Origin: Verrucomicrobiota bacterium
Lineage (GTDB): Bacteria > Verrucomicrobiota > Verrucomicrobiia > Limisphaerales > UBA1096
Assembly: GCA_036166355.1 (NCBI GenBank)
Contig: JAYZHR010000052.1
Location: forward strand, 1-54,414
Length of the DNA stretch: 54,414 bases
Direction: 5' to 3'
Part shown: piece after piece, positions 1 through 54,414 of the stretch
How the letters are laid out: every line of letters begins with the position of its first letter
Numbering within the stretch: the first letter of the stretch is position 1
Program-made: the position numbers and the translations under genes
Notes under the pieces: model-generated
What the model saw: the letters and a program-made list of their open reading frames with translations, nothing else
The model's database searches: none
Told to the model about the DNA's origin: nothing

Positions 1-552
1 GAAGCGCAAAGAACTGGAAAAACAATTCGAATTCGCTTTGACAATCCAGAAAAAGCAAATAATGAACCCCTTGATCAGCAAGATAATACGGTCAAAGTTA
101 ATTACCCTACAGTAGAATGGGAACCCAATCCATTAAAACAACCCGGACAATATAAAATATTACCTAATAGCCAAAACTATTCTCAAGATATTGATCAACT
201 CGTAATTATTGAATCAATTCAACTTACTGGTCTCGATGAAAAAATAACCCTTTCAGCTGTAAAACCATTAGATGAACAATCTGGTGAAACTGATAGCGAA
301 ACAACTCAACCATTTGAATATTCAACTCCTATATTACATTTCTACCAAGACGGTTCATGCGATTCCGCAAAGATTCAACTTAGCAGCCGAAACCCTGAAA
401 ACCTAAATAAATCTGTCGTTGAATTAATTGGCTTTACAGGAACTGTCCGTCACCAAATTATTGAAATATCACCTGATCAATCCAATAATATAGAGCCCAA
501 AAGTACTACCAAAGAAGAAATTGAAAACGATCAACCCCCAACCGGTCCATGA
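1..552 (+). CDS. 5'-truncated GspH/FimT-like minor pseudopilin (C-terminal part)
   Basis: Frame 1 is open from base 1 (EAQRTGKTIRIRFDNP...ILHFYQDGSCDSAKIQL...VELIGFTGTVR...PTGP*) to TGA at 550-552, which overlaps the next ATG (ATGA). EA..G..IRI.F and FY.DGS are typical of GspH. It lies before GspI/J/K-like genes. Missing from the ORF track because the start is outside the window. Confidence 0.75.
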   Translation, partial: EAQRTGKTIRIRFDNPEKANNEPLDQQDNTVKVNYPTVEWEPNPLKQPGQYKILPNSQNYSQDIDQLVIIESIQLTGLDEKITLSAVKPLDEQSGETDSETTQPFEYSTPILHFYQDGSCDSAKIQLSSRNPENLNKSVVELIGFTGTVRHQIIEISPDQSNNIEPKSTTKEEIENDQPPTGP

Positions 553-962
553 ATTTTCAAAATCAAAAAATCAATCTAAAAAAGACAGGGGCTGTATTAT
601 TCGAAGTTGTTTTAGCTTTGGTTTTGTTTTCATTTGCAGCTGTCATCATTGCTAATAGTTTCAGTTCATCACTTCTAAGCGTAGACCGTATGCGCGCAGA
701 TTTAGATGCCACAAATCTTGCGATCTCTACGCTTTCAGAAATAGAACTCGGAATTAAAGCTAAGGAAACCACTCCTACTACTGAATTTGAAGCGCCTTTT
801 GAAAAATGGACTTGGCAGGTTGAAACAACTGAACCAAGTGAGGATCTTGATATGGGTGGAGGTTTGACTCTTGTTGAAGTAATCATTCGCAATGAAGAGT
901 TAAATCGAGAAACACGGATTGCTCGTATGATGCGACCACAAGCAGAAACTGAAATCGATTAA
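549..962 (+). CDS. gspI: Type II secretion minor pseudopilin GspI-like
   Basis: Class III signal KKTG|AVLFEVVLALVLF with Glu at +5, small size, C-terminal WTWQVE...LTLVEVIIR, and position between H and J. Confidence 0.75.
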   Translation: MNFQNQKINLKKTGAVLFEVVLALVLFSFAAVIIANSFSSSLLSVDRMRADLDATNLAISTLSEIELGIKAKETTPTTEFEAPFEKWTWQVETTEPSEDLDMGGGLTLVEVIIRNEELNRETRIARMMRPQAETEID

Positions 963-990
963 TTGATAGGATAAATTTAATATATTCCCA

Positions 991-1812
991 ATGAATAATC
1001 GAAACCGATCAAACACTGCATTTACATTACTGGAAACATTACTAGCTGTAGTGATTGCAACCGGTTTATTGTCCACTGCAATGTACTTCTACCAGCAATC
1101 CAGCACATTCCGTTCTGATTTGATACTGGAAAACGAAAAAATTTCCAGCGCCAGATTGATTATTAATCGAATCAGCTCAGAATTACGAAGCTCCTTAGCA
1201 CATCCGAATCTAAATATAGGCCTTAAAGGCGAATCAAATTGGGTCGAATTTCTTAAAGCTGAAATACCCTCAAAAAGCAGTTGGCAAAACTCTGCTGTAA
1301 CTATTACCTCCGCATATCCTGAAACTGGATATCGATTAATTCGGTATGAATTGGCAATGAAGGATTTGATTAACGAAACCCTTAACAATAACGCAAATCG
1401 AAAGATGGTCGAAAGCCTTAATCTAGATGGAAATACAACCGACAATACAATTACAATAAAGCAAGGTGATGCAATTGACCGAACTGAACGACGACTTCTC
1501 ACTGCTAAATCATCCACCAACAATATATCCCCAGTTAAGATCGAGACAGTTCGAATAACCGACCAATTAAAATACATGCAATTTCGCTATCTAAACAATG
1601 GATCATGGGTAAATAACTGGTCAGGCCCAGACTTGCCAAGGGGAATTGAAATTAGCCTTGGGATAGAACCTTTATCAGCAACAAATTTGCTTGAAGAATA
1701 TACAAACCATGTATTTCGAAGGATTCTCAGTATCCCTGTTGAATATAGCCAGAACTTGGCCATATCAACAAACACAGAGCCTGATTTGGAGGATCAATCC
1801 ATAAGTCAATGA
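991..1812 (+). CDS. gspJ: Type II secretion minor pseudopilin GspJ-like
   Basis: Prepilin motif TA|FTLLETLLAVVI and the C-terminal MQFRYLNNGSWVNNW...LPRGIEISL signature typical of GspJ. Confidence 0.8.
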   Translation: MNNRNRSNTAFTLLETLLAVVIATGLLSTAMYFYQQSSTFRSDLILENEKISSARLIINRISSELRSSLAHPNLNIGLKGESNWVEFLKAEIPSKSSWQNSAVTITSAYPETGYRLIRYELAMKDLINETLNNNANRKMVESLNLDGNTTDNTITIKQGDAIDRTERRLLTAKSSTNNISPVKIETVRITDQLKYMQFRYLNNGSWVNNWSGPDLPRGIEISLGIEPLSATNLLEEYTNHVFRRILSIPVEYSQNLAISTNTEPDLEDQSISQ

Positions 1813-3197
1813 TTAAAATTATTTATAGGCCTTTGAATAATTCAGGAATCGCATTAATAGGTGTTCTAATTTTAATTGGACTACTTTCCATGATATCATT
1901 AAGTCTAATGTATCGCATTCAGGCATCTGTCACCTCTTCAACTACAACCCTACCAAACGAACAAGCATGGGCCACAGCATTAAGCGGGTTGGATAAATCA
2001 ATAGCCGTGATTACAGACCCCTCAAGGTCATCACAGAGCTGGATAAACAACCCCACCGATTTTGAACAACAATTAGTTTATGATGACGGAATCAACAAGT
2101 GGTATTTTTCCGTTTTCAGACAAGGAAATCTAGAATCCGGTGAGATTGCATTTGGGCTAACAGACGAAGCATCAAAACTACCATTAAATCTAACCAATAT
2201 AATCCAACTAATGTCCGTGCCAGGCATTACACTTCCGGCCGCTGAATCCATCGCTGATTTCTCTGATAGCGATTCAATTCCTAGAGATAACGGAGCAGAA
2301 CAAGATGTATACGACTTACTACCCGCCCCTTACAATATTCCTAATAAGCCTGTAAGTTTCATAGATGAATTACTATTGGTAAATGGCATCAATGCAGGAC
2401 ACCTATACGGGGAAGATGCAAATCGAAATTACAAACTTGATATAAACGAGAACGATGAAGATCTTGTATTCCCTCCAGACAATCAAGATGGCGCCCTGTC
2501 TGGAGGCCTTAACCGTTATTTCACCCTAAACTCACGTGACTGGAATGTGAACCGCTTAAACCAGCGACGTCTCAATATAAACGATACCAATATCGACTTA
2601 AGCTCACTAGGCATTCAACCTCAAATCGTTCAGTTTCTAGAAGCAAAACGAAAATCAAATGAGCCCATAAGTTCTCTTGTCGATCTTGTAGACGCCACAA
2701 TAACTGTCACCGAATCTGGAAACATAACAAGAGATTATGAATCAGGCGTTAATAAAGAAGATCTATATGGGTTAATGGATATTTTTACCACGGACTCTAG
2801 AGAAATTAGACCCGGTCTAGTTAATATAAACACTGCGCCAGCTAACATTCTTGAACAGATCCCTGGAATAGATGAGAATTTGGCCAGTACAATAATTTCG
2901 ACCAGAAACAGCATTGCCCTAGATAAAAGCTCTTCACTAGCATGGCTCCTGGAGACTGACACCTTAGAAATTGACCAATTCAAACAACTTGAACCATATC
3001 TAACCGCGCGAAGCTTTCAGTTCCATATCCAAGTCATTGGGTATGGACTCCCATCGGGGCAATTTAAATTAATCGAATCAGTAGTTGATTTAATTGGCTC
3101 TGCCCCACGAATTATTTACCTCAGAGATTTGACCAAACTGGGCATTCCATATCATTTTAGTGCCCAGCGAGAATCAGATATTAATAACTATGAGTGA
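1809..3197 (+). CDS. gspK: Type II secretion minor pseudopilin GspK-like
   Basis: SG|IALIGVL lacks Glu5, as expected for GspK. Also DEASKLPLN, DELLLVNGI, an acidic Ca-binding-like loop (DANRNYKLDINENDED) and a helix-hairpin-helix (VNINTAPANILEQIPGIDENLA). ATGA overlap with gspJ. Confidence 0.85.
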   Translation: MIKIIYRPLNNSGIALIGVLILIGLLSMISLSLMYRIQASVTSSTTTLPNEQAWATALSGLDKSIAVITDPSRSSQSWINNPTDFEQQLVYDDGINKWYFSVFRQGNLESGEIAFGLTDEASKLPLNLTNIIQLMSVPGITLPAAESIADFSDSDSIPRDNGAEQDVYDLLPAPYNIPNKPVSFIDELLLVNGINAGHLYGEDANRNYKLDINENDEDLVFPPDNQDGALSGGLNRYFTLNSRDWNVNRLNQRRLNINDTNIDLSSLGIQPQIVQFLEAKRKSNEPISSLVDLVDATITVTESGNITRDYESGVNKEDLYGLMDIFTTDSREIRPGLVNINTAPANILEQIPGIDENLASTIISTRNSIALDKSSSLAWLLETDTLEIDQFKQLEPYLTARSFQFHIQVIGYGLPSGQFKLIESVVDLIGSAPRIIYLRDLTKLGIPYHFSAQRESDINNYE

Positions 3198-4890
3198 ATT
3201 AAAACCCATTAATTCCAATATATTTAAAAAAGGCTTAGATAGAATAACTAACCGCCTTAAAAGAAGAGGAGAAATTACCGCACTCGATATCGATCAGCGG
3301 ATGCTCCGAATTGTTCACGCAACTATGTCTCGAGGCTTATCTCGAGTGCGTCGCATAGAACTTATACCTCTCCCAGCTGAAGGATTAGATCTAAAAAGCC
3401 CTAAAGCCACCGGAGAATGGATTGGAAAACAACTAAAAAGAATACGCCTTACCCCTGGCGTAGTAGTAATGGCTGCGAGAAGAGGAGAATCAATCCTAAA
3501 GGAATATCAGTTCCCTCCAATGAAGGATATCGGTGAAATGGCCTCTATGGTAAGAGTTAGAGCAAGCCGTGACCTTCCTTTTCCGGAATCACAAGCATCA
3601 ATAGATTTCACTGTTACAAAAGCCCCAAACAAAAGAGAAATCAAAGTATCCAAAAACGATTCATCCAATTCAAATAAAACAAACGAAGCTAAAACAAACG
3701 TAGTCGTATCTGCCATAAAAAATGAAACACTGAATTTCTATAAAACAATGGCAGAATCAGCAGGATTTACTTTAGCCGGACTCGGACTTCGGCCAATGGC
3801 ATCATTTCGCGTACTTAAAACCTGTGTTCCAGATATAGTAAAGAATGCGGTTGCCCTTATTTCCATTAGACGACATGAAGTTGACGTCGATATACTCGTC
3901 GATGGAAGGTTAGTTTTTAGCCGTGAATTATCAGCTAACTTAAATTTCCCTGAAAACCATCATGAATCTGATATACAAAATAATCTAATTCAACTATCCA
4001 AGGAAATATATCGCTGTCTACACAGCTATGAAGGTTCCGAATCTTATCAAAAACTAGACCATCTACTTGTTGCAGGTGGTACAGGGATAGAAGAAAAACT
4101 CTGCCAATGCCTCGATTCGCAATCTAACCTCAAGTGGCAAAGCATGCCACCTCCCTCGGGACTTCGTTTGCCAAAGAATATAAAAGAAAATACTGCGCGC
4201 GCCTTAACATCACTCGGGCTAGCACTAGGATTCCTAGATGAAGGCGGCCTTGCTGTTAACTTCCTTTCACCTAAAAAGCCTGTTGTTAAAAGGAACGAAG
4301 GTCGAACAAAATGGCTTCTTGGAATGTGCCTACTAATCGCAGGTACACTTATGATGTTTTCAGTTCAAAAACGTTTTAAGTCTAATGCCCAATCAGCACT
4401 AGATGAACTTGCCCCAATCTATTCAAAACTAAAAAAAGATGAACGAACAAATAAGATCATTATTCGCACCGGCGACGCTGTAACAGCATGGAGTAAAGAG
4501 TCTAAAGATTGGCTTGGACATTTTGCATTTCTCAGCACAGTCCTACCATCATGCGAAAAAGTATATTTGAAAAACTTGGGGACTCGTCGTGTTGGCCAAA
4601 ACGGTGTCATAACTTTTCAATTACAAGCAAAAGACAGTTCAACACTTCACAGCGTAGAAAGCCGACTAAGAGAGTTAGGCTACGTATTTAAATCCATACC
4701 ACAAACACCAGGAAACGATCGTCACGGTTATACTTTTAGAGCCTCTTTTGAACTAATGATACCTGATAACTTCAAGCATGACTTAAAGAGTTACCTCAAC
4801 ACAAACACACCCCCAGCTCGCATAAATGACGATATTCATGCAAATGGACTCTCAAGTATTGAGCAAAATAGAGAGGATTCAAATGGCTAA
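3190..4890 (+). CDS. GspL-like inner-membrane platform protein (PilM-like actin fold + TM + PilN-like periplasmic domain)
   Basis: ITALDID, RELS, LLVAGGT and LGLALG...VNFL match PilM/FtsA-like motifs, followed by one TM helix (WLLGMCLLIAGTLMMF) and a PilN-like region. Start reassigned to ATG 3190, overlapping the gspK stop. Confidence 0.7.
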   Translation: MSELKPINSNIFKKGLDRITNRLKRRGEITALDIDQRMLRIVHATMSRGLSRVRRIELIPLPAEGLDLKSPKATGEWIGKQLKRIRLTPGVVVMAARRGESILKEYQFPPMKDIGEMASMVRVRASRDLPFPESQASIDFTVTKAPNKREIKVSKNDSSNSNKTNEAKTNVVVSAIKNETLNFYKTMAESAGFTLAGLGLRPMASFRVLKTCVPDIVKNAVALISIRRHEVDVDILVDGRLVFSRELSANLNFPENHHESDIQNNLIQLSKEIYRCLHSYEGSESYQKLDHLLVAGGTGIEEKLCQCLDSQSNLKWQSMPPPSGLRLPKNIKENTARALTSLGLALGFLDEGGLAVNFLSPKKPVVKRNEGRTKWLLGMCLLIAGTLMMFSVQKRFKSNAQSALDELAPIYSKLKKDERTNKIIIRTGDAVTAWSKESKDWLGHFAFLSTVLPSCEKVYLKNLGTRRVGQNGVITFQLQAKDSSTLHSVESRLRELGYVFKSIPQTPGNDRHGYTFRASFELMIPDNFKHDLKSYLNTNTPPARINDDIHANGLSSIEQNREDSNG

Positions 4891-5902
4891 GCCCCAATTG
4901 AAGACAATACTGCTCTCGAGCATTTGCTTAATAACAATAGTGATTGTTATTAATAAAGCTATAATCCCATGGATGAGCGACCCGGTTAGACTATTAGAAC
5001 AAGCTACAGCTAATCGAAAAAAACAAATCAAAGATCTTAATAGCATTAAAAGAAAAGCCGATTTACATCGAAAAAAATTAGCAAAATTAAACACTCTAGG
5101 ATTTGCAGATAATTCCCCTGAAGCTATTGCTAAAATGGGCGAACATCTCACGCGAATCATCAAGCAAAGCGGATTAACTGAAACGGCTTTTTCAAGGCGC
5201 CCATTCGAGCCAAGAGCCATAGTTAAAAACGGCCCTAAACCGATTGGCTATACAGTAAGCGGAGAAGGCTCAACAAAAAAAATTACTGATCTTTTATTTT
5301 TACTACAAAATGACCCTCATATTCAAAGAGTGGAAAACATCTCATTATCACCCATTAGCGGAAGCACAAACGTAAGAGTTAATTTTCAATTTATCTCATT
5401 AGTTATTGGAACTAAGTACGGTAATTTCAAAGGAACCAATACGCCACCTGAAATGCCCAAAATCAAAAGCGAAGCTCGTGATTTATATTCAGGAATAACC
5501 AAAAGAGCTTTATTTCTACCTTACGAAAAAAAAGCATCTACCCCACCACCACCATCCAATCAGCCAAAAACAAAAACCACCCCGCCCCCACCTGGGCCTG
5601 AATCATACAAAGTAGTCTCCTTAAGCCAATGGAAAGGCAAACAGGAAGTGATGATTTATAATTCCATCAAAAAAGAAACTAAAAGTTACAAGTTAGGAGA
5701 CTCCCTAGCAGGAGGAACTATCGTGATGATTGATTATCGCCAAATGCCTTTTCCAAATAAACCAGAACTATTATCTCAAAGCAGAGTAATAGTATTAATT
5801 AAGGCCAAATACTGGGCTATTGAGAGAGGAAATACCATGGCCGATATGTATCAACTTACGCTTGAACAATTACCGGAAAATATAAAAAACAGCCAATTAT
5901 GA
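4883..5902 (+). CDS. GspM/PilO-like protein with Pro-rich linker and C-terminal GspC/PilP-like beta domain
   Basis: N-terminal TM, coiled coil, ferredoxin-like YTVSGEGS..ITDLLFLLQ..RVENISL, linker TPPPPSNQPKTKTTPPPPGP, then SYKLGDSLAGGTIVMID. Start ATG 4883 overlaps the previous stop. Confidence 0.6.
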   Translation: MAKPQLKTILLSSICLITIVIVINKAIIPWMSDPVRLLEQATANRKKQIKDLNSIKRKADLHRKKLAKLNTLGFADNSPEAIAKMGEHLTRIIKQSGLTETAFSRRPFEPRAIVKNGPKPIGYTVSGEGSTKKITDLLFLLQNDPHIQRVENISLSPISGSTNVRVNFQFISLVIGTKYGNFKGTNTPPEMPKIKSEARDLYSGITKRALFLPYEKKASTPPPPSNQPKTKTTPPPPGPESYKVVSLSQWKGKQEVMIYNSIKKETKSYKLGDSLAGGTIVMIDYRQMPFPNKPELLSQSRVIVLIKAKYWAIERGNTMADMYQLTLEQLPENIKNSQL

Positions 5903-7029
5903 GTCAGACAGTGAAACTGCTGCACGACCTTATTGCTTTACCTAGCATCAATACTGCATTCCTTTCAAAAAACAATTCACTGGCTGGTGAAGAACGCATT
6001 ATAGATTATATTATAGGACGCGCTAACAAGGCAAAACTGGATACAGAAAAACAACAAACCGAATGCGGTCGCAGTAACCTGATTATCAAATTAGCCCCAA
6101 AAGGCAAAATAAAACACAGGATAATTCTTGGTCCACACCTTGATACAGTTGGGGTAGATAACACAGCCATGTTAAACCCCAAAAAAAAAGGAAATAAAAT
6201 ATACGGGCGAGGAGCCTGCGACACCAAGGGAAGTGTGGCAGTTATGCTCAACTCAATAGAAAAACTTTCAAAAGATAGAGGACGGCCAAGTAATACAGAA
6301 ATTGTTTTTATCGGTTTTGTGGATGAGGAATGCAATCAAACAGGTTCTCGTGCATTCCAAAATTTAAATATGAATGCTGACCTTGCACTAGTTGGGGAGC
6401 CAACTCGATGCAAAGTTGTCACAGCTCACAAGGGAGATTTTTGGTTAAAAATTCAGACCAAAGGAAAATCAGCTCATGGAGCACGGCCAGAACTAGGCAA
6501 TAACGCTGCACATTTAATGGCTAAATGCATAGATCTTATAGAAACAAAATACGCAAGTAGACTCCGTAAAATAAACCACCCTATCCTCGGATCTCCAACT
6601 ATTAACACAGGCATAATCAAATGCGGATCACAGCCCAATATCGTCCCAGACTACTGCGAGGCAGATTTAGACAGAAGAACTTTACCCAGAGAAACTTTCC
6701 ACACAATAAAGCGTGAAATTCACGAACTTTTTAAAAAAAACAATTTAAAGGCAAATATTTCAAATATTAAAAAATTTCCCTGTCCCGCAATGGAAACTGA
6801 TCATAAAACGCCTTGGGTTCAAAATTTTATGCGCACGGTGAGGCAATCGAAACCTATCGGTGTCGACTATTATTGTGATGCCGCAAATATAGCTACCACA
6901 GGAATCCCAACAGTAGTCTGGGGACCTGGTGATATAGCACAAGCACACACAGTGAATGAATGGATCACTTTAACTCAAATAGAACGAGGTATAAATATAT
7001 TGATGCGCTTTCTCTCATCTCTTCCATGA
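5899..7029 (+). CDS. M20 family metallopeptidase/deacylase (ArgE/DapE-like)
   Basis: Motifs GPHLDTV, GRGACDTKG, VDEE, GEPT, GKSAHG and GPGDIAQAHT. Confidence 0.9.
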   Translation: MSQTVKLLHDLIALPSINTAFLSKNNSLAGEERIIDYIIGRANKAKLDTEKQQTECGRSNLIIKLAPKGKIKHRIILGPHLDTVGVDNTAMLNPKKKGNKIYGRGACDTKGSVAVMLNSIEKLSKDRGRPSNTEIVFIGFVDEECNQTGSRAFQNLNMNADLALVGEPTRCKVVTAHKGDFWLKIQTKGKSAHGARPELGNNAAHLMAKCIDLIETKYASRLRKINHPILGSPTINTGIIKCGSQPNIVPDYCEADLDRRTLPRETFHTIKREIHELFKKNNLKANISNIKKFPCPAMETDHKTPWVQNFMRTVRQSKPIGVDYYCDAANIATTGIPTVVWGPGDIAQAHTVNEWITLTQIERGINILMRFLSSLP

Positions 7030-7049
7030 TTTTTCTAATAATTTAAATC

Positions 7050-8225
7050 ATGAAATTAGCGATTCTAACACATGAGCCATTTTACCCTCCATCAGGAGGA
7101 GGTTCAGCCGAGTTAATTTATTTAGTAAATCAACTGACAAGCCACAATCACGATGTGCATCTTTTTTGTCCGAAATTCCCTGATGTGAATCAAGTCGGAA
7201 AACAGTTTTCCATTCAAGTCCACCCATTCAAAATATGGCAAATGAGCCGATATACAAATTTTCGATTAATTAAATATTTATTATACCCATTTGCACTACG
7301 CCGTTTAGTCAAAAGAACAGCCAAGAATATTCACTTCGATGTCATTCTTTCCCAACATGCGATCTCATCGGTTGCAGCAGGGCAACTTAAAACTGACTTA
7401 GACATTCCTGTAGCAATGAATTTTTTGGATCACCTTACTGGATTTATGGAAACATGGCCCAGGTGGATAATTCCTCGTTTCATACTAAAACGCTTAATGC
7501 AATTCGAATTGAATTTACCCTGCAGATATAATGCAAATGCAGTTCTTACAGTTTCAAAGGAACTATGTAGACGCTTTATTGAAACTGGCTTTGATTCATC
7601 TCGTATTATTACAATTAATTACGGTTATGACTCTGAATTATTTAAACTCAGTAAAATAAAAATCAAATCATCCCCGACCGTTGTCATGCACGGTTCATTT
7701 GACACACATCACCTTGGAGAAATAGCAACAAAATCTATTTACCTAATCGCCAAATCAAGACCTGAAGTTAGATTTCTTTTTGTGGGAAAAGAAACAAAAT
7801 CATTAAAAAATTTATCAAAAAAAATACGTCAAAAATTACCTGAAGCTAATATTACATGTACAGGTTTCATAGAATATAAAACAATATCAAATAAGCTAAC
7901 CCAAGGGCATGTCGGCATTATCCCCTATGAAGAATCAGCCGGTTCCCACTGTGCTTTTGTTGCAAAAATGGTAGAATATGCGGCTGTCGGGCTGCCTGTT
8001 GTCAGCACTCCTCTTTCCGGGACCAAAACGTTCTTTTCCAACGAGCCCTCTATTTGCTTCTCAAAATTCGATGGAAATGAATTCTCGGTAGACGTTCTTA
8101 AAATGCTTGATTCTCCTCCCCAATTTAATGCAATAGAAAAGTTAGCTAAACGTGTTGAAAACGAACTAAACTGGAAAACTATTTGCAACAAGGTCGTCAA
8201 TCAATTGGAAGCATTACACCCATGA
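7050..8225 (+). CDS. GT-B fold glycosyltransferase family 4
   Basis: N-terminal YPPSGGG, VLTVS, INYGYD, KMVEYAAVGLPVVST and C-terminal LNW. Confidence 0.9.
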   Translation: MKLAILTHEPFYPPSGGGSAELIYLVNQLTSHNHDVHLFCPKFPDVNQVGKQFSIQVHPFKIWQMSRYTNFRLIKYLLYPFALRRLVKRTAKNIHFDVILSQHAISSVAAGQLKTDLDIPVAMNFLDHLTGFMETWPRWIIPRFILKRLMQFELNLPCRYNANAVLTVSKELCRRFIETGFDSSRIITINYGYDSELFKLSKIKIKSSPTVVMHGSFDTHHLGEIATKSIYLIAKSRPEVRFLFVGKETKSLKNLSKKIRQKLPEANITCTGFIEYKTISNKLTQGHVGIIPYEESAGSHCAFVAKMVEYAAVGLPVVSTPLSGTKTFFSNEPSICFSKFDGNEFSVDVLKMLDSPPQFNAIEKLAKRVENELNWKTICNKVVNQLEALHP

Positions 8226-9526
8226 TAGACACCGCATCTAAAAAAACATTCTTCATACAAGGTAGTTGGATGCTAACTGCAACAATGGCTAGCGGAATAC
8301 TAATGTTCGCTGTCCATTTCTTTGGCGGATGGATGAAAGCCAGCGAGTACGGCCTATTCGTGACCTTACTTCAGGTTTTAAATCTAGCAATGATACCCGC
8401 ACTTGGACTCCAAACGGTATTTGCACAGCAAACCGCATTAGCTAAAACACCTAGCGAATTAGCAAATCTTTCAATCTCTATCAGAAAAGTTTTTTTAATA
8501 TGTATTGGAATATGGTCGTTTACAGCACTTTTACTACTACTCCTACACACACCCATTCTTAGAATACTTAAGATAAACAATTCAATCCCTATATACTTAA
8601 CTATCGCTATTGGATTACCTCAACTTTGCCTTCCAATATTACTAGGAATATTACAAGGGCAACAAAATTTTTGCTGGCTGGGCGGTACAGCTATTACCAA
8701 CGGATTAATAAGATTTTTAACTGTGGGAATCTTGGTCGCGGGATTAGGAATGCAAGCAAACGGGGCAATATCAGGCGTGCTTATTGGCTTAGTCGCAGCT
8801 TTTACCCTAGCAACTTGGCATGGGCGAAATGCATGGACAAAAGATAACTCTCTAAAAGGACAATTTCAACCAAGCTACTGGCTTCGCCGTATAGTACCAT
8901 TAACACTTGGTCTTGGAGCAGGGCAATTCATGTTAAGCGCAGATATGATTGCTGCACGAATTACCCTTCCTGATAATGACTCAGGAATTTATGGTGCAGC
9001 GGGTATGATTGGACGAGGATTGGTGATTTTCACTGCTCCACTAGCCGCAGTAATGCTACCTAAAATAATACGCTCAAAAGATCATGAAGAACAAAACATA
9101 CTCAATCATACTTTTTCAAGAACTGCTATTCTAAGCATAATATTTTGTTCCGGATGCACACTTGCCGCTTGGATTACCCCTTCAATAACCGAATCAGTGC
9201 CCATACTGTCTTTAAAACAAAAAAACATTACAAACATAACTTCTTTAGTCCCTTATTTTGTCTGGTCAATGCTCCCTTTGGCTTTGGCAAATGTTTATGT
9301 TGTAGCTCTTTTAGCGAAAGAACAATACAAAGGAATTCCCATGCTGATATTAGTTGCCACAACTTATGCATTAACTCTTATCTGGCTTACTAATAATCCC
9401 AATATTGCAAATAATGTGACGATCATATTTACGCTGGGGCTATTTAATTTATGTTATCTTGGATTATCCAGATACCTAATAATAATGCGATACAACAATA
9501 CAACCTCTCAATCGACAAACCCCTAA
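8222..9526 (+). CDS. Polysaccharide/oligosaccharide flippase (Wzx/MOP superfamily)
   Basis: About 12 hydrophobic segments with EYGLF, LGILQGQQNF, D...SGIYGAA and VMLPKI. Start ATG 8222 overlaps the GT4 stop (ATGA). Confidence 0.8.
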   Translation: MIDTASKKTFFIQGSWMLTATMASGILMFAVHFFGGWMKASEYGLFVTLLQVLNLAMIPALGLQTVFAQQTALAKTPSELANLSISIRKVFLICIGIWSFTALLLLLLHTPILRILKINNSIPIYLTIAIGLPQLCLPILLGILQGQQNFCWLGGTAITNGLIRFLTVGILVAGLGMQANGAISGVLIGLVAAFTLATWHGRNAWTKDNSLKGQFQPSYWLRRIVPLTLGLGAGQFMLSADMIAARITLPDNDSGIYGAAGMIGRGLVIFTAPLAAVMLPKIIRSKDHEEQNILNHTFSRTAILSIIFCSGCTLAAWITPSITESVPILSLKQKNITNITSLVPYFVWSMLPLALANVYVVALLAKEQYKGIPMLILVATTYALTLIWLTNNPNIANNVTIIFTLGLFNLCYLGLSRYLIIMRYNNTTSQSTNP

Positions 9527-10503
9527 GAAAGTTGATATTTTTTTAACGCATCAAGCATTGCCTGAACAGAAGGATAACGATTACGCGAATCCTTCTCCAG
9601 CGCACGAGAACAAATCTCCTCAAGTGCATCAGGAATATCGAGATGAGATGCAATTTCGCTTGGATTCGGAAAATCTTTTTTAAGAAGATTATTAGCCACC
9701 TCCTCTGCAGTCTCTCCATCAAGCAATTGAGTAAGTGTTAAGATTTCAAAAAGAATATTACCAAGACTAAATACATCTACTCTCCCATCAATATGTGAAT
9801 CCCCTCGAGCTAATTCCGGAGCCATATAAAGAGGAGTACCGTAACGTCGCCCAGCCGGAGTTAACGAGGGATCCGCATTAGCAGGAACAGATTTATGCTC
9901 AATGTCAGATTCACCCCATACTTTTGCTAAACCCCAATCAAGAACCAGAACTTCACTAAATCCACCAATAAGAATATTAGCAGGCTTAAGATCACGATGA
10001 ATAACCCCATGATCATGCGCATAAGCAACAGTCTGACATACTTGTATTAGTGAATCGACAAGCACGCTGAGTGGAAATAAATTCATTATTTTGTCATCCT
10101 TATTTTTTAATCCATCAATTATATCCTTTAGATTCCGGCCTCGAACACGCTTCATTGTGAAATAGATGTCACCGTTCCTATCCCTTCCCATTTCATAAAC
10201 AGGAACTGTTCCCGGGTGTGCCAATTTGGCTGTAACGCGTGCCTCCCTAAGAAAACGTTGTATTTCAATTTCGGATTCCCTTAATTCTGAATGAAGTGTT
10301 TTATAAACAACCTCTCGATGCAGGTTTATATCACGACAAGTAAACAATTTAGCCGTACCACCCTCGGTCATAAGTTTGAAATCTGTATATTTTAGCGATC
10401 CACTCTTCCAGTGTACTGGAAAATTACCATCAGTATCAGAAAGATGTAATGTTGTATCGTGCAATTCCATCTCTTTCCTAATATTTCTCGAACTATGCCC
10501 CAT
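9523..10503 (-). CDS. Stand-alone Hanks-type Ser/Thr protein kinase
   Basis: VYK, RFLREARVTAKLAHP, HRDLKPANIL, LDWGLAK, GTPLYMAPE and DVFSLG. No TM or sensor domain. An alternative start is ATG 10470. Confidence 0.92.
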   Translation of the reverse strand: MGHSSRNIRKEMELHDTTLHLSDTDGNFPVHWKSGSLKYTDFKLMTEGGTAKLFTCRDINLHREVVYKTLHSELRESEIEIQRFLREARVTAKLAHPGTVPVYEMGRDRNGDIYFTMKRVRGRNLKDIIDGLKNKDDKIMNLFPLSVLVDSLIQVCQTVAYAHDHGVIHRDLKPANILIGGFSEVLVLDWGLAKVWGESDIEHKSVPANADPSLTPAGRRYGTPLYMAPELARGDSHIDGRVDVFSLGNILFEILTLTQLLDGETAEEVANNLLKKDFPNPSEIASHLDIPDALEEICSRALEKDSRNRYPSVQAMLDALKKYQLS

Positions 10504-10593
10504 TCCTGTACCAATTGAACGCTCTCAAATGCAAATCGTCGAGTTTTGTTTCCCTAAAACTCACCTTTATATACAATCACCTCGTTTTAAGCC

Positions 10594-11136
10594 GTGAAAA
10601 ATATTGTTTATTTTGATCTAGAAACAATGCGCGCTGCTGATGAAGTTGGCGGCTGGAAACACATTGACAAAATGGGGATGAGCATCGGCGTGACTTATAG
10701 CACCGCCAGTGATAAATACTCTATTTTTCAGGAATCAGAAGTTAACGACCTTATCGAAGAACTACAAAAAGCAGACCTGGTGGTTGGGTTTAATCATATT
10801 AGATTCGACTATGAAGTGCTACACGGTTACACCCCTTTAGATTTAAAACAACTGCCCTCGCTTGATCTAATGGTCGATTTACAACAAAAGCTTTCGCATC
10901 GACTTAAACTCGACTCAATTGCCAACGCAACATTTGGAGCTGAAAAAATTGCAGACGGACTTCAAGCTCTCAAATGGTTCAAACAAGGCAAGTTAATGGA
11001 AATTGCCGAATATTGCTGTTATGACGTAAAAATAACTAAAATGGTACATGAATACGGAGCAGAGAACGGATGCGTATTTTATAATAATCGTTTTGGTAAA
11101 ATCTTAAATGTTGAAGTCGATTGGAGCACTAATTAA
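10594..11136 (+). CDS. RNase H-like DEDD 3'-5' exonuclease domain protein (YprB/RNase_H_2-like)
   Basis: YFDLET, VVGFNHIRFDY, LKLDSIA and YCCYDV. GTG start. Confidence 0.85.
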   Translation: MKNIVYFDLETMRAADEVGGWKHIDKMGMSIGVTYSTASDKYSIFQESEVNDLIEELQKADLVVGFNHIRFDYEVLHGYTPLDLKQLPSLDLMVDLQQKLSHRLKLDSIANATFGAEKIADGLQALKWFKQGKLMEIAEYCCYDVKITKMVHEYGAENGCVFYNNRFGKILNVEVDWSTN

Positions 11137-11142
11137 CCACTG

Positions 11143-13338
11143 TTATTGTAACGATTGATATACTTCAAGGACTCGTTTTAAATCCATTCCTTGTGGTTTG
11201 TTCTGCAGCAACCACTCAAGGTCTACCTTGGCTGCATCGAAGTTACGACTTTGAATAAGCAACACTGCTCGAGCCCAACGATCAAATGCAGAATCAGGCT
11301 GTAGCGCCACCATCGGCTCGACATATCTCAACAGATCTACCGGGGCATCTATGTTTTGTGCAACACCGATAAGATTTCGAAGCATGCGCAACACAATTTC
11401 ACGCTTTGTTGAAACAGGAAGTTCATCTACCGAAATACTTCGACCGCTGTTCTCCCTCACCAACGCCTCAGTCTCCTCGATTGTCAACAACTTACCACCG
11501 TCAAATGGATCAATGTACTGATCCTCAGCCTCTCGTAATTGTTTTAAAATGAAATGCCCAGGCGCACCTACACCAACAACATCCAGGATGCCACATTGCC
11601 GTGCTAACTCCATCACCAACACAGACAACGTAATTGGCAACCCTTCACGGTCATCCATCACCCGGTTCATGTAACTATTAGCCTGATTGTAATAATCCTG
11701 ACGACTACCATGAAAACCATTTTCCTCGAATAGGTACGACAACATTTTCTTTAACTTAGCATCTACGCCATCACTTTCCTCAAACTTATCCCGAACTTCA
11801 CCCGCCATGAGCTTTAGCTGCTGTTCATAATAGGCGACATCGATCGATGGATCGTCAATCTTGGCGATCAACAATGATGCCTTGAAAAGATTTACAGCTT
11901 TTTCCTCTTCCTTAAACAACACCACCAGTTGATCTCGAACAAGTCGCCTGTGAAGTTGTTTTGAAGATTGACGCAATAACGTCGCCTTCTGCTCCAATCG
12001 CTTGGCTTCAGCATCCAAGTGTCGCAGAGATTTCACTGGTAATTTCCCAGCACTAGCGATGGTTGAATCCTTAAAGCCGGCAGGCCGAGTCGACTCGGAA
12101 ATTAGCGCTTTTCCAAGTAATGAATCGATCGGCGAAGAGTTATCGTCAACCTGTTTATCAAGCTGAAAATTTCGGAAACTAGCAACTGTGTTGCGGAACT
12201 TAGCCAAACCAACACTCCCACCACTCAACCCACGATCAGCAGATTCAAAAACCAGATGACCATTAACATAACAATAAAAGCGATGTCCTTCGTTGCGAAC
12301 ACGAAGGGTATTCCAATCTCCCGGCAAATAATGTCTCGTTATTCTCTGATCAAGTATCGTCCAGGAAAAGACGTTCGCTCCATCGAAACGAGTGAGACGC
12401 ATCTGCCCTGAGCTAGGATAAAAACCGTAATGTCTATCACCTCCATCAGCCGCCCAAATCAAACCGGCCGCTCCGGACTCATCTTCAAGTTTCACCTCAA
12501 CCATAAATTCAAACGGAGCCTCAGGCACATCTCGTGTAGAAAGACAAAGAGCGCGCCCACCAAAACTCTCCCCAGCATGGCTGACGTGAATTCCCCCTGC
12601 CTTCTTCCTCCAATGCCCACCGAAAACAGTAGTCCATTCCTTCGGATTCAATTGTCCGATAGTCATCCAGCGCTTAATTGGTACAGAATTCGGTTTTTCG
12701 AGCAGTGGCTTAAGAAGATTAGAGGGCACAGCAAATCCGAGGTTATCTGTAACAAGCGACTTCAATGTGACCACCCCATGAACACGACCATGTAAATCGA
12801 GTATCGGACCACCGCTGTTTCCTGGCTCGATCGGCAGTGCCACCTGCAGCATTTCGACATTTTCGACAATGCGTCGCGCTGAAATAACACCCTGCACAAA
12901 ACTAAAATCCAGTCCATGAGGCGTTCCCATTGCCACCACGGGCATGCCTTGGATCAACTTTGAAGAATCACCTAGAGACAGTGGCTTCAACCCGGTTTTG
13001 TCAACACGCAGAATCGCTAAGTCAAGCGTGCGATCCCAAGCATGCACCGATGTCACTTCCAGTTCATCGCCGTTGGCTAAACGAATCTGAATCGGACGCC
13101 CTTCCCCAATAACATGCAAACTTGTAGCAATCAGACCATCAGAGGAAACAACAAACCCAGTACCAACACCCTCTTCATCGTCGTCTCGACCGAACTGAGT
13201 CAGGACAACGATCGAATCCCGGATACCCTTAGCCAAGCGTTTGGCATCTAGCGGCATCTCAGAAGGCAACGTTTGCCCAAAAACACTCGTGATCGAGATT
13301 AACAGGACAAATTCCATCAAAACTCTGAAATTACGCAT
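11143..13338 (-). CDS. Multidomain exported protein: trypsin-like (S1C) serine protease + DUF1080-like beta domain + SirB1/transglutaminase-like + TPR
   Basis: Signal peptide; catalytic triad ATSLHV / DLAILRV / PGNSGGP; central WNTLRV..G..FYCYVNG...GSVGL...FRNFQL; C-terminal NSYMNRVMDDREGLPITLS..GAPGHF..YIDPFDGG..RMLRNL; TPR-like end. Confidence 0.85.
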   Translation of the reverse strand: MRNFRVLMEFVLLISITSVFGQTLPSEMPLDAKRLAKGIRDSIVVLTQFGRDDDEEGVGTGFVVSSDGLIATSLHVIGEGRPIQIRLANGDELEVTSVHAWDRTLDLAILRVDKTGLKPLSLGDSSKLIQGMPVVAMGTPHGLDFSFVQGVISARRIVENVEMLQVALPIEPGNSGGPILDLHGRVHGVVTLKSLVTDNLGFAVPSNLLKPLLEKPNSVPIKRWMTIGQLNPKEWTTVFGGHWRKKAGGIHVSHAGESFGGRALCLSTRDVPEAPFEFMVEVKLEDESGAAGLIWAADGGDRHYGFYPSSGQMRLTRFDGANVFSWTILDQRITRHYLPGDWNTLRVRNEGHRFYCYVNGHLVFESADRGLSGGSVGLAKFRNTVASFRNFQLDKQVDDNSSPIDSLLGKALISESTRPAGFKDSTIASAGKLPVKSLRHLDAEAKRLEQKATLLRQSSKQLHRRLVRDQLVVLFKEEEKAVNLFKASLLIAKIDDPSIDVAYYEQQLKLMAGEVRDKFEESDGVDAKLKKMLSYLFEENGFHGSRQDYYNQANSYMNRVMDDREGLPITLSVLVMELARQCGILDVVGVGAPGHFILKQLREAEDQYIDPFDGGKLLTIEETEALVRENSGRSISVDELPVSTKREIVLRMLRNLIGVAQNIDAPVDLLRYVEPMVALQPDSAFDRWARAVLLIQSRNFDAAKVDLEWLLQNKPQGMDLKRVLEVYQSLQ

Positions 13339-13437
13339 GCCGAAATGTAACCAAGGTCAACGGCCATCGCACGGCTTTTCCTCTCCTCGACAGAAAAGGC
13401 CTATTTAGGTAATACTGGCGCCGTAAAAAATCTAATA

Positions 13438-15147
13438 ATGGTAAAAGCATACATCTTTTTGGTCCGCCGGAGTCTTCCAGTTTTACTTGGATTAGCATTC
13501 ACTTTAACAGCGTTAGCATCCAAGCGCCCAAACATCATTATTGCCATGGCCGACGACATGGGATGGAGCGACATAGGTTGTTACGGAGGAGAAATCAATA
13601 CGCCCAATCTCGATAAATTAGCAGCAAAGGGAGTTAGATTTACTCAGTTTTACAATACTGGCCGATGTTGTCCCACCCGAGCCACGCTACTAACAGGCAC
13701 CTATGCCCACCAAGCGGGAATCGGCCACATGATGAGCAACCGCAACCTCCCCGGCTACAAGGGCGACCTAAACAAAAACGTGCGAACGATCGCCGAAGTG
13801 CTGAAGGTCGCCGGCTACGCCACCTACATGGCAGGCAAATGGCATGTCACCCCACACATCAAGCCTGAAGGACCGAAGTATAACTGGCCCCGCCAACGAG
13901 GGTTCGATCGTTTTTACGGAACCATCCACGGCGCCGGAAGTTTCTTTGACCCAAACTCTTTAACTCGAGAAAACACACAGGTTTCACCTATCACCGACAA
14001 AGGTTATCAACCAAAAAGTGGACCATACTATTACACCGACGCAATCAACGACCACGCGGCCCGTTACATCCGCGAACACAAAAACAAGGATCAACCGTTT
14101 TTTATTTACGTCGCCCACACAGCACCACATTGGCCGATGCACGCCCTGCCAGAAGACATCGCAAAGTACAAAGGCAAATACAATAAAGGATGGGATGCCA
14201 TACGCGATACTCGCTACAAGAGACAACTTAAAATGGGACTGATTGAACCGAATTGGACAATGTCTACACGAGATCGAAAAGCACCCGCTTGGAAAGATGC
14301 GAAGAATAAGGAATGGGAGATTGCCCTAATGGAAGTTTATGCAGCAATGGTCGACAGGATGGATCAAGGAATCGGTAAGATCGTGGGTGCACTCGAAGAA
14401 ACCGGCCAACTGGACAATACTTTGATCCTCTTCCTCGCAGACAACGGTGGTTGCGCCGAAAATATGGGACGCCAAAAGGAATTACGATACAAGGACAACA
14501 ATCCTGACAAGATTATCCCGATGGCTAAAGATGCACTACAAACCGAGATGATCCCGAAAAGAACCCGAGACGGCCGTGTCGTCCGCCAAGGCACCTCTGT
14601 CATGCCAAGTGATGATACCTATCACGGCTACGGTTTAGCCTGGGCGAACGCCAGCAATACTCCGTTTCGCGAGTACAAACATTGGGTGCACGAGGGCGGT
14701 ATTAGTTCCCCACTCATCGCTCACTGGCCAAAAGGCATCAATAAAAAGAGAAACGGAAAACTAGAAAACCAACCCGGCCACCTCATCGACCTCATGGCAA
14801 CCTGTATCGACTTGGCAAAAGCTGAGTATCCAGAAACAGTCAACGATGTGAAGATTGTCCCTCTACAAGGTGTTTCACTTACCCGTGCATTCAACGGCAA
14901 GAAAATCCGCCGTAAAAAACCGATCTACTGGGAACACGAAGGAAACCGCGCAATGCGGGATGGCAAGTGGAAATTGGTGGCCAAAGGCTCAACCGGTCCT
15001 TGGGAGCTTTACGACATTGAGGCCGATCGCACCGAACTAAATAACCTCGCAGAAAAATATCCCAAACGCCTAAAACGCATGGTCAACGACTGGGAGACAT
15101 GGTCCATAGCCGCCTTAGCCAAACCTTGGCCCTGGAAGAACAAGTAA
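13438..15147 (+). CDS. Secreted Cys-type arylsulfatase (family S1)
   Basis: RPNIIIAMADDMG, CCPTRATLLTG (CxPxR), GKWH, DNG, HEGGI and ELYD. N-terminal signal peptide. Confidence 0.95.
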   Translation: MVKAYIFLVRRSLPVLLGLAFTLTALASKRPNIIIAMADDMGWSDIGCYGGEINTPNLDKLAAKGVRFTQFYNTGRCCPTRATLLTGTYAHQAGIGHMMSNRNLPGYKGDLNKNVRTIAEVLKVAGYATYMAGKWHVTPHIKPEGPKYNWPRQRGFDRFYGTIHGAGSFFDPNSLTRENTQVSPITDKGYQPKSGPYYYTDAINDHAARYIREHKNKDQPFFIYVAHTAPHWPMHALPEDIAKYKGKYNKGWDAIRDTRYKRQLKMGLIEPNWTMSTRDRKAPAWKDAKNKEWEIALMEVYAAMVDRMDQGIGKIVGALEETGQLDNTLILFLADNGGCAENMGRQKELRYKDNNPDKIIPMAKDALQTEMIPKRTRDGRVVRQGTSVMPSDDTYHGYGLAWANASNTPFREYKHWVHEGGISSPLIAHWPKGINKKRNGKLENQPGHLIDLMATCIDLAKAEYPETVNDVKIVPLQGVSLTRAFNGKKIRRKKPIYWEHEGNRAMRDGKWKLVAKGSTGPWELYDIEADRTELNNLAEKYPKRLKRMVNDWETWSIAALAKPWPWKNK

Positions 15148-16281
15148 TTAAATCTTTATCCAACGACGTGTTTTGGCAGATTTCTCTACAGACTCCAGTA
15201 CCTGTTGATTTTTTAAACCGTCTTCAAACGTCGGCTGAACAGATTTACCCTCCGCCACGGCGTTGACGAAGTCAGCGATTGTGTGAACAAATGTATGCTC
15301 ATAGCCTATGATGTGACCAGGCGGCCACCATTGTCCCACGTAGGGATGTATCCCCTTCTGCTGAGTAACAATAATGTCAGAAAAACCCTGCCTATCCAAA
15401 GAAACCGTGTTGTCGAAATATTTCAGCCGATTCAAGTCTTCGAGATTAAACTCGAGCGAACCATCAGAGCCGTTAATCTCAATATGAATGCGATTTTTTC
15501 GACCAGTCGCGTAACGAGTCGCTTCAAGATTGGCTAAGGCTCCGTTCTTAAATCGGCCGATACACTGCGCCGCATCATCCACAGTAACACGTCCCATTTT
15601 TTTTGGATTGTCCGGCAATGGGCGTTGCTTGATAAAGGTATGCATCTGTCCACTGACTTCATCAAACTCACCAACCAGGTACCGGGCTAAATCAATGATA
15701 TGCGCATTGATATCACCATGCGCCCCACTACCGGCATATTGCTTTTGCATGCGCCAAAGACGTGGTGCCTTCGGATCAACAAGCCAACTTTGTGCATAGC
15801 GGGCATGATAGTGGCGTATCTTCCCAAGCGCGCCCTCTTCTATCATTCTCTTCGCCTGGGCGATCGCAGGGATGCGGCGGTAATTGTGGCAAATCATGTG
15901 AGTAACCTTGGCCTTTTTAACAGCCTGCAACATCTGCCGACATTGCTTCACATCCATAGCCAACGGTTTTTCGCAAAGTATATGTTTTCCAGCCTTGGCT
16001 GCTGCGATCGCAATCTCTGCATGAGAATCGTTCGGCGTATTGATATCGATGATATCGATCTCCGGATTGGCAACAACTTTTCGCCAGTCGGATACCGCAT
16101 GATCCCATCCGTATTGTTTACGAGCCTTCTCAACAGCAGAAGCGTTTCGGCCGCAAATTGTATGCAGCCGAACGTCATGCTTCATATCAAAAAAACGAGG
16201 TGCCTGGCGCCAGCCATTACTGTGCGCCTTGCCCATGAAAAGATAGCCAATCAGGCCAATGTTCAATGTCTTCTTTGGCAT
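15148..16281 (-). CDS. Gfo/Idh/MocA family oxidoreductase
   Basis: IGLIGYLFMGKAH, TPNDSH, CEKPL and GAHGDINAHIID. Start set to ATG 16281 (MPKKTLNIG). Confidence 0.92.
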   Translation of the reverse strand: MPKKTLNIGLIGYLFMGKAHSNGWRQAPRFFDMKHDVRLHTICGRNASAVEKARKQYGWDHAVSDWRKVVANPEIDIIDINTPNDSHAEIAIAAAKAGKHILCEKPLAMDVKQCRQMLQAVKKAKVTHMICHNYRRIPAIAQAKRMIEEGALGKIRHYHARYAQSWLVDPKAPRLWRMQKQYAGSGAHGDINAHIIDLARYLVGEFDEVSGQMHTFIKQRPLPDNPKKMGRVTVDDAAQCIGRFKNGALANLEATRYATGRKNRIHIEINGSDGSLEFNLEDLNRLKYFDNTVSLDRQGFSDIIVTQQKGIHPYVGQWWPPGHIIGYEHTFVHTIADFVNAVAEGKSVQPTFEDGLKNQQVLESVEKSAKTRRWIKI

Positions 16282-16309
16282 AAAAAAGAAGCTCAAATAG
16301 GATGAGCTT
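16282..16309 (-). terminator. Intrinsic terminator-like hairpin directly before the 16281 start codon
   Basis: Minus strand reads AAGCUCA-UCCUAUU-UGAGCUU-CUUUUUU-AUG. Confidence 0.5.
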
Positions 16310-16334
16310 ATGAAATTAATCTCTCACGCAAACA

Positions 16335-17420
16335 TCAGGAAATAGCAACCGGCTGACCAGTTGAGGCTGACTCGTAAGTGGCGTCAATAATCTTCATCAA
16401 CGCTAATGCTTGATCTGGAGTATTCAACGGCTTTTCAGCCCCCTCCACAGCTAATATGAAATTTTGCGCCGCCCTAATCCTTCCCATGTCTTCATTAGGC
16501 TCTGTAATGATTGATCGATTCACAGAACGACCATTTTCCTGAACATACAATTCACAATCATCAATTGCAGTTTCATCAAGTCCGTCGACATTAAATAGGC
16601 GTCGGATCATCCCACCAGCTTTTTGACCTTGAAACGTAACCGAAACCTCTTCCCTCTTGTTCATTTCCGCCCAAGAAACTTGGTACGAAAGAACTTGTCC
16701 TGTTGTAAAACGAACAAAACCATGAGCAGCACTCTCCACATCAGTGACACCATCAGCCACATCGGGAATACCCCAAGGGCCCTTAAAACTTTTGTTTTCA
16801 ATAAAATCATTAAAAGTTTGAGCAAGCACATGCTGAGGTTCTGGATAACCCATATAAAATAGAGCAAGATCAATCATGTGTAGTAGATCAATAACAGGCC
16901 CGCCCCCTGAAAGTTCCTTGTTAGTGAACCATCCCCCAAAGCCAGGAATTCCGGTCCTCCTAATCCATTTAGCCTGAGCGGAATTAATCACTCCAACATC
17001 ACCTGAATTAATATAATCCATTAGCGCATAAGACTCCGGGCGAGCACGATTATTAAAATCAAACATCAACACCTTGCCTGCCGAATCTGCTGCAGATTTC
17101 ATTTCAGCAACTTCAGTGGCATTAAGTGCTGGCGGCTTTTCGCAAAACACGTGCTTACCAGCCTGAAGTAATTGAACAGCTAAAGGCTTATGAAAACGAT
17201 TTGGCGTAATCACACTAACAGCATCCAAATCAGGTAATTTTTGGAGCATTTCAGCAACATCACTAAATACATTTCCAACACCCAAATCTGCAGCCGCACT
17301 ACCAGCCGCTGCTTCGTTTACATCACATATCGCGACTATATCAGCACCTGCAGCACGAAAACCCGCAGCATGATACTGCAACATTCCACCTGCTCCAATG
17401 ATTCCAACCTTTGTAGACAT
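16335..17420 (-). CDS. Gfo/Idh/MocA family oxidoreductase
   Basis: VGIIGAGG, TPNRFH, CEKPPA and SGGGPVIDLLHMID. Confidence 0.92.
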   Translation of the reverse strand: MSTKVGIIGAGGMLQYHAAGFRAAGADIVAICDVNEAAAGSAAADLGVGNVFSDVAEMLQKLPDLDAVSVITPNRFHKPLAVQLLQAGKHVFCEKPPALNATEVAEMKSAADSAGKVLMFDFNNRARPESYALMDYINSGDVGVINSAQAKWIRRTGIPGFGGWFTNKELSGGGPVIDLLHMIDLALFYMGYPEPQHVLAQTFNDFIENKSFKGPWGIPDVADGVTDVESAAHGFVRFTTGQVLSYQVSWAEMNKREEVSVTFQGQKAGGMIRRLFNVDGLDETAIDDCELYVQENGRSVNRSIITEPNEDMGRIRAAQNFILAVEGAEKPLNTPDQALALMKIIDATYESASTGQPVAIS

Positions 17421-17426
17421 AACTAT

Positions 17427-18587
17427 TTAAATACGCGGGAATTTCACCCATTTTTCTTTAGACTTTGAACTCTTAACTACAGTCTCTATGAAAGCCATCC
17501 CTATTATCCCATCTCTGATATCCGGAAAATCATAATCCTTCATACGAGGATATTTACCAGCAACTTCATCTCTTATAGCTTCAGCGGCAGCATTATAGAC
17601 ATTAGCAAATGCTTCAATAAAACCTTCAGGATGACCGAAAGGAATCCGAGTGTTTGCTGCAGCGGCTCCAGTTACATATGAATTACCTCGACGATAAACT
17701 TGCCGTGGGGCGCGAGCATCTTTAACGGTTAACTCATTAGGATGCTCCTGATACCACTCTAGGGATTTTTTTGTACCATATACTCGAATATTCAGATTAT
17801 TTTCATCTCCATTTGAAACCTGAGACGCATAAATAATTCCCCTAGCTCCGCCCTTAAACTTAACGAGTAAATTACCATCATCATCTAACACCCTACCCGG
17901 AATATTCACGCTTAAATCAGCACAAAGACTATCGATCTCTAAGCCAGTAATATAATGAACTAAATTTTCGGCATGCGTACCTATATCACCCATGCAATTA
18001 GATATTCCCGCAACTTTTGGATCAGCTCGCCAATTAGCTATTGATTTATCCTCACCCGTCAGTGAAGTGATAGCGTAACCTTGGGGATATTCACATACTA
18101 CCTTTATAATCTTGCCCAAATCCCCTTTAGCCACCATATCCTTGGCCAATTTCACCATGGGGTAGCCGGTATAATTATGCGTCAAAGCGAAAACCTTCTT
18201 CGACTTCTTTATTATTTTCCTCAACTCCCTAGCTTCCTGTAAATCATAGGTAACAGGCTTATCGCAAATCACATTAAATCCAGCCTGAAGAAAGGTCTTG
18301 GCAACATCAAAGTGCAGATAGTTTTGAACTACAATGCTGACAAAATCTATTCTCTGATCAGCAGGCAAAGCAGCCTCCGCCTTAGCCATCTCCTGATAAC
18401 TTCCATAAACACGAGATGAATCAAGATGAAAATCCTTGCCGGACTGTTTGGACTTTTTTGCATCAGATGAAAACGCACCAGCTACAAGTTCAATCTGCCC
18501 ATCAAGATTTGCTGCATTGCGATGTACCGATCCAATGAAGGCACCCCTGCCTCCACCGACCATTCCAAAACGAAGTTTTCTTTTCAT
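17427..18587 (-). CDS. Gfo/Idh/MocA family oxidoreductase
   Basis: GMVGGGRGAFIG, CDKP, HNYTGYPMV, GDIGTHA and GHPEGFIEAFANVY. Confidence 0.92.
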   Translation of the reverse strand: MKRKLRFGMVGGGRGAFIGSVHRNAANLDGQIELVAGAFSSDAKKSKQSGKDFHLDSSRVYGSYQEMAKAEAALPADQRIDFVSIVVQNYLHFDVAKTFLQAGFNVICDKPVTYDLQEARELRKIIKKSKKVFALTHNYTGYPMVKLAKDMVAKGDLGKIIKVVCEYPQGYAITSLTGEDKSIANWRADPKVAGISNCMGDIGTHAENLVHYITGLEIDSLCADLSVNIPGRVLDDDGNLLVKFKGGARGIIYASQVSNGDENNLNIRVYGTKKSLEWYQEHPNELTVKDARAPRQVYRRGNSYVTGAAAANTRIPFGHPEGFIEAFANVYNAAAEAIRDEVAGKYPRMKDYDFPDIRDGIIGMAFIETVVKSSKSKEKWVKFPRI

Positions 18588-18649
18588 TGTTTAAAATACT
18601 AAATTCCAGTTATACATTAGGAAAGTTGATTGCCTAAAAAAGAAGTGGG

Positions 18650-18688
18650 TTTATAGTGGGCGTCGGGTAACAAGTCAACGCGTGACTT
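18650..18688 (-). promoter_or_regulatory. Sigma70-like promoter for the oxidoreductase cluster overlapped by a palindrome
   Basis: Minus strand TTGACT (18673-18678)-N17-TATAAA (18650-18655). Palindrome AAGTCA-N5-TGACTT at 18672-18688. Confidence 0.45.
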
Positions 18689-18730
18689 ACCAGCACAAAG
18701 TAGACTTAAGTTTATCAAATACTTACATTT

Positions 18731-19768
18731 ATGAGTTTCAAAGCCAGCGAGATAGCCCAAAAAGTTAATGGGAAAGTTGTTGGTGATGAGTCAATCTCTA
18801 TCAGTGGATTTTCTAAAGCCGATTCGGCGAAAAATGGGGATTTAACTTTTGCTGAAAATGAAACTTTCTTCACTCTTGCCGACAAAAGCGAAGCAAGCGC
18901 TATTCTCGCCCCATTAAATTTTCACTCGAATGATAAAACTGTAATTCAAGTAAAGGATGCCAGAATAGCCTTTGCCCAAGTGTTACCTCTCTTCTTCCAT
19001 GAAAAGCCTTTCTCATCAGGCATACATCCAACAGCTATTGTTGCAGATTCAGCCGAGATTTCTGATACGGCTCATATAGGAGCAAATTGCATTATTGACG
19101 AAAAAGTAAAAATCGGAAACAAATCTGTAATCCAAGCAAATTGTAATATCGGGGAAAACTCCACTATCGGAGAAAACGTTCGTCTATTCCCAAATGTAAG
19201 CGTTTACCCTGATTGCAAGATAGGCAGCAATATCAGAGTGCACTCAGGTACAGCAATTGGATCAGATGGGTTTGGATATGTTTTCGACAAAGACCATCAT
19301 AGAAAAATACTACAAATCGGCGGAGTAGTAATTGAAGACAATGTCGAGATAGGGGCTAATTGCACAATCGATCGCGGCGCACTTGGAGACACCATCATCG
19401 GACGTGGAACCAAGATTGATAATCTTGTTCAGATAGCACACAACGTCGTCATCGGCGAGCACTGTATAATTGTTGCACAAAACGCAATAGGCGGCAGTAG
19501 TAGTATCGGTACATTCTCTGTACTAGCAGGACAGGTTGGAGTGGCCGGCCATTTAAACATTGGACCTAAAAGTGTTGTTGCAGCGAAATCCGGTGTCATC
19601 ACTGACCTTGACGGAAACAATCAGTACATGGGTTTCCCAGCAATTCCCGCACAAGAAGCAAAACGTCAAATAATCGCCACCAAAAACCTACCCAAACTGA
19701 GCAAACGCGTCACAGAGATTGAGAAATTAATTAACGATAAGAACCATCAAAAAAACAACCAAACCTGA
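18731..19768 (+). CDS. lpxD: UDP-3-O-(3-hydroxyacyl)glucosamine N-acyltransferase
   Basis: LpxD N-terminal domain, hexapeptide repeats, [17 protein letters not shown] and [12 protein letters not shown]. Confidence 0.96.
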
Positions 19769-19815
19769 CATTATTGTTCATGATCTAGATCTATCGATAT
19801 TAGCCCTTATTTAAA

Positions 19816-21132
19816 ATGAAATGGTACAAACAACTCCACTGGCAAATCATTATCGGAATGATTCTTGGACTGCTTTTCGGAATATGTGCTGCGAAATTTC
19901 AATGGATCGAATTCGCCAATAATTGGATTATTCCTTTTGGTGATATTTTCATGAATCTTCTCAAATTGATTGCGGTCCCTCTTGTGCTAACATCATTGGT
20001 TGCTGGTGTAGCATCTCTATCAGATTTCAGAAAGCTGTCCCGAATGGGAGGCAAGACAATAGCCATTTATATAGCCACTACAGCAATTGCAGTTACAATT
20101 GGACTGCTAACAGTAAATTTACTTAAACCTGGCGAAAAGTTTCCAGATAAAACTAGAGATGAGCTAAAAGCCCAATACAAAACCACTGTTGAATCTAAAG
20201 AGGAAACAGCAAAGGTCGTAGACGAAAGAGGTCCACTACAACCTTTAATAGACATGGTGCCTGAGAATTTTTTCGGATCAGCCTCGAGCAACAGGAACAT
20301 GCTTCAGTTAGTTTTTGTTTCTTTACTGATCGGCATAGCACTAGTGCAAGTCGAACAAAAACAACGCAAACCCGTGCTTTCATTGTTTGAAGGGCTTCAA
20401 TCAGTAGTAATCAAGCTAGTCAACATGATCATGATGATAGCTCCAATTGGAGTTTTTGCACTTATAACCAAAACCATTACAAGTTTAACAGTAGGAGATG
20501 GCGGCCAAGCAGATCTAAGCCAAATCGGCTCAATTCTTGGCGCATTAGGGTACTACTGTGCTGCAGTCATTATCGGATTATTGCTACATGTAACGATTGT
20601 TTATATTGGCATACTAAAACTTTTCACATCAATTAAGATATCTCGCTTTTTCAAAGCTATAGGACCAGCACAACTATTGGCCTTCTCCACAAGCTCCAGT
20701 GGAGCAACTCTCCCGGTGACAATGAGACAATGTCGGGAAAAACTAGGCACATCAAAAGAAACCACTTCATTCGTTCTCCCTCTTGGAGCTACTATCAATA
20801 TGGATGGCACGGCTCTTTACCAAGCGGTCGCAGCAGTTTTTATCGCTCAAGTATATAGCATAGATCTCGGCATGGCGGCCCAAATAACAATTATCCTAAC
20901 AGCGGTGATGGCCTCAATTGGCACTGCAGCTGTTCCAGGAGCAGGAATAATAATGCTGGTCATCATTTTGGAATCAGTAAGCATTCCAAGCGAAGGAATA
21001 GCTCTAATTCTAGGAGTAGACCGAATTCTCGACATGCTACGAACCACAACAAATGTCACAGGCGATGCCACTGTCTGCGCCGTAATTGATCATTCAGAAA
21101 GCCGAATCTCGGCGAACAATGGAAACACTTAG
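19816..21132 (+). CDS. Dicarboxylate/amino acid:cation symporter (GltP/DAACS family)
   Basis: AFSTSSSGATLP, LPLGATINMDGTA, GTAAVPGAG and DRILDMLRTTTNVTGD. Confidence 0.95.
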   Translation: MKWYKQLHWQIIIGMILGLLFGICAAKFQWIEFANNWIIPFGDIFMNLLKLIAVPLVLTSLVAGVASLSDFRKLSRMGGKTIAIYIATTAIAVTIGLLTVNLLKPGEKFPDKTRDELKAQYKTTVESKEETAKVVDERGPLQPLIDMVPENFFGSASSNRNMLQLVFVSLLIGIALVQVEQKQRKPVLSLFEGLQSVVIKLVNMIMMIAPIGVFALITKTITSLTVGDGGQADLSQIGSILGALGYYCAAVIIGLLLHVTIVYIGILKLFTSIKISRFFKAIGPAQLLAFSTSSSGATLPVTMRQCREKLGTSKETTSFVLPLGATINMDGTALYQAVAAVFIAQVYSIDLGMAAQITIILTAVMASIGTAAVPGAGIIMLVIILESVSIPSEGIALILGVDRILDMLRTTTNVTGDATVCAVIDHSESRISANNGNT

Positions 21133-21156
21133 AGTTCAGCCCTGCATGGTTTGATC

Positions 21157-21185
21157 TTGCGACGCATATATACAACACGTAGATT
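21157..21185 (+). promoter_or_regulatory. Sigma70-like promoter, probable leaderless nuoA transcript
   Basis: TTGCGA (21157-21162)-N17-TAGATT (21180-21185), then 6 nt to ATG 21192. Confidence 0.55.
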
Positions 21186-21191
21186 CCGGAA

Positions 21192-21629
21192 ATGAACTTA
21201 GCTGTAGTAAGCAACGATCCTCAGATGTATCAATATCTGGGAGTTCTATTTCTTGCTTTAATTGCAGGGCTATTTGCTGTTGGCACTATGTTCGCCACAA
21301 AATTTGCAGGCTGGTTTTTTAATACCCGACGCGCAAAAGCAATTGGACGGCATACTAAAACAAAAGACACTCCATATGAATGCGGAATGAAAGCCATCGG
21401 CGATGGAAGCTCCAGGATGTCCGTAAAATTTTATCTAATTGCAATGCTATTCATACTTTTTGATATAGAGGTTGTATTTCTTTATCCTTGGGCTGTTGTT
21501 TTCAAAGACATGCTAAGCGAACCATCCACAGCAAACCTTATTTTCAGCACAATGATTTCATTCCTTGGTATTCTTTTTATAGGTTATATCTATGCCATAA
21601 AAAAGAATGCTTTCGATTGGAAAAGTTAG
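21192..21629 (+). CDS. nuoA: NADH-quinone oxidoreductase subunit A
   Basis: PYECG, FYLIAMLFILFDIEVVFLYPWA and C-terminal AFDW. Three TM helices. Confidence 0.95.
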   Translation: MNLAVVSNDPQMYQYLGVLFLALIAGLFAVGTMFATKFAGWFFNTRRAKAIGRHTKTKDTPYECGMKAIGDGSSRMSVKFYLIAMLFILFDIEVVFLYPWAVVFKDMLSEPSTANLIFSTMISFLGILFIGYIYAIKKNAFDWKS

Positions 21630-21678
21630 CCTTTCGCGCCCACCTCATCTAAGTTTACCTGACCAGTTCTTCATCAGC

Positions 21679-23118
21679 TTGAATTCTCCAATCAAATTCG
21701 GAACGTCAGGATGGCGAGGTTTAATTGCCCAAGACTTCACGTTCGATAATTTGCGCTTAGCAGCACAAGGATTAGCTCTGACACTTAAAACTGAACTAAA
21801 GCGTAAAAACTCCGATATATATAACAAACGCCCACTGGTTATTGTCGGCTATGACACACGTTTTCTCGGAAAAGAATTCGCAATCGCTACTGCTGAAATA
21901 CTTGAGAAATCTGGGTTAGAACCACTTTTAACCAACCGAAGCACGCCGACACCTGTTATCGCATTTAGTATAAGGCAAAAAAAAGCTATTGGAGGCGTCA
22001 ATATTACGGCTAGCCATAATCCATTTACTTACTCAGGATTTAAGTTCTCAATGTCTAATGGCGCCGGAGCTCCCCTTGAGTTCACTCGTAAAATTGAAGC
22101 TAACACTAAAAAACTAATCGCTAAAAAATGGCAGCCCCGAACCAGTGTAATAGGAACTTATAATTGCAAGAACTTCAATCCCATGCCGGCTTATTTAAAT
22201 CGCATTAGAAAATTGATTGATATGAAATCAATCAGTAACGCCAAACTCAGAATTGCGATTGAATTCATGCATGGAACCGGACATGGATATCTTGATAAAA
22301 TACTTGAAGAAGCTGGGGTGAAAATTACCTGTTTCCATAAAAAAATAAACCCACTTTTCGGAGGCGGCTCACCCGAACCCAACGAAGTAGGCATGGCCAA
22401 AGCTGCAAATTTTGTTCGACAAGGAAAGGCAGATTTGGCCCTTGGCCTTGATGGTGATGCAGACCGATTTGGCGTTGTAGACAAAAATGGGAATTGGCTC
22501 ACGCCAAATCAAGTCTTAACTCTCACACTATATCATCTGAAAAAAAACCGAAGACTAAATGGAGCAGCAGTGCGGACTGTACCCACCAGCCACCAAGTTG
22601 ATGCAGTTGCTAATCTATTAAATGTACCAGTTCACGAAACACCGGTTGGTTTCAAGCATATTGGCGCACTTATGGAAAGTGAGCCGATTATTGTTGGCGG
22701 CGAAGAGTCTGGAGGGCTAAGCATCGGCAATCATATTCCCGAAAAAGACGGAGTACTGGCCTGCCTTTTAATGGCTGAACTTGTTGCAACTGAAGGCAAA
22801 TCGCTTGGAAAAATCCTTAAAGCCATTGAAAAACAAACAGGACCATTTTACACAGATCGAATCAATATTGACGTACCTAATGAAAAAAAATCTGCGATTC
22901 TTAAAAAACTACAAAATGGATTTAAGAACATAGGCAACTTCCCTGTCCAAAAGTTTATCAGAACAGACGGCTATAAATTCCTTCTCCCTAACGACGAGTG
23001 GATTTGCTTCCGAGCCAGCGGCACAGAGCCAGTAATACGCTGCTATCTAGAGGCAAAAAGCATGCCTAATTTAAGGCATCTAAAATCGGCTAGCCAAAAA
23101 TTATTAATAATCAAATAA
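21679..23118 (+). CDS. Phosphoglucomutase/phosphomannomutase family protein
   Basis: IKFGTSGWRG, ITASHNP, DGDADR, GGEESGG and FRASGTEP. The start is uncertain: TTG 21679 chosen, while the ORF track uses 21607. Confidence 0.92.
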   Translation: MNSPIKFGTSGWRGLIAQDFTFDNLRLAAQGLALTLKTELKRKNSDIYNKRPLVIVGYDTRFLGKEFAIATAEILEKSGLEPLLTNRSTPTPVIAFSIRQKKAIGGVNITASHNPFTYSGFKFSMSNGAGAPLEFTRKIEANTKKLIAKKWQPRTSVIGTYNCKNFNPMPAYLNRIRKLIDMKSISNAKLRIAIEFMHGTGHGYLDKILEEAGVKITCFHKKINPLFGGGSPEPNEVGMAKAANFVRQGKADLALGLDGDADRFGVVDKNGNWLTPNQVLTLTLYHLKKNRRLNGAAVRTVPTSHQVDAVANLLNVPVHETPVGFKHIGALMESEPIIVGGEESGGLSIGNHIPEKDGVLACLLMAELVATEGKSLGKILKAIEKQTGPFYTDRINIDVPNEKKSAILKKLQNGFKNIGNFPVQKFIRTDGYKFLLPNDEWICFRASGTEPVIRCYLEAKSMPNLRHLKSASQKLLIIK

Positions 23119-23121
23119 ACT

Positions 23122-24828
23122 ATGATTTCCTCAATTGAATCAACTGCTATTTCAAAAATACTTGATTCAGTTTCAGAATGGCTAGCTTCAGCATCTAATT
23201 GGCTTTGGGGGTTTCCACTGCTATACCTTCTGATTGGAGGCGGAATTTTCTTCACGATATATTCTCGATTTATCCCCTTTCTATACTTGCGACACAGTAT
23301 TCAGATTTTGCGTGGCAAGTTTAACAACCCTGATGACCCAGGGGAAATTAATCACTTCCAAGCATTATGCAGCGCACTCTCTGGAACAGTTGGAATGGGA
23401 AATATTACAGGAGTTGCTGTTGCAGTTGTCCAAGGAGGCCCTGGGGCGCTATTTTGGATGTGGATCTGCGCACTCCTAGGCATGGCAACTAAATTTTTCA
23501 CTTGCAGCTTAGCAGTAATGTACCGTGGAAAGGATCAAGCCGGACAAGTACAAGGTGGCCCAATGTACTTCATCACCGAAGGACTCGGCGTCAAATGGAA
23601 GCCATTAGCAATGGCATTTTGCTTTTTTGGCTTATTCGGTTGCCTACCAATGTTTCAATCTAATCAACTCACTGCTATTGTTAGCGAAATGTTCTTTAAG
23701 CCAAACTCCTGGTTTATTGACTCGAGTAAAAATGTGACACTAACGGGGCAAGGGCTCTTCGGCTTACTTTTGGCAATTTTTGTTGGAGTTGTGATACTTG
23801 GCGGAATTAAACGCATAGGTAAAGTCGCAGCATCACTCATACCGTTTATGGTTATACTTTACGGAAGTTGCGCACTTCTAATAATTGCGATAAACGCAAG
23901 TCAAATACCCGAGGCTTTCCATCTTATATTAACAGATGCTTTCACCGGACAGGCAGTAACCGGAGGCATAATAGGCGCTGTTATCTCAACTGGCGTTCGC
24001 CGTGCAGCATTCTCAAACGAGGCGGGAATGGGAACCGAAGCCATGGCTCATGGAGCAGCAAAAACAAAGGAACCAATACGAGAAGGGCTTGTAGCCATGC
24101 TCGGCCCAATGATTGACACACTGATTGTTTGTACCATTACAGGGCTAGTGATCATCAATACAGGAGTCTGGGAGAAAGGGGTAACAATTGATCGGATATC
24201 TAAGCTAAAGGGTTCAATCGAACAGTACGCAAATGACAAAAACATTTCTCCAGTAATTACAACTGATCTCATTGAATCAATAATTACAAACAAGGAGTTT
24301 AATAAACAAAAATTTTATATTCGCCCAATGAACAAGATGGACGCTTGGGGGAAACGAATTGAACTTAAAAATGGAATTAATAGCAGCAATGATAGGTTCA
24401 TTCTTATTTCGAGCGGACCAGATAAAGTTCTAAACACATCGGATGATCTTACTAGTGAAGTCAGCCCCAATTCCTACTCAGGTGTTATGCTTACCGAAAA
24501 AGCTTATAGAGCAATTTCCCCAAGTCTTGGGCCATACTTATTACTGATATGTGTACTCTGCTTCAGTTTCTCATCAATGATTGGGTTTTCCTATTATGTT
24601 ACGAAATGCGGCATGTTTCTCTTCGGCATTAAAGCTAGAATCCCTCTAATTCTCTTCTATTTAGCAGGTATCGTTATCTCGGCAATTGTCGACTTAGAGC
24701 ACTTGATCTACTTTCTGGATATCATGTTTGGGCTTATGGCAGTACCAACCATACTTTCCACTATCATCCTTTCACCTCGAGTAATGGAAAGGGCTCGAGA
24801 ATATTTCCACACACTCAAAGGAGTGTAA
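23122..24828 (+). CDS. Alanine/glycine:cation symporter (AGCS/AlsT family) with an inserted GspG-like domain
   Basis: FQALCSALSGTVGMGNITGVA, GGPGALFWMW, GGPMY, GGIKRI, FSNEAGMG and DTLIVCTITG, plus an insert of about 90 aa at 24178-24450. Confidence 0.93.
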   Translation: MISSIESTAISKILDSVSEWLASASNWLWGFPLLYLLIGGGIFFTIYSRFIPFLYLRHSIQILRGKFNNPDDPGEINHFQALCSALSGTVGMGNITGVAVAVVQGGPGALFWMWICALLGMATKFFTCSLAVMYRGKDQAGQVQGGPMYFITEGLGVKWKPLAMAFCFFGLFGCLPMFQSNQLTAIVSEMFFKPNSWFIDSSKNVTLTGQGLFGLLLAIFVGVVILGGIKRIGKVAASLIPFMVILYGSCALLIIAINASQIPEAFHLILTDAFTGQAVTGGIIGAVISTGVRRAAFSNEAGMGTEAMAHGAAKTKEPIREGLVAMLGPMIDTLIVCTITGLVIINTGVWEKGVTIDRISKLKGSIEQYANDKNISPVITTDLIESIITNKEFNKQKFYIRPMNKMDAWGKRIELKNGINSSNDRFILISSGPDKVLNTSDDLTSEVSPNSYSGVMLTEKAYRAISPSLGPYLLLICVLCFSFSSMIGFSYYVTKCGMFLFGIKARIPLILFYLAGIVISAIVDLEHLIYFLDIMFGLMAVPTILSTIILSPRVMERAREYFHTLKGV

Positions 24829-24834
24829 TAGCAT

Positions 24835-24863
24835 TTGAAATACGGCTCCCAGAGCAGTAAGTT
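24835..24863 (+). promoter_or_regulatory. Sigma70-like promoter
   Basis: TTGAAA (24835-24840)-N17-TAAGTT (24858-24863) upstream of ATG 24875. Confidence 0.45.
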
Positions 24864-24874
24864 GCTTGCGACTT

Positions 24875-25429
24875 ATGGATGCTAATACTGTTTCAACTGG
24901 AATACCTTGGTACGCCTGGGCACTTATGACTGTGATATGCTGGGGCACATATGGCGTATGCATGCACACTGGCTCAATCAAAATGGCTGACCAAGAACAT
25001 GGGCGGATAATGGCATTTCTCTGGGTTGGGATAGCTTATTTTCTTACCGCAGTCATTGCACCAATTATCATCCTTAAAGTTAAAGGTGGTCCAATCGATT
25101 TTTGGGCATACCCCACGAAGGGATGGCAATGGTCCCTTATCGCCGGAACACTTGGTGCAATAGGTGCATTAGGAGTATTACTGGCTTTTGGAGCCGCACC
25201 AAACCCGACGGCTCTCTACGTACCTGTGGTTATGTCCATAATATTTGCAGGCGCTCCGATTGTGAACGCCATTGTAAACACAACCAAAACAAATGCATGG
25301 AATAACGTATCAGGTTTATTTATTTTAGGAATCTTACTGGCTGCATGTGGAGGTTACCTTGTCACCAAATACGCTCCTAAACCATCCAGCCCACCAACAG
25401 CCACCTCGGCCGTAACCGAAAATAAATAA
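24875..25429 (+). CDS. Small 5-TM membrane protein (DMT/EamA-like, uncharacterised)
   Basis: CWGTYG, AGTLGAIGALG, VMSIIFAGAPIVNA and five hydrophobic helices. Start set to ATG 24875. Confidence 0.7.
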   Translation: MDANTVSTGIPWYAWALMTVICWGTYGVCMHTGSIKMADQEHGRIMAFLWVGIAYFLTAVIAPIIILKVKGGPIDFWAYPTKGWQWSLIAGTLGAIGALGVLLAFGAAPNPTALYVPVVMSIIFAGAPIVNAIVNTTKTNAWNNVSGLFILGILLAACGGYLVTKYAPKPSSPPTATSAVTENK

Positions 25430-25436
25430 ATTAAAA

Positions 25437-26720
25437 ATGCCTAATATTTCCGCTGAAAGTCGCAAAGAGCTCGAGCGTATCCAGTTAGCGGAATTAAAAG
25501 AATTACTTTCTACAATTAGGCCAAATAATAGTTTTTACGAAAAAAAACTTAACAAAACGAATATTGATAAAAATATTCAATCAATAGATAAATTTAAGAA
25601 AAAGTGCCCTCTAACAACAAAAAAAGAGTTAGTCCTAGACCATGAGTCTAATCCACCCTTTAGCAATAATCTTACTTTCTCAATAGATAAATATACTCGC
25701 ACTCATAAAACAAGTGGAACAAGTGGTCAACCCATGGTGTGGCTTGACACAGCTGAAAGCTGGGAATGGATGGTGGATAATTGGTGTGATATTTTCAATG
25801 CATCAGGAGTTACCTCAGATGACCGTATTTTTTATGCTTTTTCTTTTGGCCCATTCATTGGCTTTTGGCTTGCATTTGAAGCAGGAAAAAAACTTAAAGC
25901 CCTGAATATTCCAGGAGGAGGCCTTAGTAGTAGCGCTAGACTTCAGTCCATTTTTACACACCAAGCGAATGTGCTTTGCTGCACCCCGACATATGCCCTA
26001 AGGCTAGCTGAAGTAGCTAAAGAAGAAGGGATAAATTTAAACCATTCTCCAGTTCGTTCAATAATAGTTGCGGGCGAACCAGGCGGCAGCATCACATCAA
26101 CACGAAAAAGAATTGAGGAGGCATGGCCAAAGTCTTCTGTGTTTGATCATCACGGAATGACAGAGGTGGGGCCAGTAACATATCAATGCCCAAACAACCC
26201 CGGATTACTCCATGTTTTGGAGAATGCATATCTACCTGAAATTATTGACCCAAAAACAGATAAACCGATAGATGGCAACAAGACGGGAGAGCTTGTACTA
26301 ACCACACTAGGACGACACGGATCCCCCCTCCTGCGCTATCGAACAGGAGACCTTGTCAAAAAAACTAAAAACAATCACTGCAGTTGTGGTACTTTTAACC
26401 TTGGTCTTGATGGTGGTATTCTTGGTCGCGCTGATGATATGATGGTTGTCCGCGGGGTAAATGTATATCCAAGTGCAGTAGAAGAAATTATTCGAAGAAT
26501 AGGCGGGGTAAGTGAGTACCAAGTAAACGTTATTCAAGATAATGCACTTGCAGAAATATCCATTGATATAGAACCCGAAAATGATGAAGATCAAGATATA
26601 GCTGAGAAATTATCTATAGCCTTTAAAGAAAATCTTTCCCTTCGTATTCCGATCCAAATAGCCAAGCCTAGCTCACTCCCCAGATTCGAGCTCAAAGCAA
26701 AACGCTGGATCAAGAAATAA
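25437..26720 (+). CDS. Phenylacetate-CoA ligase family protein (PaaK-like)
   Basis: TSGTSG, CTPTYA, AGEPG, HGMTEVG, PLLRYRTGD and GRADDMMVVRGVNVYPS. Confidence 0.9.
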   Translation: MPNISAESRKELERIQLAELKELLSTIRPNNSFYEKKLNKTNIDKNIQSIDKFKKKCPLTTKKELVLDHESNPPFSNNLTFSIDKYTRTHKTSGTSGQPMVWLDTAESWEWMVDNWCDIFNASGVTSDDRIFYAFSFGPFIGFWLAFEAGKKLKALNIPGGGLSSSARLQSIFTHQANVLCCTPTYALRLAEVAKEEGINLNHSPVRSIIVAGEPGGSITSTRKRIEEAWPKSSVFDHHGMTEVGPVTYQCPNNPGLLHVLENAYLPEIIDPKTDKPIDGNKTGELVLTTLGRHGSPLLRYRTGDLVKKTKNNHCSCGTFNLGLDGGILGRADDMMVVRGVNVYPSAVEEIIRRIGGVSEYQVNVIQDNALAEISIDIEPENDEDQDIAEKLSIAFKENLSLRIPIQIAKPSSLPRFELKAKRWIKK

Positions 26721-26735
26721 TTCTTAACCACCCAA

Positions 26736-29700
26736 TTATTCACCTGTATTCTCTTTTTTTCTCCATCGAGGTTTACTCGGCTCCGGCAAGGAATTGTCCA
26801 CTTTAGCATAATAGCTGCCCATATCACCAAGTAACTCATTAATTTCGTCACGAAGCTTTATAGAAGGTTTTACATAATGCTGCTCTCCTGACTCTATAAA
26901 CACTAATCTTCCGTCTTGCTGTTTAAAACAAAGATATAACGGACAGCGCCCAGGATGACTTGATGCAACCCCTAATATATCCTCCATTTGTTCCGGCTCA
27001 ACTTTCGCACTGTTAAAGCGAAAATGAATCTGCTTGGTATATTTCACGGGAGCATCTTCTAGCGCCGCCACTTCTTGAGGGAATATTTTCGGGGTATCTT
27101 CAGTATTGTTTACCTCTCCAATTACTAAGACAGTTTTATAGGGTTCCAACAAACTTTGATATTTATCATAGTTTTCGTTCATACATAACACTTGAAAGGA
27201 ACCTAACAAATCCTCAATGGTTGCAATAGCATAAGGTTTATTACTCCTCCGAGAAACACCTCGCTGAACAGCAGAAATCAGCCCCCCTAACCGCGAGACT
27301 TTCCGATTATCAAGACCCTTTACCGTCTCACTGTTATGCACACAATATTGTTCTAAAATATCCTTATATGGATCAAGAGGATGCCCACTAACATAAAATC
27401 CTAGCAATTCTTTTTCTGAGAAAAGTAAATCATCTCGACCCCACTCCACCGTATCCGGCACGACATCACGCATTGAGTTGCTACTCTCTTCAAATGCACC
27501 AAATAAAGATGTTTGCCCAGCAGCACGATCCTTAGCTTGACTAGACGCCTTTGCCAAAGCTCTATCAATAACAGAAAACTGGCCAGCTCGACTTCCATGT
27601 AATTCATCACAAGCCCCACTTTTAATTAAAGCTTCTAGCACTTTACGGTTTACTGTCCGCGTATCACAGCGATCACATAAATCAAATAAATCCTTAAAAT
27701 GATCGCCATTAGTTCTCGCCTTAATTATCTCCTCAACCGCAACACTTCCAACACCTTTAATAGCAGCCATTCCAAAACGAATTACAGTCCCGTCCCGAGC
27801 TGGAGCAAAAAAAACATGACTTTCATTGACATCAGGTGGAAGCACCTCAACTCCCAGTAGTTTAGCCTCATCCGTTAATACTCCTAATTTTGATGTATCA
27901 GCCATGTCATTAGTCATATTAGCTGCCAAGAATTCCACCGGATAATGAGATTTTAAGTATGCTGTCTGATACGCTACAACAGCATAAGCCGCTGCATGAG
28001 ATTTATTAAAGCCGTAACCCGCAAACTTCTCTAATAGATCAAAAATTTCCTTAGCTTTTTTTTCTGGTATATCGTTGGCATCAGCACAACCCTTAACAAA
28101 CAATGAACGCTGTTCCTGCATAACATCAACCTTCTTCTTACCCATAGCACGCCTGAGCAGATCCGCTCCTCCCAGCGTAAAACCAGCAAGGACTTGAGCT
28201 GCTTTCATTACCTGTTCCTGATATATTAAAATACCGTATGTTTCCTTGGCAATCGGTTCAAGTAAGGGGTGTGGATATTTGATTTCCACTTCCCCATGGC
28301 GACGCCGAATAAAATCTGGTATCAAATCCATTGGTCCCGGCCTATATAAGGAGACCAAAGCAGTTATATGCTCAATCGAATTCAGCTTGAATTTACGGCA
28401 TAAATCTCGCATGCCAGCTGACTCCAACTGAAAAACCCCAACAGTATGACCATTATTCAACAACTCATACGCCTTTTCATCACCCATAGGCAACCGATCA
28501 ACATCAATATCCACACCATGGACCTCCTTGATCATCTCGCATGTATTTCGAATTACAGTCAGAGTCTTCAATCCAAGAAAATCCATTTTAAGCAGACCTA
28601 GATCCTCGACAGGTCCCATCGGATATTGTGTGGTAATCGTGCCATCCTCATCTTTTTTCAGAGGTAGAATATTAACAAGTGGCTCCGCCCCAATCACAAC
28701 ACCGGCAGCATGAACAGATGTGTTCCTACTCAAATCTTCAAGGATAAATGCTGTATCAATTAACTCTCTGGTCACTTCTTCGCTATCATATGCCTCTTTA
28801 AGATCAGAGGATTTCTCAAGGGCTTTCTCAAGTGTGATTTTAAGTTCTACTGGCACCATTTTTGCCAAACGATCAACTTCACCAAATGTCAATCCCATCA
28901 CCCTTCCCACATCGCGAATAACAGACTTCGCCCCCATAGTTCCAAAGGTAATAATTTGAGCCACAGAGTCATCTCCATATTTCTCGCGAACGTATTCAAT
29001 TACGTCCTCGCGTCTATCATCAGCAAAGTCTATATCAATATCCGGAGGGCTTACTCGCTCAGGATTAAGAAAACGCTCAAAAATTAATCCATATTTTAAT
29101 GGGTCAACGTTGGATATTTCCAACAAATATGCAACCAATGAACCAGCAGCAGAACCACGAGCAACACAAGCAATTCCCTGGTCCCTACCATAACGAACAA
29201 AGTCACCAACAATTAGAAAGTAACTAATATAGTCCATTTGGCTCATTATACCTAATTCATACTCAATTCTATCAATCATCTCCTGAACAGCATCACTAAC
29301 GGGCTTATCATCCAACCCTAATTCACCTTTTGATTGATCATTAGAAATATTAACATTCGGTATTAATTCAACATCCCGAAGAGATTGAATAATAAATTTA
29401 GACCCTCCTTCTAAAGTAGCTTGAATACCGTATCGAGTTTTCAACCCATCAACAAGAAACCTCCTTAGATACCCCTCAGCAGTATAACCGGATGGAGGAG
29501 TAAATACCGGGTAATTTAACTTTCCAAACTCAATATCTAAATCGCATTTTTCTGCTATAGCTAAGGTATTACTGACTGCTTCTGGCACTTCCGAGAATAA
29601 AGCTGACATTTCTTCAGCTGAACGCAAATAGAACTGCTCCTGTACATACCTCATTCGATTGGCATCACTTAAAAGAGCCTGAGTACCTATACAAATCAAT

Positions 29701-30371
29701 GAATCGTGAGCATGTGAATGACCTTTCTCGATATAATGCACGTCATTAGTCGCAACAAGATTCAACCCCATATCCTTCGACCACGGTATAAGTTGCCTGT
29801 TAACATTTACCTGTTCAGAAATACCGTGATTATGTAATTCTAAATAATAATTTTCCGGACCAAATACTTGCTTAAACCAGTCTATCTGATCTTTAGCCTT
29901 AGAAAATTCTTCAGCCATTATCAATCGAGGAATCTCGCTAGCTAAACAACCACTTAAGCAAATCAAGCCATCCTTGTGCATTTCAAGAAGCTCCTTATCA
30001 ATACGAGGCTTGTAGTAATAACCTTCCATTTGCGCCAGAGTTACCAAACGAACAAGATTCCTGTAACCAATCTCATTTTTCACCAACAAGACTAAATGAT
30101 AATATGCATCTTTACCCCTAGACCCTGTCTTACGCTCCGTACGATGACCCGGAGCAACATAAACCTCACAACCTATGATTGGTTTAATATTTTTTGACTT
30201 TGCAGTTCGATAGAAATCAATTGCCCCGTACATTACTCCATGATCAGTAATGGCCAATGACTTAAAATCAAGTTCGCTCGCCTTGTTGATTAGGCGATCA
30301 ATATGGCATGCCCCGTCGAGCATCGAATACTCGGTATGACAATGCAAATGAACGAACTCAGCCTTCGACAT
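26736..30371 (-). CDS. dnaE: DNA polymerase III alpha subunit
   Basis: PHP motifs ([26 protein letters not shown]), [29 protein letters not shown] and an OB fold. Start set to ATG 30371. Confidence 0.98.
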
Positions 30372-30377
30372 AGGCAC

Positions 30378-30407
30378 AATTTAACTGCAAGAGATCATCG
30401 CCAGCAA
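30378..30407 (-). promoter_or_regulatory. Sigma70-like promoter, probable leaderless dnaE transcript
   Basis: Minus strand TTGCTG-N18-TAAATT, then 6 nt to ATG 30371. Confidence 0.45.
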
Positions 30408-30449
30408 GATACACATTATTTTTATTAAACAATTCCAAGAAAAAGAATT

Positions 30450-32375
30450 CTACTCAGTTTTAAACACAGTTGTAAACTCAGAGTTATCTATAGGCTTGGC
30501 ATATAACTTAATATATGGCGCCCGAGTAGTCTTCATGAAACAAGGAGAAACAATTCCTCCAAACTCATCAGTAGGCTTACCTGAATCTGGCTCATAAAGT
30601 TCAATATCAGACCAACCCTCTCCTATCTCAATAGTAATGTTCGTTAGACTTGAAACGATTCGAAAAGACAACTTCCCAATTTGCTCAATCCTACAATTTG
30701 GAGCAAACTGCCAACGAACACTAAATTCACCCAATCGACCAATCTTCTCTTCACATGAATCACGGATAAACCAACCTTGATTATTACCCTTCAACGGTTC
30801 AATTGTCCTAGACAACGCACCCCCATCAATCCGCACCTCCATCTCCAGAATATCACCATTAAAAGTCCATAATGGACGAGAATGAATATCTCGCCAGAGA
30901 AATAACCCTTCACGCAAGGCCAAATCTACCGAATTAGAACTAGGGCCATTATGCGCATCTCGCGAAGCTAACCAATTACGAAGTAATGGGTTTCCATGAT
31001 AATCACCTGTCCCAGGATCTATCACAATTGCAGCATCATTAAACCAAAGCGATATTTGCTGTGCGTCAAGATGCCCATGAGCAGCCATAGATCCTGAGCC
31101 TAAAGGAGATACATCGACCCTAGCCTTCCACCCACCATTCTCTTTTACTAAAAATCCGGTTTCAGAAAACACTTTCCACCCATTATATTCCTGAACAAAA
31201 TCGGGCATTTGTATCGATTCAATAAATTGACCTCGCATAAAGTAATAAAAAGATGCATCGCCGGACTGTCCAATTAACCATTGATACCATTCACTAGATG
31301 CCATCCTCTCATCCAAAAACCAAGGCATCACATAAGCCCCATCCGAATCACCATAATCCCAAGGGGCTGAAGGAACTTGAACCTCTTTATAATAGAAAGC
31401 TGCCAGACCTAGACGTTCCTCAATACAAGCCCGTTGCTTTGAAGATAAAGCTCCTACAGTATCAAGCGCATGAAACGCCTCCCAACTGAACTCCCAAGAA
31501 TAATAATGATAATTTAAGCCTTGCTCAAAATTACCGCCATCAGGATTAAACTGAATCAATGTCTCACGTTCTATTAATGAGCTTAATTTAGTCAGACTTG
31601 GCCCAATTTTTTCCAGGTCTGGCCAGCGAGAAATAGCCAACACCAAACCACTTAATTCGCCTAATAAATGATTATTTGCAGATGAACCAAAGGAACGATG
31701 CCTCCATGTAAACCATACATGTGGCAAAAGCACTTCCTTACGCAACAGAACCAACCTTCTTTCTAAATCCTTACTAGACTCACCTTTGTAGGCTGTAATA
31801 AAAGCATCTATCCAGGTAAATGCTATTAGTCTCATCCCAGATTCAAGAGCACTAGTCCAATGCCAACCGAAATATGCAGGATTTTTTTTCACCCAATCTT
31901 CAAGCCATTCCAAGGCCTGTGCTCCATATTTACTTTCAGAAAGTAACCAGCAGGCCTGTGCTAATCTAACCGCTCCATACCAACGACTTGGCTCCCATAA
32001 TGGCTTAATAGCCGCCCCGGAAGGCAATTGCCTGTGATCAAGCTTAAAAGAAATCTTGTCCGTAGGAACATCGACTCCAGCCTGATAATCTCGATGCCAA
32101 ATAGGTGGGGAATCAACGGTGACATCCAAATGCCCATAGAAACGAAGCTTACCAGAGGCAATTCTTTCGGCATCATTTTTTATAGCTTCCAGAAGTCTGC
32201 CAGGGGCCTCATCACACGAAGGAAGCACAGGATAAGAAGATGCACTAAATTCCAACTGAGGCCATTGACGAGGATTAGAATCAGACAATTCAAACCACTT
32301 TTTACGCAGCCGTAATGCTATCTCCACTGGCCCCATCGCTAGCAGGCGATGCCAGTACCATTTTAATCCAGGCAT
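30450..32375 (-). CDS. Heparinase II/III family protein
   Basis: IKPLWEPSR, WHWTSALE, SSANNHL, EQ..NYH, HGHLDAQ, IDPGT and AHN. No clear signal peptide. Confidence 0.85.
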   Translation of the reverse strand: MPGLKWYWHRLLAMGPVEIALRLRKKWFELSDSNPRQWPQLEFSASSYPVLPSCDEAPGRLLEAIKNDAERIASGKLRFYGHLDVTVDSPPIWHRDYQAGVDVPTDKISFKLDHRQLPSGAAIKPLWEPSRWYGAVRLAQACWLLSESKYGAQALEWLEDWVKKNPAYFGWHWTSALESGMRLIAFTWIDAFITAYKGESSKDLERRLVLLRKEVLLPHVWFTWRHRSFGSSANNHLLGELSGLVLAISRWPDLEKIGPSLTKLSSLIERETLIQFNPDGGNFEQGLNYHYYSWEFSWEAFHALDTVGALSSKQRACIEERLGLAAFYYKEVQVPSAPWDYGDSDGAYVMPWFLDERMASSEWYQWLIGQSGDASFYYFMRGQFIESIQMPDFVQEYNGWKVFSETGFLVKENGGWKARVDVSPLGSGSMAAHGHLDAQQISLWFNDAAIVIDPGTGDYHGNPLLRNWLASRDAHNGPSSNSVDLALREGLFLWRDIHSRPLWTFNGDILEMEVRIDGGALSRTIEPLKGNNQGWFIRDSCEEKIGRLGEFSVRWQFAPNCRIEQIGKLSFRIVSSLTNITIEIGEGWSDIELYEPDSGKPTDEFGGIVSPCFMKTTRAPYIKLYAKPIDNSEFTTVFKTE

Positions 32376-32387
32376 TGCGGGCGCTTA

Positions 32388-33269
32388 TTAGCGCCTGGGA
32401 CTAGTAGTGCGCTCCTGCAACCAAACAACATCCTGATTATTAGGCTGAGGCTGGTTGAGTGGAATAGTTCCATTTTTCTTCAATGGAGGAACAGTCCTTG
32501 AATCCTGCCATTTTTTGATTTCTGCATGCCCATCCGCAAAGGACAAACCAGCAGCATTGTTATGATAGCTAGCAGGATAATCGACCATGATTGTTCGCTT
32601 TGGGTCAGGATAACCCGGCATCCATATAACAAAAAAACCGTCATTAATACTATCCATTCGCTCATCAATCATCACCCAGACCTGCGAAGCCCCATGAGCA
32701 GACATATCACTACGCTTTAAGAACATAGTGCCATCTCTTGGCCCACCAAACCATGTATGATGTCCATTGCTCCGGCCGTTTTGCCCATCTCCACCTACCC
32801 AAGCACTCATTGACATGCTTCTTACTCTAGGTTTGATCCCATACTTCTTCCCCGCATTAACGGTACTAGTATCAGCCGGACAACGAAACACCGCAGAATT
32901 ACTTCCAACATGCTTCCAAAGCGGACTGCGGCGCAGTGCCTGAGCGTGCATCGGGTCCCAATTTCTCGGGTGAGCATCGTAACCAAGTGAAATATTACCC
33001 ATCCAACCCCATTCATAAGTTGGCCTATTACCACTACCAAGGTCACCATAAGCCCAAGTTACACGATCATCACTATCATCCGCATAAAATGACCAAGCCA
33101 TCATTAGCTGTTTATTGTTGTTCACACAGGAAATTCCATGCGCCTTGGTTTTAGCCTTCGCTAGTGCAGGCAAAAGCATGCCTGCAAGAATTGCTATAAT
33201 TGCAATCACCACTAGTAATTCGATAAGAGTGAATGCACTATTATTGCTGTTAATACGTTTTACTTTCAT
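32388..33269 (-). CDS. Prepilin-type N-terminal cleavage/methylation protein with H-X9-DG motif (DUF1559-like)
   Basis: SA|[39 protein letters not shown] and [13 protein letters not shown]. Confidence 0.93.
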
Positions 33270-33283
33270 TCTATATGTTCAAA

Positions 33284-34063
33284 TTAAGTTCCGTTTTTAG
33301 AATTTGGCACACACCAGAGCCGACCCGGCCTACGTTTCAACTCCTGCTTATACCATTCAAATTTCATAAACTCTACACTCCCCCCAAACAACCCAGTAAC
33401 AGCGCCTTCACTGTGCCTCTTACTAATACCCTCCGAAAATATTTCCTGACCACCCTCTATGTAAATCTGCCCAGGAGTACTAGAGGCATCATTAAAATTA
33501 AAAATACGACGTTCATCTGGAGCCCAGAATAAAACATCCTCTGAATCAAATTGATTGCGCTTGTGGGTTTTATTATTAAACCAACCATTGGAAAATTTTC
33601 CAACGACTCCATTCATAACATAACTTGTAGTGTCTTGCAGGCCTTGCTTACGTCGAGATTCAATATCCTTAGCCTTTTCCGCAAGACAATAGAAAGATCC
33701 TTTATTGCTGACATATGTCCAGAGTTGTCCTTGTTCAGCACGAAAGTAAGACTCACCTTTTGGCACATTACGCGTAGTATATTTATAAGCCCAACCTTCA
33801 GTCTGAACACCCCAATTGGGATAAGGCAAATAATCCTCTTGATCATCAGTATACATATGAACACCCAACACAAGCTGCTTTTGGTTATTAATACAGTTTG
33901 TTCTCTGAGCTTGGCTTTTTGCCTTAGCTAAAGCTGGAAGCAACATTCCAGCTAATATTGCAATTATTGCAATAACCACCAATAACTCAATAAGAGTAAA
34001 CCCAAAATCATAACGAACCTCTTTACGAGATCTCCATCTGTCATTTAAGTCCATCATCTTCAT
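33284..34063 (-). CDS. Prepilin-type N-terminal cleavage/methylation protein (DUF1559-like, variant H-X9-GG)
   Basis: FG|[36 protein letters not shown] and [16 protein letters not shown]. Confidence 0.92.
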
Positions 34064-34081
34064 GTCATTGGTAAAAACAGG

Positions 34082-34110
34082 ATAATACGCAGATAAAACT
34101 ATGCTTGCAA
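34082..34110 (-). promoter_or_regulatory. Sigma70-like promoter for the pilin-like gene pair
   Basis: Minus strand TTGCAA-N17-TATTAT. Confidence 0.55.
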
Positions 34111-34128
34111 TACCGCCATTATATTAAA

Positions 34129-35529
34129 TTAATCCAATCTTTTCAGCCATGATCGAAGCTGTTTTTTTACTTCTCTGGAGCCAGTAGACCCCGCAATAAC
34201 TCTTTTATCCAAAGCTTTCTTTAAATTGAATACACTCAAGGCGTCTTCCTTGAATTTTTTACTAACAGTTCGCAATTCCTTTAGATTCAACAAGTTTAAT
34301 GGTTTATTTAATTTTTCAGAGAAAGCGACCAATTCTCCAACGATGTGGTGTGCCTCTCGAAATGGGACTTTTTGATTAACTAGATAATCAGCCAAATCTG
34401 TAGCCAATAATTCCGAATCGCTTGCAGCAGCATTGCAAGTTTCCACATTAACAGAAACATTCCCCAATAGAGCTGCCATTATACGAACTGTAGAACGAAT
34501 CGTATCCACACTATCAAAAAGCCGCTCCTTATCTTCTTGAAGATCACGGTTATAGGTCATGGGCAATCCCTTCAAAAGAGTCAACAAGGACATTAGATTC
34601 CCCACTAATCTTCCACTTTTACCTCTAGCAATTTCAGCAATATCAGGATTTTTCTTTTGAGGCATCAACGAAGATCCTGTTGTGTACTTATCGGAAATCC
34701 GAATAAAATCAAACTCCTTGGATGACCAAAGTATAAGATCCTCAGCCAAACGCGATAAATGCACTCCAACCATCGAAGCAACAAAACAAAACTCAACAGC
34801 AAAATCTCGATCACTAACTGCATCCATTGAGTTTTGGGAAACAACAGGACGACCTTTAGCATCTTCAAAACCTAAAAACACAGCAACCTGCTTGCGATCT
34901 AATGCTAATGTTGACCCTGCTAATGCGCCGCTACCAAGAGGGCATACATTTACACGAGAAAACGCATCAAGGAGCCTTTCATGATCACGAGCAAACATCT
35001 CTACATAAGCTAATAAATGATGAGCAAAATAAACTGGCTGAGCCCGTTGAAGATGTGTATAGCCAGGTATAATCACCTCAATGTTTTCCTGCCCAAGCTT
35101 AACAAGAGTTTTTTGAAGACGCCCAATTTCCACCTCCAATTCAACCATCTCATCCCGAAGCCACATTCTCATATCAAGTGCAACTTGATCATTCCTTGAC
35201 CTTGCAGTATGCAACTTTGCACCTGCCGGCTCACGACGAGTTAATTCTGATTCTATGTTCATATGAACATCCTCAAGAGACTCGTCCCAATCAAATCCAC
35301 CTGACTCAATATCATCCCCAATTGCCTCAAGAGTTTTAATGATCCGTTTGGTCTCAGACTTGGACAATACTCCTATACTACCTAGCATAGTAGCATGAGC
35401 AATCGACCCGAGCAGGTCATGCCGCCATAACCGGCGGTCAAAGGAGATTGACTCGGTATACTTAGCCACATCCTCCCCCAACCCACTGCTGAACCGCCCA
35501 CTACGGGACAATGGAGATTTCTTATTCAT
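34129..35529 (-). CDS. argH: Argininosuccinate lyase
   Basis: EDVHMNIE, HTARSRNDQ, PGYTHLQRAQP, GSSLMPQKKNPD and YNRDLQEDK. Confidence 0.98.
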   Translation of the reverse strand: MNKKSPLSRSGRFSSGLGEDVAKYTESISFDRRLWRHDLLGSIAHATMLGSIGVLSKSETKRIIKTLEAIGDDIESGGFDWDESLEDVHMNIESELTRREPAGAKLHTARSRNDQVALDMRMWLRDEMVELEVEIGRLQKTLVKLGQENIEVIIPGYTHLQRAQPVYFAHHLLAYVEMFARDHERLLDAFSRVNVCPLGSGALAGSTLALDRKQVAVFLGFEDAKGRPVVSQNSMDAVSDRDFAVEFCFVASMVGVHLSRLAEDLILWSSKEFDFIRISDKYTTGSSLMPQKKNPDIAEIARGKSGRLVGNLMSLLTLLKGLPMTYNRDLQEDKERLFDSVDTIRSTVRIMAALLGNVSVNVETCNAAASDSELLATDLADYLVNQKVPFREAHHIVGELVAFSEKLNKPLNLLNLKELRTVSKKFKEDALSVFNLKKALDKRVIAGSTGSREVKKQLRSWLKRLD

Positions 35530-35612
35530 CCGAAGAAGGTTTTACGGCAGGGAAAGAAGGTTTAAAACTAAAAACCCTACTAACTGATGCAAAACTATTA
35601 ATCTCTAAAACT

Positions 35613-35641
35613 TTGACGTGATAGCAAGCTTGCCTTAGCGT
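35613..35641 (+). promoter_or_regulatory. Sigma70-like promoter of secA
   Basis: TTGACG (35613-35618)-N17-TAGCGT (35636-35641). A second extended -10, TGtTAGAAT, lies at 35653-35661. Confidence 0.45.
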
Positions 35642-35665
35642 CCTGACCCATTTGTTAGAATTTAT

Positions 35666-38600
35666 ATGGGCTTTCTTAAAAAAATATTTCCCAGTAAGAA
35701 CGATCGGGTTGTTAATAAATACAAATCCCGAGTTAATACCATTAACCAATTAGAAATTGAGCTGCAAAAACTATCAGATGATGACCTCAGAAAAAAAACT
35801 GAAGAGTGGAAATTGCAGCTCATAGAGATTGAAGATAATAATCAGCTTGCCCGTGAACTAGAAAAAATACTGCCTGAGGCATTTGCAACAGTAAAGAATG
35901 CGTGCCGTCGCCTTTGTGGAAGCAAGATAAATGTTCGAGGTAATGATATCGACTGGGAGATGATTCCATATGATGTGCAACTCGTTGGCGGAATGGCTCT
36001 GCATAATAACAGCATAGCAGAAATGGCCACCGGCGAGGGAAAGACTCTCGTTGCCACACTTCCAGTTTACCTAAATGCACTCACAGGAAGAGGAGTTCAC
36101 ATTGTAACAGTCAACGATTATCTCGCTCAACGCGACAGCGAATGGATGGGGGCAATTTATAAATTCTTAGGGTTAAGTGTTGGGTGCATCATTCATGATA
36201 TGAACCCAGCCCAACGTCGTGAACAATATAACTGTGATATCACTTACGGAACTAATTCTGAATTCGGATTTGACTACTTGCGCGATAACGGGATGGCAGG
36301 CAGACCAGAAGACCAAGTACAGCGCCAGCATTATTTTGCCATAGTAGATGAAGTTGACTCTATCCTCATTGATGAAGCTCGCACACCTCTCATTATTAGT
36401 GGCCCAGCTGCAGCGAGCCTCGACAAGGAATACAGACAGGCAAATCCAAAGATAAAAAGCCTAGTGCAAGCTCAACATAAACTGGTAACTGGCTACCTAA
36501 TTGAAGCAGAAAAAATAAGTAATATTTTATTAAATGAACCTCCCAAGGAAGACATCACTGAGCTGGAACAGCAAATAGGACTATTACTTTACAAAGCCCG
36601 GCTTGGAGAACCTAAAAGTGCTCGACTCATGAAACTTTTAGAGGAGCCACAAAACCAAAAACTTATAGATAAAGCCGAGCTCTCATTACACGCTGATCAG
36701 TCTAAAAAAGAACTTTACGACCAAAAAGAGGAGCTGTTTTTCGGGATTGAAGAAAAGAGTCACGATGCCGACCTAACAGAAAAAGGCCGCAGTTTCTTGA
36801 ATCCAAAAGACTCAGAAGCATTTATGCTTCCAGACTTAACTGAGGCTCAACATGGAATAGACACGAACGAATCACTTGACGCCCAATCACGCATAGCTGC
36901 AAAAACAAAACTGCAAGACGAATTCAAGTCAAAGGCTGAAACAATTCACATCACAGGGCAGCTCCTCAAGGCATACAGTCTTTATATTCGCGATGTTGCA
37001 TATGTCGTACAGGAAAATAAAGTTATTATAGTTGATGAGCACACTGGCCGAGCCATGCCAGGGCGACGGTGGAGTGACGGGCTTCATCAAGCAGTAGAAG
37101 CTAAAGAAGGAGTTACAATCGAACAAGAAACTCAAACTCTTGCAACCATCACTATTCAAAACTATTTTCGACTTTATACCAAACTAGCTGGAATGACAGG
37201 TACAGCTGCCACTGAAGCGCATGAGTTCTTTGATATATACAAACTAGACGTCCGAACAATTCCAACACATCGAGAATGCATCCGCGATGACTCCAACGAC
37301 TCCATCTACAAAACTAAACGTGAAAAATATAATTCAGTTTTAGAGGAAATAAAAAACATCAACAGACAAGGGCGGCCTATTCTGGTTGGAACCGTCTCAG
37401 TAGAAGTCAGCGAGCACATTTCAAAATTACTCAAGAAAAACGGCATAATTCATAGCGTTCTCAATGCCAAATACCATGAACAGGAAGCCGAGATTATAGC
37501 GCGAGCCGGCTTTAAAGGCGCTGTTACTATTGCCACAAACATGGCCGGCCGTGGAACTGACATTAAACTTGGGGAAGGCATTGAAGAGCTTGGAGGATTA
37601 CATGTAATTGGAACAGAAAGACACGAATCAAGACGCATTGACAGGCAGCTTCGTGGTCGCTGCGCCCGACAAGGTGATGCCGGATCAACACATTTCTTCC
37701 TATCTCTTGAAGATGATTTATTACGCCTTTTCGCCAGCGGAAACAAAATGTTTTCTATGGTTGAAAAAGGAATGGAAGAAGGCCAACCACTTGAGAGCCG
37801 AATGCTAAACCCCGCAATTCAAAAGGCTCAACAAAATGTCGAAAAACATCATTTTCAAATCCGAAAACGCACACTTGAGTATGACGATGTAATGAACAAA
37901 CAACGTGCTGAGATTTATGGATTTAGAAATGAAATAATGCAGACCGAAAAAGTTCAAGGCGAGCTACTTAATATTATGGATCGTGTAATTACAGACAAGA
38001 TCCAACAATGCTGCAACAGAGACCTTGATCCAACCAACTGGGAATTACAACAGCTTGCTGATTGGGCTACATTAACCTTCCCAATAGCAGTCACTATAGA
38101 AGGACTAACACAACTGGCTGAAGGTACTAATAGCGGTGAAACAAAATCTACTGATGATTCAGAACTAAATCCAAATCAAACTGTAATATTTAAAGATATA
38201 TCTACTAAAGCCAAAGAAGCCTACAAACTGAAAATTAGCTTTGAGGAACACGATGCGCTTACAACTGTTGAACGCCATACAATCCTCAATTCTATTGACC
38301 GACTATGGCAAGAACATCTTTATGAGATGGACAGCCTAAGATACAGCATTGGCCTCCGGGCATATGGCCAACGAGACCCAATTCTTGAATATAAGGCAGA
38401 GGGGTATAAAATGTTTGAAGAACTTCAAGTGAATATCTGGAGTGATATTTGTCAAAATATTTTCCGTAGTGCCTCTAGCGTTGAAGCATTTCACAGCTTC
38501 CTAAGAAATTTACCCTCCAAAGAAATACACCAAAGTTCAAGCGCATTCGGTGCTGAAGAACGTCGGGCTGCAAATGAAGCAAGTGACATGGTTAACGAGG

Positions 38601-38710
38601 CAACTGACACAATGGTTAAAGCCGAACCGGTACGAGCCTCTGTAAAGGTAGGACGAAATGACCCTTGTCCATGCGGTAGTGGTAAAAAATACAAAAAGTG
38701 CTGTGGATAA
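35666..38710 (+). CDS. secA: Preprotein translocase ATPase SecA
   Basis: [49 protein letters not shown] and the SEC-C motif [13 protein letters not shown]. Confidence 0.99.
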
Positions 38711-38743
38711 AACCTCCGATGCATCTTCCAGAATCATATCTTC

Positions 38744-38777
38744 AAAAAAAAATCCGAGTCATTTCATGACTCGGATT
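38744..38777 (-). terminator. Intrinsic terminator between convergent secA and oxidoreductase genes
   Basis: 12-bp stem AATCCGAGTCAT-ttc-ATGACTCGGATT, with an A-tract on the left giving a U-tract on the minus strand. Confidence 0.8.
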
Positions 38778-38799
38778 GACAATTGATTTAAATCTTAAT

Positions 38800-40152
38800 T
38801 TAAGCCTTCTCAACTCCAAAACGGGTTTTACCAGGAATCGCTATAGCATATCTGCCATTTTCATCGGGCAATGTTGGCGGCGCCGCCTCCCAACCAAGAA
38901 TTTCTGGCATTGTATTCTCATCTGAATTCAATGCCTCTTCTGCAGTAACCATTCGACCAGAATAAGTAGCCATTCGCCCCATTACAGATGTAAGAGAACT
39001 GTAGGCACCGTATTCAGCTTCATTAAAAGGCTTATTATTCCTGATCGCATCAAATAAATCATCATGCTCTTGCTGGTAAGGGTTTTTTCCACCTCCTCCA
39101 AAGCGCCATATTGTTTTCCCATTATTATCAGTCAACATATGCGGACCACTCACAGTACCCCGACCTTTAGTTCCCTGAACGTGTTCTGAGACACTGTTCC
39201 AGCAACCACGAATATGACGACATTGACTAAACATGTAGCTTCCATCGTCATATTTATACTCAACGGCATGATGGTCATATATTTCGCCATGATCGATACC
39301 CCTACGAACCTCCCTACCCCCTAAACCTTGGCAACTTGTTGGATGAGTTCCTTTAATCCAGTTAATTACGTCCAAATTATGAATGTGCTGCTCAGTTATA
39401 TGATCTCCACATAACCAAACAAAATAGTACCAATTCCTCATTTGATACTCCATTTCTGTCAACTTACGGCCTGCTGATTGCTCAAACTTTTTACGTTCAC
39501 GCACCCATACACCACCTCCATTCCAATAAGCACGTGCTGAAACGATATCACCAATTGCTCCATCATGTATCCGCTTGACTACTTCTTGATAACCAAGCTG
39601 ATGATGACGCTGCAAACCAACGCCGACTTTTAATTCTTTTCTCTTAGCCTCTTTAGCAGCAGCAAGAACTTGCCGAACCCCTTTGCCATCTACTGCAACA
39701 GGCTTCTCCATGAAGACATGTTTACCTTGTTTTATCGCCTCAGCAAAATGCACAGGACGAAAGCCCGGCGGAGTCGCAAGGATAACCATATCAGCCAATT
39801 CTATTGCTTTTTTATAAGCATCAAATCCAATAAATTTGTTTTCATCTTTAACATCAACCTTTAACCCATGTGCACGCTGCAACCCTTTCTGGCTACTATC
39901 CATACGATCCTTAAAAGCATCAGCCATCGCAACAAGCTTAACATCTCCATTTGTACTAAGAGCTTGATTGGCAGCACCAGACCCACGCCCGCCACACCCA
40001 ATTAAGGCAACCTTGACCGTTTCACTGGACTGTGCAAATGCGGCACGATCAATCGACAAACTACCAACAGCAGCCGCAGCTGCACCTGTCTTTATAAAAT
40101 CACGGCGATCCAGCGGTGAATTTTCACGAGGAGCTTTTTTAGTTTTTTTCAT
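38800..40152 (-). CDS. Tat-exported Gfo/Idh/MocA family oxidoreductase
   Basis: DRRDFIK twin-arginine signal, LIGCGGRGSGA, ATPPGFRP, FMEKPVAVD and EQHIHNLD. Confidence 0.93.
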   Translation of the reverse strand: MKKTKKAPRENSPLDRRDFIKTGAAAAAVGSLSIDRAAFAQSSETVKVALIGCGGRGSGAANQALSTNGDVKLVAMADAFKDRMDSSQKGLQRAHGLKVDVKDENKFIGFDAYKKAIELADMVILATPPGFRPVHFAEAIKQGKHVFMEKPVAVDGKGVRQVLAAAKEAKRKELKVGVGLQRHHQLGYQEVVKRIHDGAIGDIVSARAYWNGGGVWVRERKKFEQSAGRKLTEMEYQMRNWYYFVWLCGDHITEQHIHNLDVINWIKGTHPTSCQGLGGREVRRGIDHGEIYDHHAVEYKYDDGSYMFSQCRHIRGCWNSVSEHVQGTKGRGTVSGPHMLTDNNGKTIWRFGGGGKNPYQQEHDDLFDAIRNNKPFNEAEYGAYSSLTSVMGRMATYSGRMVTAEEALNSDENTMPEILGWEAAPPTLPDENGRYAIAIPGKTRFGVEKA

Positions 40153-40192
40153 AAATTAAAATCAAATAATGGTAAAGGAACAGGCAGAGAAT

Positions 40193-41926
40193 TTAATCTG
40201 GTTCACCCTCAGTTGTCCAATACTTATGCATTTCCTCTGAGGACGGTATAATGAGAGGACGCAATACGCGAAACCCAAGAAATTGTGCATCAGTATGATA
40301 CCAGATACTTTTTGGCAATTGAGGATCCTGGAATTTCCAATCAGGGGTTGATGCAATGCGATAGGCACTACGCAGCTTTTCCGGCTTATCCATCCAAGAT
40401 CCACCTCTTGCTGTTCTTGGATAAAGGTCTTTACCATAACGAAAAGGATTGGAAACTACTCCCTCATATGTTCCGTATATATCATCCACGTACTGATCAA
40501 CTGTCCACTCACTTACATTACCATGCATATCATGCAATCCCCATGCATTCGGCTTCTTCGTACCAACCTTCTGGTATTTAAAATTACTGTTTCCATCGTG
40601 CCAGGCGTATTCATCAAGTTCAGCAATATCATCTCCGAAACTATAAGCTGTTTGACTTCCTGCCCTACAGGCATATTCCCACTCTGCTTCAGTCGGCAAA
40701 CGATAGTAATGACCTGTCTTTGCAGTAAGCCACTTACAATAAGTATTGGCTGCATGCTGAGTCATACTGATAGCCGGAAACCCATCCGTACCCATACCAA
40801 AACTCATTTCAACATATGGTGTGGTAGGCCGAGCAACAGCGTCTGAAACTGCATTTAACTCCGGCTTATAGCCACGAAGCTTCATAACCATTTTTTCCTC
40901 CTCTTGATACATAAAAAGAGTATAGCAATTCCATGTTGTTTCAGTTTTTGCCATCCAAAATGGATTGATCTTAACTTTATGCTGAGGCCCTTCATTAGGA
41001 CTACGTCCTTTTTCACCATCTGGGCTACCCATTACAAATTCTCCACTGGGAACTGGTACCATCTCGAACTTCACACCAGTACCAGGAATTTCATCAGTAT
41101 ATGGTTTCATTGTTGGCTCAAGTTGCTGAATTAACTGACCAACCGCTTTGATACGAATATCGATTACTTCCTTTGGAGCACTAGAAACGGTTTCCACGCT
41201 AACTTGACTATCCCCAGAGTCACGACGTACAGGCTCTAATTTAACCCCTTCTGGCCAAGATGCCCCCTGCACAATCCAATCTCTAATCAGTTCTATTTGA
41301 TCAGTTTTTAATGGACCTCCTTTCTTGGACGGGGGCATTAAGTCTTCATGATCTGCTGGTAAAATAATAGTTTGATACAGGGTGCTTTTGTCTAAATCAA
41401 AGGGAACAACAGACGATTCAAAAGCATATTGACGTTCATCTAGACGTAAATCACCTTTATCGTGTCCTTCCCGATGACAACTCAAACAATTTGTTTCTAA
41501 TATCGGTTTAACATCCTTTACAAAATCAATACGCCTCACCTGCTTTAGAACCATTCCTTTCGGCCACTTCGCCCCAGCAGCAATCCATTCTTTCAATACA
41601 TTCGCTTGATCTTCAGATAAAAATGGAGCTTTTGGAGGCATAACTTCATCAGCATCCGGAGGAAGAATAGTAGTTGTATAAAGAGTACTGTCTGCAGGCT
41701 TACCCGGAACAATCACATCCCCATATTCACTACCTTCAAGAAGGCCTTCATGAGTGTGCAACTGAAGCTCTCCCTTGGGCTTTTTTTCACCATGACAGCT
41801 AAGGCAGGCTGATTCCAATACCGGCTTCACCTGCTTCTCAAAAGAAACCTGTGCCCATACAGCATTACTCAAAACTATTGCAGCAACTCCAGATTGCAAA
41901 AAAAGTCGTAAATTTACTAGCATCAC
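40193..41926 (-). CDS. Exported protein with two Planctomycete-type cytochrome c domains fused to an FGE-sulfatase (SUMF1/EgtB/PvdO) domain
   Basis: Signal peptide; two repeats F...VKP.LE..CLSCH...MPP...WI..GA.WP; then FVMGS, RLPTEAEWEYACRAG, PNAWGLHDMHGNVSEW, RGGSW and GFR. Confidence 0.9.
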   Translation of the reverse strand: MMLVNLRLFLQSGVAAIVLSNAVWAQVSFEKQVKPVLESACLSCHGEKKPKGELQLHTHEGLLEGSEYGDVIVPGKPADSTLYTTTILPPDADEVMPPKAPFLSEDQANVLKEWIAAGAKWPKGMVLKQVRRIDFVKDVKPILETNCLSCHREGHDKGDLRLDERQYAFESSVVPFDLDKSTLYQTIILPADHEDLMPPSKKGGPLKTDQIELIRDWIVQGASWPEGVKLEPVRRDSGDSQVSVETVSSAPKEVIDIRIKAVGQLIQQLEPTMKPYTDEIPGTGVKFEMVPVPSGEFVMGSPDGEKGRSPNEGPQHKVKINPFWMAKTETTWNCYTLFMYQEEEKMVMKLRGYKPELNAVSDAVARPTTPYVEMSFGMGTDGFPAISMTQHAANTYCKWLTAKTGHYYRLPTEAEWEYACRAGSQTAYSFGDDIAELDEYAWHDGNSNFKYQKVGTKKPNAWGLHDMHGNVSEWTVDQYVDDIYGTYEGVVSNPFRYGKDLYPRTARGGSWMDKPEKLRSAYRIASTPDWKFQDPQLPKSIWYHTDAQFLGFRVLRPLIIPSSEEMHKYWTTEGEPD

Positions 41927-41991
41927 AAAAAGGGAGGTAATTTCCGTGCAGAATGATTCAATGTCAATCGACAGTTTGCCTTGAAATAATA

Positions 41992-43329
41992 TTATACAAG
42001 TTCGTGAATCGGCTTATGACCGTCAGTTATATATTGAGGCCGCCCAGATAAATCAGGCAGAGTTGCCGTAGAAACATCAATGCCAACGTGGTGATACAGC
42101 GTAGCTAATACCTCCATGAAATGTACAGGTCGCTCAGTTGCCTCACCTCCCAAACGGTCAGTCGCACCAATAATCTGCCCATGTTTCATACCTCCCCCAG
42201 AGAGTAGAGCACATGAAACACGAGGCCAATGATCTCGGCCGCCTTTATTATTAATCTTTGGGGTTCGTCCAAACTCCCCCCAAACACATACAGCAACATC
42301 CTTATCTAATCCTCGATCATGTAAATCCTTAATAAGCGCAGACACGCCCTGATCAAACATCGGCATATCTTTTCGAGCATTACCATAATTATCCCCATGC
42401 CAATCCCAAAAACTGAACGCAACGGTTACGACACGAACACCAGCCTCAACCAAACGTCTCGCTACTAAAAACTGTTCAAGAATCCTTGGCGCTGCGTCTC
42501 CACGAATAGCAGTATCTCCTTTTCCATACATTTCAATAGTTCGCTTAGACTCCTGCGAGTAATCCAAAGCCTTAGCCAATCTGCTAGATGTAAGAATACC
42601 AAAAGCCTGTTGATTAAATGCGTCCATCCCATTCATCAACCCACCAGCATCAACATCACGTCTAAACTGATCAAAACTATTCAAGAGTCCAACACGATCT
42701 TTCAAACGATCCAAACTAATACCCTTTAAAGTCATATCCGCCTTACCTTCTCCTTCTGGCCGAAATGATTTATGAGCTATTCCACAGAACCCAGGTGTGG
42801 CTGCATTATACGGCCGATGTTTCATTTTATTCTCTAACCCAACGAAAGATGGCATTGCCGGGTTCTGAGAGCCCTGCATCTTTGAGATAACTGCCCCAAA
42901 AGTCGGCCAACCTCCCGGCGGTTTTTGTGCGCCTAGCGGATGACCAGTGAAACAAATATGATTTGAATGCTCATCTCGAGCACCGACAACTGACCTAATC
43001 GGCGTAGCTCGATGCATTTGTTTAGCTATTTCCGGGAGCATCTCAGAAATATGAATACCCGGAACAGTGGTTTTAATAGGCTTGAACTCTCCGCGAATTT
43101 CCCGGGGAGCATCCATCTTCAAATCATACATGTCCTGATGAGGCGGCCCACCGGGTAAATATATCATTATAATGGATTTCTCTCGGTTCACACTGCCGGA
43201 TGCAGCAGAAGCTTTTAATAAGTCAGGCAAAGAAATCCCACCCATTCCCAAGCCGCCAATCTTCAGGAAATTTCGCCTGTTCAATCCATCGCAAAAACGC
43301 CCGGAAGAATTACCAAAAATACTTAGCAT
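41992..43329 (-). CDS. DUF1501 family protein (Tat signal)
   Basis: NRRNFLKIG, YLPGGPPHQD, ARRLVEAGV, WDWH, GEFGRTP and GRDHWP. Confidence 0.92.
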   Translation of the reverse strand: MLSIFGNSSGRFCDGLNRRNFLKIGGLGMGGISLPDLLKASAASGSVNREKSIIMIYLPGGPPHQDMYDLKMDAPREIRGEFKPIKTTVPGIHISEMLPEIAKQMHRATPIRSVVGARDEHSNHICFTGHPLGAQKPPGGWPTFGAVISKMQGSQNPAMPSFVGLENKMKHRPYNAATPGFCGIAHKSFRPEGEGKADMTLKGISLDRLKDRVGLLNSFDQFRRDVDAGGLMNGMDAFNQQAFGILTSSRLAKALDYSQESKRTIEMYGKGDTAIRGDAAPRILEQFLVARRLVEAGVRVVTVAFSFWDWHGDNYGNARKDMPMFDQGVSALIKDLHDRGLDKDVAVCVWGEFGRTPKINNKGGRDHWPRVSCALLSGGGMKHGQIIGATDRLGGEATERPVHFMEVLATLYHHVGIDVSTATLPDLSGRPQYITDGHKPIHELV

Positions 43330-43474
43330 AACTCCTTATAAACCAAGAAACAGCCTGACATACGGATACTGAGCATTTCAAATATGTTTGCAACTCTGTT
43401 TTTCGTTCGATTCAGCGTGCAACATACAATCAGGTAACATATTTTCCCGTCCGCTTTTGGCGATAATAAACCGA

Positions 43475-45289
43475 ATGATAAAATTTAATTCAGGCACACA
43501 CACTATAGCCGCGTTACTGGCCACGTTTATTCTACCACATTTATCTCAAGCTCACGTCGGCCCTCACCCATCCGTACACGACACCGTAGCTAGTATTCTA
43601 AACCGCTTTAAAGCAACACTATCAACTGAAGAAATAGTAGCAATCGACATAGCAAAGGCTCGATCTTTGCTCACTGAAAATGAAAAGCACATATTATCTC
43701 ACGATCACATTTCTTTCCATGTAAACACTCCGGTTAAAGTATTTATTATCCGAGACGCTTCAATGGGAGACAAACCATTCTGGCTTAAGGAACGAGATTT
43801 CAAGCCATTAGGATTGAAATTCAAGATAAAAAACAGAGATGTTGATTTTTGGGTAAAGGACTTTGAGGCAGGCCAAATCGGATTGGGAATCAATTCCCTA
43901 TCTGGCAACGATCATCACTACGGAGTGGCTCTTATGCCCCTTAAACCTGACCCTAAATTAGAAGTCACAAAAATGTATCCCGGTCAGCTTAGAACAGCAG
44001 CAATGAAGGAAGGAGTTAAACCATTCATTGATAAAAATGATACTCTTCCATCACTTCCAGCTGTTCTCTCAGGACTAACAATTGTGCAAACTGTTTATAA
44101 AAACAGAAATGACGCAAAACTAATCGGTATTTACCGGAAAACATCCTACCCAAGCAGCCCAAAGCCAGACCAAATTATTCTTACCTGGGCAAACGATCCA
44201 ACCACAACCCAAACAGTACAGTGGCGCACTGATAAATCTATTAGCAAGGGGCAATTAAAGTGGATAAAAAAATCTGACTACAACAGATTTCAACCGGCGA
44301 CACCAAAAACCATTGATGCCAACAGCATCGAAATGATAAACACAAATTATGTAAACGACCCTAAAATATTCCGTCATACCGTTAATATTACAGGACTCAC
44401 CCCTAATACCACTTACCTCTATTCCGTAGGGCAAGGCTCAGATGACAACTGGTCAGAATTATCAGAATTCAAAACAGCTCCCAATAAAACTGAACCGTTT
44501 TCATTTGTTTACATGGGAGATGCACAGAACGGTTTTGACCGATGGAGATCAATGATTTCAGGCGCATTTCGAAAAAGACCTAATGCTGCATTCTATATAA
44601 TGGCTGGTGATCTTGTTGATCGAGGTAATGAGATTGACGATTGGGATAACATGTTACACAAAGCTAGAGATGTATATAACCGCCGCCCCTTAATACCAGC
44701 AATTGGTAATCATGAAATACAAGGCGGCCACCCCTCAACTTATTTAAAATTATTCGACCTTCCCAAAAACGGACCAGAAAAAATCGAACCTGAACGTTGC
44801 TATACATTTAAATATAGTAATGCTGAATTCTTCATCCTAGACACAACACTCGCTCCGAAACTTCAAAGTGAATGGCTAGAAAAGGTTTTATCATCAAGTA
44901 CAGCAACCTGGAAATTCGCTGTATACCATCACCCTGCTTACTCATCTGAGCCGGCGCGAGACAATAAAAAAGTCAGAAATTTATGGACTCCCATTTTTGA
45001 TAAATACCACTTGGACATGGCACTACAAGGACATGATCACGCCTACCTTCGCACATATCCAATGAAAGGACAAAAACGCGTGCCTACAGCCAAGGAAGGC
45101 ACATACTATGTTGTCTCTGTCTCTGGTACTAAATTCTATGAACAAGACCAGCGCGATTATACTGAAGTGGGATTCACCAACACGCCTACCTTCCAGATTT
45201 TAGATATCCTGATAGACGGAAATAAACTTATCTATAGAGCGTATGACGCCGAGGATAAAATCCGAGACCAAATTATTATCGAAAAATAA
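43475..45289 (+). CDS. Secreted purple-acid-phosphatase-like metallophosphoesterase with FN3-like domain
   Basis: Signal peptide, GLTPNTTYLYSVG, GDAQ, AGDLVD, GNHE, YHH and GHDH. Start set to ATG 43475. Confidence 0.9.
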   Translation: MIKFNSGTHTIAALLATFILPHLSQAHVGPHPSVHDTVASILNRFKATLSTEEIVAIDIAKARSLLTENEKHILSHDHISFHVNTPVKVFIIRDASMGDKPFWLKERDFKPLGLKFKIKNRDVDFWVKDFEAGQIGLGINSLSGNDHHYGVALMPLKPDPKLEVTKMYPGQLRTAAMKEGVKPFIDKNDTLPSLPAVLSGLTIVQTVYKNRNDAKLIGIYRKTSYPSSPKPDQIILTWANDPTTTQTVQWRTDKSISKGQLKWIKKSDYNRFQPATPKTIDANSIEMINTNYVNDPKIFRHTVNITGLTPNTTYLYSVGQGSDDNWSELSEFKTAPNKTEPFSFVYMGDAQNGFDRWRSMISGAFRKRPNAAFYIMAGDLVDRGNEIDDWDNMLHKARDVYNRRPLIPAIGNHEIQGGHPSTYLKLFDLPKNGPEKIEPERCYTFKYSNAEFFILDTTLAPKLQSEWLEKVLSSSTATWKFAVYHHPAYSSEPARDNKKVRNLWTPIFDKYHLDMALQGHDHAYLRTYPMKGQKRVPTAKEGTYYVVSVSGTKFYEQDQRDYTEVGFTNTPTFQILDILIDGNKLIYRAYDAEDKIRDQIIIEK

Positions 45290-45343
45290 CTCAATAGGCT
45301 TGCGCACAGTAAAGAAGAGGCAGAGCCTCTCCTCGATATTCCA

Positions 45344-46147
45344 GTGCAGCGTTTCCGATTGAAAAAATTTGGTTTCACACTAATCGAACTTCTAGTGGTA
45401 ATCGCGATTATCGCCATATTAGCAGGCATGCTTCTCCCTGCTTTGGCAAAAGCAAAAAGCAAAGCAACGGGAGCTAAATGCTCAAGCAACCTCAGGCAGA
45501 TGGGCATAGGCCTGATTGCATTCTCTGACGACTACGACCATTATCCAGTTGGCATCAATGGCAATCGCGGCTCCTCATGGATATGGCCTTCACAAATTCG
45601 ACAATACCTTGGAGGAAAAGAAGCCCGCAGCACAGAGCTTTTTAAGTGCCCATCAGCTCCTGACAAGGCCAACTGGAAAGTTAAGTTTTCAGGAAGTCAG
45701 CCAGCGGAGGACGGCTATCTAAAAGGAGAGATTCGACTTCGTCCTGGCGGTCAAAGTTTTATGAGTTACGGATACAATGTTTGGGGGGCATGGGCAGGCA
45801 TGATCCCAAATCAAGGCATGGGAGTATATAAGGCACATCCAAACTGGGGCGAAACTAAACCTAGCCAAGTTCTTGTACCTAGCGAAATGATAGCAATTGG
45901 CGATAGCAACTGGGACTTAAACCAAGAAGGAGATCGGGACTGGAGTGGCTTTATTGGAATGTACGCAAAACGCCAGTGGCCCCTAGCCCTTCATAACAAA
46001 CGAGCAGAGATCCTATTTGTCGACGGACATGTGACTGCCGAAAAGAGAACAGACCTCGTAGCACAACTAAATAAGGATCCGGGCCGTAAAGATTTTGCAG
46101 CCAAACGCTGGAATCTCGATAACACTCCACATCACGATCGTCGCTAG
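45344..46147 (+). CDS. Prepilin-type N-terminal cleavage/methylation protein with H-X9-DG motif (DUF1559-like)
   Basis: FG|[45 protein letters not shown] and HNKRAEILFVDGH. Confidence 0.93.
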   Translation: MQRFRLKKFGFTLIELLVVIAIIAILAGMLLPALAKAKSKATGAKCSSNLRQMGIGLIAFSDDYDHYPVGINGNRGSSWIWPSQIRQYLGGKEARSTELFKCPSAPDKANWKVKFSGSQPAEDGYLKGEIRLRPGGQSFMSYGYNVWGAWAGMIPNQGMGVYKAHPNWGETKPSQVLVPSEMIAIGDSNWDLNQEGDRDWSGFIGMYAKRQWPLALHNKRAEILFVDGHVTAEKRTDLVAQLNKDPGRKDFAAKRWNLDNTPHHDRR

Positions 46148-46161
46148 TTGAGTTTTTAAAT

Positions 46162-46190
46162 AAAAAAGGAGCCTATTAAGGCTCCTTTTT
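46162..46190. terminator. Bidirectional intrinsic terminator
   Basis: AAAAAAGGAGCCT-atta-AGGCTCCTTTTT between convergent genes. Confidence 0.85.
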
Positions 46191-46211
46191 ATAATTAAAT
46201 ATTATTAATAC

Positions 46212-47141
46212 TTAAGAGAGCTGATCTCTCACTTTTTCCAATAAAGCCTTAGTCAAAGCTATACCTTTATAGGCATCTACTTTACTGCCCTCATACTCAA
46301 TTCCGACATAACCACGATAACCATGCGACAGAACAATTTTCATCATTCGCACGTAATCAGTACGAATTTCGTTTCCATCGGCGTCAAATTCATGAGATTT
46401 TGCGCTAACTGCCTTAGCAAACGGCATTAACTCCTCCACCCCTTTATAGCGATCATACCACTTACCCCCACCAACATTAAAATTACCAAAGTCAGGGAGC
46501 GTCCCACAATTTTTGAGATTTACCATTTTCATAACCCCGGCAAGCCAAGCTCCATTCGAAGAAAGGCCACCATGATTTTCGACGATTATGTTCAACCCCT
46601 GCTTAGCCCCATACTCAGACAATTGCCTTAGCCCATCAGCTGCTAGTTTTTGCTTCTCTTCAAAACTACCATTACCGGTTGTGCCAGCATTAACCCGGAT
46701 GGAGTGACATCCAAGAAATTTAGCTGCATCTACCCACTTGTGATGATTCTCAACCGTCTTTGTTCTTTCAGCTGAATTCGCATGGCCAAGCTGCCCTTCA
46801 CCATCAACCATGATCAAGAGACTCTCAACACCATGGTCGGCTGCGCGCTTTTTCAAGTCAGCCAAATAGACCTCATCATTAGCCTTAGTTTTGAAAAACT
46901 GATTCACATATTCAATCGCACCTATGTCGAACCTCTCACGAGAAACCTTGGCGAAATCTAGCGCATTAATCTTGCCCCCAAAGAACTGACGATTCAAAGA
47001 CCACTGGGCCAAGGAGATATCGAACAACTTACCGCTGCCACCGCCCAAGGTTTTGCACCCTGTCAACGCAACCGCACCAACTGCACCAACCGCTAAAGAG
47101 GCACCCTTCAAAAACTCACGTCTATTAGTTTGATTTATCAT
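46212..47141 (-). CDS. Sugar phosphate isomerase/epimerase (xylose isomerase-like TIM barrel), probable Tat-lipoprotein
   Basis: NRREFLK...VALTGC, SLAQWS, VENHGG, LPDFGNF and GIEYEG. Start set to ATG 47141. Confidence 0.9.
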
Positions 47142-47157
47142 AATACTAAATAAAAAT

Positions 47158-48510
47158 TTATTCTGCATTCTCTTCTTTGTACTTGTCCCAAAAAGCAACA
47201 GCAAAAACAACTGTTACCACCAAAGCCATAAGACATGGAAACATCCAAAATACTTTCCAATTAGACATGGCATCGGAAATAATTGATCCAGCTGCTTCAG
47301 GCTTTTCAGTTAAAAACATTTTCCCGAATGACTCCCAAAACCCGAATGTCGCTGGCTCGATAGTTGCAGCTAAAGCATCTGAGCTTTCCTGAACAGCCGT
47401 AAATCCGGGTGTCAGCGTATAATCCGAAACTACCGGAAAAAGCGCTGACCCAGCAGCAATTTTATACCCAAAAAACATGCCTACACCTTGAGTAAAAAAC
47501 ACTAAAAGTGACTGAGCCTGACTACGAATCTCCTTGGGTGCCTTATTATCGGTATACATGAACCCAGTAACAAAGAAAAAGTCATAACAGATACCGTGTA
47601 AAACAACACCTAGCATAATCATCCAGACGACCTGTTCTGGGGCCCCATAAGCAAATAACGCATAGCGAGCGACCCATGCAAGCATCCCAACTATAATCAT
47701 GATCTTTACGCCTAGCTTGCGGAAAAAAAACGGAACCAAAAGCATAAAGACAATTTCTGACATCTGCCCAAGCGCCATCGTTGAAGCTGTAGCTTGAAAC
47801 CCGATCTGTGGAAGATAGACCGACGTATACGCGAAGTAATAAGCCAGCGGCACACAAATTGCAGCCGAACATAACATAAAGACCAGAAACGGCACATTCC
47901 CTAACATTTTAAATGCATCAAGCATTAGTATCGTTGTTATATTGACTGGCTTACCTTTCGCTGGAGGCGGTGTGGCTGGCATAAAAAAACAAAGAACGCC
48001 CAAACCCAAACCGGAAACACCTCCTATTATAAAAATTTTCGGGCTACTTGACATCCCTAACCCTCCAATCACTAGCCCAGCAACAATCCAGCCAATTGTC
48101 CCCCAAACACGAAGCGCCGGAAACTTGCTTCGGTCGTCAATGTTCGTAAACGCTACGGTATTACTCAAAGCAAGAGTCGGCATATAACAAAGCATATGAC
48201 CCATAATCAACCAACTCAGCAGATTGCCTTTTCCAGAAGAAATCAGAGAAGGAGCAATTAACAACAGAATACCGCCAATTATATGGAGCACTCCCATTGT
48301 TTTTTCACTATTAAATAGTCGATCAGTTATAAGCCCTAATAACAAAGGAGCTATCATCGCCGCAATAGGCACAGCGCCATACGCCCCACCAATAATTTCA
48401 CTAAGATTGTTAGTTGATAAAGCTAAACCAAGTGTCGTGAACCATGCCCCCCAGACAAAAAACTGGAGGAACATCATAATGGATAGCTTGATACGAATGG
48501 ATGAATTCAT
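47158..48510 (-). CDS. MFS nucleoside:H+ symporter family permease (NupG/XapB-like)
   Basis: [31 protein letters not shown] and [11 protein letters not shown]. Confidence 0.92.
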
Positions 48511-48579
48511 ATTTAGTTATTAGGTTTCTAAGTCGGCTCGACCAAAGTGAATCAACTATCAATCAAGCGGAACGCGCAG

Positions 48580-48608
48580 AACCTAGCTATTGTAAAAGCT
48601 AGCCGCAA
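48580..48608 (-). promoter_or_regulatory. Sigma70-like promoter with an operator-like palindrome across the spacer
   Basis: Minus strand TTGCGG-N17-TAGGTT. Palindrome CTAGCT-N8-AGCTAG at 48583-48602. Confidence 0.5.
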
Positions 48609-48633
48609 GGTTTCCTTTTAATTGTCGCAACAC

Positions 48634-48663
48634 AAAAAAAGACGGGCCACGTTGGGCCCGCCT
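48634..48663 (-). terminator. Intrinsic terminator of pnp
   Basis: Minus strand AGGCGGGCC-caacgt-GGCCCGTCT followed by a U-tract. Confidence 0.85.
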
Positions 48664-48687
48664 GTAATAAATTAAACGTTTAAGGGC

Positions 48688-50877
48688 TTACTCCTCGGAA
48701 TCGTCACCGGCAGCCGAAGCTCCACTTTCCTCATCATCACCAAATTCAGCCTTACGATCTTCCATCGCAGCCTTACGAGAAAGCTTCACACGCCCCTTGT
48801 CATCAACACCGATACACTTAACCCATATTTCATCTCCATCCTTGACAATATCCTCCGTCTTTTTGACACGGAAATTGGCAAGTTCGCTAATATGAACAAG
48901 ACCATCTTTACCTGGTAACACTTCAACGAAACAGCCGAATTCTTTAATAGAAACAACTTTACCCCTATAAAGCTTACCAACTTCAACCTCTGCCGTAATT
49001 CCCTCTATTGCATCAGTTGCAACCTGAAGTCCTTCAGCTGACATGGAGTATATAAGAACACGACCGTCGTCCTCTATGTTAATCTCACAACCAGATTCTT
49101 CGACAATACGCTTAATATTTTTTCCACCAGGGCCAATCAATTCACCAATTTTTGAAGGATCGATCGGAATAGTAACAATTCTTGGCGCATATGGGCTCAT
49201 CTCTTCTCGTTCCTTATCAAGGCATCCTCCCATATTAGATAGTATAGCTGTTCGCGCTGTCTTAGACTTAGCGATTGCCTCTTCCATAATGTAATGCGGA
49301 ATCCCCTGTAGTTTTAGATCCAGCTGAAAGCCAGTAATACCTTGCTCAGTGCCTGCAATCTTACAGTCCATATCACAAAACGCATCTTCCCATCCAATAA
49401 TATCAGTGAGTAATTTATAGGCCTCAATCTCTTTACTCTCGGTAGCATCATTAATTCTCTCTCGAGTACAAAGACCAATGCTAATACCTGCAACAGGGCG
49501 CTTCAAAGGAACACCGGCATCAAGAAGCGCCAATGTCCCGCTACATATAGCAGCCATGGAAGTAGACCCATTGGACTCCATGATTTCTGATGTTACTCGA
49601 ACCGCATAAGGAAAATCCTCAAGGCTAGGGATAACTGGAGCAATAGAGCGCTCTGCTAACGCACCATGACCAATCTCACGACGCCCCGGCCCCATGATTC
49701 TACCAGTCTCCCCCACAGAAAAGTTCGGGAAATTATAATGAAGCATAAAGCGCTTTTCACTTGGACCACCGGTATAAGCATCAAAAGTCTGCGTATCATC
49801 AGTCGTCCCAAGTGTAACAAGCGACAAGCCCTGAGTTTCCCCACGAGAAAAAAGACCTGAACCATGTGTCCTCGGTATCATACCAGCCTCACTTGTAAGA
49901 GGGCGCAAATCATCAAATCCACGACCATCAAGTCTTTTACCATCATCAAGAACAAGTTTTCTGACCGCTGCTTTCTGAATAGCATAAAAAGCTTCATTAA
50001 CAATAAAATCAGTAATGTTTTCATCACCGAACTTATCGACAAGCTTTTCTTCCATCTCATCCTTTAAAGCATTGCAAGCGGCCTCGCGCTCAAGTTTAGA
50101 CTGAATTAACAATGCATCGGTAATCCGACCTGAAATAATCGACTCAGCTTCCTCCTGAACATCTGACTCAACAACTCGTGGTGTAAATTCACGCTTGGCC
50201 TTACCGGCAGAAGCAGCCAATTCCTTTTGCGCGGCAATAAGAGGAGCTATTGATTCCTGCCCAAACTTCAAAGCCTGAAGAAAATCAGCTTCCGGAATCT
50301 CATCCGCTGAACCTTCAAACATAATCATATCTGAATCATTACCAACATAAACTAAATCTAGATCACTAGATTCCATTTGCTCATGAGTAGGATTAGCAAC
50401 AAAATCACCGCCGACCCTACCAACTCGAACTGCTCCAATCGGCCCTGCAAAAGGCAGATCACTAATCATCAAAGCTGCAGAAGCTCCATTGATTGAAAGT
50501 ACATCTGAATCATTATCTCCATCAGCACTCAAAAGGAGAGTTTGAATCTGCACCTCATTGAAATAACCCTTTGGAAACAATGGGCGAATTGGTCGGTCTG
50601 TTACACGACAATTAAGATTTTCCTTCTCGGTTGTACGACCTTCCCGCTTGAAGAATCCACCCGTAAAACGACCTGCAGCGGCCGCTTTTTCTCTATAATC
50701 TACCGTAAGAGGGAAAAAATCCAAACCTGGACGAGGCTTGGAAGCACCGCAAGCGGCGACCAATACGATAGTTTCTCCTAGTTGAACGGTGACAGCACCG
50801 TCTGCTTGTTTGGCAATTTTGCCTGATTCAATATGAATCTCACCGCCGCCAACATTGGCGGTTACTTTATGTGACAT
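48688..50877 (-). CDS. pnp: Polyribonucleotide nucleotidyltransferase (PNPase)
   Basis: FFPLTVDY, FFKREG, DRPIRPLFP, RREIGHG, ESNGSTSMA, KH (IGPGGK) and S1 (GLVHISEL) domains. Confidence 0.99.
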   Translation of the reverse strand: MSHKVTANVGGGEIHIESGKIAKQADGAVTVQLGETIVLVAACGASKPRPGLDFFPLTVDYREKAAAAGRFTGGFFKREGRTTEKENLNCRVTDRPIRPLFPKGYFNEVQIQTLLLSADGDNDSDVLSINGASAALMISDLPFAGPIGAVRVGRVGGDFVANPTHEQMESSDLDLVYVGNDSDMIMFEGSADEIPEADFLQALKFGQESIAPLIAAQKELAASAGKAKREFTPRVVESDVQEEAESIISGRITDALLIQSKLEREAACNALKDEMEEKLVDKFGDENITDFIVNEAFYAIQKAAVRKLVLDDGKRLDGRGFDDLRPLTSEAGMIPRTHGSGLFSRGETQGLSLVTLGTTDDTQTFDAYTGGPSEKRFMLHYNFPNFSVGETGRIMGPGRREIGHGALAERSIAPVIPSLEDFPYAVRVTSEIMESNGSTSMAAICSGTLALLDAGVPLKRPVAGISIGLCTRERINDATESKEIEAYKLLTDIIGWEDAFCDMDCKIAGTEQGITGFQLDLKLQGIPHYIMEEAIAKSKTARTAILSNMGGCLDKEREEMSPYAPRIVTIPIDPSKIGELIGPGGKNIKRIVEESGCEINIEDDGRVLIYSMSAEGLQVATDAIEGITAEVEVGKLYRGKVVSIKEFGCFVEVLPGKDGLVHISELANFRVKKTEDIVKDGDEIWVKCIGVDDKGRVKLSRKAAMEDRKAEFGDDEESGASAAGDDSEE

Positions 50878-50898
50878 GTTTTTCTTTCAATTACCACA

Positions 50899-51074
50899 CT
50901 TGCTGGCACGGAGAACTTCATTCCAACTCCCAAATATTTAAAGGAGACCGAATGAAATACTCAGAACCAACAAGCATGAGGTTCTCCACGGCAAGCTACT
51001 GGAAAACAGCGGATCGTGCCGTGATATCCAACCCACCAGCGGTAACGCCTAGCCACCTCTGGTATGTGTTTTCC
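50899..51074 (-). ncRNA. Candidate structured cis-regulatory RNA in the pnp leader (two tandem three-way junctions)
   Basis: Hand-folded stems: GGAAAACA/UGUUUUCC closes two hairpins (51001-51074). CUUGC/GCAAG plus GGAGAAC/GUUCUCC close two hairpins (50899-50995). Confidence 0.6.
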
Positions 51075-51083
51075 AAAAAATTC

Positions 51084-51107
51084 AAAAAAGAGCCAAGATC
51101 AGCCCTT
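51084..51107 (-). terminator. Weak intrinsic terminator after rpsO
   Basis: Minus strand AGGGCUG-aucu-UGGCUCU (several G-U pairs) followed by a U-tract. Confidence 0.5.
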
Positions 51108-51118
51108 AAAAAAAGATA

Positions 51119-51376
51119 CTAGTGACGCAGTTTTAATCGCTGAGTCAATGACCTATAGCGATCCACGTCATGACTATGTACATAGTCAAGTAAACGCCTG
51201 CGACGCCCCACCATCATAAGCAAACCACGGCGCGATGCGTGATCCTTTTTATTCTGCTTTAAATGCTCAGTGAGATGATTGATACGCTTTGTGAGTAGCG
51301 CGACCTGTACATCCGCCGACCCAGTGTCGGTATTATGAACGCGAAACTCTTCAATCGTTGTCGCCTTGGCTTCCAT
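51119..51376 (-). CDS. rpsO: 30S ribosomal protein S15
   Basis: [15 protein letters not shown]...[23 protein letters not shown], and the conserved rpsO-pnp order. Confidence 0.99.
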
Positions 51377-51421
51377 TCCTGTTTTCTATTAGTCCTCTTT
51401 CTCTTCTCGAAAAGGCGAGGC

Positions 51422-51449
51422 AAAGTACCAGTAAAATTCCCTTTGTAAA
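51422..51449 (-). promoter_or_regulatory. Sigma70-like promoter of rpsO-pnp
   Basis: Minus strand TTTACA-N16-TACTTT with an extended TGn element. Confidence 0.5.
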
Positions 51450-51528
51450 GCACTTTAAGAGGGTTTTTTAAGGTAAATAACAGTAAAAACCCAACGTTTA
51501 TCATTCATAAATCACCTAAAAGGATAGA

Positions 51529-51556
51529 TTGACCCCTCCTCTTCACAAACTACACT
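51529..51556 (+). promoter_or_regulatory. Sigma70-like promoter, probable leaderless transcript
   Basis: TTGACC (51529-51534)-N16-TACACT (51551-51556), then 6 nt to GTG 51563. Confidence 0.55.
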
Positions 51557-51562
51557 GCGTCC

Positions 51563-54414
51563 GTGCCTTTTAAAAGGTTGATAATTAGTGGGTTATTCAC
51601 GTTAGCAGCATCAGCCAGCGGAGAAAGTTTGGTAAACTACTACTCCGACTGGAAATATTTCGAAGGAAGAACAGAGCCATCCATCCCCACAACAGCTTGG
51701 AGAGAACTAAATTTCGATGATTCTGGATGGAAAAAAGGCCCTTCTGGATTCAGTGTAGGTTTTGGTGGCTACAATGCTCCAACAGTACTACAAGAAATGG
51801 CAGGAAGATACTCTTCAGTGTTTCTTCGTAAAAAATTCAATATAGAAGATTCTAATTGGATAAAATCACTTATTCTTCGAGTAGACTATGATGATGGCTT
51901 TGTAGCCTATTTAAATGGAATCGAGATTGCTAGACGAGGACTTGAAGGGAAGCTAAACCAACCCGTCCCTTTCGATTCACTCGCAACAGTTCACCCAAGA
52001 GGCAACCCAGAACTAATAGATCTTACACAGTTCAGGGCTCTCTTGAAACCAGGGGAAAACCTACTTGCCGTTCAAGCACACAATCATCAATTAAATGACA
52101 ACTGGTTCGCGTACTATGCAGAGCTCTTAGCCAATATTGTACGAGGCCCTTTTATTCAGGCAACCACAACAACAAGTACCAAGATTGCATGGAATACTCA
52201 TGCAAAAAGCACATCAATTGTAGAATACGGCTTAACATCCAACCTAGGTTTACAGCTAGAAAACAAGATATCAAAAACCAAACATGTCTTACAAATTCAA
52301 GACCTTAAACCAAATCAAACTTATTACTATCGAGTTGGCGGGAAGATCGCTAACCAAACCATGTTCTCAAAAATAACCACATTTAAAACCACAAAAGCTA
52401 ACGGCCCAGTCAAACTTATGTTGCTTGGAGATACCGGCAGAGGAAACCTGATTCAAAATCAAATTGCCTCACTTTTAAGGAAAGAGAACCCTGAAGCAGT
52501 AATGATAGCTGGCGATTTAGTTTATCCGGACTTTCGCCCGGGTTACGAAGATTTTCGCCACTTCAGCGTATATAAGGAGCAGATGAAATCTGTACCTTTC
52601 TTCTTCACAATCGGAAATCACGATTTATATCAAGGTGACACTCATTATATTAATGCTTTTTATTTACCTACCAACAATTTGCCCGATCTCGGACTTAAAA
52701 ACCCAGAAGTGCCATACCGCTTTTCAGGTACAGAACATTTTTACTCATTCGATGTAGGCGACGCTCACGTCTCGGTTCTATATAACCCTTGGTATGCGCA
52801 TCATAACTTTTCAAAGGATACCAACCAACTACACTGGCTAACCAACGATCTCGCTAAAACATCAAAGCCTTGGAAACTCTTACTAATGCATTTTCCTGTC
52901 GCATCATCCAGCGGACACGGCTGGAGCAGTTATGATGGCAATGCCCAACCAGATACATTTGATTTTGCAAATACCATATACCCTATAGTTGCAAAATATA
53001 AGGTTGATCTCATGATGGCGGGACACTCACATGCTTTTGAAAAATTCAACCCAGTCGCAGGGTGTGTACCAGTAGTAAGTGGTGCCGGAGGCGCAAGTCC
53101 ATACTCATTTTACCGTTTTTTTCCCGGCGCACTTCAATATTGGCCAAAAAACAATGCAGCACGAATTTCCATTAAAGACGAACAACTCAAACTAGAAGCA
53201 CTTGATACTAACGGTCAGGTTTTTGACTGGTTCGTAATTAATCGTAAAATGCCAAAACAAGAAAATTGGGATTCAACTTGGCACACCCCAACTATTGAAA
53301 CAAAACCACCCGATGACAACCAAGGAAATATATTTGGCCAAGAATTTGATTTTATAGGAAGGCCAATTCCCTGTGTTATTGGGGATAGTGCAAACCTAGG
53401 ACAAGTACGTGTTAATAATGACTCAACACATTTATATATTGGCTTCGAGCAAACAATGATCCGTCCTTATCAAAATATTTTTCTATTCATTGACCCCTTG
53501 AAACAATCTGGCCACAACTCACTTAAAGACCTAGGGGACGGAAGACTTCAATTCGATTCTAATAATGAAGGAGCCGATGGACTCGATTTCCTTCAGAATC
53601 TTATTTTCAAAAATTTCAAACCAAGCGTAGCTGCCATATTAGGCGATGAAAAGTCGGACACCCAATCTCGAAACTTCGCGCGACCCGGGCTTAATATTCG
53701 AATTTCAGAAGGAAACCCTCCAGACAATAAACTTCGTATTGCCCCCTTTCCTCTTGGCCAAGGCATATTCCGACTAGACCAAAAATTCAGCGATCTACCT
53801 GGAACACGCTTCCAACAATTCAATCGTTCACCTCAGAAATTCAGCCAACCAGAAGAGACTGATGCTAACTTCATAGAACTAGCTATTCCTTTCTCTTCTT
53901 TGGGAGGTATTCAACCCGGAGATGAGATAAAACTTGGAGCAGTAGTCGGTTCAGGAGGCATTAATACCCAACCTGAACTTCAATACCGCCAACTCGACAC
54001 TACATATCTCGCCAAAAGCCTCACAACAAAACAAAACGGAATTTATCAACTTGAAGGGCTAAGCATAAAACTTGCCGACAACCCTGACCCAGACAACGAT
54101 CAGTTATCTACAGATCGCGAGAAAGAGCTAGGAACCGACCCAAACAAACCTGACACAGACGGCGACAACCTACCGGACGGCTGGGAGCTGGCTCGAGGAT
54201 TAAATCCACTTGTACATGATGGAGATAAATCAATGAAATACGATCCAGATGGTGATGGAATGAACAATCAAGAAGAGATGTTGGCAGGCACTGACCCGCT
54301 AAACGCCGACTCAAATCTAAAATTAGAAGCTAAATCTATTACTGAAGGCGTCCGTTTAAGTTGGGTAGCACAATCTAATATTAGATATCAGATCACAACG
54401 TCCGACCAAGTAAA
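51563..54414 (+). CDS. 3'-truncated large secreted purple acid phosphatase: galactose-binding-like domain + FN3 + metallophosphoesterase + beta domain + TSP3-like Ca-binding repeats
   Basis: Hand translation from GTG 51563: MPFKRLIISGLFTLAASASG (signal), WKY...FDDSGW...VDYDDGFVAYLNG...GENLLAVQAHN, RGPFIQ, DLKPNQTYYYRV, GDTG, AGDLVY, GNHD, MHFP, GHSH, DTDGDNLPDGWE. No stop before the window end, so it is absent from the ORF track. Confidence 0.9.
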   Translation, partial: MPFKRLIISGLFTLAASASGESLVNYYSDWKYFEGRTEPSIPTTAWRELNFDDSGWKKGPSGFSVGFGGYNAPTVLQEMAGRYSSVFLRKKFNIEDSNWIKSLILRVDYDDGFVAYLNGIEIARRGLEGKLNQPVPFDSLATVHPRGNPELIDLTQFRALLKPGENLLAVQAHNHQLNDNWFAYYAELLANIVRGPFIQATTTTSTKIAWNTHAKSTSIVEYGLTSNLGLQLENKISKTKHVLQIQDLKPNQTYYYRVGGKIANQTMFSKITTFKTTKANGPVKLMLLGDTGRGNLIQNQIASLLRKENPEAVMIAGDLVYPDFRPGYEDFRHFSVYKEQMKSVPFFFTIGNHDLYQGDTHYINAFYLPTNNLPDLGLKNPEVPYRFSGTEHFYSFDVGDAHVSVLYNPWYAHHNFSKDTNQLHWLTNDLAKTSKPWKLLLMHFPVASSSGHGWSSYDGNAQPDTFDFANTIYPIVAKYKVDLMMAGHSHAFEKFNPVAGCVPVVSGAGGASPYSFYRFFPGALQYWPKNNAARISIKDEQLKLEALDTNGQVFDWFVINRKMPKQENWDSTWHTPTIETKPPDDNQGNIFGQEFDFIGRPIPCVIGDSANLGQVRVNNDSTHLYIGFEQTMIRPYQNIFLFIDPLKQSGHNSLKDLGDGRLQFDSNNEGADGLDFLQNLIFKNFKPSVAAILGDEKSDTQSRNFARPGLNIRISEGNPPDNKLRIAPFPLGQGIFRLDQKFSDLPGTRFQQFNRSPQKFSQPEETDANFIELAIPFSSLGGIQPGDEIKLGAVVGSGGINTQPELQYRQLDTTYLAKSLTTKQNGIYQLEGLSIKLADNPDPDNDQLSTDREKELGTDPNKPDTDGDNLPDGWELARGLNPLVHDGDKSMKYDPDGDGMNNQEEMLAGTDPLNADSNLKLEAKSITEGVRLSWVAQSNIRYQITTSDQV
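54086..54312 (+). repeat. Protein-level bacterial TSP3-like acidic repeats
   Basis: DPDNDQLSTDREKELGTDP / DTDGDNLPDGWELARGLNP / DPDGDGMNNQEEMLAGTDP. Confidence 0.8.

What the first reader, a model, noticed from the sequence alone, without database searches (positions are those of the whole stretch)
24178..24450. Amino acid symporter carrying an inserted GspG-type pseudopilin head domain
Seen: in the AlsT/AGCS symporter, the normally short loop between TM 'DTLIVCTITGLVIINTGVW' and 'GVMLTEKAY' holds about 90 extra residues: TIDRISKLKGSIEQYANDKNISP...LIESI...FYIRPMNKMDAWGKRIEL...RFILISSGPDKVLNTSDDL. Established: the major pseudopilin GspG head (T2SSG) has the pattern I..L..ALE.Y..D.G.YP...L..L...Y...DPWG..Y...F.L.S.GPD....T.DD, with a C-terminal Ca-binding loop. 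Each element is present in order. The domain starts right after a TM helix, where a pilin hydrophobic helix would be, but there is no prepilin cleavage site. Both flanking halves of the transporter look intact. Inference: a transporter-pseudopilin chimera I do not recognise. The head could act as a periplasmic capture or sensing domain, or dock the symporter to the pilus/T2SS machinery and the DUF1559-like pilins also encoded in this window, coupling surface capture to uptake.
Basis: partly seen in the sequence, partly recalled or inferred. Interest (0 to 1): 0.85.

Follow-up and report, generated by a model that had tools for sequence, protein, structure and literature searches.

The report
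Alanine symporter carrying pseudopilin head domain
A sodium/alanine uptake protein of a marine verrucomicrobial bacterium has a folded head domain of a secretion-pilus subunit inserted into one of its outward-facing loops, whereas sister species have the same gene without it, so the two forms can be compared directly to learn what the added domain does.

Summary
Window 23122-24828 (+) encodes an intact 568-aa AGCS Na+/alanine symporter. Residues 350-451 (nt 24169-24474) replace an 8-residue loop after TM8. By AgcS topology that loop faces the periplasm.

The window's own insert does not reach Pfam T2SSG. The gaplessly aligned inserts of 4 of 4 'group B' orthologues score 40-46 bits against a cut-off of 21. 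Profile-profile comparison with 31 canonical GspG heads gives 85-96% probability, against 0.2% for two controls. A phmmer search of 1.84 billion proteins returns T2SSG proteins (15 of 17 non-AGCS hits). The Ca2+-ligand pattern D-x4-T-x2-D is invariant.

A tree of the flanks shows one gain inside one genus: 7 genomes have the insert and 15 syntenic orthologues lack it. The insert has no indels and dN/dS is below 1. Contigs from three studies bridge both junctions.

It lacks a prepilin leader and the hydrophobic pilin helix, so it is not a pilus subunit. Function is unknown. My best guess is a Ca2+-stabilised periplasmic cap on the outer-gate loop. I rate it a new variant of a known kind, of moderate interest.

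The parts
23122..24828 (+). AGCS-family Na+/alanine(glycine) symporter gene, 568 aa, with the internal insert
   Evidence: ORF. Pfam PF01235 E 1.2e-117. TIGR00835 409.9 bits. PDB 6cse AgcS E 2.1e-77.
23122..24168 (+). Transporter part 1 (residues 1-349, TM1-TM8), including the Na+-site residues N94, S298 and D332
   Evidence: Aligns to 6cse residues 9-325. Residue mapping. TM numbering is taken from passages of bioRxiv 10.1101/293811.
24169..24474 (+). Inserted T2SSG (GspG-type pseudopilin head) domain with its two linkers, residues 350-451
   Evidence: Absent from 6cse and from 15 same-genus orthologues. Orthologous group-B inserts hit PF08334 at 40-46 bits. hhalign against GspG heads 84.8-96.4%.
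24166..24237 (+). Predicted long helix (residues 349-372) that follows TM8 directly. It is the counterpart of the pilin alpha1-C helix (..DRISKLKGSIEQYAND).
   Evidence: AF2 model helix at positions 3-26, pLDDT 74-77 in the first two blocks. Aligns to the N-terminal helix columns of GspG heads.
24340..24351 (+). DAWG motif (residues 407-410), counterpart of the GspG 'DPWG'
   Evidence: D407 and W409 are invariant in all 40 rows of inserts plus canonical GspG heads, and G410 is nearly so. Numbering.
24409..24447 (+). SSGPDKVLNTSDD loop (residues 430-442), counterpart of the pseudopilin Ca2+-binding loop. The presumed ligands are D434, T439 and D442, with D441 adjacent.
   Evidence: D88, T93, D95 and D96 of the insert are invariant in the 7 genomes. 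The spacing D-x4-T-x2-D equals D117/T122/D125 of OutG, as read in passages of PMC13081927. Numbering.
24475..24828 (+). Transporter part 2 (residues 452-568, the rest of the TM8-TM9 loop and TM9-TM11) plus the stop codon
   Evidence: Aligns to 6cse residues 334-441.

Best explanation
The gene encodes a working-looking AGCS Na+/alanine-glycine symporter. The short periplasmic loop after TM8 has been replaced by a complete globular head of a GspG-type major pseudopilin (Pfam T2SSG). In LeuT-fold carriers this loop corresponds to the EL4 outer lid. The head lacks the prepilin leader and the hydrophobic N-terminal pilin helix, and TM8 stands where that helix would be. The insert was gained once inside one marine verrucomicrobial genus. 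It has since been kept in frame, without indels and under purifying selection, with the pseudopilin Ca2+-ligand side chains conserved. It cannot be processed or polymerised like a pseudopilin. I think it most likely acts as a Ca2+-stabilised periplasmic cap anchored on the outer-gate loop, changing access to the symporter or its gating, or offering a surface for a partner. That makes it an accessory domain of the transporter and not a secretion component. Shown: domain identity, position, single origin, and selection. Inferred: periplasmic side (by homology), Ca2+ binding, and the cap or gating role. I put domain identity at about 0.93. The confidence given here covers the whole statement including the role.
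For: Transporter identity and intact Na+ site. Insert mapped between 6cse residues 325 and 334. AgcS has 11 TMs with the N-terminus periplasmic and the C-terminus cytoplasmic, and the core helices are TM2/4/7/9 (passages of bioRxiv 10.1101/293811). The TM8-TM9 loop is therefore periplasmic. Its equivalence to LeuT EL4 is my own inference from that numbering. T2SSG identity rests on several results. 4 of 4 group-B orthologous inserts hit PF08334 at E 6e-12 to 3e-10, covering profile positions 13-100 of 108. They align without gaps to the window's insert at 46-48% identity. hhalign against 31 canonical GspG heads gives 84.8% for the window-type inserts alone and 96.4% for both types, against 0.2% for controls. 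In the phmmer search of 1.84e9 representatives, 15 of 17 non-AGCS hits carry T2SSG above the cut-off. The Foldseek top 13 are all major pseudopilins, the best being 3g20_A with probability 0.98 and TM 0.57, and VIA gives Z 5.9-7.0. The Ca2+-ligand pattern is invariant. Single gain: the flank-only tree puts the 7 insert-bearing genes in one clade (support 100/99), nested among insert-less orthologues. Synteny PGM / AGCS / 187-aa membrane protein / AMP-ligase is shared by both forms. Selection: 35 distinct complete insert variants have no gaps. dN/dS of the insert is 0.13-0.16 in group A and 0.34-0.62 in group B (one near-identical pair excluded), against 0.03-0.07 for the N-terminal part. Not an artefact: contigs of runs from three studies bridge both junctions without indels.
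Against: The window's own insert fails Pfam T2SSG at E<=10. It also fails a PF08334 scan of its genome and an HMM search of PDB sequences. Its assignment therefore rests on homology to the group-B inserts and on profile-profile comparison. The structure model has only moderate confidence (pLDDT 63.6, with residues 31-57 below 50) and was built with canonical GspG rows in the alignment, so its resemblance to GspG is partly circular. Foldseek E-values are weak (0.05 or worse). Nothing here tests function. Fifteen congeners manage with the plain 468-aa form. The insert evolves 4-6 times faster than the flanks in dN/dS. No coordinates of a full-length model were available, so the position of the head over the vestibule is not shown. 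Expression of the insert is not shown: the only RNA contig laid stops at 24121.
Confidence: 0.5

Rival explanations
1. Docking module. The pseudopilin head lets the symporter bind pilin-like proteins such as the T2SS endopilus or the many DUF1559 prepilin-like proteins. Uptake would then be placed next to, or coupled with, a pilin-based surface or secretion apparatus.
For: The head is of the major-pseudopilin type. The genome has a canonical GspG, and the window itself starts with GspK-like and PilM/GspL-like genes at 1809-4890. There are 19 DUF1559 matches in the genome. The other AGCS paralogue of this genus sits directly downstream of a DUF1559 prepilin-like gene in 13 of 13 assessable loci. 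This hints at a wider link between AGCS carriers and pilin-like proteins.
Against: The insert lacks the hydrophobic alpha1-N helix, which by established knowledge of type IV filaments (recalled) holds subunits in the filament core. The AGCS gene is not next to any pilin or T2SS gene: the nearest are 8 kb or more away, with unrelated genes between. In a congener, the canonical T2SS operon and the insert-bearing AGCS are on different contigs. No interaction has been tested successfully.
Confidence: 0.15
2. Tolerated passenger. A fragment of a pseudopilin gene landed in a permissive loop and persists because it folds harmlessly. Selection acts only against misfolding, not for a new function.
For: Fifteen congeners carry the plain form at the same locus. 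The insert's dN/dS is several-fold higher than that of the flanks, up to 0.62 in group B. The window's lineage has drifted so far that Pfam no longer detects the domain, together with an AT shift.
Against: Over a divergence at which synonymous sites are near saturation (dS about 0.9-1.0 within group A, saturated between A and B), the insert kept its exact length. It also kept its core residues (Y399, D407, W409, S430, G432, D442) and the Ca2+-ligand pattern. dN/dS of 0.13-0.16 in group A is clear purifying selection. The form is abundant in metagenomes: 83 full-cover proteins and a group-B cluster of 323 members.
Confidence: 0.2
3. Assembly or annotation artefact: a chimeric contig or a misjoined read-through of two genes.
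For: The genome is a fragmented assembly (288 contigs, 82% complete).
Against: The same architecture occurs in 7 genomes and 83 metagenomic proteins. One contig of run X2 spans 23950-24650 with no gap. Contigs of X3 and X6 bridge both junctions. The three runs come from three studies. The frame is open throughout.
Confidence: 0.01

Closest known systems
AgcS, the Na+/alanine symporter of Methanococcus maripaludis (PDB 6cse/6csf; AGCS family, Pfam PF01235, TIGR00835)
   Same: Both flanks align over residues 9-325 and 334-441 of the solved chain at E 2.1e-77. The Na+-site residues N80/S274/D308 and also F273/E276 are conserved. Family profiles are matched far above their cut-offs.
   Different: About 100 extra residues stand in the TM8-TM9 loop, where AgcS has 8. 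The TM9 residues T366 and W370 are S485 and F489 here. The substrate has not been tested.
Major pseudopilins GspG/PulG/EpsG/XcpT/OutG of the type II secretion system (Pfam T2SSG PF08334; PDB 3g20, 1t92, 3fu1, 2kep, 5o2y)
   Same: The head domain has the same order of elements: a long helix, the DPWG-type motif, beta strands and a C-terminal GPD..T.DD loop. The three Ca2+-ligand side chains have the same spacing. The best stand-alone relative inside the genus is the canonical GspG of a T2SS operon, at 30-31% identity.
   Different: There is no prepilin leader, no G/FTLIE methylation motif and no hydrophobic alpha1-N helix (direct reading of the sequence). The domain is embedded between two TM helices of a carrier, is not encoded in a T2SS operon, and so cannot be a filament subunit.
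Non-pilin proteins built from T2SSG heads (the hits, e.g. P0088, P0094, P0099, P0101, P0103)
   Same: In a search of 1.84e9 proteins these are the insert's nearest sequence relatives outside AGCS (E 3.6e-7 to 8e-4). They also use the T2SSG head without a prepilin leader and carry the S.GPD...T.DD loop.
   Different: They are tandem arrays of 2-3 heads. By my own reading of the sequences, these follow a signal-peptide-like or single membrane-anchor N-terminus. None is inserted in a transporter. Their function is unknown.
LeuT-fold carriers with large extracellular domains grown from outer loops (e.g. cation-chloride cotransporters KCC/NKCC; recalled, not examined here)
   Same: The principle is the same: a folded domain sits on the outer face of a LeuT-fold carrier, emanating from loops next to the outer gate.
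   Different: Those domains are eukaryotic, are not pilin-derived, and arise from other loops. The comparison comes from memory only.

Membership tests
AGCS / Na_Ala_symp (PF01235, TIGR00835) | Match to the family profiles above the curated cut-offs | tested here: met
   PF01235 394 bits (cut-off 24) and TIGR00835 409.9 bits (cut-off 272.65).
AGCS / Na_Ala_symp (PF01235, TIGR00835) | Collinear with the solved 11-TM AgcS, with conserved Na+-coordinating residues (N80, S274, D308) | tested here: met
   6cse alignment at E 2.1e-77 in two blocks. N94, S298 and D332 are present.
AGCS / Na_Ala_symp (PF01235, TIGR00835) | Na+-coupled alanine/glycine transport | not testable with these tools
   Needs uptake assays.
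T2SSG domain (PF08334, head of GspG-type pseudopilins) | Pfam profile match above the gathering cut-off, for the window's own insert | tested here: not met
   No PF08334 hit at E<=10 for window 24160-24480. No hit at the window in a genome scan at E<=1. The two other group-A inserts also give no hit.
T2SSG domain (PF08334, head of GspG-type pseudopilins) | Pfam profile match above the gathering cut-off, for the orthologous inserts at the same site | tested here: met
   4 of 4 group-B inserts score 40.5-46 bits (cut-off 21) over profile positions 13-100 of 108. The precomputed Pfam of P0105 lists PF01235 plus PF08334. The P0104 fragment has both. The alignment to the window's insert is gapless at 46-48% identity.
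T2SSG domain (PF08334, head of GspG-type pseudopilins) | Profile-profile homology to canonical GspG heads | tested here: met
   hhalign gives 84.8% and E 6.6e-6 for group A alone and 96.4% and E 1e-9 for A+B, over 89 columns. Controls give 0.2%.
T2SSG domain (PF08334, head of GspG-type pseudopilins) | Ca2+-binding loop with ligand side chains spaced as D117, T/S122 and D125 of OutG/PulG | tested here: met
   D434, T439 and D442 have the same spacing and are invariant in 7 genomes. The ligand list was read in passages of PMC13081927. Actual Ca2+ binding was not tested.
T2SSG domain (PF08334, head of GspG-type pseudopilins) | Pilin-type alpha/beta head fold | tested here: inconclusive
   The model has pLDDT 63.6 and pTM 0.60. 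The best PDB matches are all major pseudopilins, but with Foldseek E>=0.05 and VIA Z 5.9-7.0. The alignment used for the model contained GspG rows, so the test is partly circular.
Functional major pseudopilin (T2SS endopilus subunit) | Prepilin leader with the G/FTLIE cleavage-methylation motif and a hydrophobic alpha1-N helix | tested here: not met
   No such motif in the gene: a regex scan of all six frames of the window finds it only in other ORFs. The domain is preceded by TM8 of the carrier.
Functional major pseudopilin (T2SS endopilus subunit) | Encoded within a T2SS gene cluster | tested here: not met
   The neighbours are phosphoglucomutase, a 187-aa membrane protein and an AMP-ligase. 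The canonical GspG is elsewhere.

The most novel reading that the evidence does not exclude
In this verrucomicrobial genus, pilin-type heads may serve as membrane-tethered periplasmic accessory domains of AGCS amino-acid symporters, for substrate capture or outer-gate control. This would happen in cis in one paralogue, through the T2SSG head grafted onto TM8. It would happen in trans in the other, through a DUF1559 prepilin-like protein encoded directly upstream in every assessable locus. That would be a use of type IV pilin-fold proteins that has nothing to do with filaments, and a first functional clue for the huge DUF1559 expansions of PVC bacteria.
Probability: 0.12. Interest if true: 0.8.

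Novelty: new variant of a known kind. Interest (0 to 1): 0.55.

Why it matters
Folded-domain insertions into the outer loops of bacterial LeuT-fold carriers are rarely described. I found no paper on a pseudopilin head in a transporter (searches; they cover only the held library). This insertion is evolutionarily young and has a clear before-and-after. Sister species carry the same syntenic gene without the 100 residues, which supplies natural controls for uptake, gating and Ca2+-dependence experiments. It also shows, together with the tandem-head proteins, that the T2SSG head is used as a portable periplasmic module outside filaments. That bears on how pilin folds are co-opted. Automatic annotation misses the domain in the window's own AT-shifted lineage, so such chimeras are probably under-counted.

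Tried and rejected
Direct family searches of the window's insert gave nothing for T2SSG. Pfam and NCBIfam at E<=10 were negative, with only sub-threshold DsrD and DUF835 noise. A profile of 7 group-A inserts found nothing among PDB sequences at E<=10. PF08334 scanned over the whole genome did not ring at the window.

The AF2 run on the insert with a 7-row alignment of close relatives was useless (pLDDT 42.1). The second and last job used 40 rows including GspG heads. No full-length model could therefore be made.

The search for stand-alone close relatives of the insert (alignment A2, 58-188 aa) returned only two fragments of the same AGCS genes. The 'longer' search returned 87 AGCS proteins and one 950-aa T2SSG protein, so no other transporter family was found with this query. 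That search is word-limited, which makes this weak evidence.

No donor gene could be identified. The nearest stand-alone relative in the genus is the canonical GspG at only 30-31% identity. Nucleotide junctions are too diverged from the insert-less form to show microhomology or repeats. The insert's lower GC (0.36 vs 0.43 here; 0.49 vs 0.55 in group B) could reflect foreign origin or simply loop composition. I draw no conclusion from it.

Complex prediction of the AGCS paralogue with its DUF1559 neighbour (alignments A6 and A5) gave the verdict 'no answer' with score 0.00. This is neither for nor against binding.

Expression could not be assessed. The one RNA-library contig laid covers only 23968-24121 and does not reach the insert.

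Supplementary files of the papers were not opened. The AgcS preprint's supplementary alignment and topology figure might refine the TM8-TM9 boundaries.

P0090 and P0100 among the hits are repetitive or low-complexity proteins without T2SSG, and I treat them as spurious. The 547-aa AGCS paralogue does not carry an insert at this loop.
Full report
WHAT IS THERE. The ORF at 23122-24828 (+) encodes 568 residues. It is an AGCS-family Na+/alanine-glycine symporter: Pfam Na_Ala_symp E 1.2e-117 and TIGR00835 409.9 bits against a cut-off of 272.65. The solved AgcS of Methanococcus maripaludis (6cse) matches at E 2.1e-77. That alignment falls into two blocks, query 23-349 with chain 9-325 and query 452-560 with chain 334-441. 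About 102 query residues therefore occupy the place of 8 in the solved protein. The Na+-site residues named in the AgcS preprint (N80, S274, D308) are present as N94, S298 and D332. F273 and E276 are also kept, while T366 and W370 are S485 and F489. I place the insert at residues 350-451, nt 24169-24474.

WHICH SIDE OF THE MEMBRANE. Passages of the AgcS preprint (bioRxiv 10.1101/293811) state that the protein has 11 TM helices, a periplasmic N-terminus and a cytoplasmic C-terminus. D308 is in TM8 and T366/W370 are in TM9. The core is TM2, 4, 7 and 9. Counting helices, the TM8-TM9 loop is periplasmic. AgcS helix n corresponds to LeuT helix n-1, so this loop is the counterpart of LeuT EL4, the outer lid. 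The EL4 role is recalled knowledge, not a result of a call. The location is thus inferred by homology and was not measured.

IS THE INSERT A PSEUDOPILIN HEAD? The direct tests on the window's own insert failed. There was no T2SSG hit in Pfam at E<=10 and nothing in NCBIfam. There was no PDB sequence hit with a profile of close relatives and no PF08334 signal at the window in a scan of the genome. Four other lines support the assignment.

(a) A phmmer search of the 107-residue stretch against 1.84 billion representatives gave 18 hits at E<=1e-3. One is the same AGCS type. Of the other 17, 15 carry Pfam T2SSG above the cut-off (10 of 10, 5 of 7). The two exceptions are low-complexity proteins.

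(b) Seven genomes of the same genus have the insert. Four of them ('group B': L008-L011) have a version that aligns to the window's without a single gap at 46-48% identity. All four hit PF08334 at 40.5-46 bits (cut-off 21), covering profile positions 13-100 of 108. The three 'group A' inserts (the window, L006, L007) do not.

(c) I built an independent alignment of 31 canonical GspG heads from genomes of the same order. hhalign gives 84.8% probability and E 6.6e-6 over 89 columns for a group-A-only profile, and 96.4% and E 1e-9 for A+B. The same profile against two unrelated alignments gives 0.2%.

(d) In the joint 40-row alignment, Y399, D407, W409, S430, G432 and D442 are invariant across inserts and canonical GspG.

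The pseudopilin Ca2+ site has side chains D117, T/S122 and D125 plus two backbone carbonyls, according to passages of PMC13081927. This maps with identical spacing onto D434, T439 and D442, which are invariant in all seven genomes.

A structure model made with that 40-row alignment has pLDDT 63.6 and pTM 0.60, with a long N-terminal helix followed by strands. Its 13 best Foldseek matches in the PDB are all major pseudopilins, the best being 3g20_A with probability 0.98, TM 0.57 and E 0.053. VIA-align gives Z 5.9-7.0 over 80-90 residues. This is only moderate support. It is also partly circular, because GspG rows were in the alignment.

WHAT IT IS NOT. The gene has no prepilin leader or G/FTLIE motif. 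The head starts a few residues after TM8, so the hydrophobic pilin helix is replaced by a carrier helix. The model's helix begins at residue 349, which would make TM8 and the head helix nearly continuous, as in a pilin. This is an inference from a moderate-confidence model. The neighbouring genes are phosphoglucomutase, a 187-aa membrane protein and an AMP-ligase. It is therefore a transporter with a pseudopilin-type domain, not a pseudopilin.

ORIGIN. In 61 genomes searched, the orthologue is found in 21 of 25 other genomes of the genus: 6 with the insert and 15 without. In addition there is one C-terminal fragment that cannot be judged (G005) and one genome showing only the paralogue (G024). 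Two genomes gave no match. The 15 plain orthologues are 468-469 aa, 73-83% identical in the flanks, and have the loop ..GVWQETGDNPDGVLL... All 22 orthologue loci keep at least one of the two flanking genes and 17 keep both, whichever form they carry.

A maximum-likelihood tree was built from 425 flank columns only, with the insert region removed. It puts the 7 insert-bearing genes in one clade (support 100/99; one change; all 200 bootstrap trees), nested among the plain orthologues. More distant homologues also lack the insert. Group A is nested within a paraphyletic group B. The GspG-like version is therefore the older state, and the window's version is derived.

The window's lineage is also AT-shifted. 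Gene GC is 0.43 and insert GC 0.36, against 0.53-0.55 and 0.48-0.49 in group B, and 0.54-0.60 in plain orthologues. This probably explains the N/K/I-rich sequence and the loss of the Pfam signal. The nearest stand-alone relative in the genus is the canonical GspG of a T2SS operon, at 30-31% identity. No donor can be named.

IS IT MAINTAINED? Among 84 metagenomic proteins found with the insert region, 83 cover it fully. Together with the window's own protein there are 35 distinct complete variants and no gaps. Identity to the window's protein is 0.74 in the insert against 0.88 elsewhere (82 full-length proteins). Nei-Gojobori dN/dS for the insert is 0.13-0.16 within group A (dS about 0.9-1.0) and 0.34-0.62 within group B. 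One nearly identical group-B pair gave an unreliable 3.3. The N-terminal transporter part gives 0.03-0.07. The insert is thus under purifying selection, but more weakly than the membrane core. A group-B cluster of 323 member sequences carries precomputed PF01235+PF08334.

ARTEFACT? No. A 2,013-nt contig of run X2 spans 23950-24650 with 7 substitutions and no gap. A contig of X3 covers 24133-24650. Contigs of X6 cover 23950-24428 and 24399-24610. The three runs come from three different studies. All holders are labelled as sea-water, marine or, in one study, freshwater metagenomes.

HOW IT MOST LIKELY WORKS. Shown: an intact symporter, a pseudopilin-type head at the start of the periplasmic TM8-TM9 loop, a single recent gain, constraint on length, core and Ca2+-ligand residues, and no features for pilin processing or polymerisation. 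Inferred: the head folds in the periplasm, is stabilised by Ca2+ as in PulG and OutG, and is held by two short linkers next to the outer gate. I therefore favour a periplasmic cap that alters access or gating, or offers a binding surface (overall confidence 0.5).

The first rival is a docking module for pilin-like partners (0.15). The second is a tolerated passenger kept only foldable (0.2). The docking idea gets circumstantial colour from an unexpected observation. The second AGCS paralogue of the genus (541 aa) lies 84 nt downstream of a DUF1559 prepilin-like gene on the same strand. The pair is present in 13 of 13 loci where the upstream region is assembled; two further loci end at a contig edge. 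A complex prediction for that pair gave no answer and counts neither way.

The DUF1559 genes in the window itself are at 32388-34063 and 45344-46147. The T2SS-like genes at 1809-4890 are separated from the AGCS gene by many unrelated genes. With 19 DUF1559 matches scattered over the 3.1-Mb genome, their presence in a 54-kb window means little.

COMPARISON AND NOVELTY. The protein is a member of the AGCS family, with all testable features met. The insert is a member of the T2SSG domain family by homology, although the window's copy fails the Pfam cut-off. It is not a pseudopilin, because the defining leader and helix were tested and not met. Its nearest relatives outside AGCS are non-pilin proteins made of tandem T2SSG heads, so the head is evidently a portable periplasmic module.

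Four literature searches of the held library found nothing on a pseudopilin head inside a transporter. The precomputed Pfam of public proteins already lists both domains for the group-B form, so the architecture exists unremarked in databases. I rate it a new variant of a known kind, with interest 0.55. The attraction is the natural with/without pairs inside one genus. The weakness is that the function is unknown.

Noticed in passing
L075 (G000:C71:6500-12500) 2024-2833 and 2917-4542, both +: A second AGCS paralogue (541 aa, about 50% identical, no insert at the TM8-TM9 loop) lies 84 nt downstream of a DUF1559 prepilin-like gene (269 aa, [10 protein letters not shown] motif). The pair is present in 13 of 13 genus loci whose upstream region is assembled; 2 more are cut by contig ends. 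A complex prediction gave no answer.
   Followed up: partly
window 1809-3197 and 3160-4890 (+); L001 (G000:C134) 223-750 (-): The window starts with the distal part of a T2SS-like cluster: a T2SSK_1st/GspK-like gene and a PilM_2/GspL-like gene. The genome's canonical GspG (175 aa) and the start of a GspH-like gene sit on a separate 2.1-kb contig that may join here. The cluster is about 18 kb upstream of the AGCS gene, with unrelated genes between.
   Followed up: partly
window 32388-33269 (-), 33284-34063 (-), 45344-46147 (+): Three prepilin-type (N_methyl) proteins, two of them with DUF1559/SBP_bac_10 matches. They lie next to a heparinase II/III-like gene and a purple-acid-phosphatase-like gene. 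There are 19 DUF1559 matches in the genome.
   Followed up: partly
window 23122-24828 versus L008-L026: There is a strong GC difference within one genus. The AGCS gene has GC 0.40-0.43 (GC3 0.33-0.39) in the window's lineage, 0.53-0.55 in group B and 0.54-0.60 in insert-less congeners. The window's lineage looks AT-shifted.
   Followed up: no
proteins P0087, P0088, P0093, P0094, P0099, P0101, P0103: A class of proteins is made of 2-3 tandem T2SSG heads behind a signal-peptide-like or membrane-anchor N-terminus, without a prepilin motif. One also carries a DUF4190 membrane domain (P0097). Their function is unknown.
   Followed up: partly
protein P0095 (101 aa): A deposited 101-aa 'hypothetical protein' of a Verrucomicrobiales MAG is a fragment of a group-B AGCS insert. 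It starts at the ..DRISKLKDG.. helix and diverges near its end, so it is probably a frameshifted or truncated gene call.
   Followed up: no
window 24866-25429 (+): A 187-aa polytopic membrane protein without a Pfam family (only a weak sub-threshold MASE3 hit) lies 37 nt downstream of the AGCS gene. It is syntenic in 19 of 22 orthologue loci, whichever form they carry.
   Followed up: no
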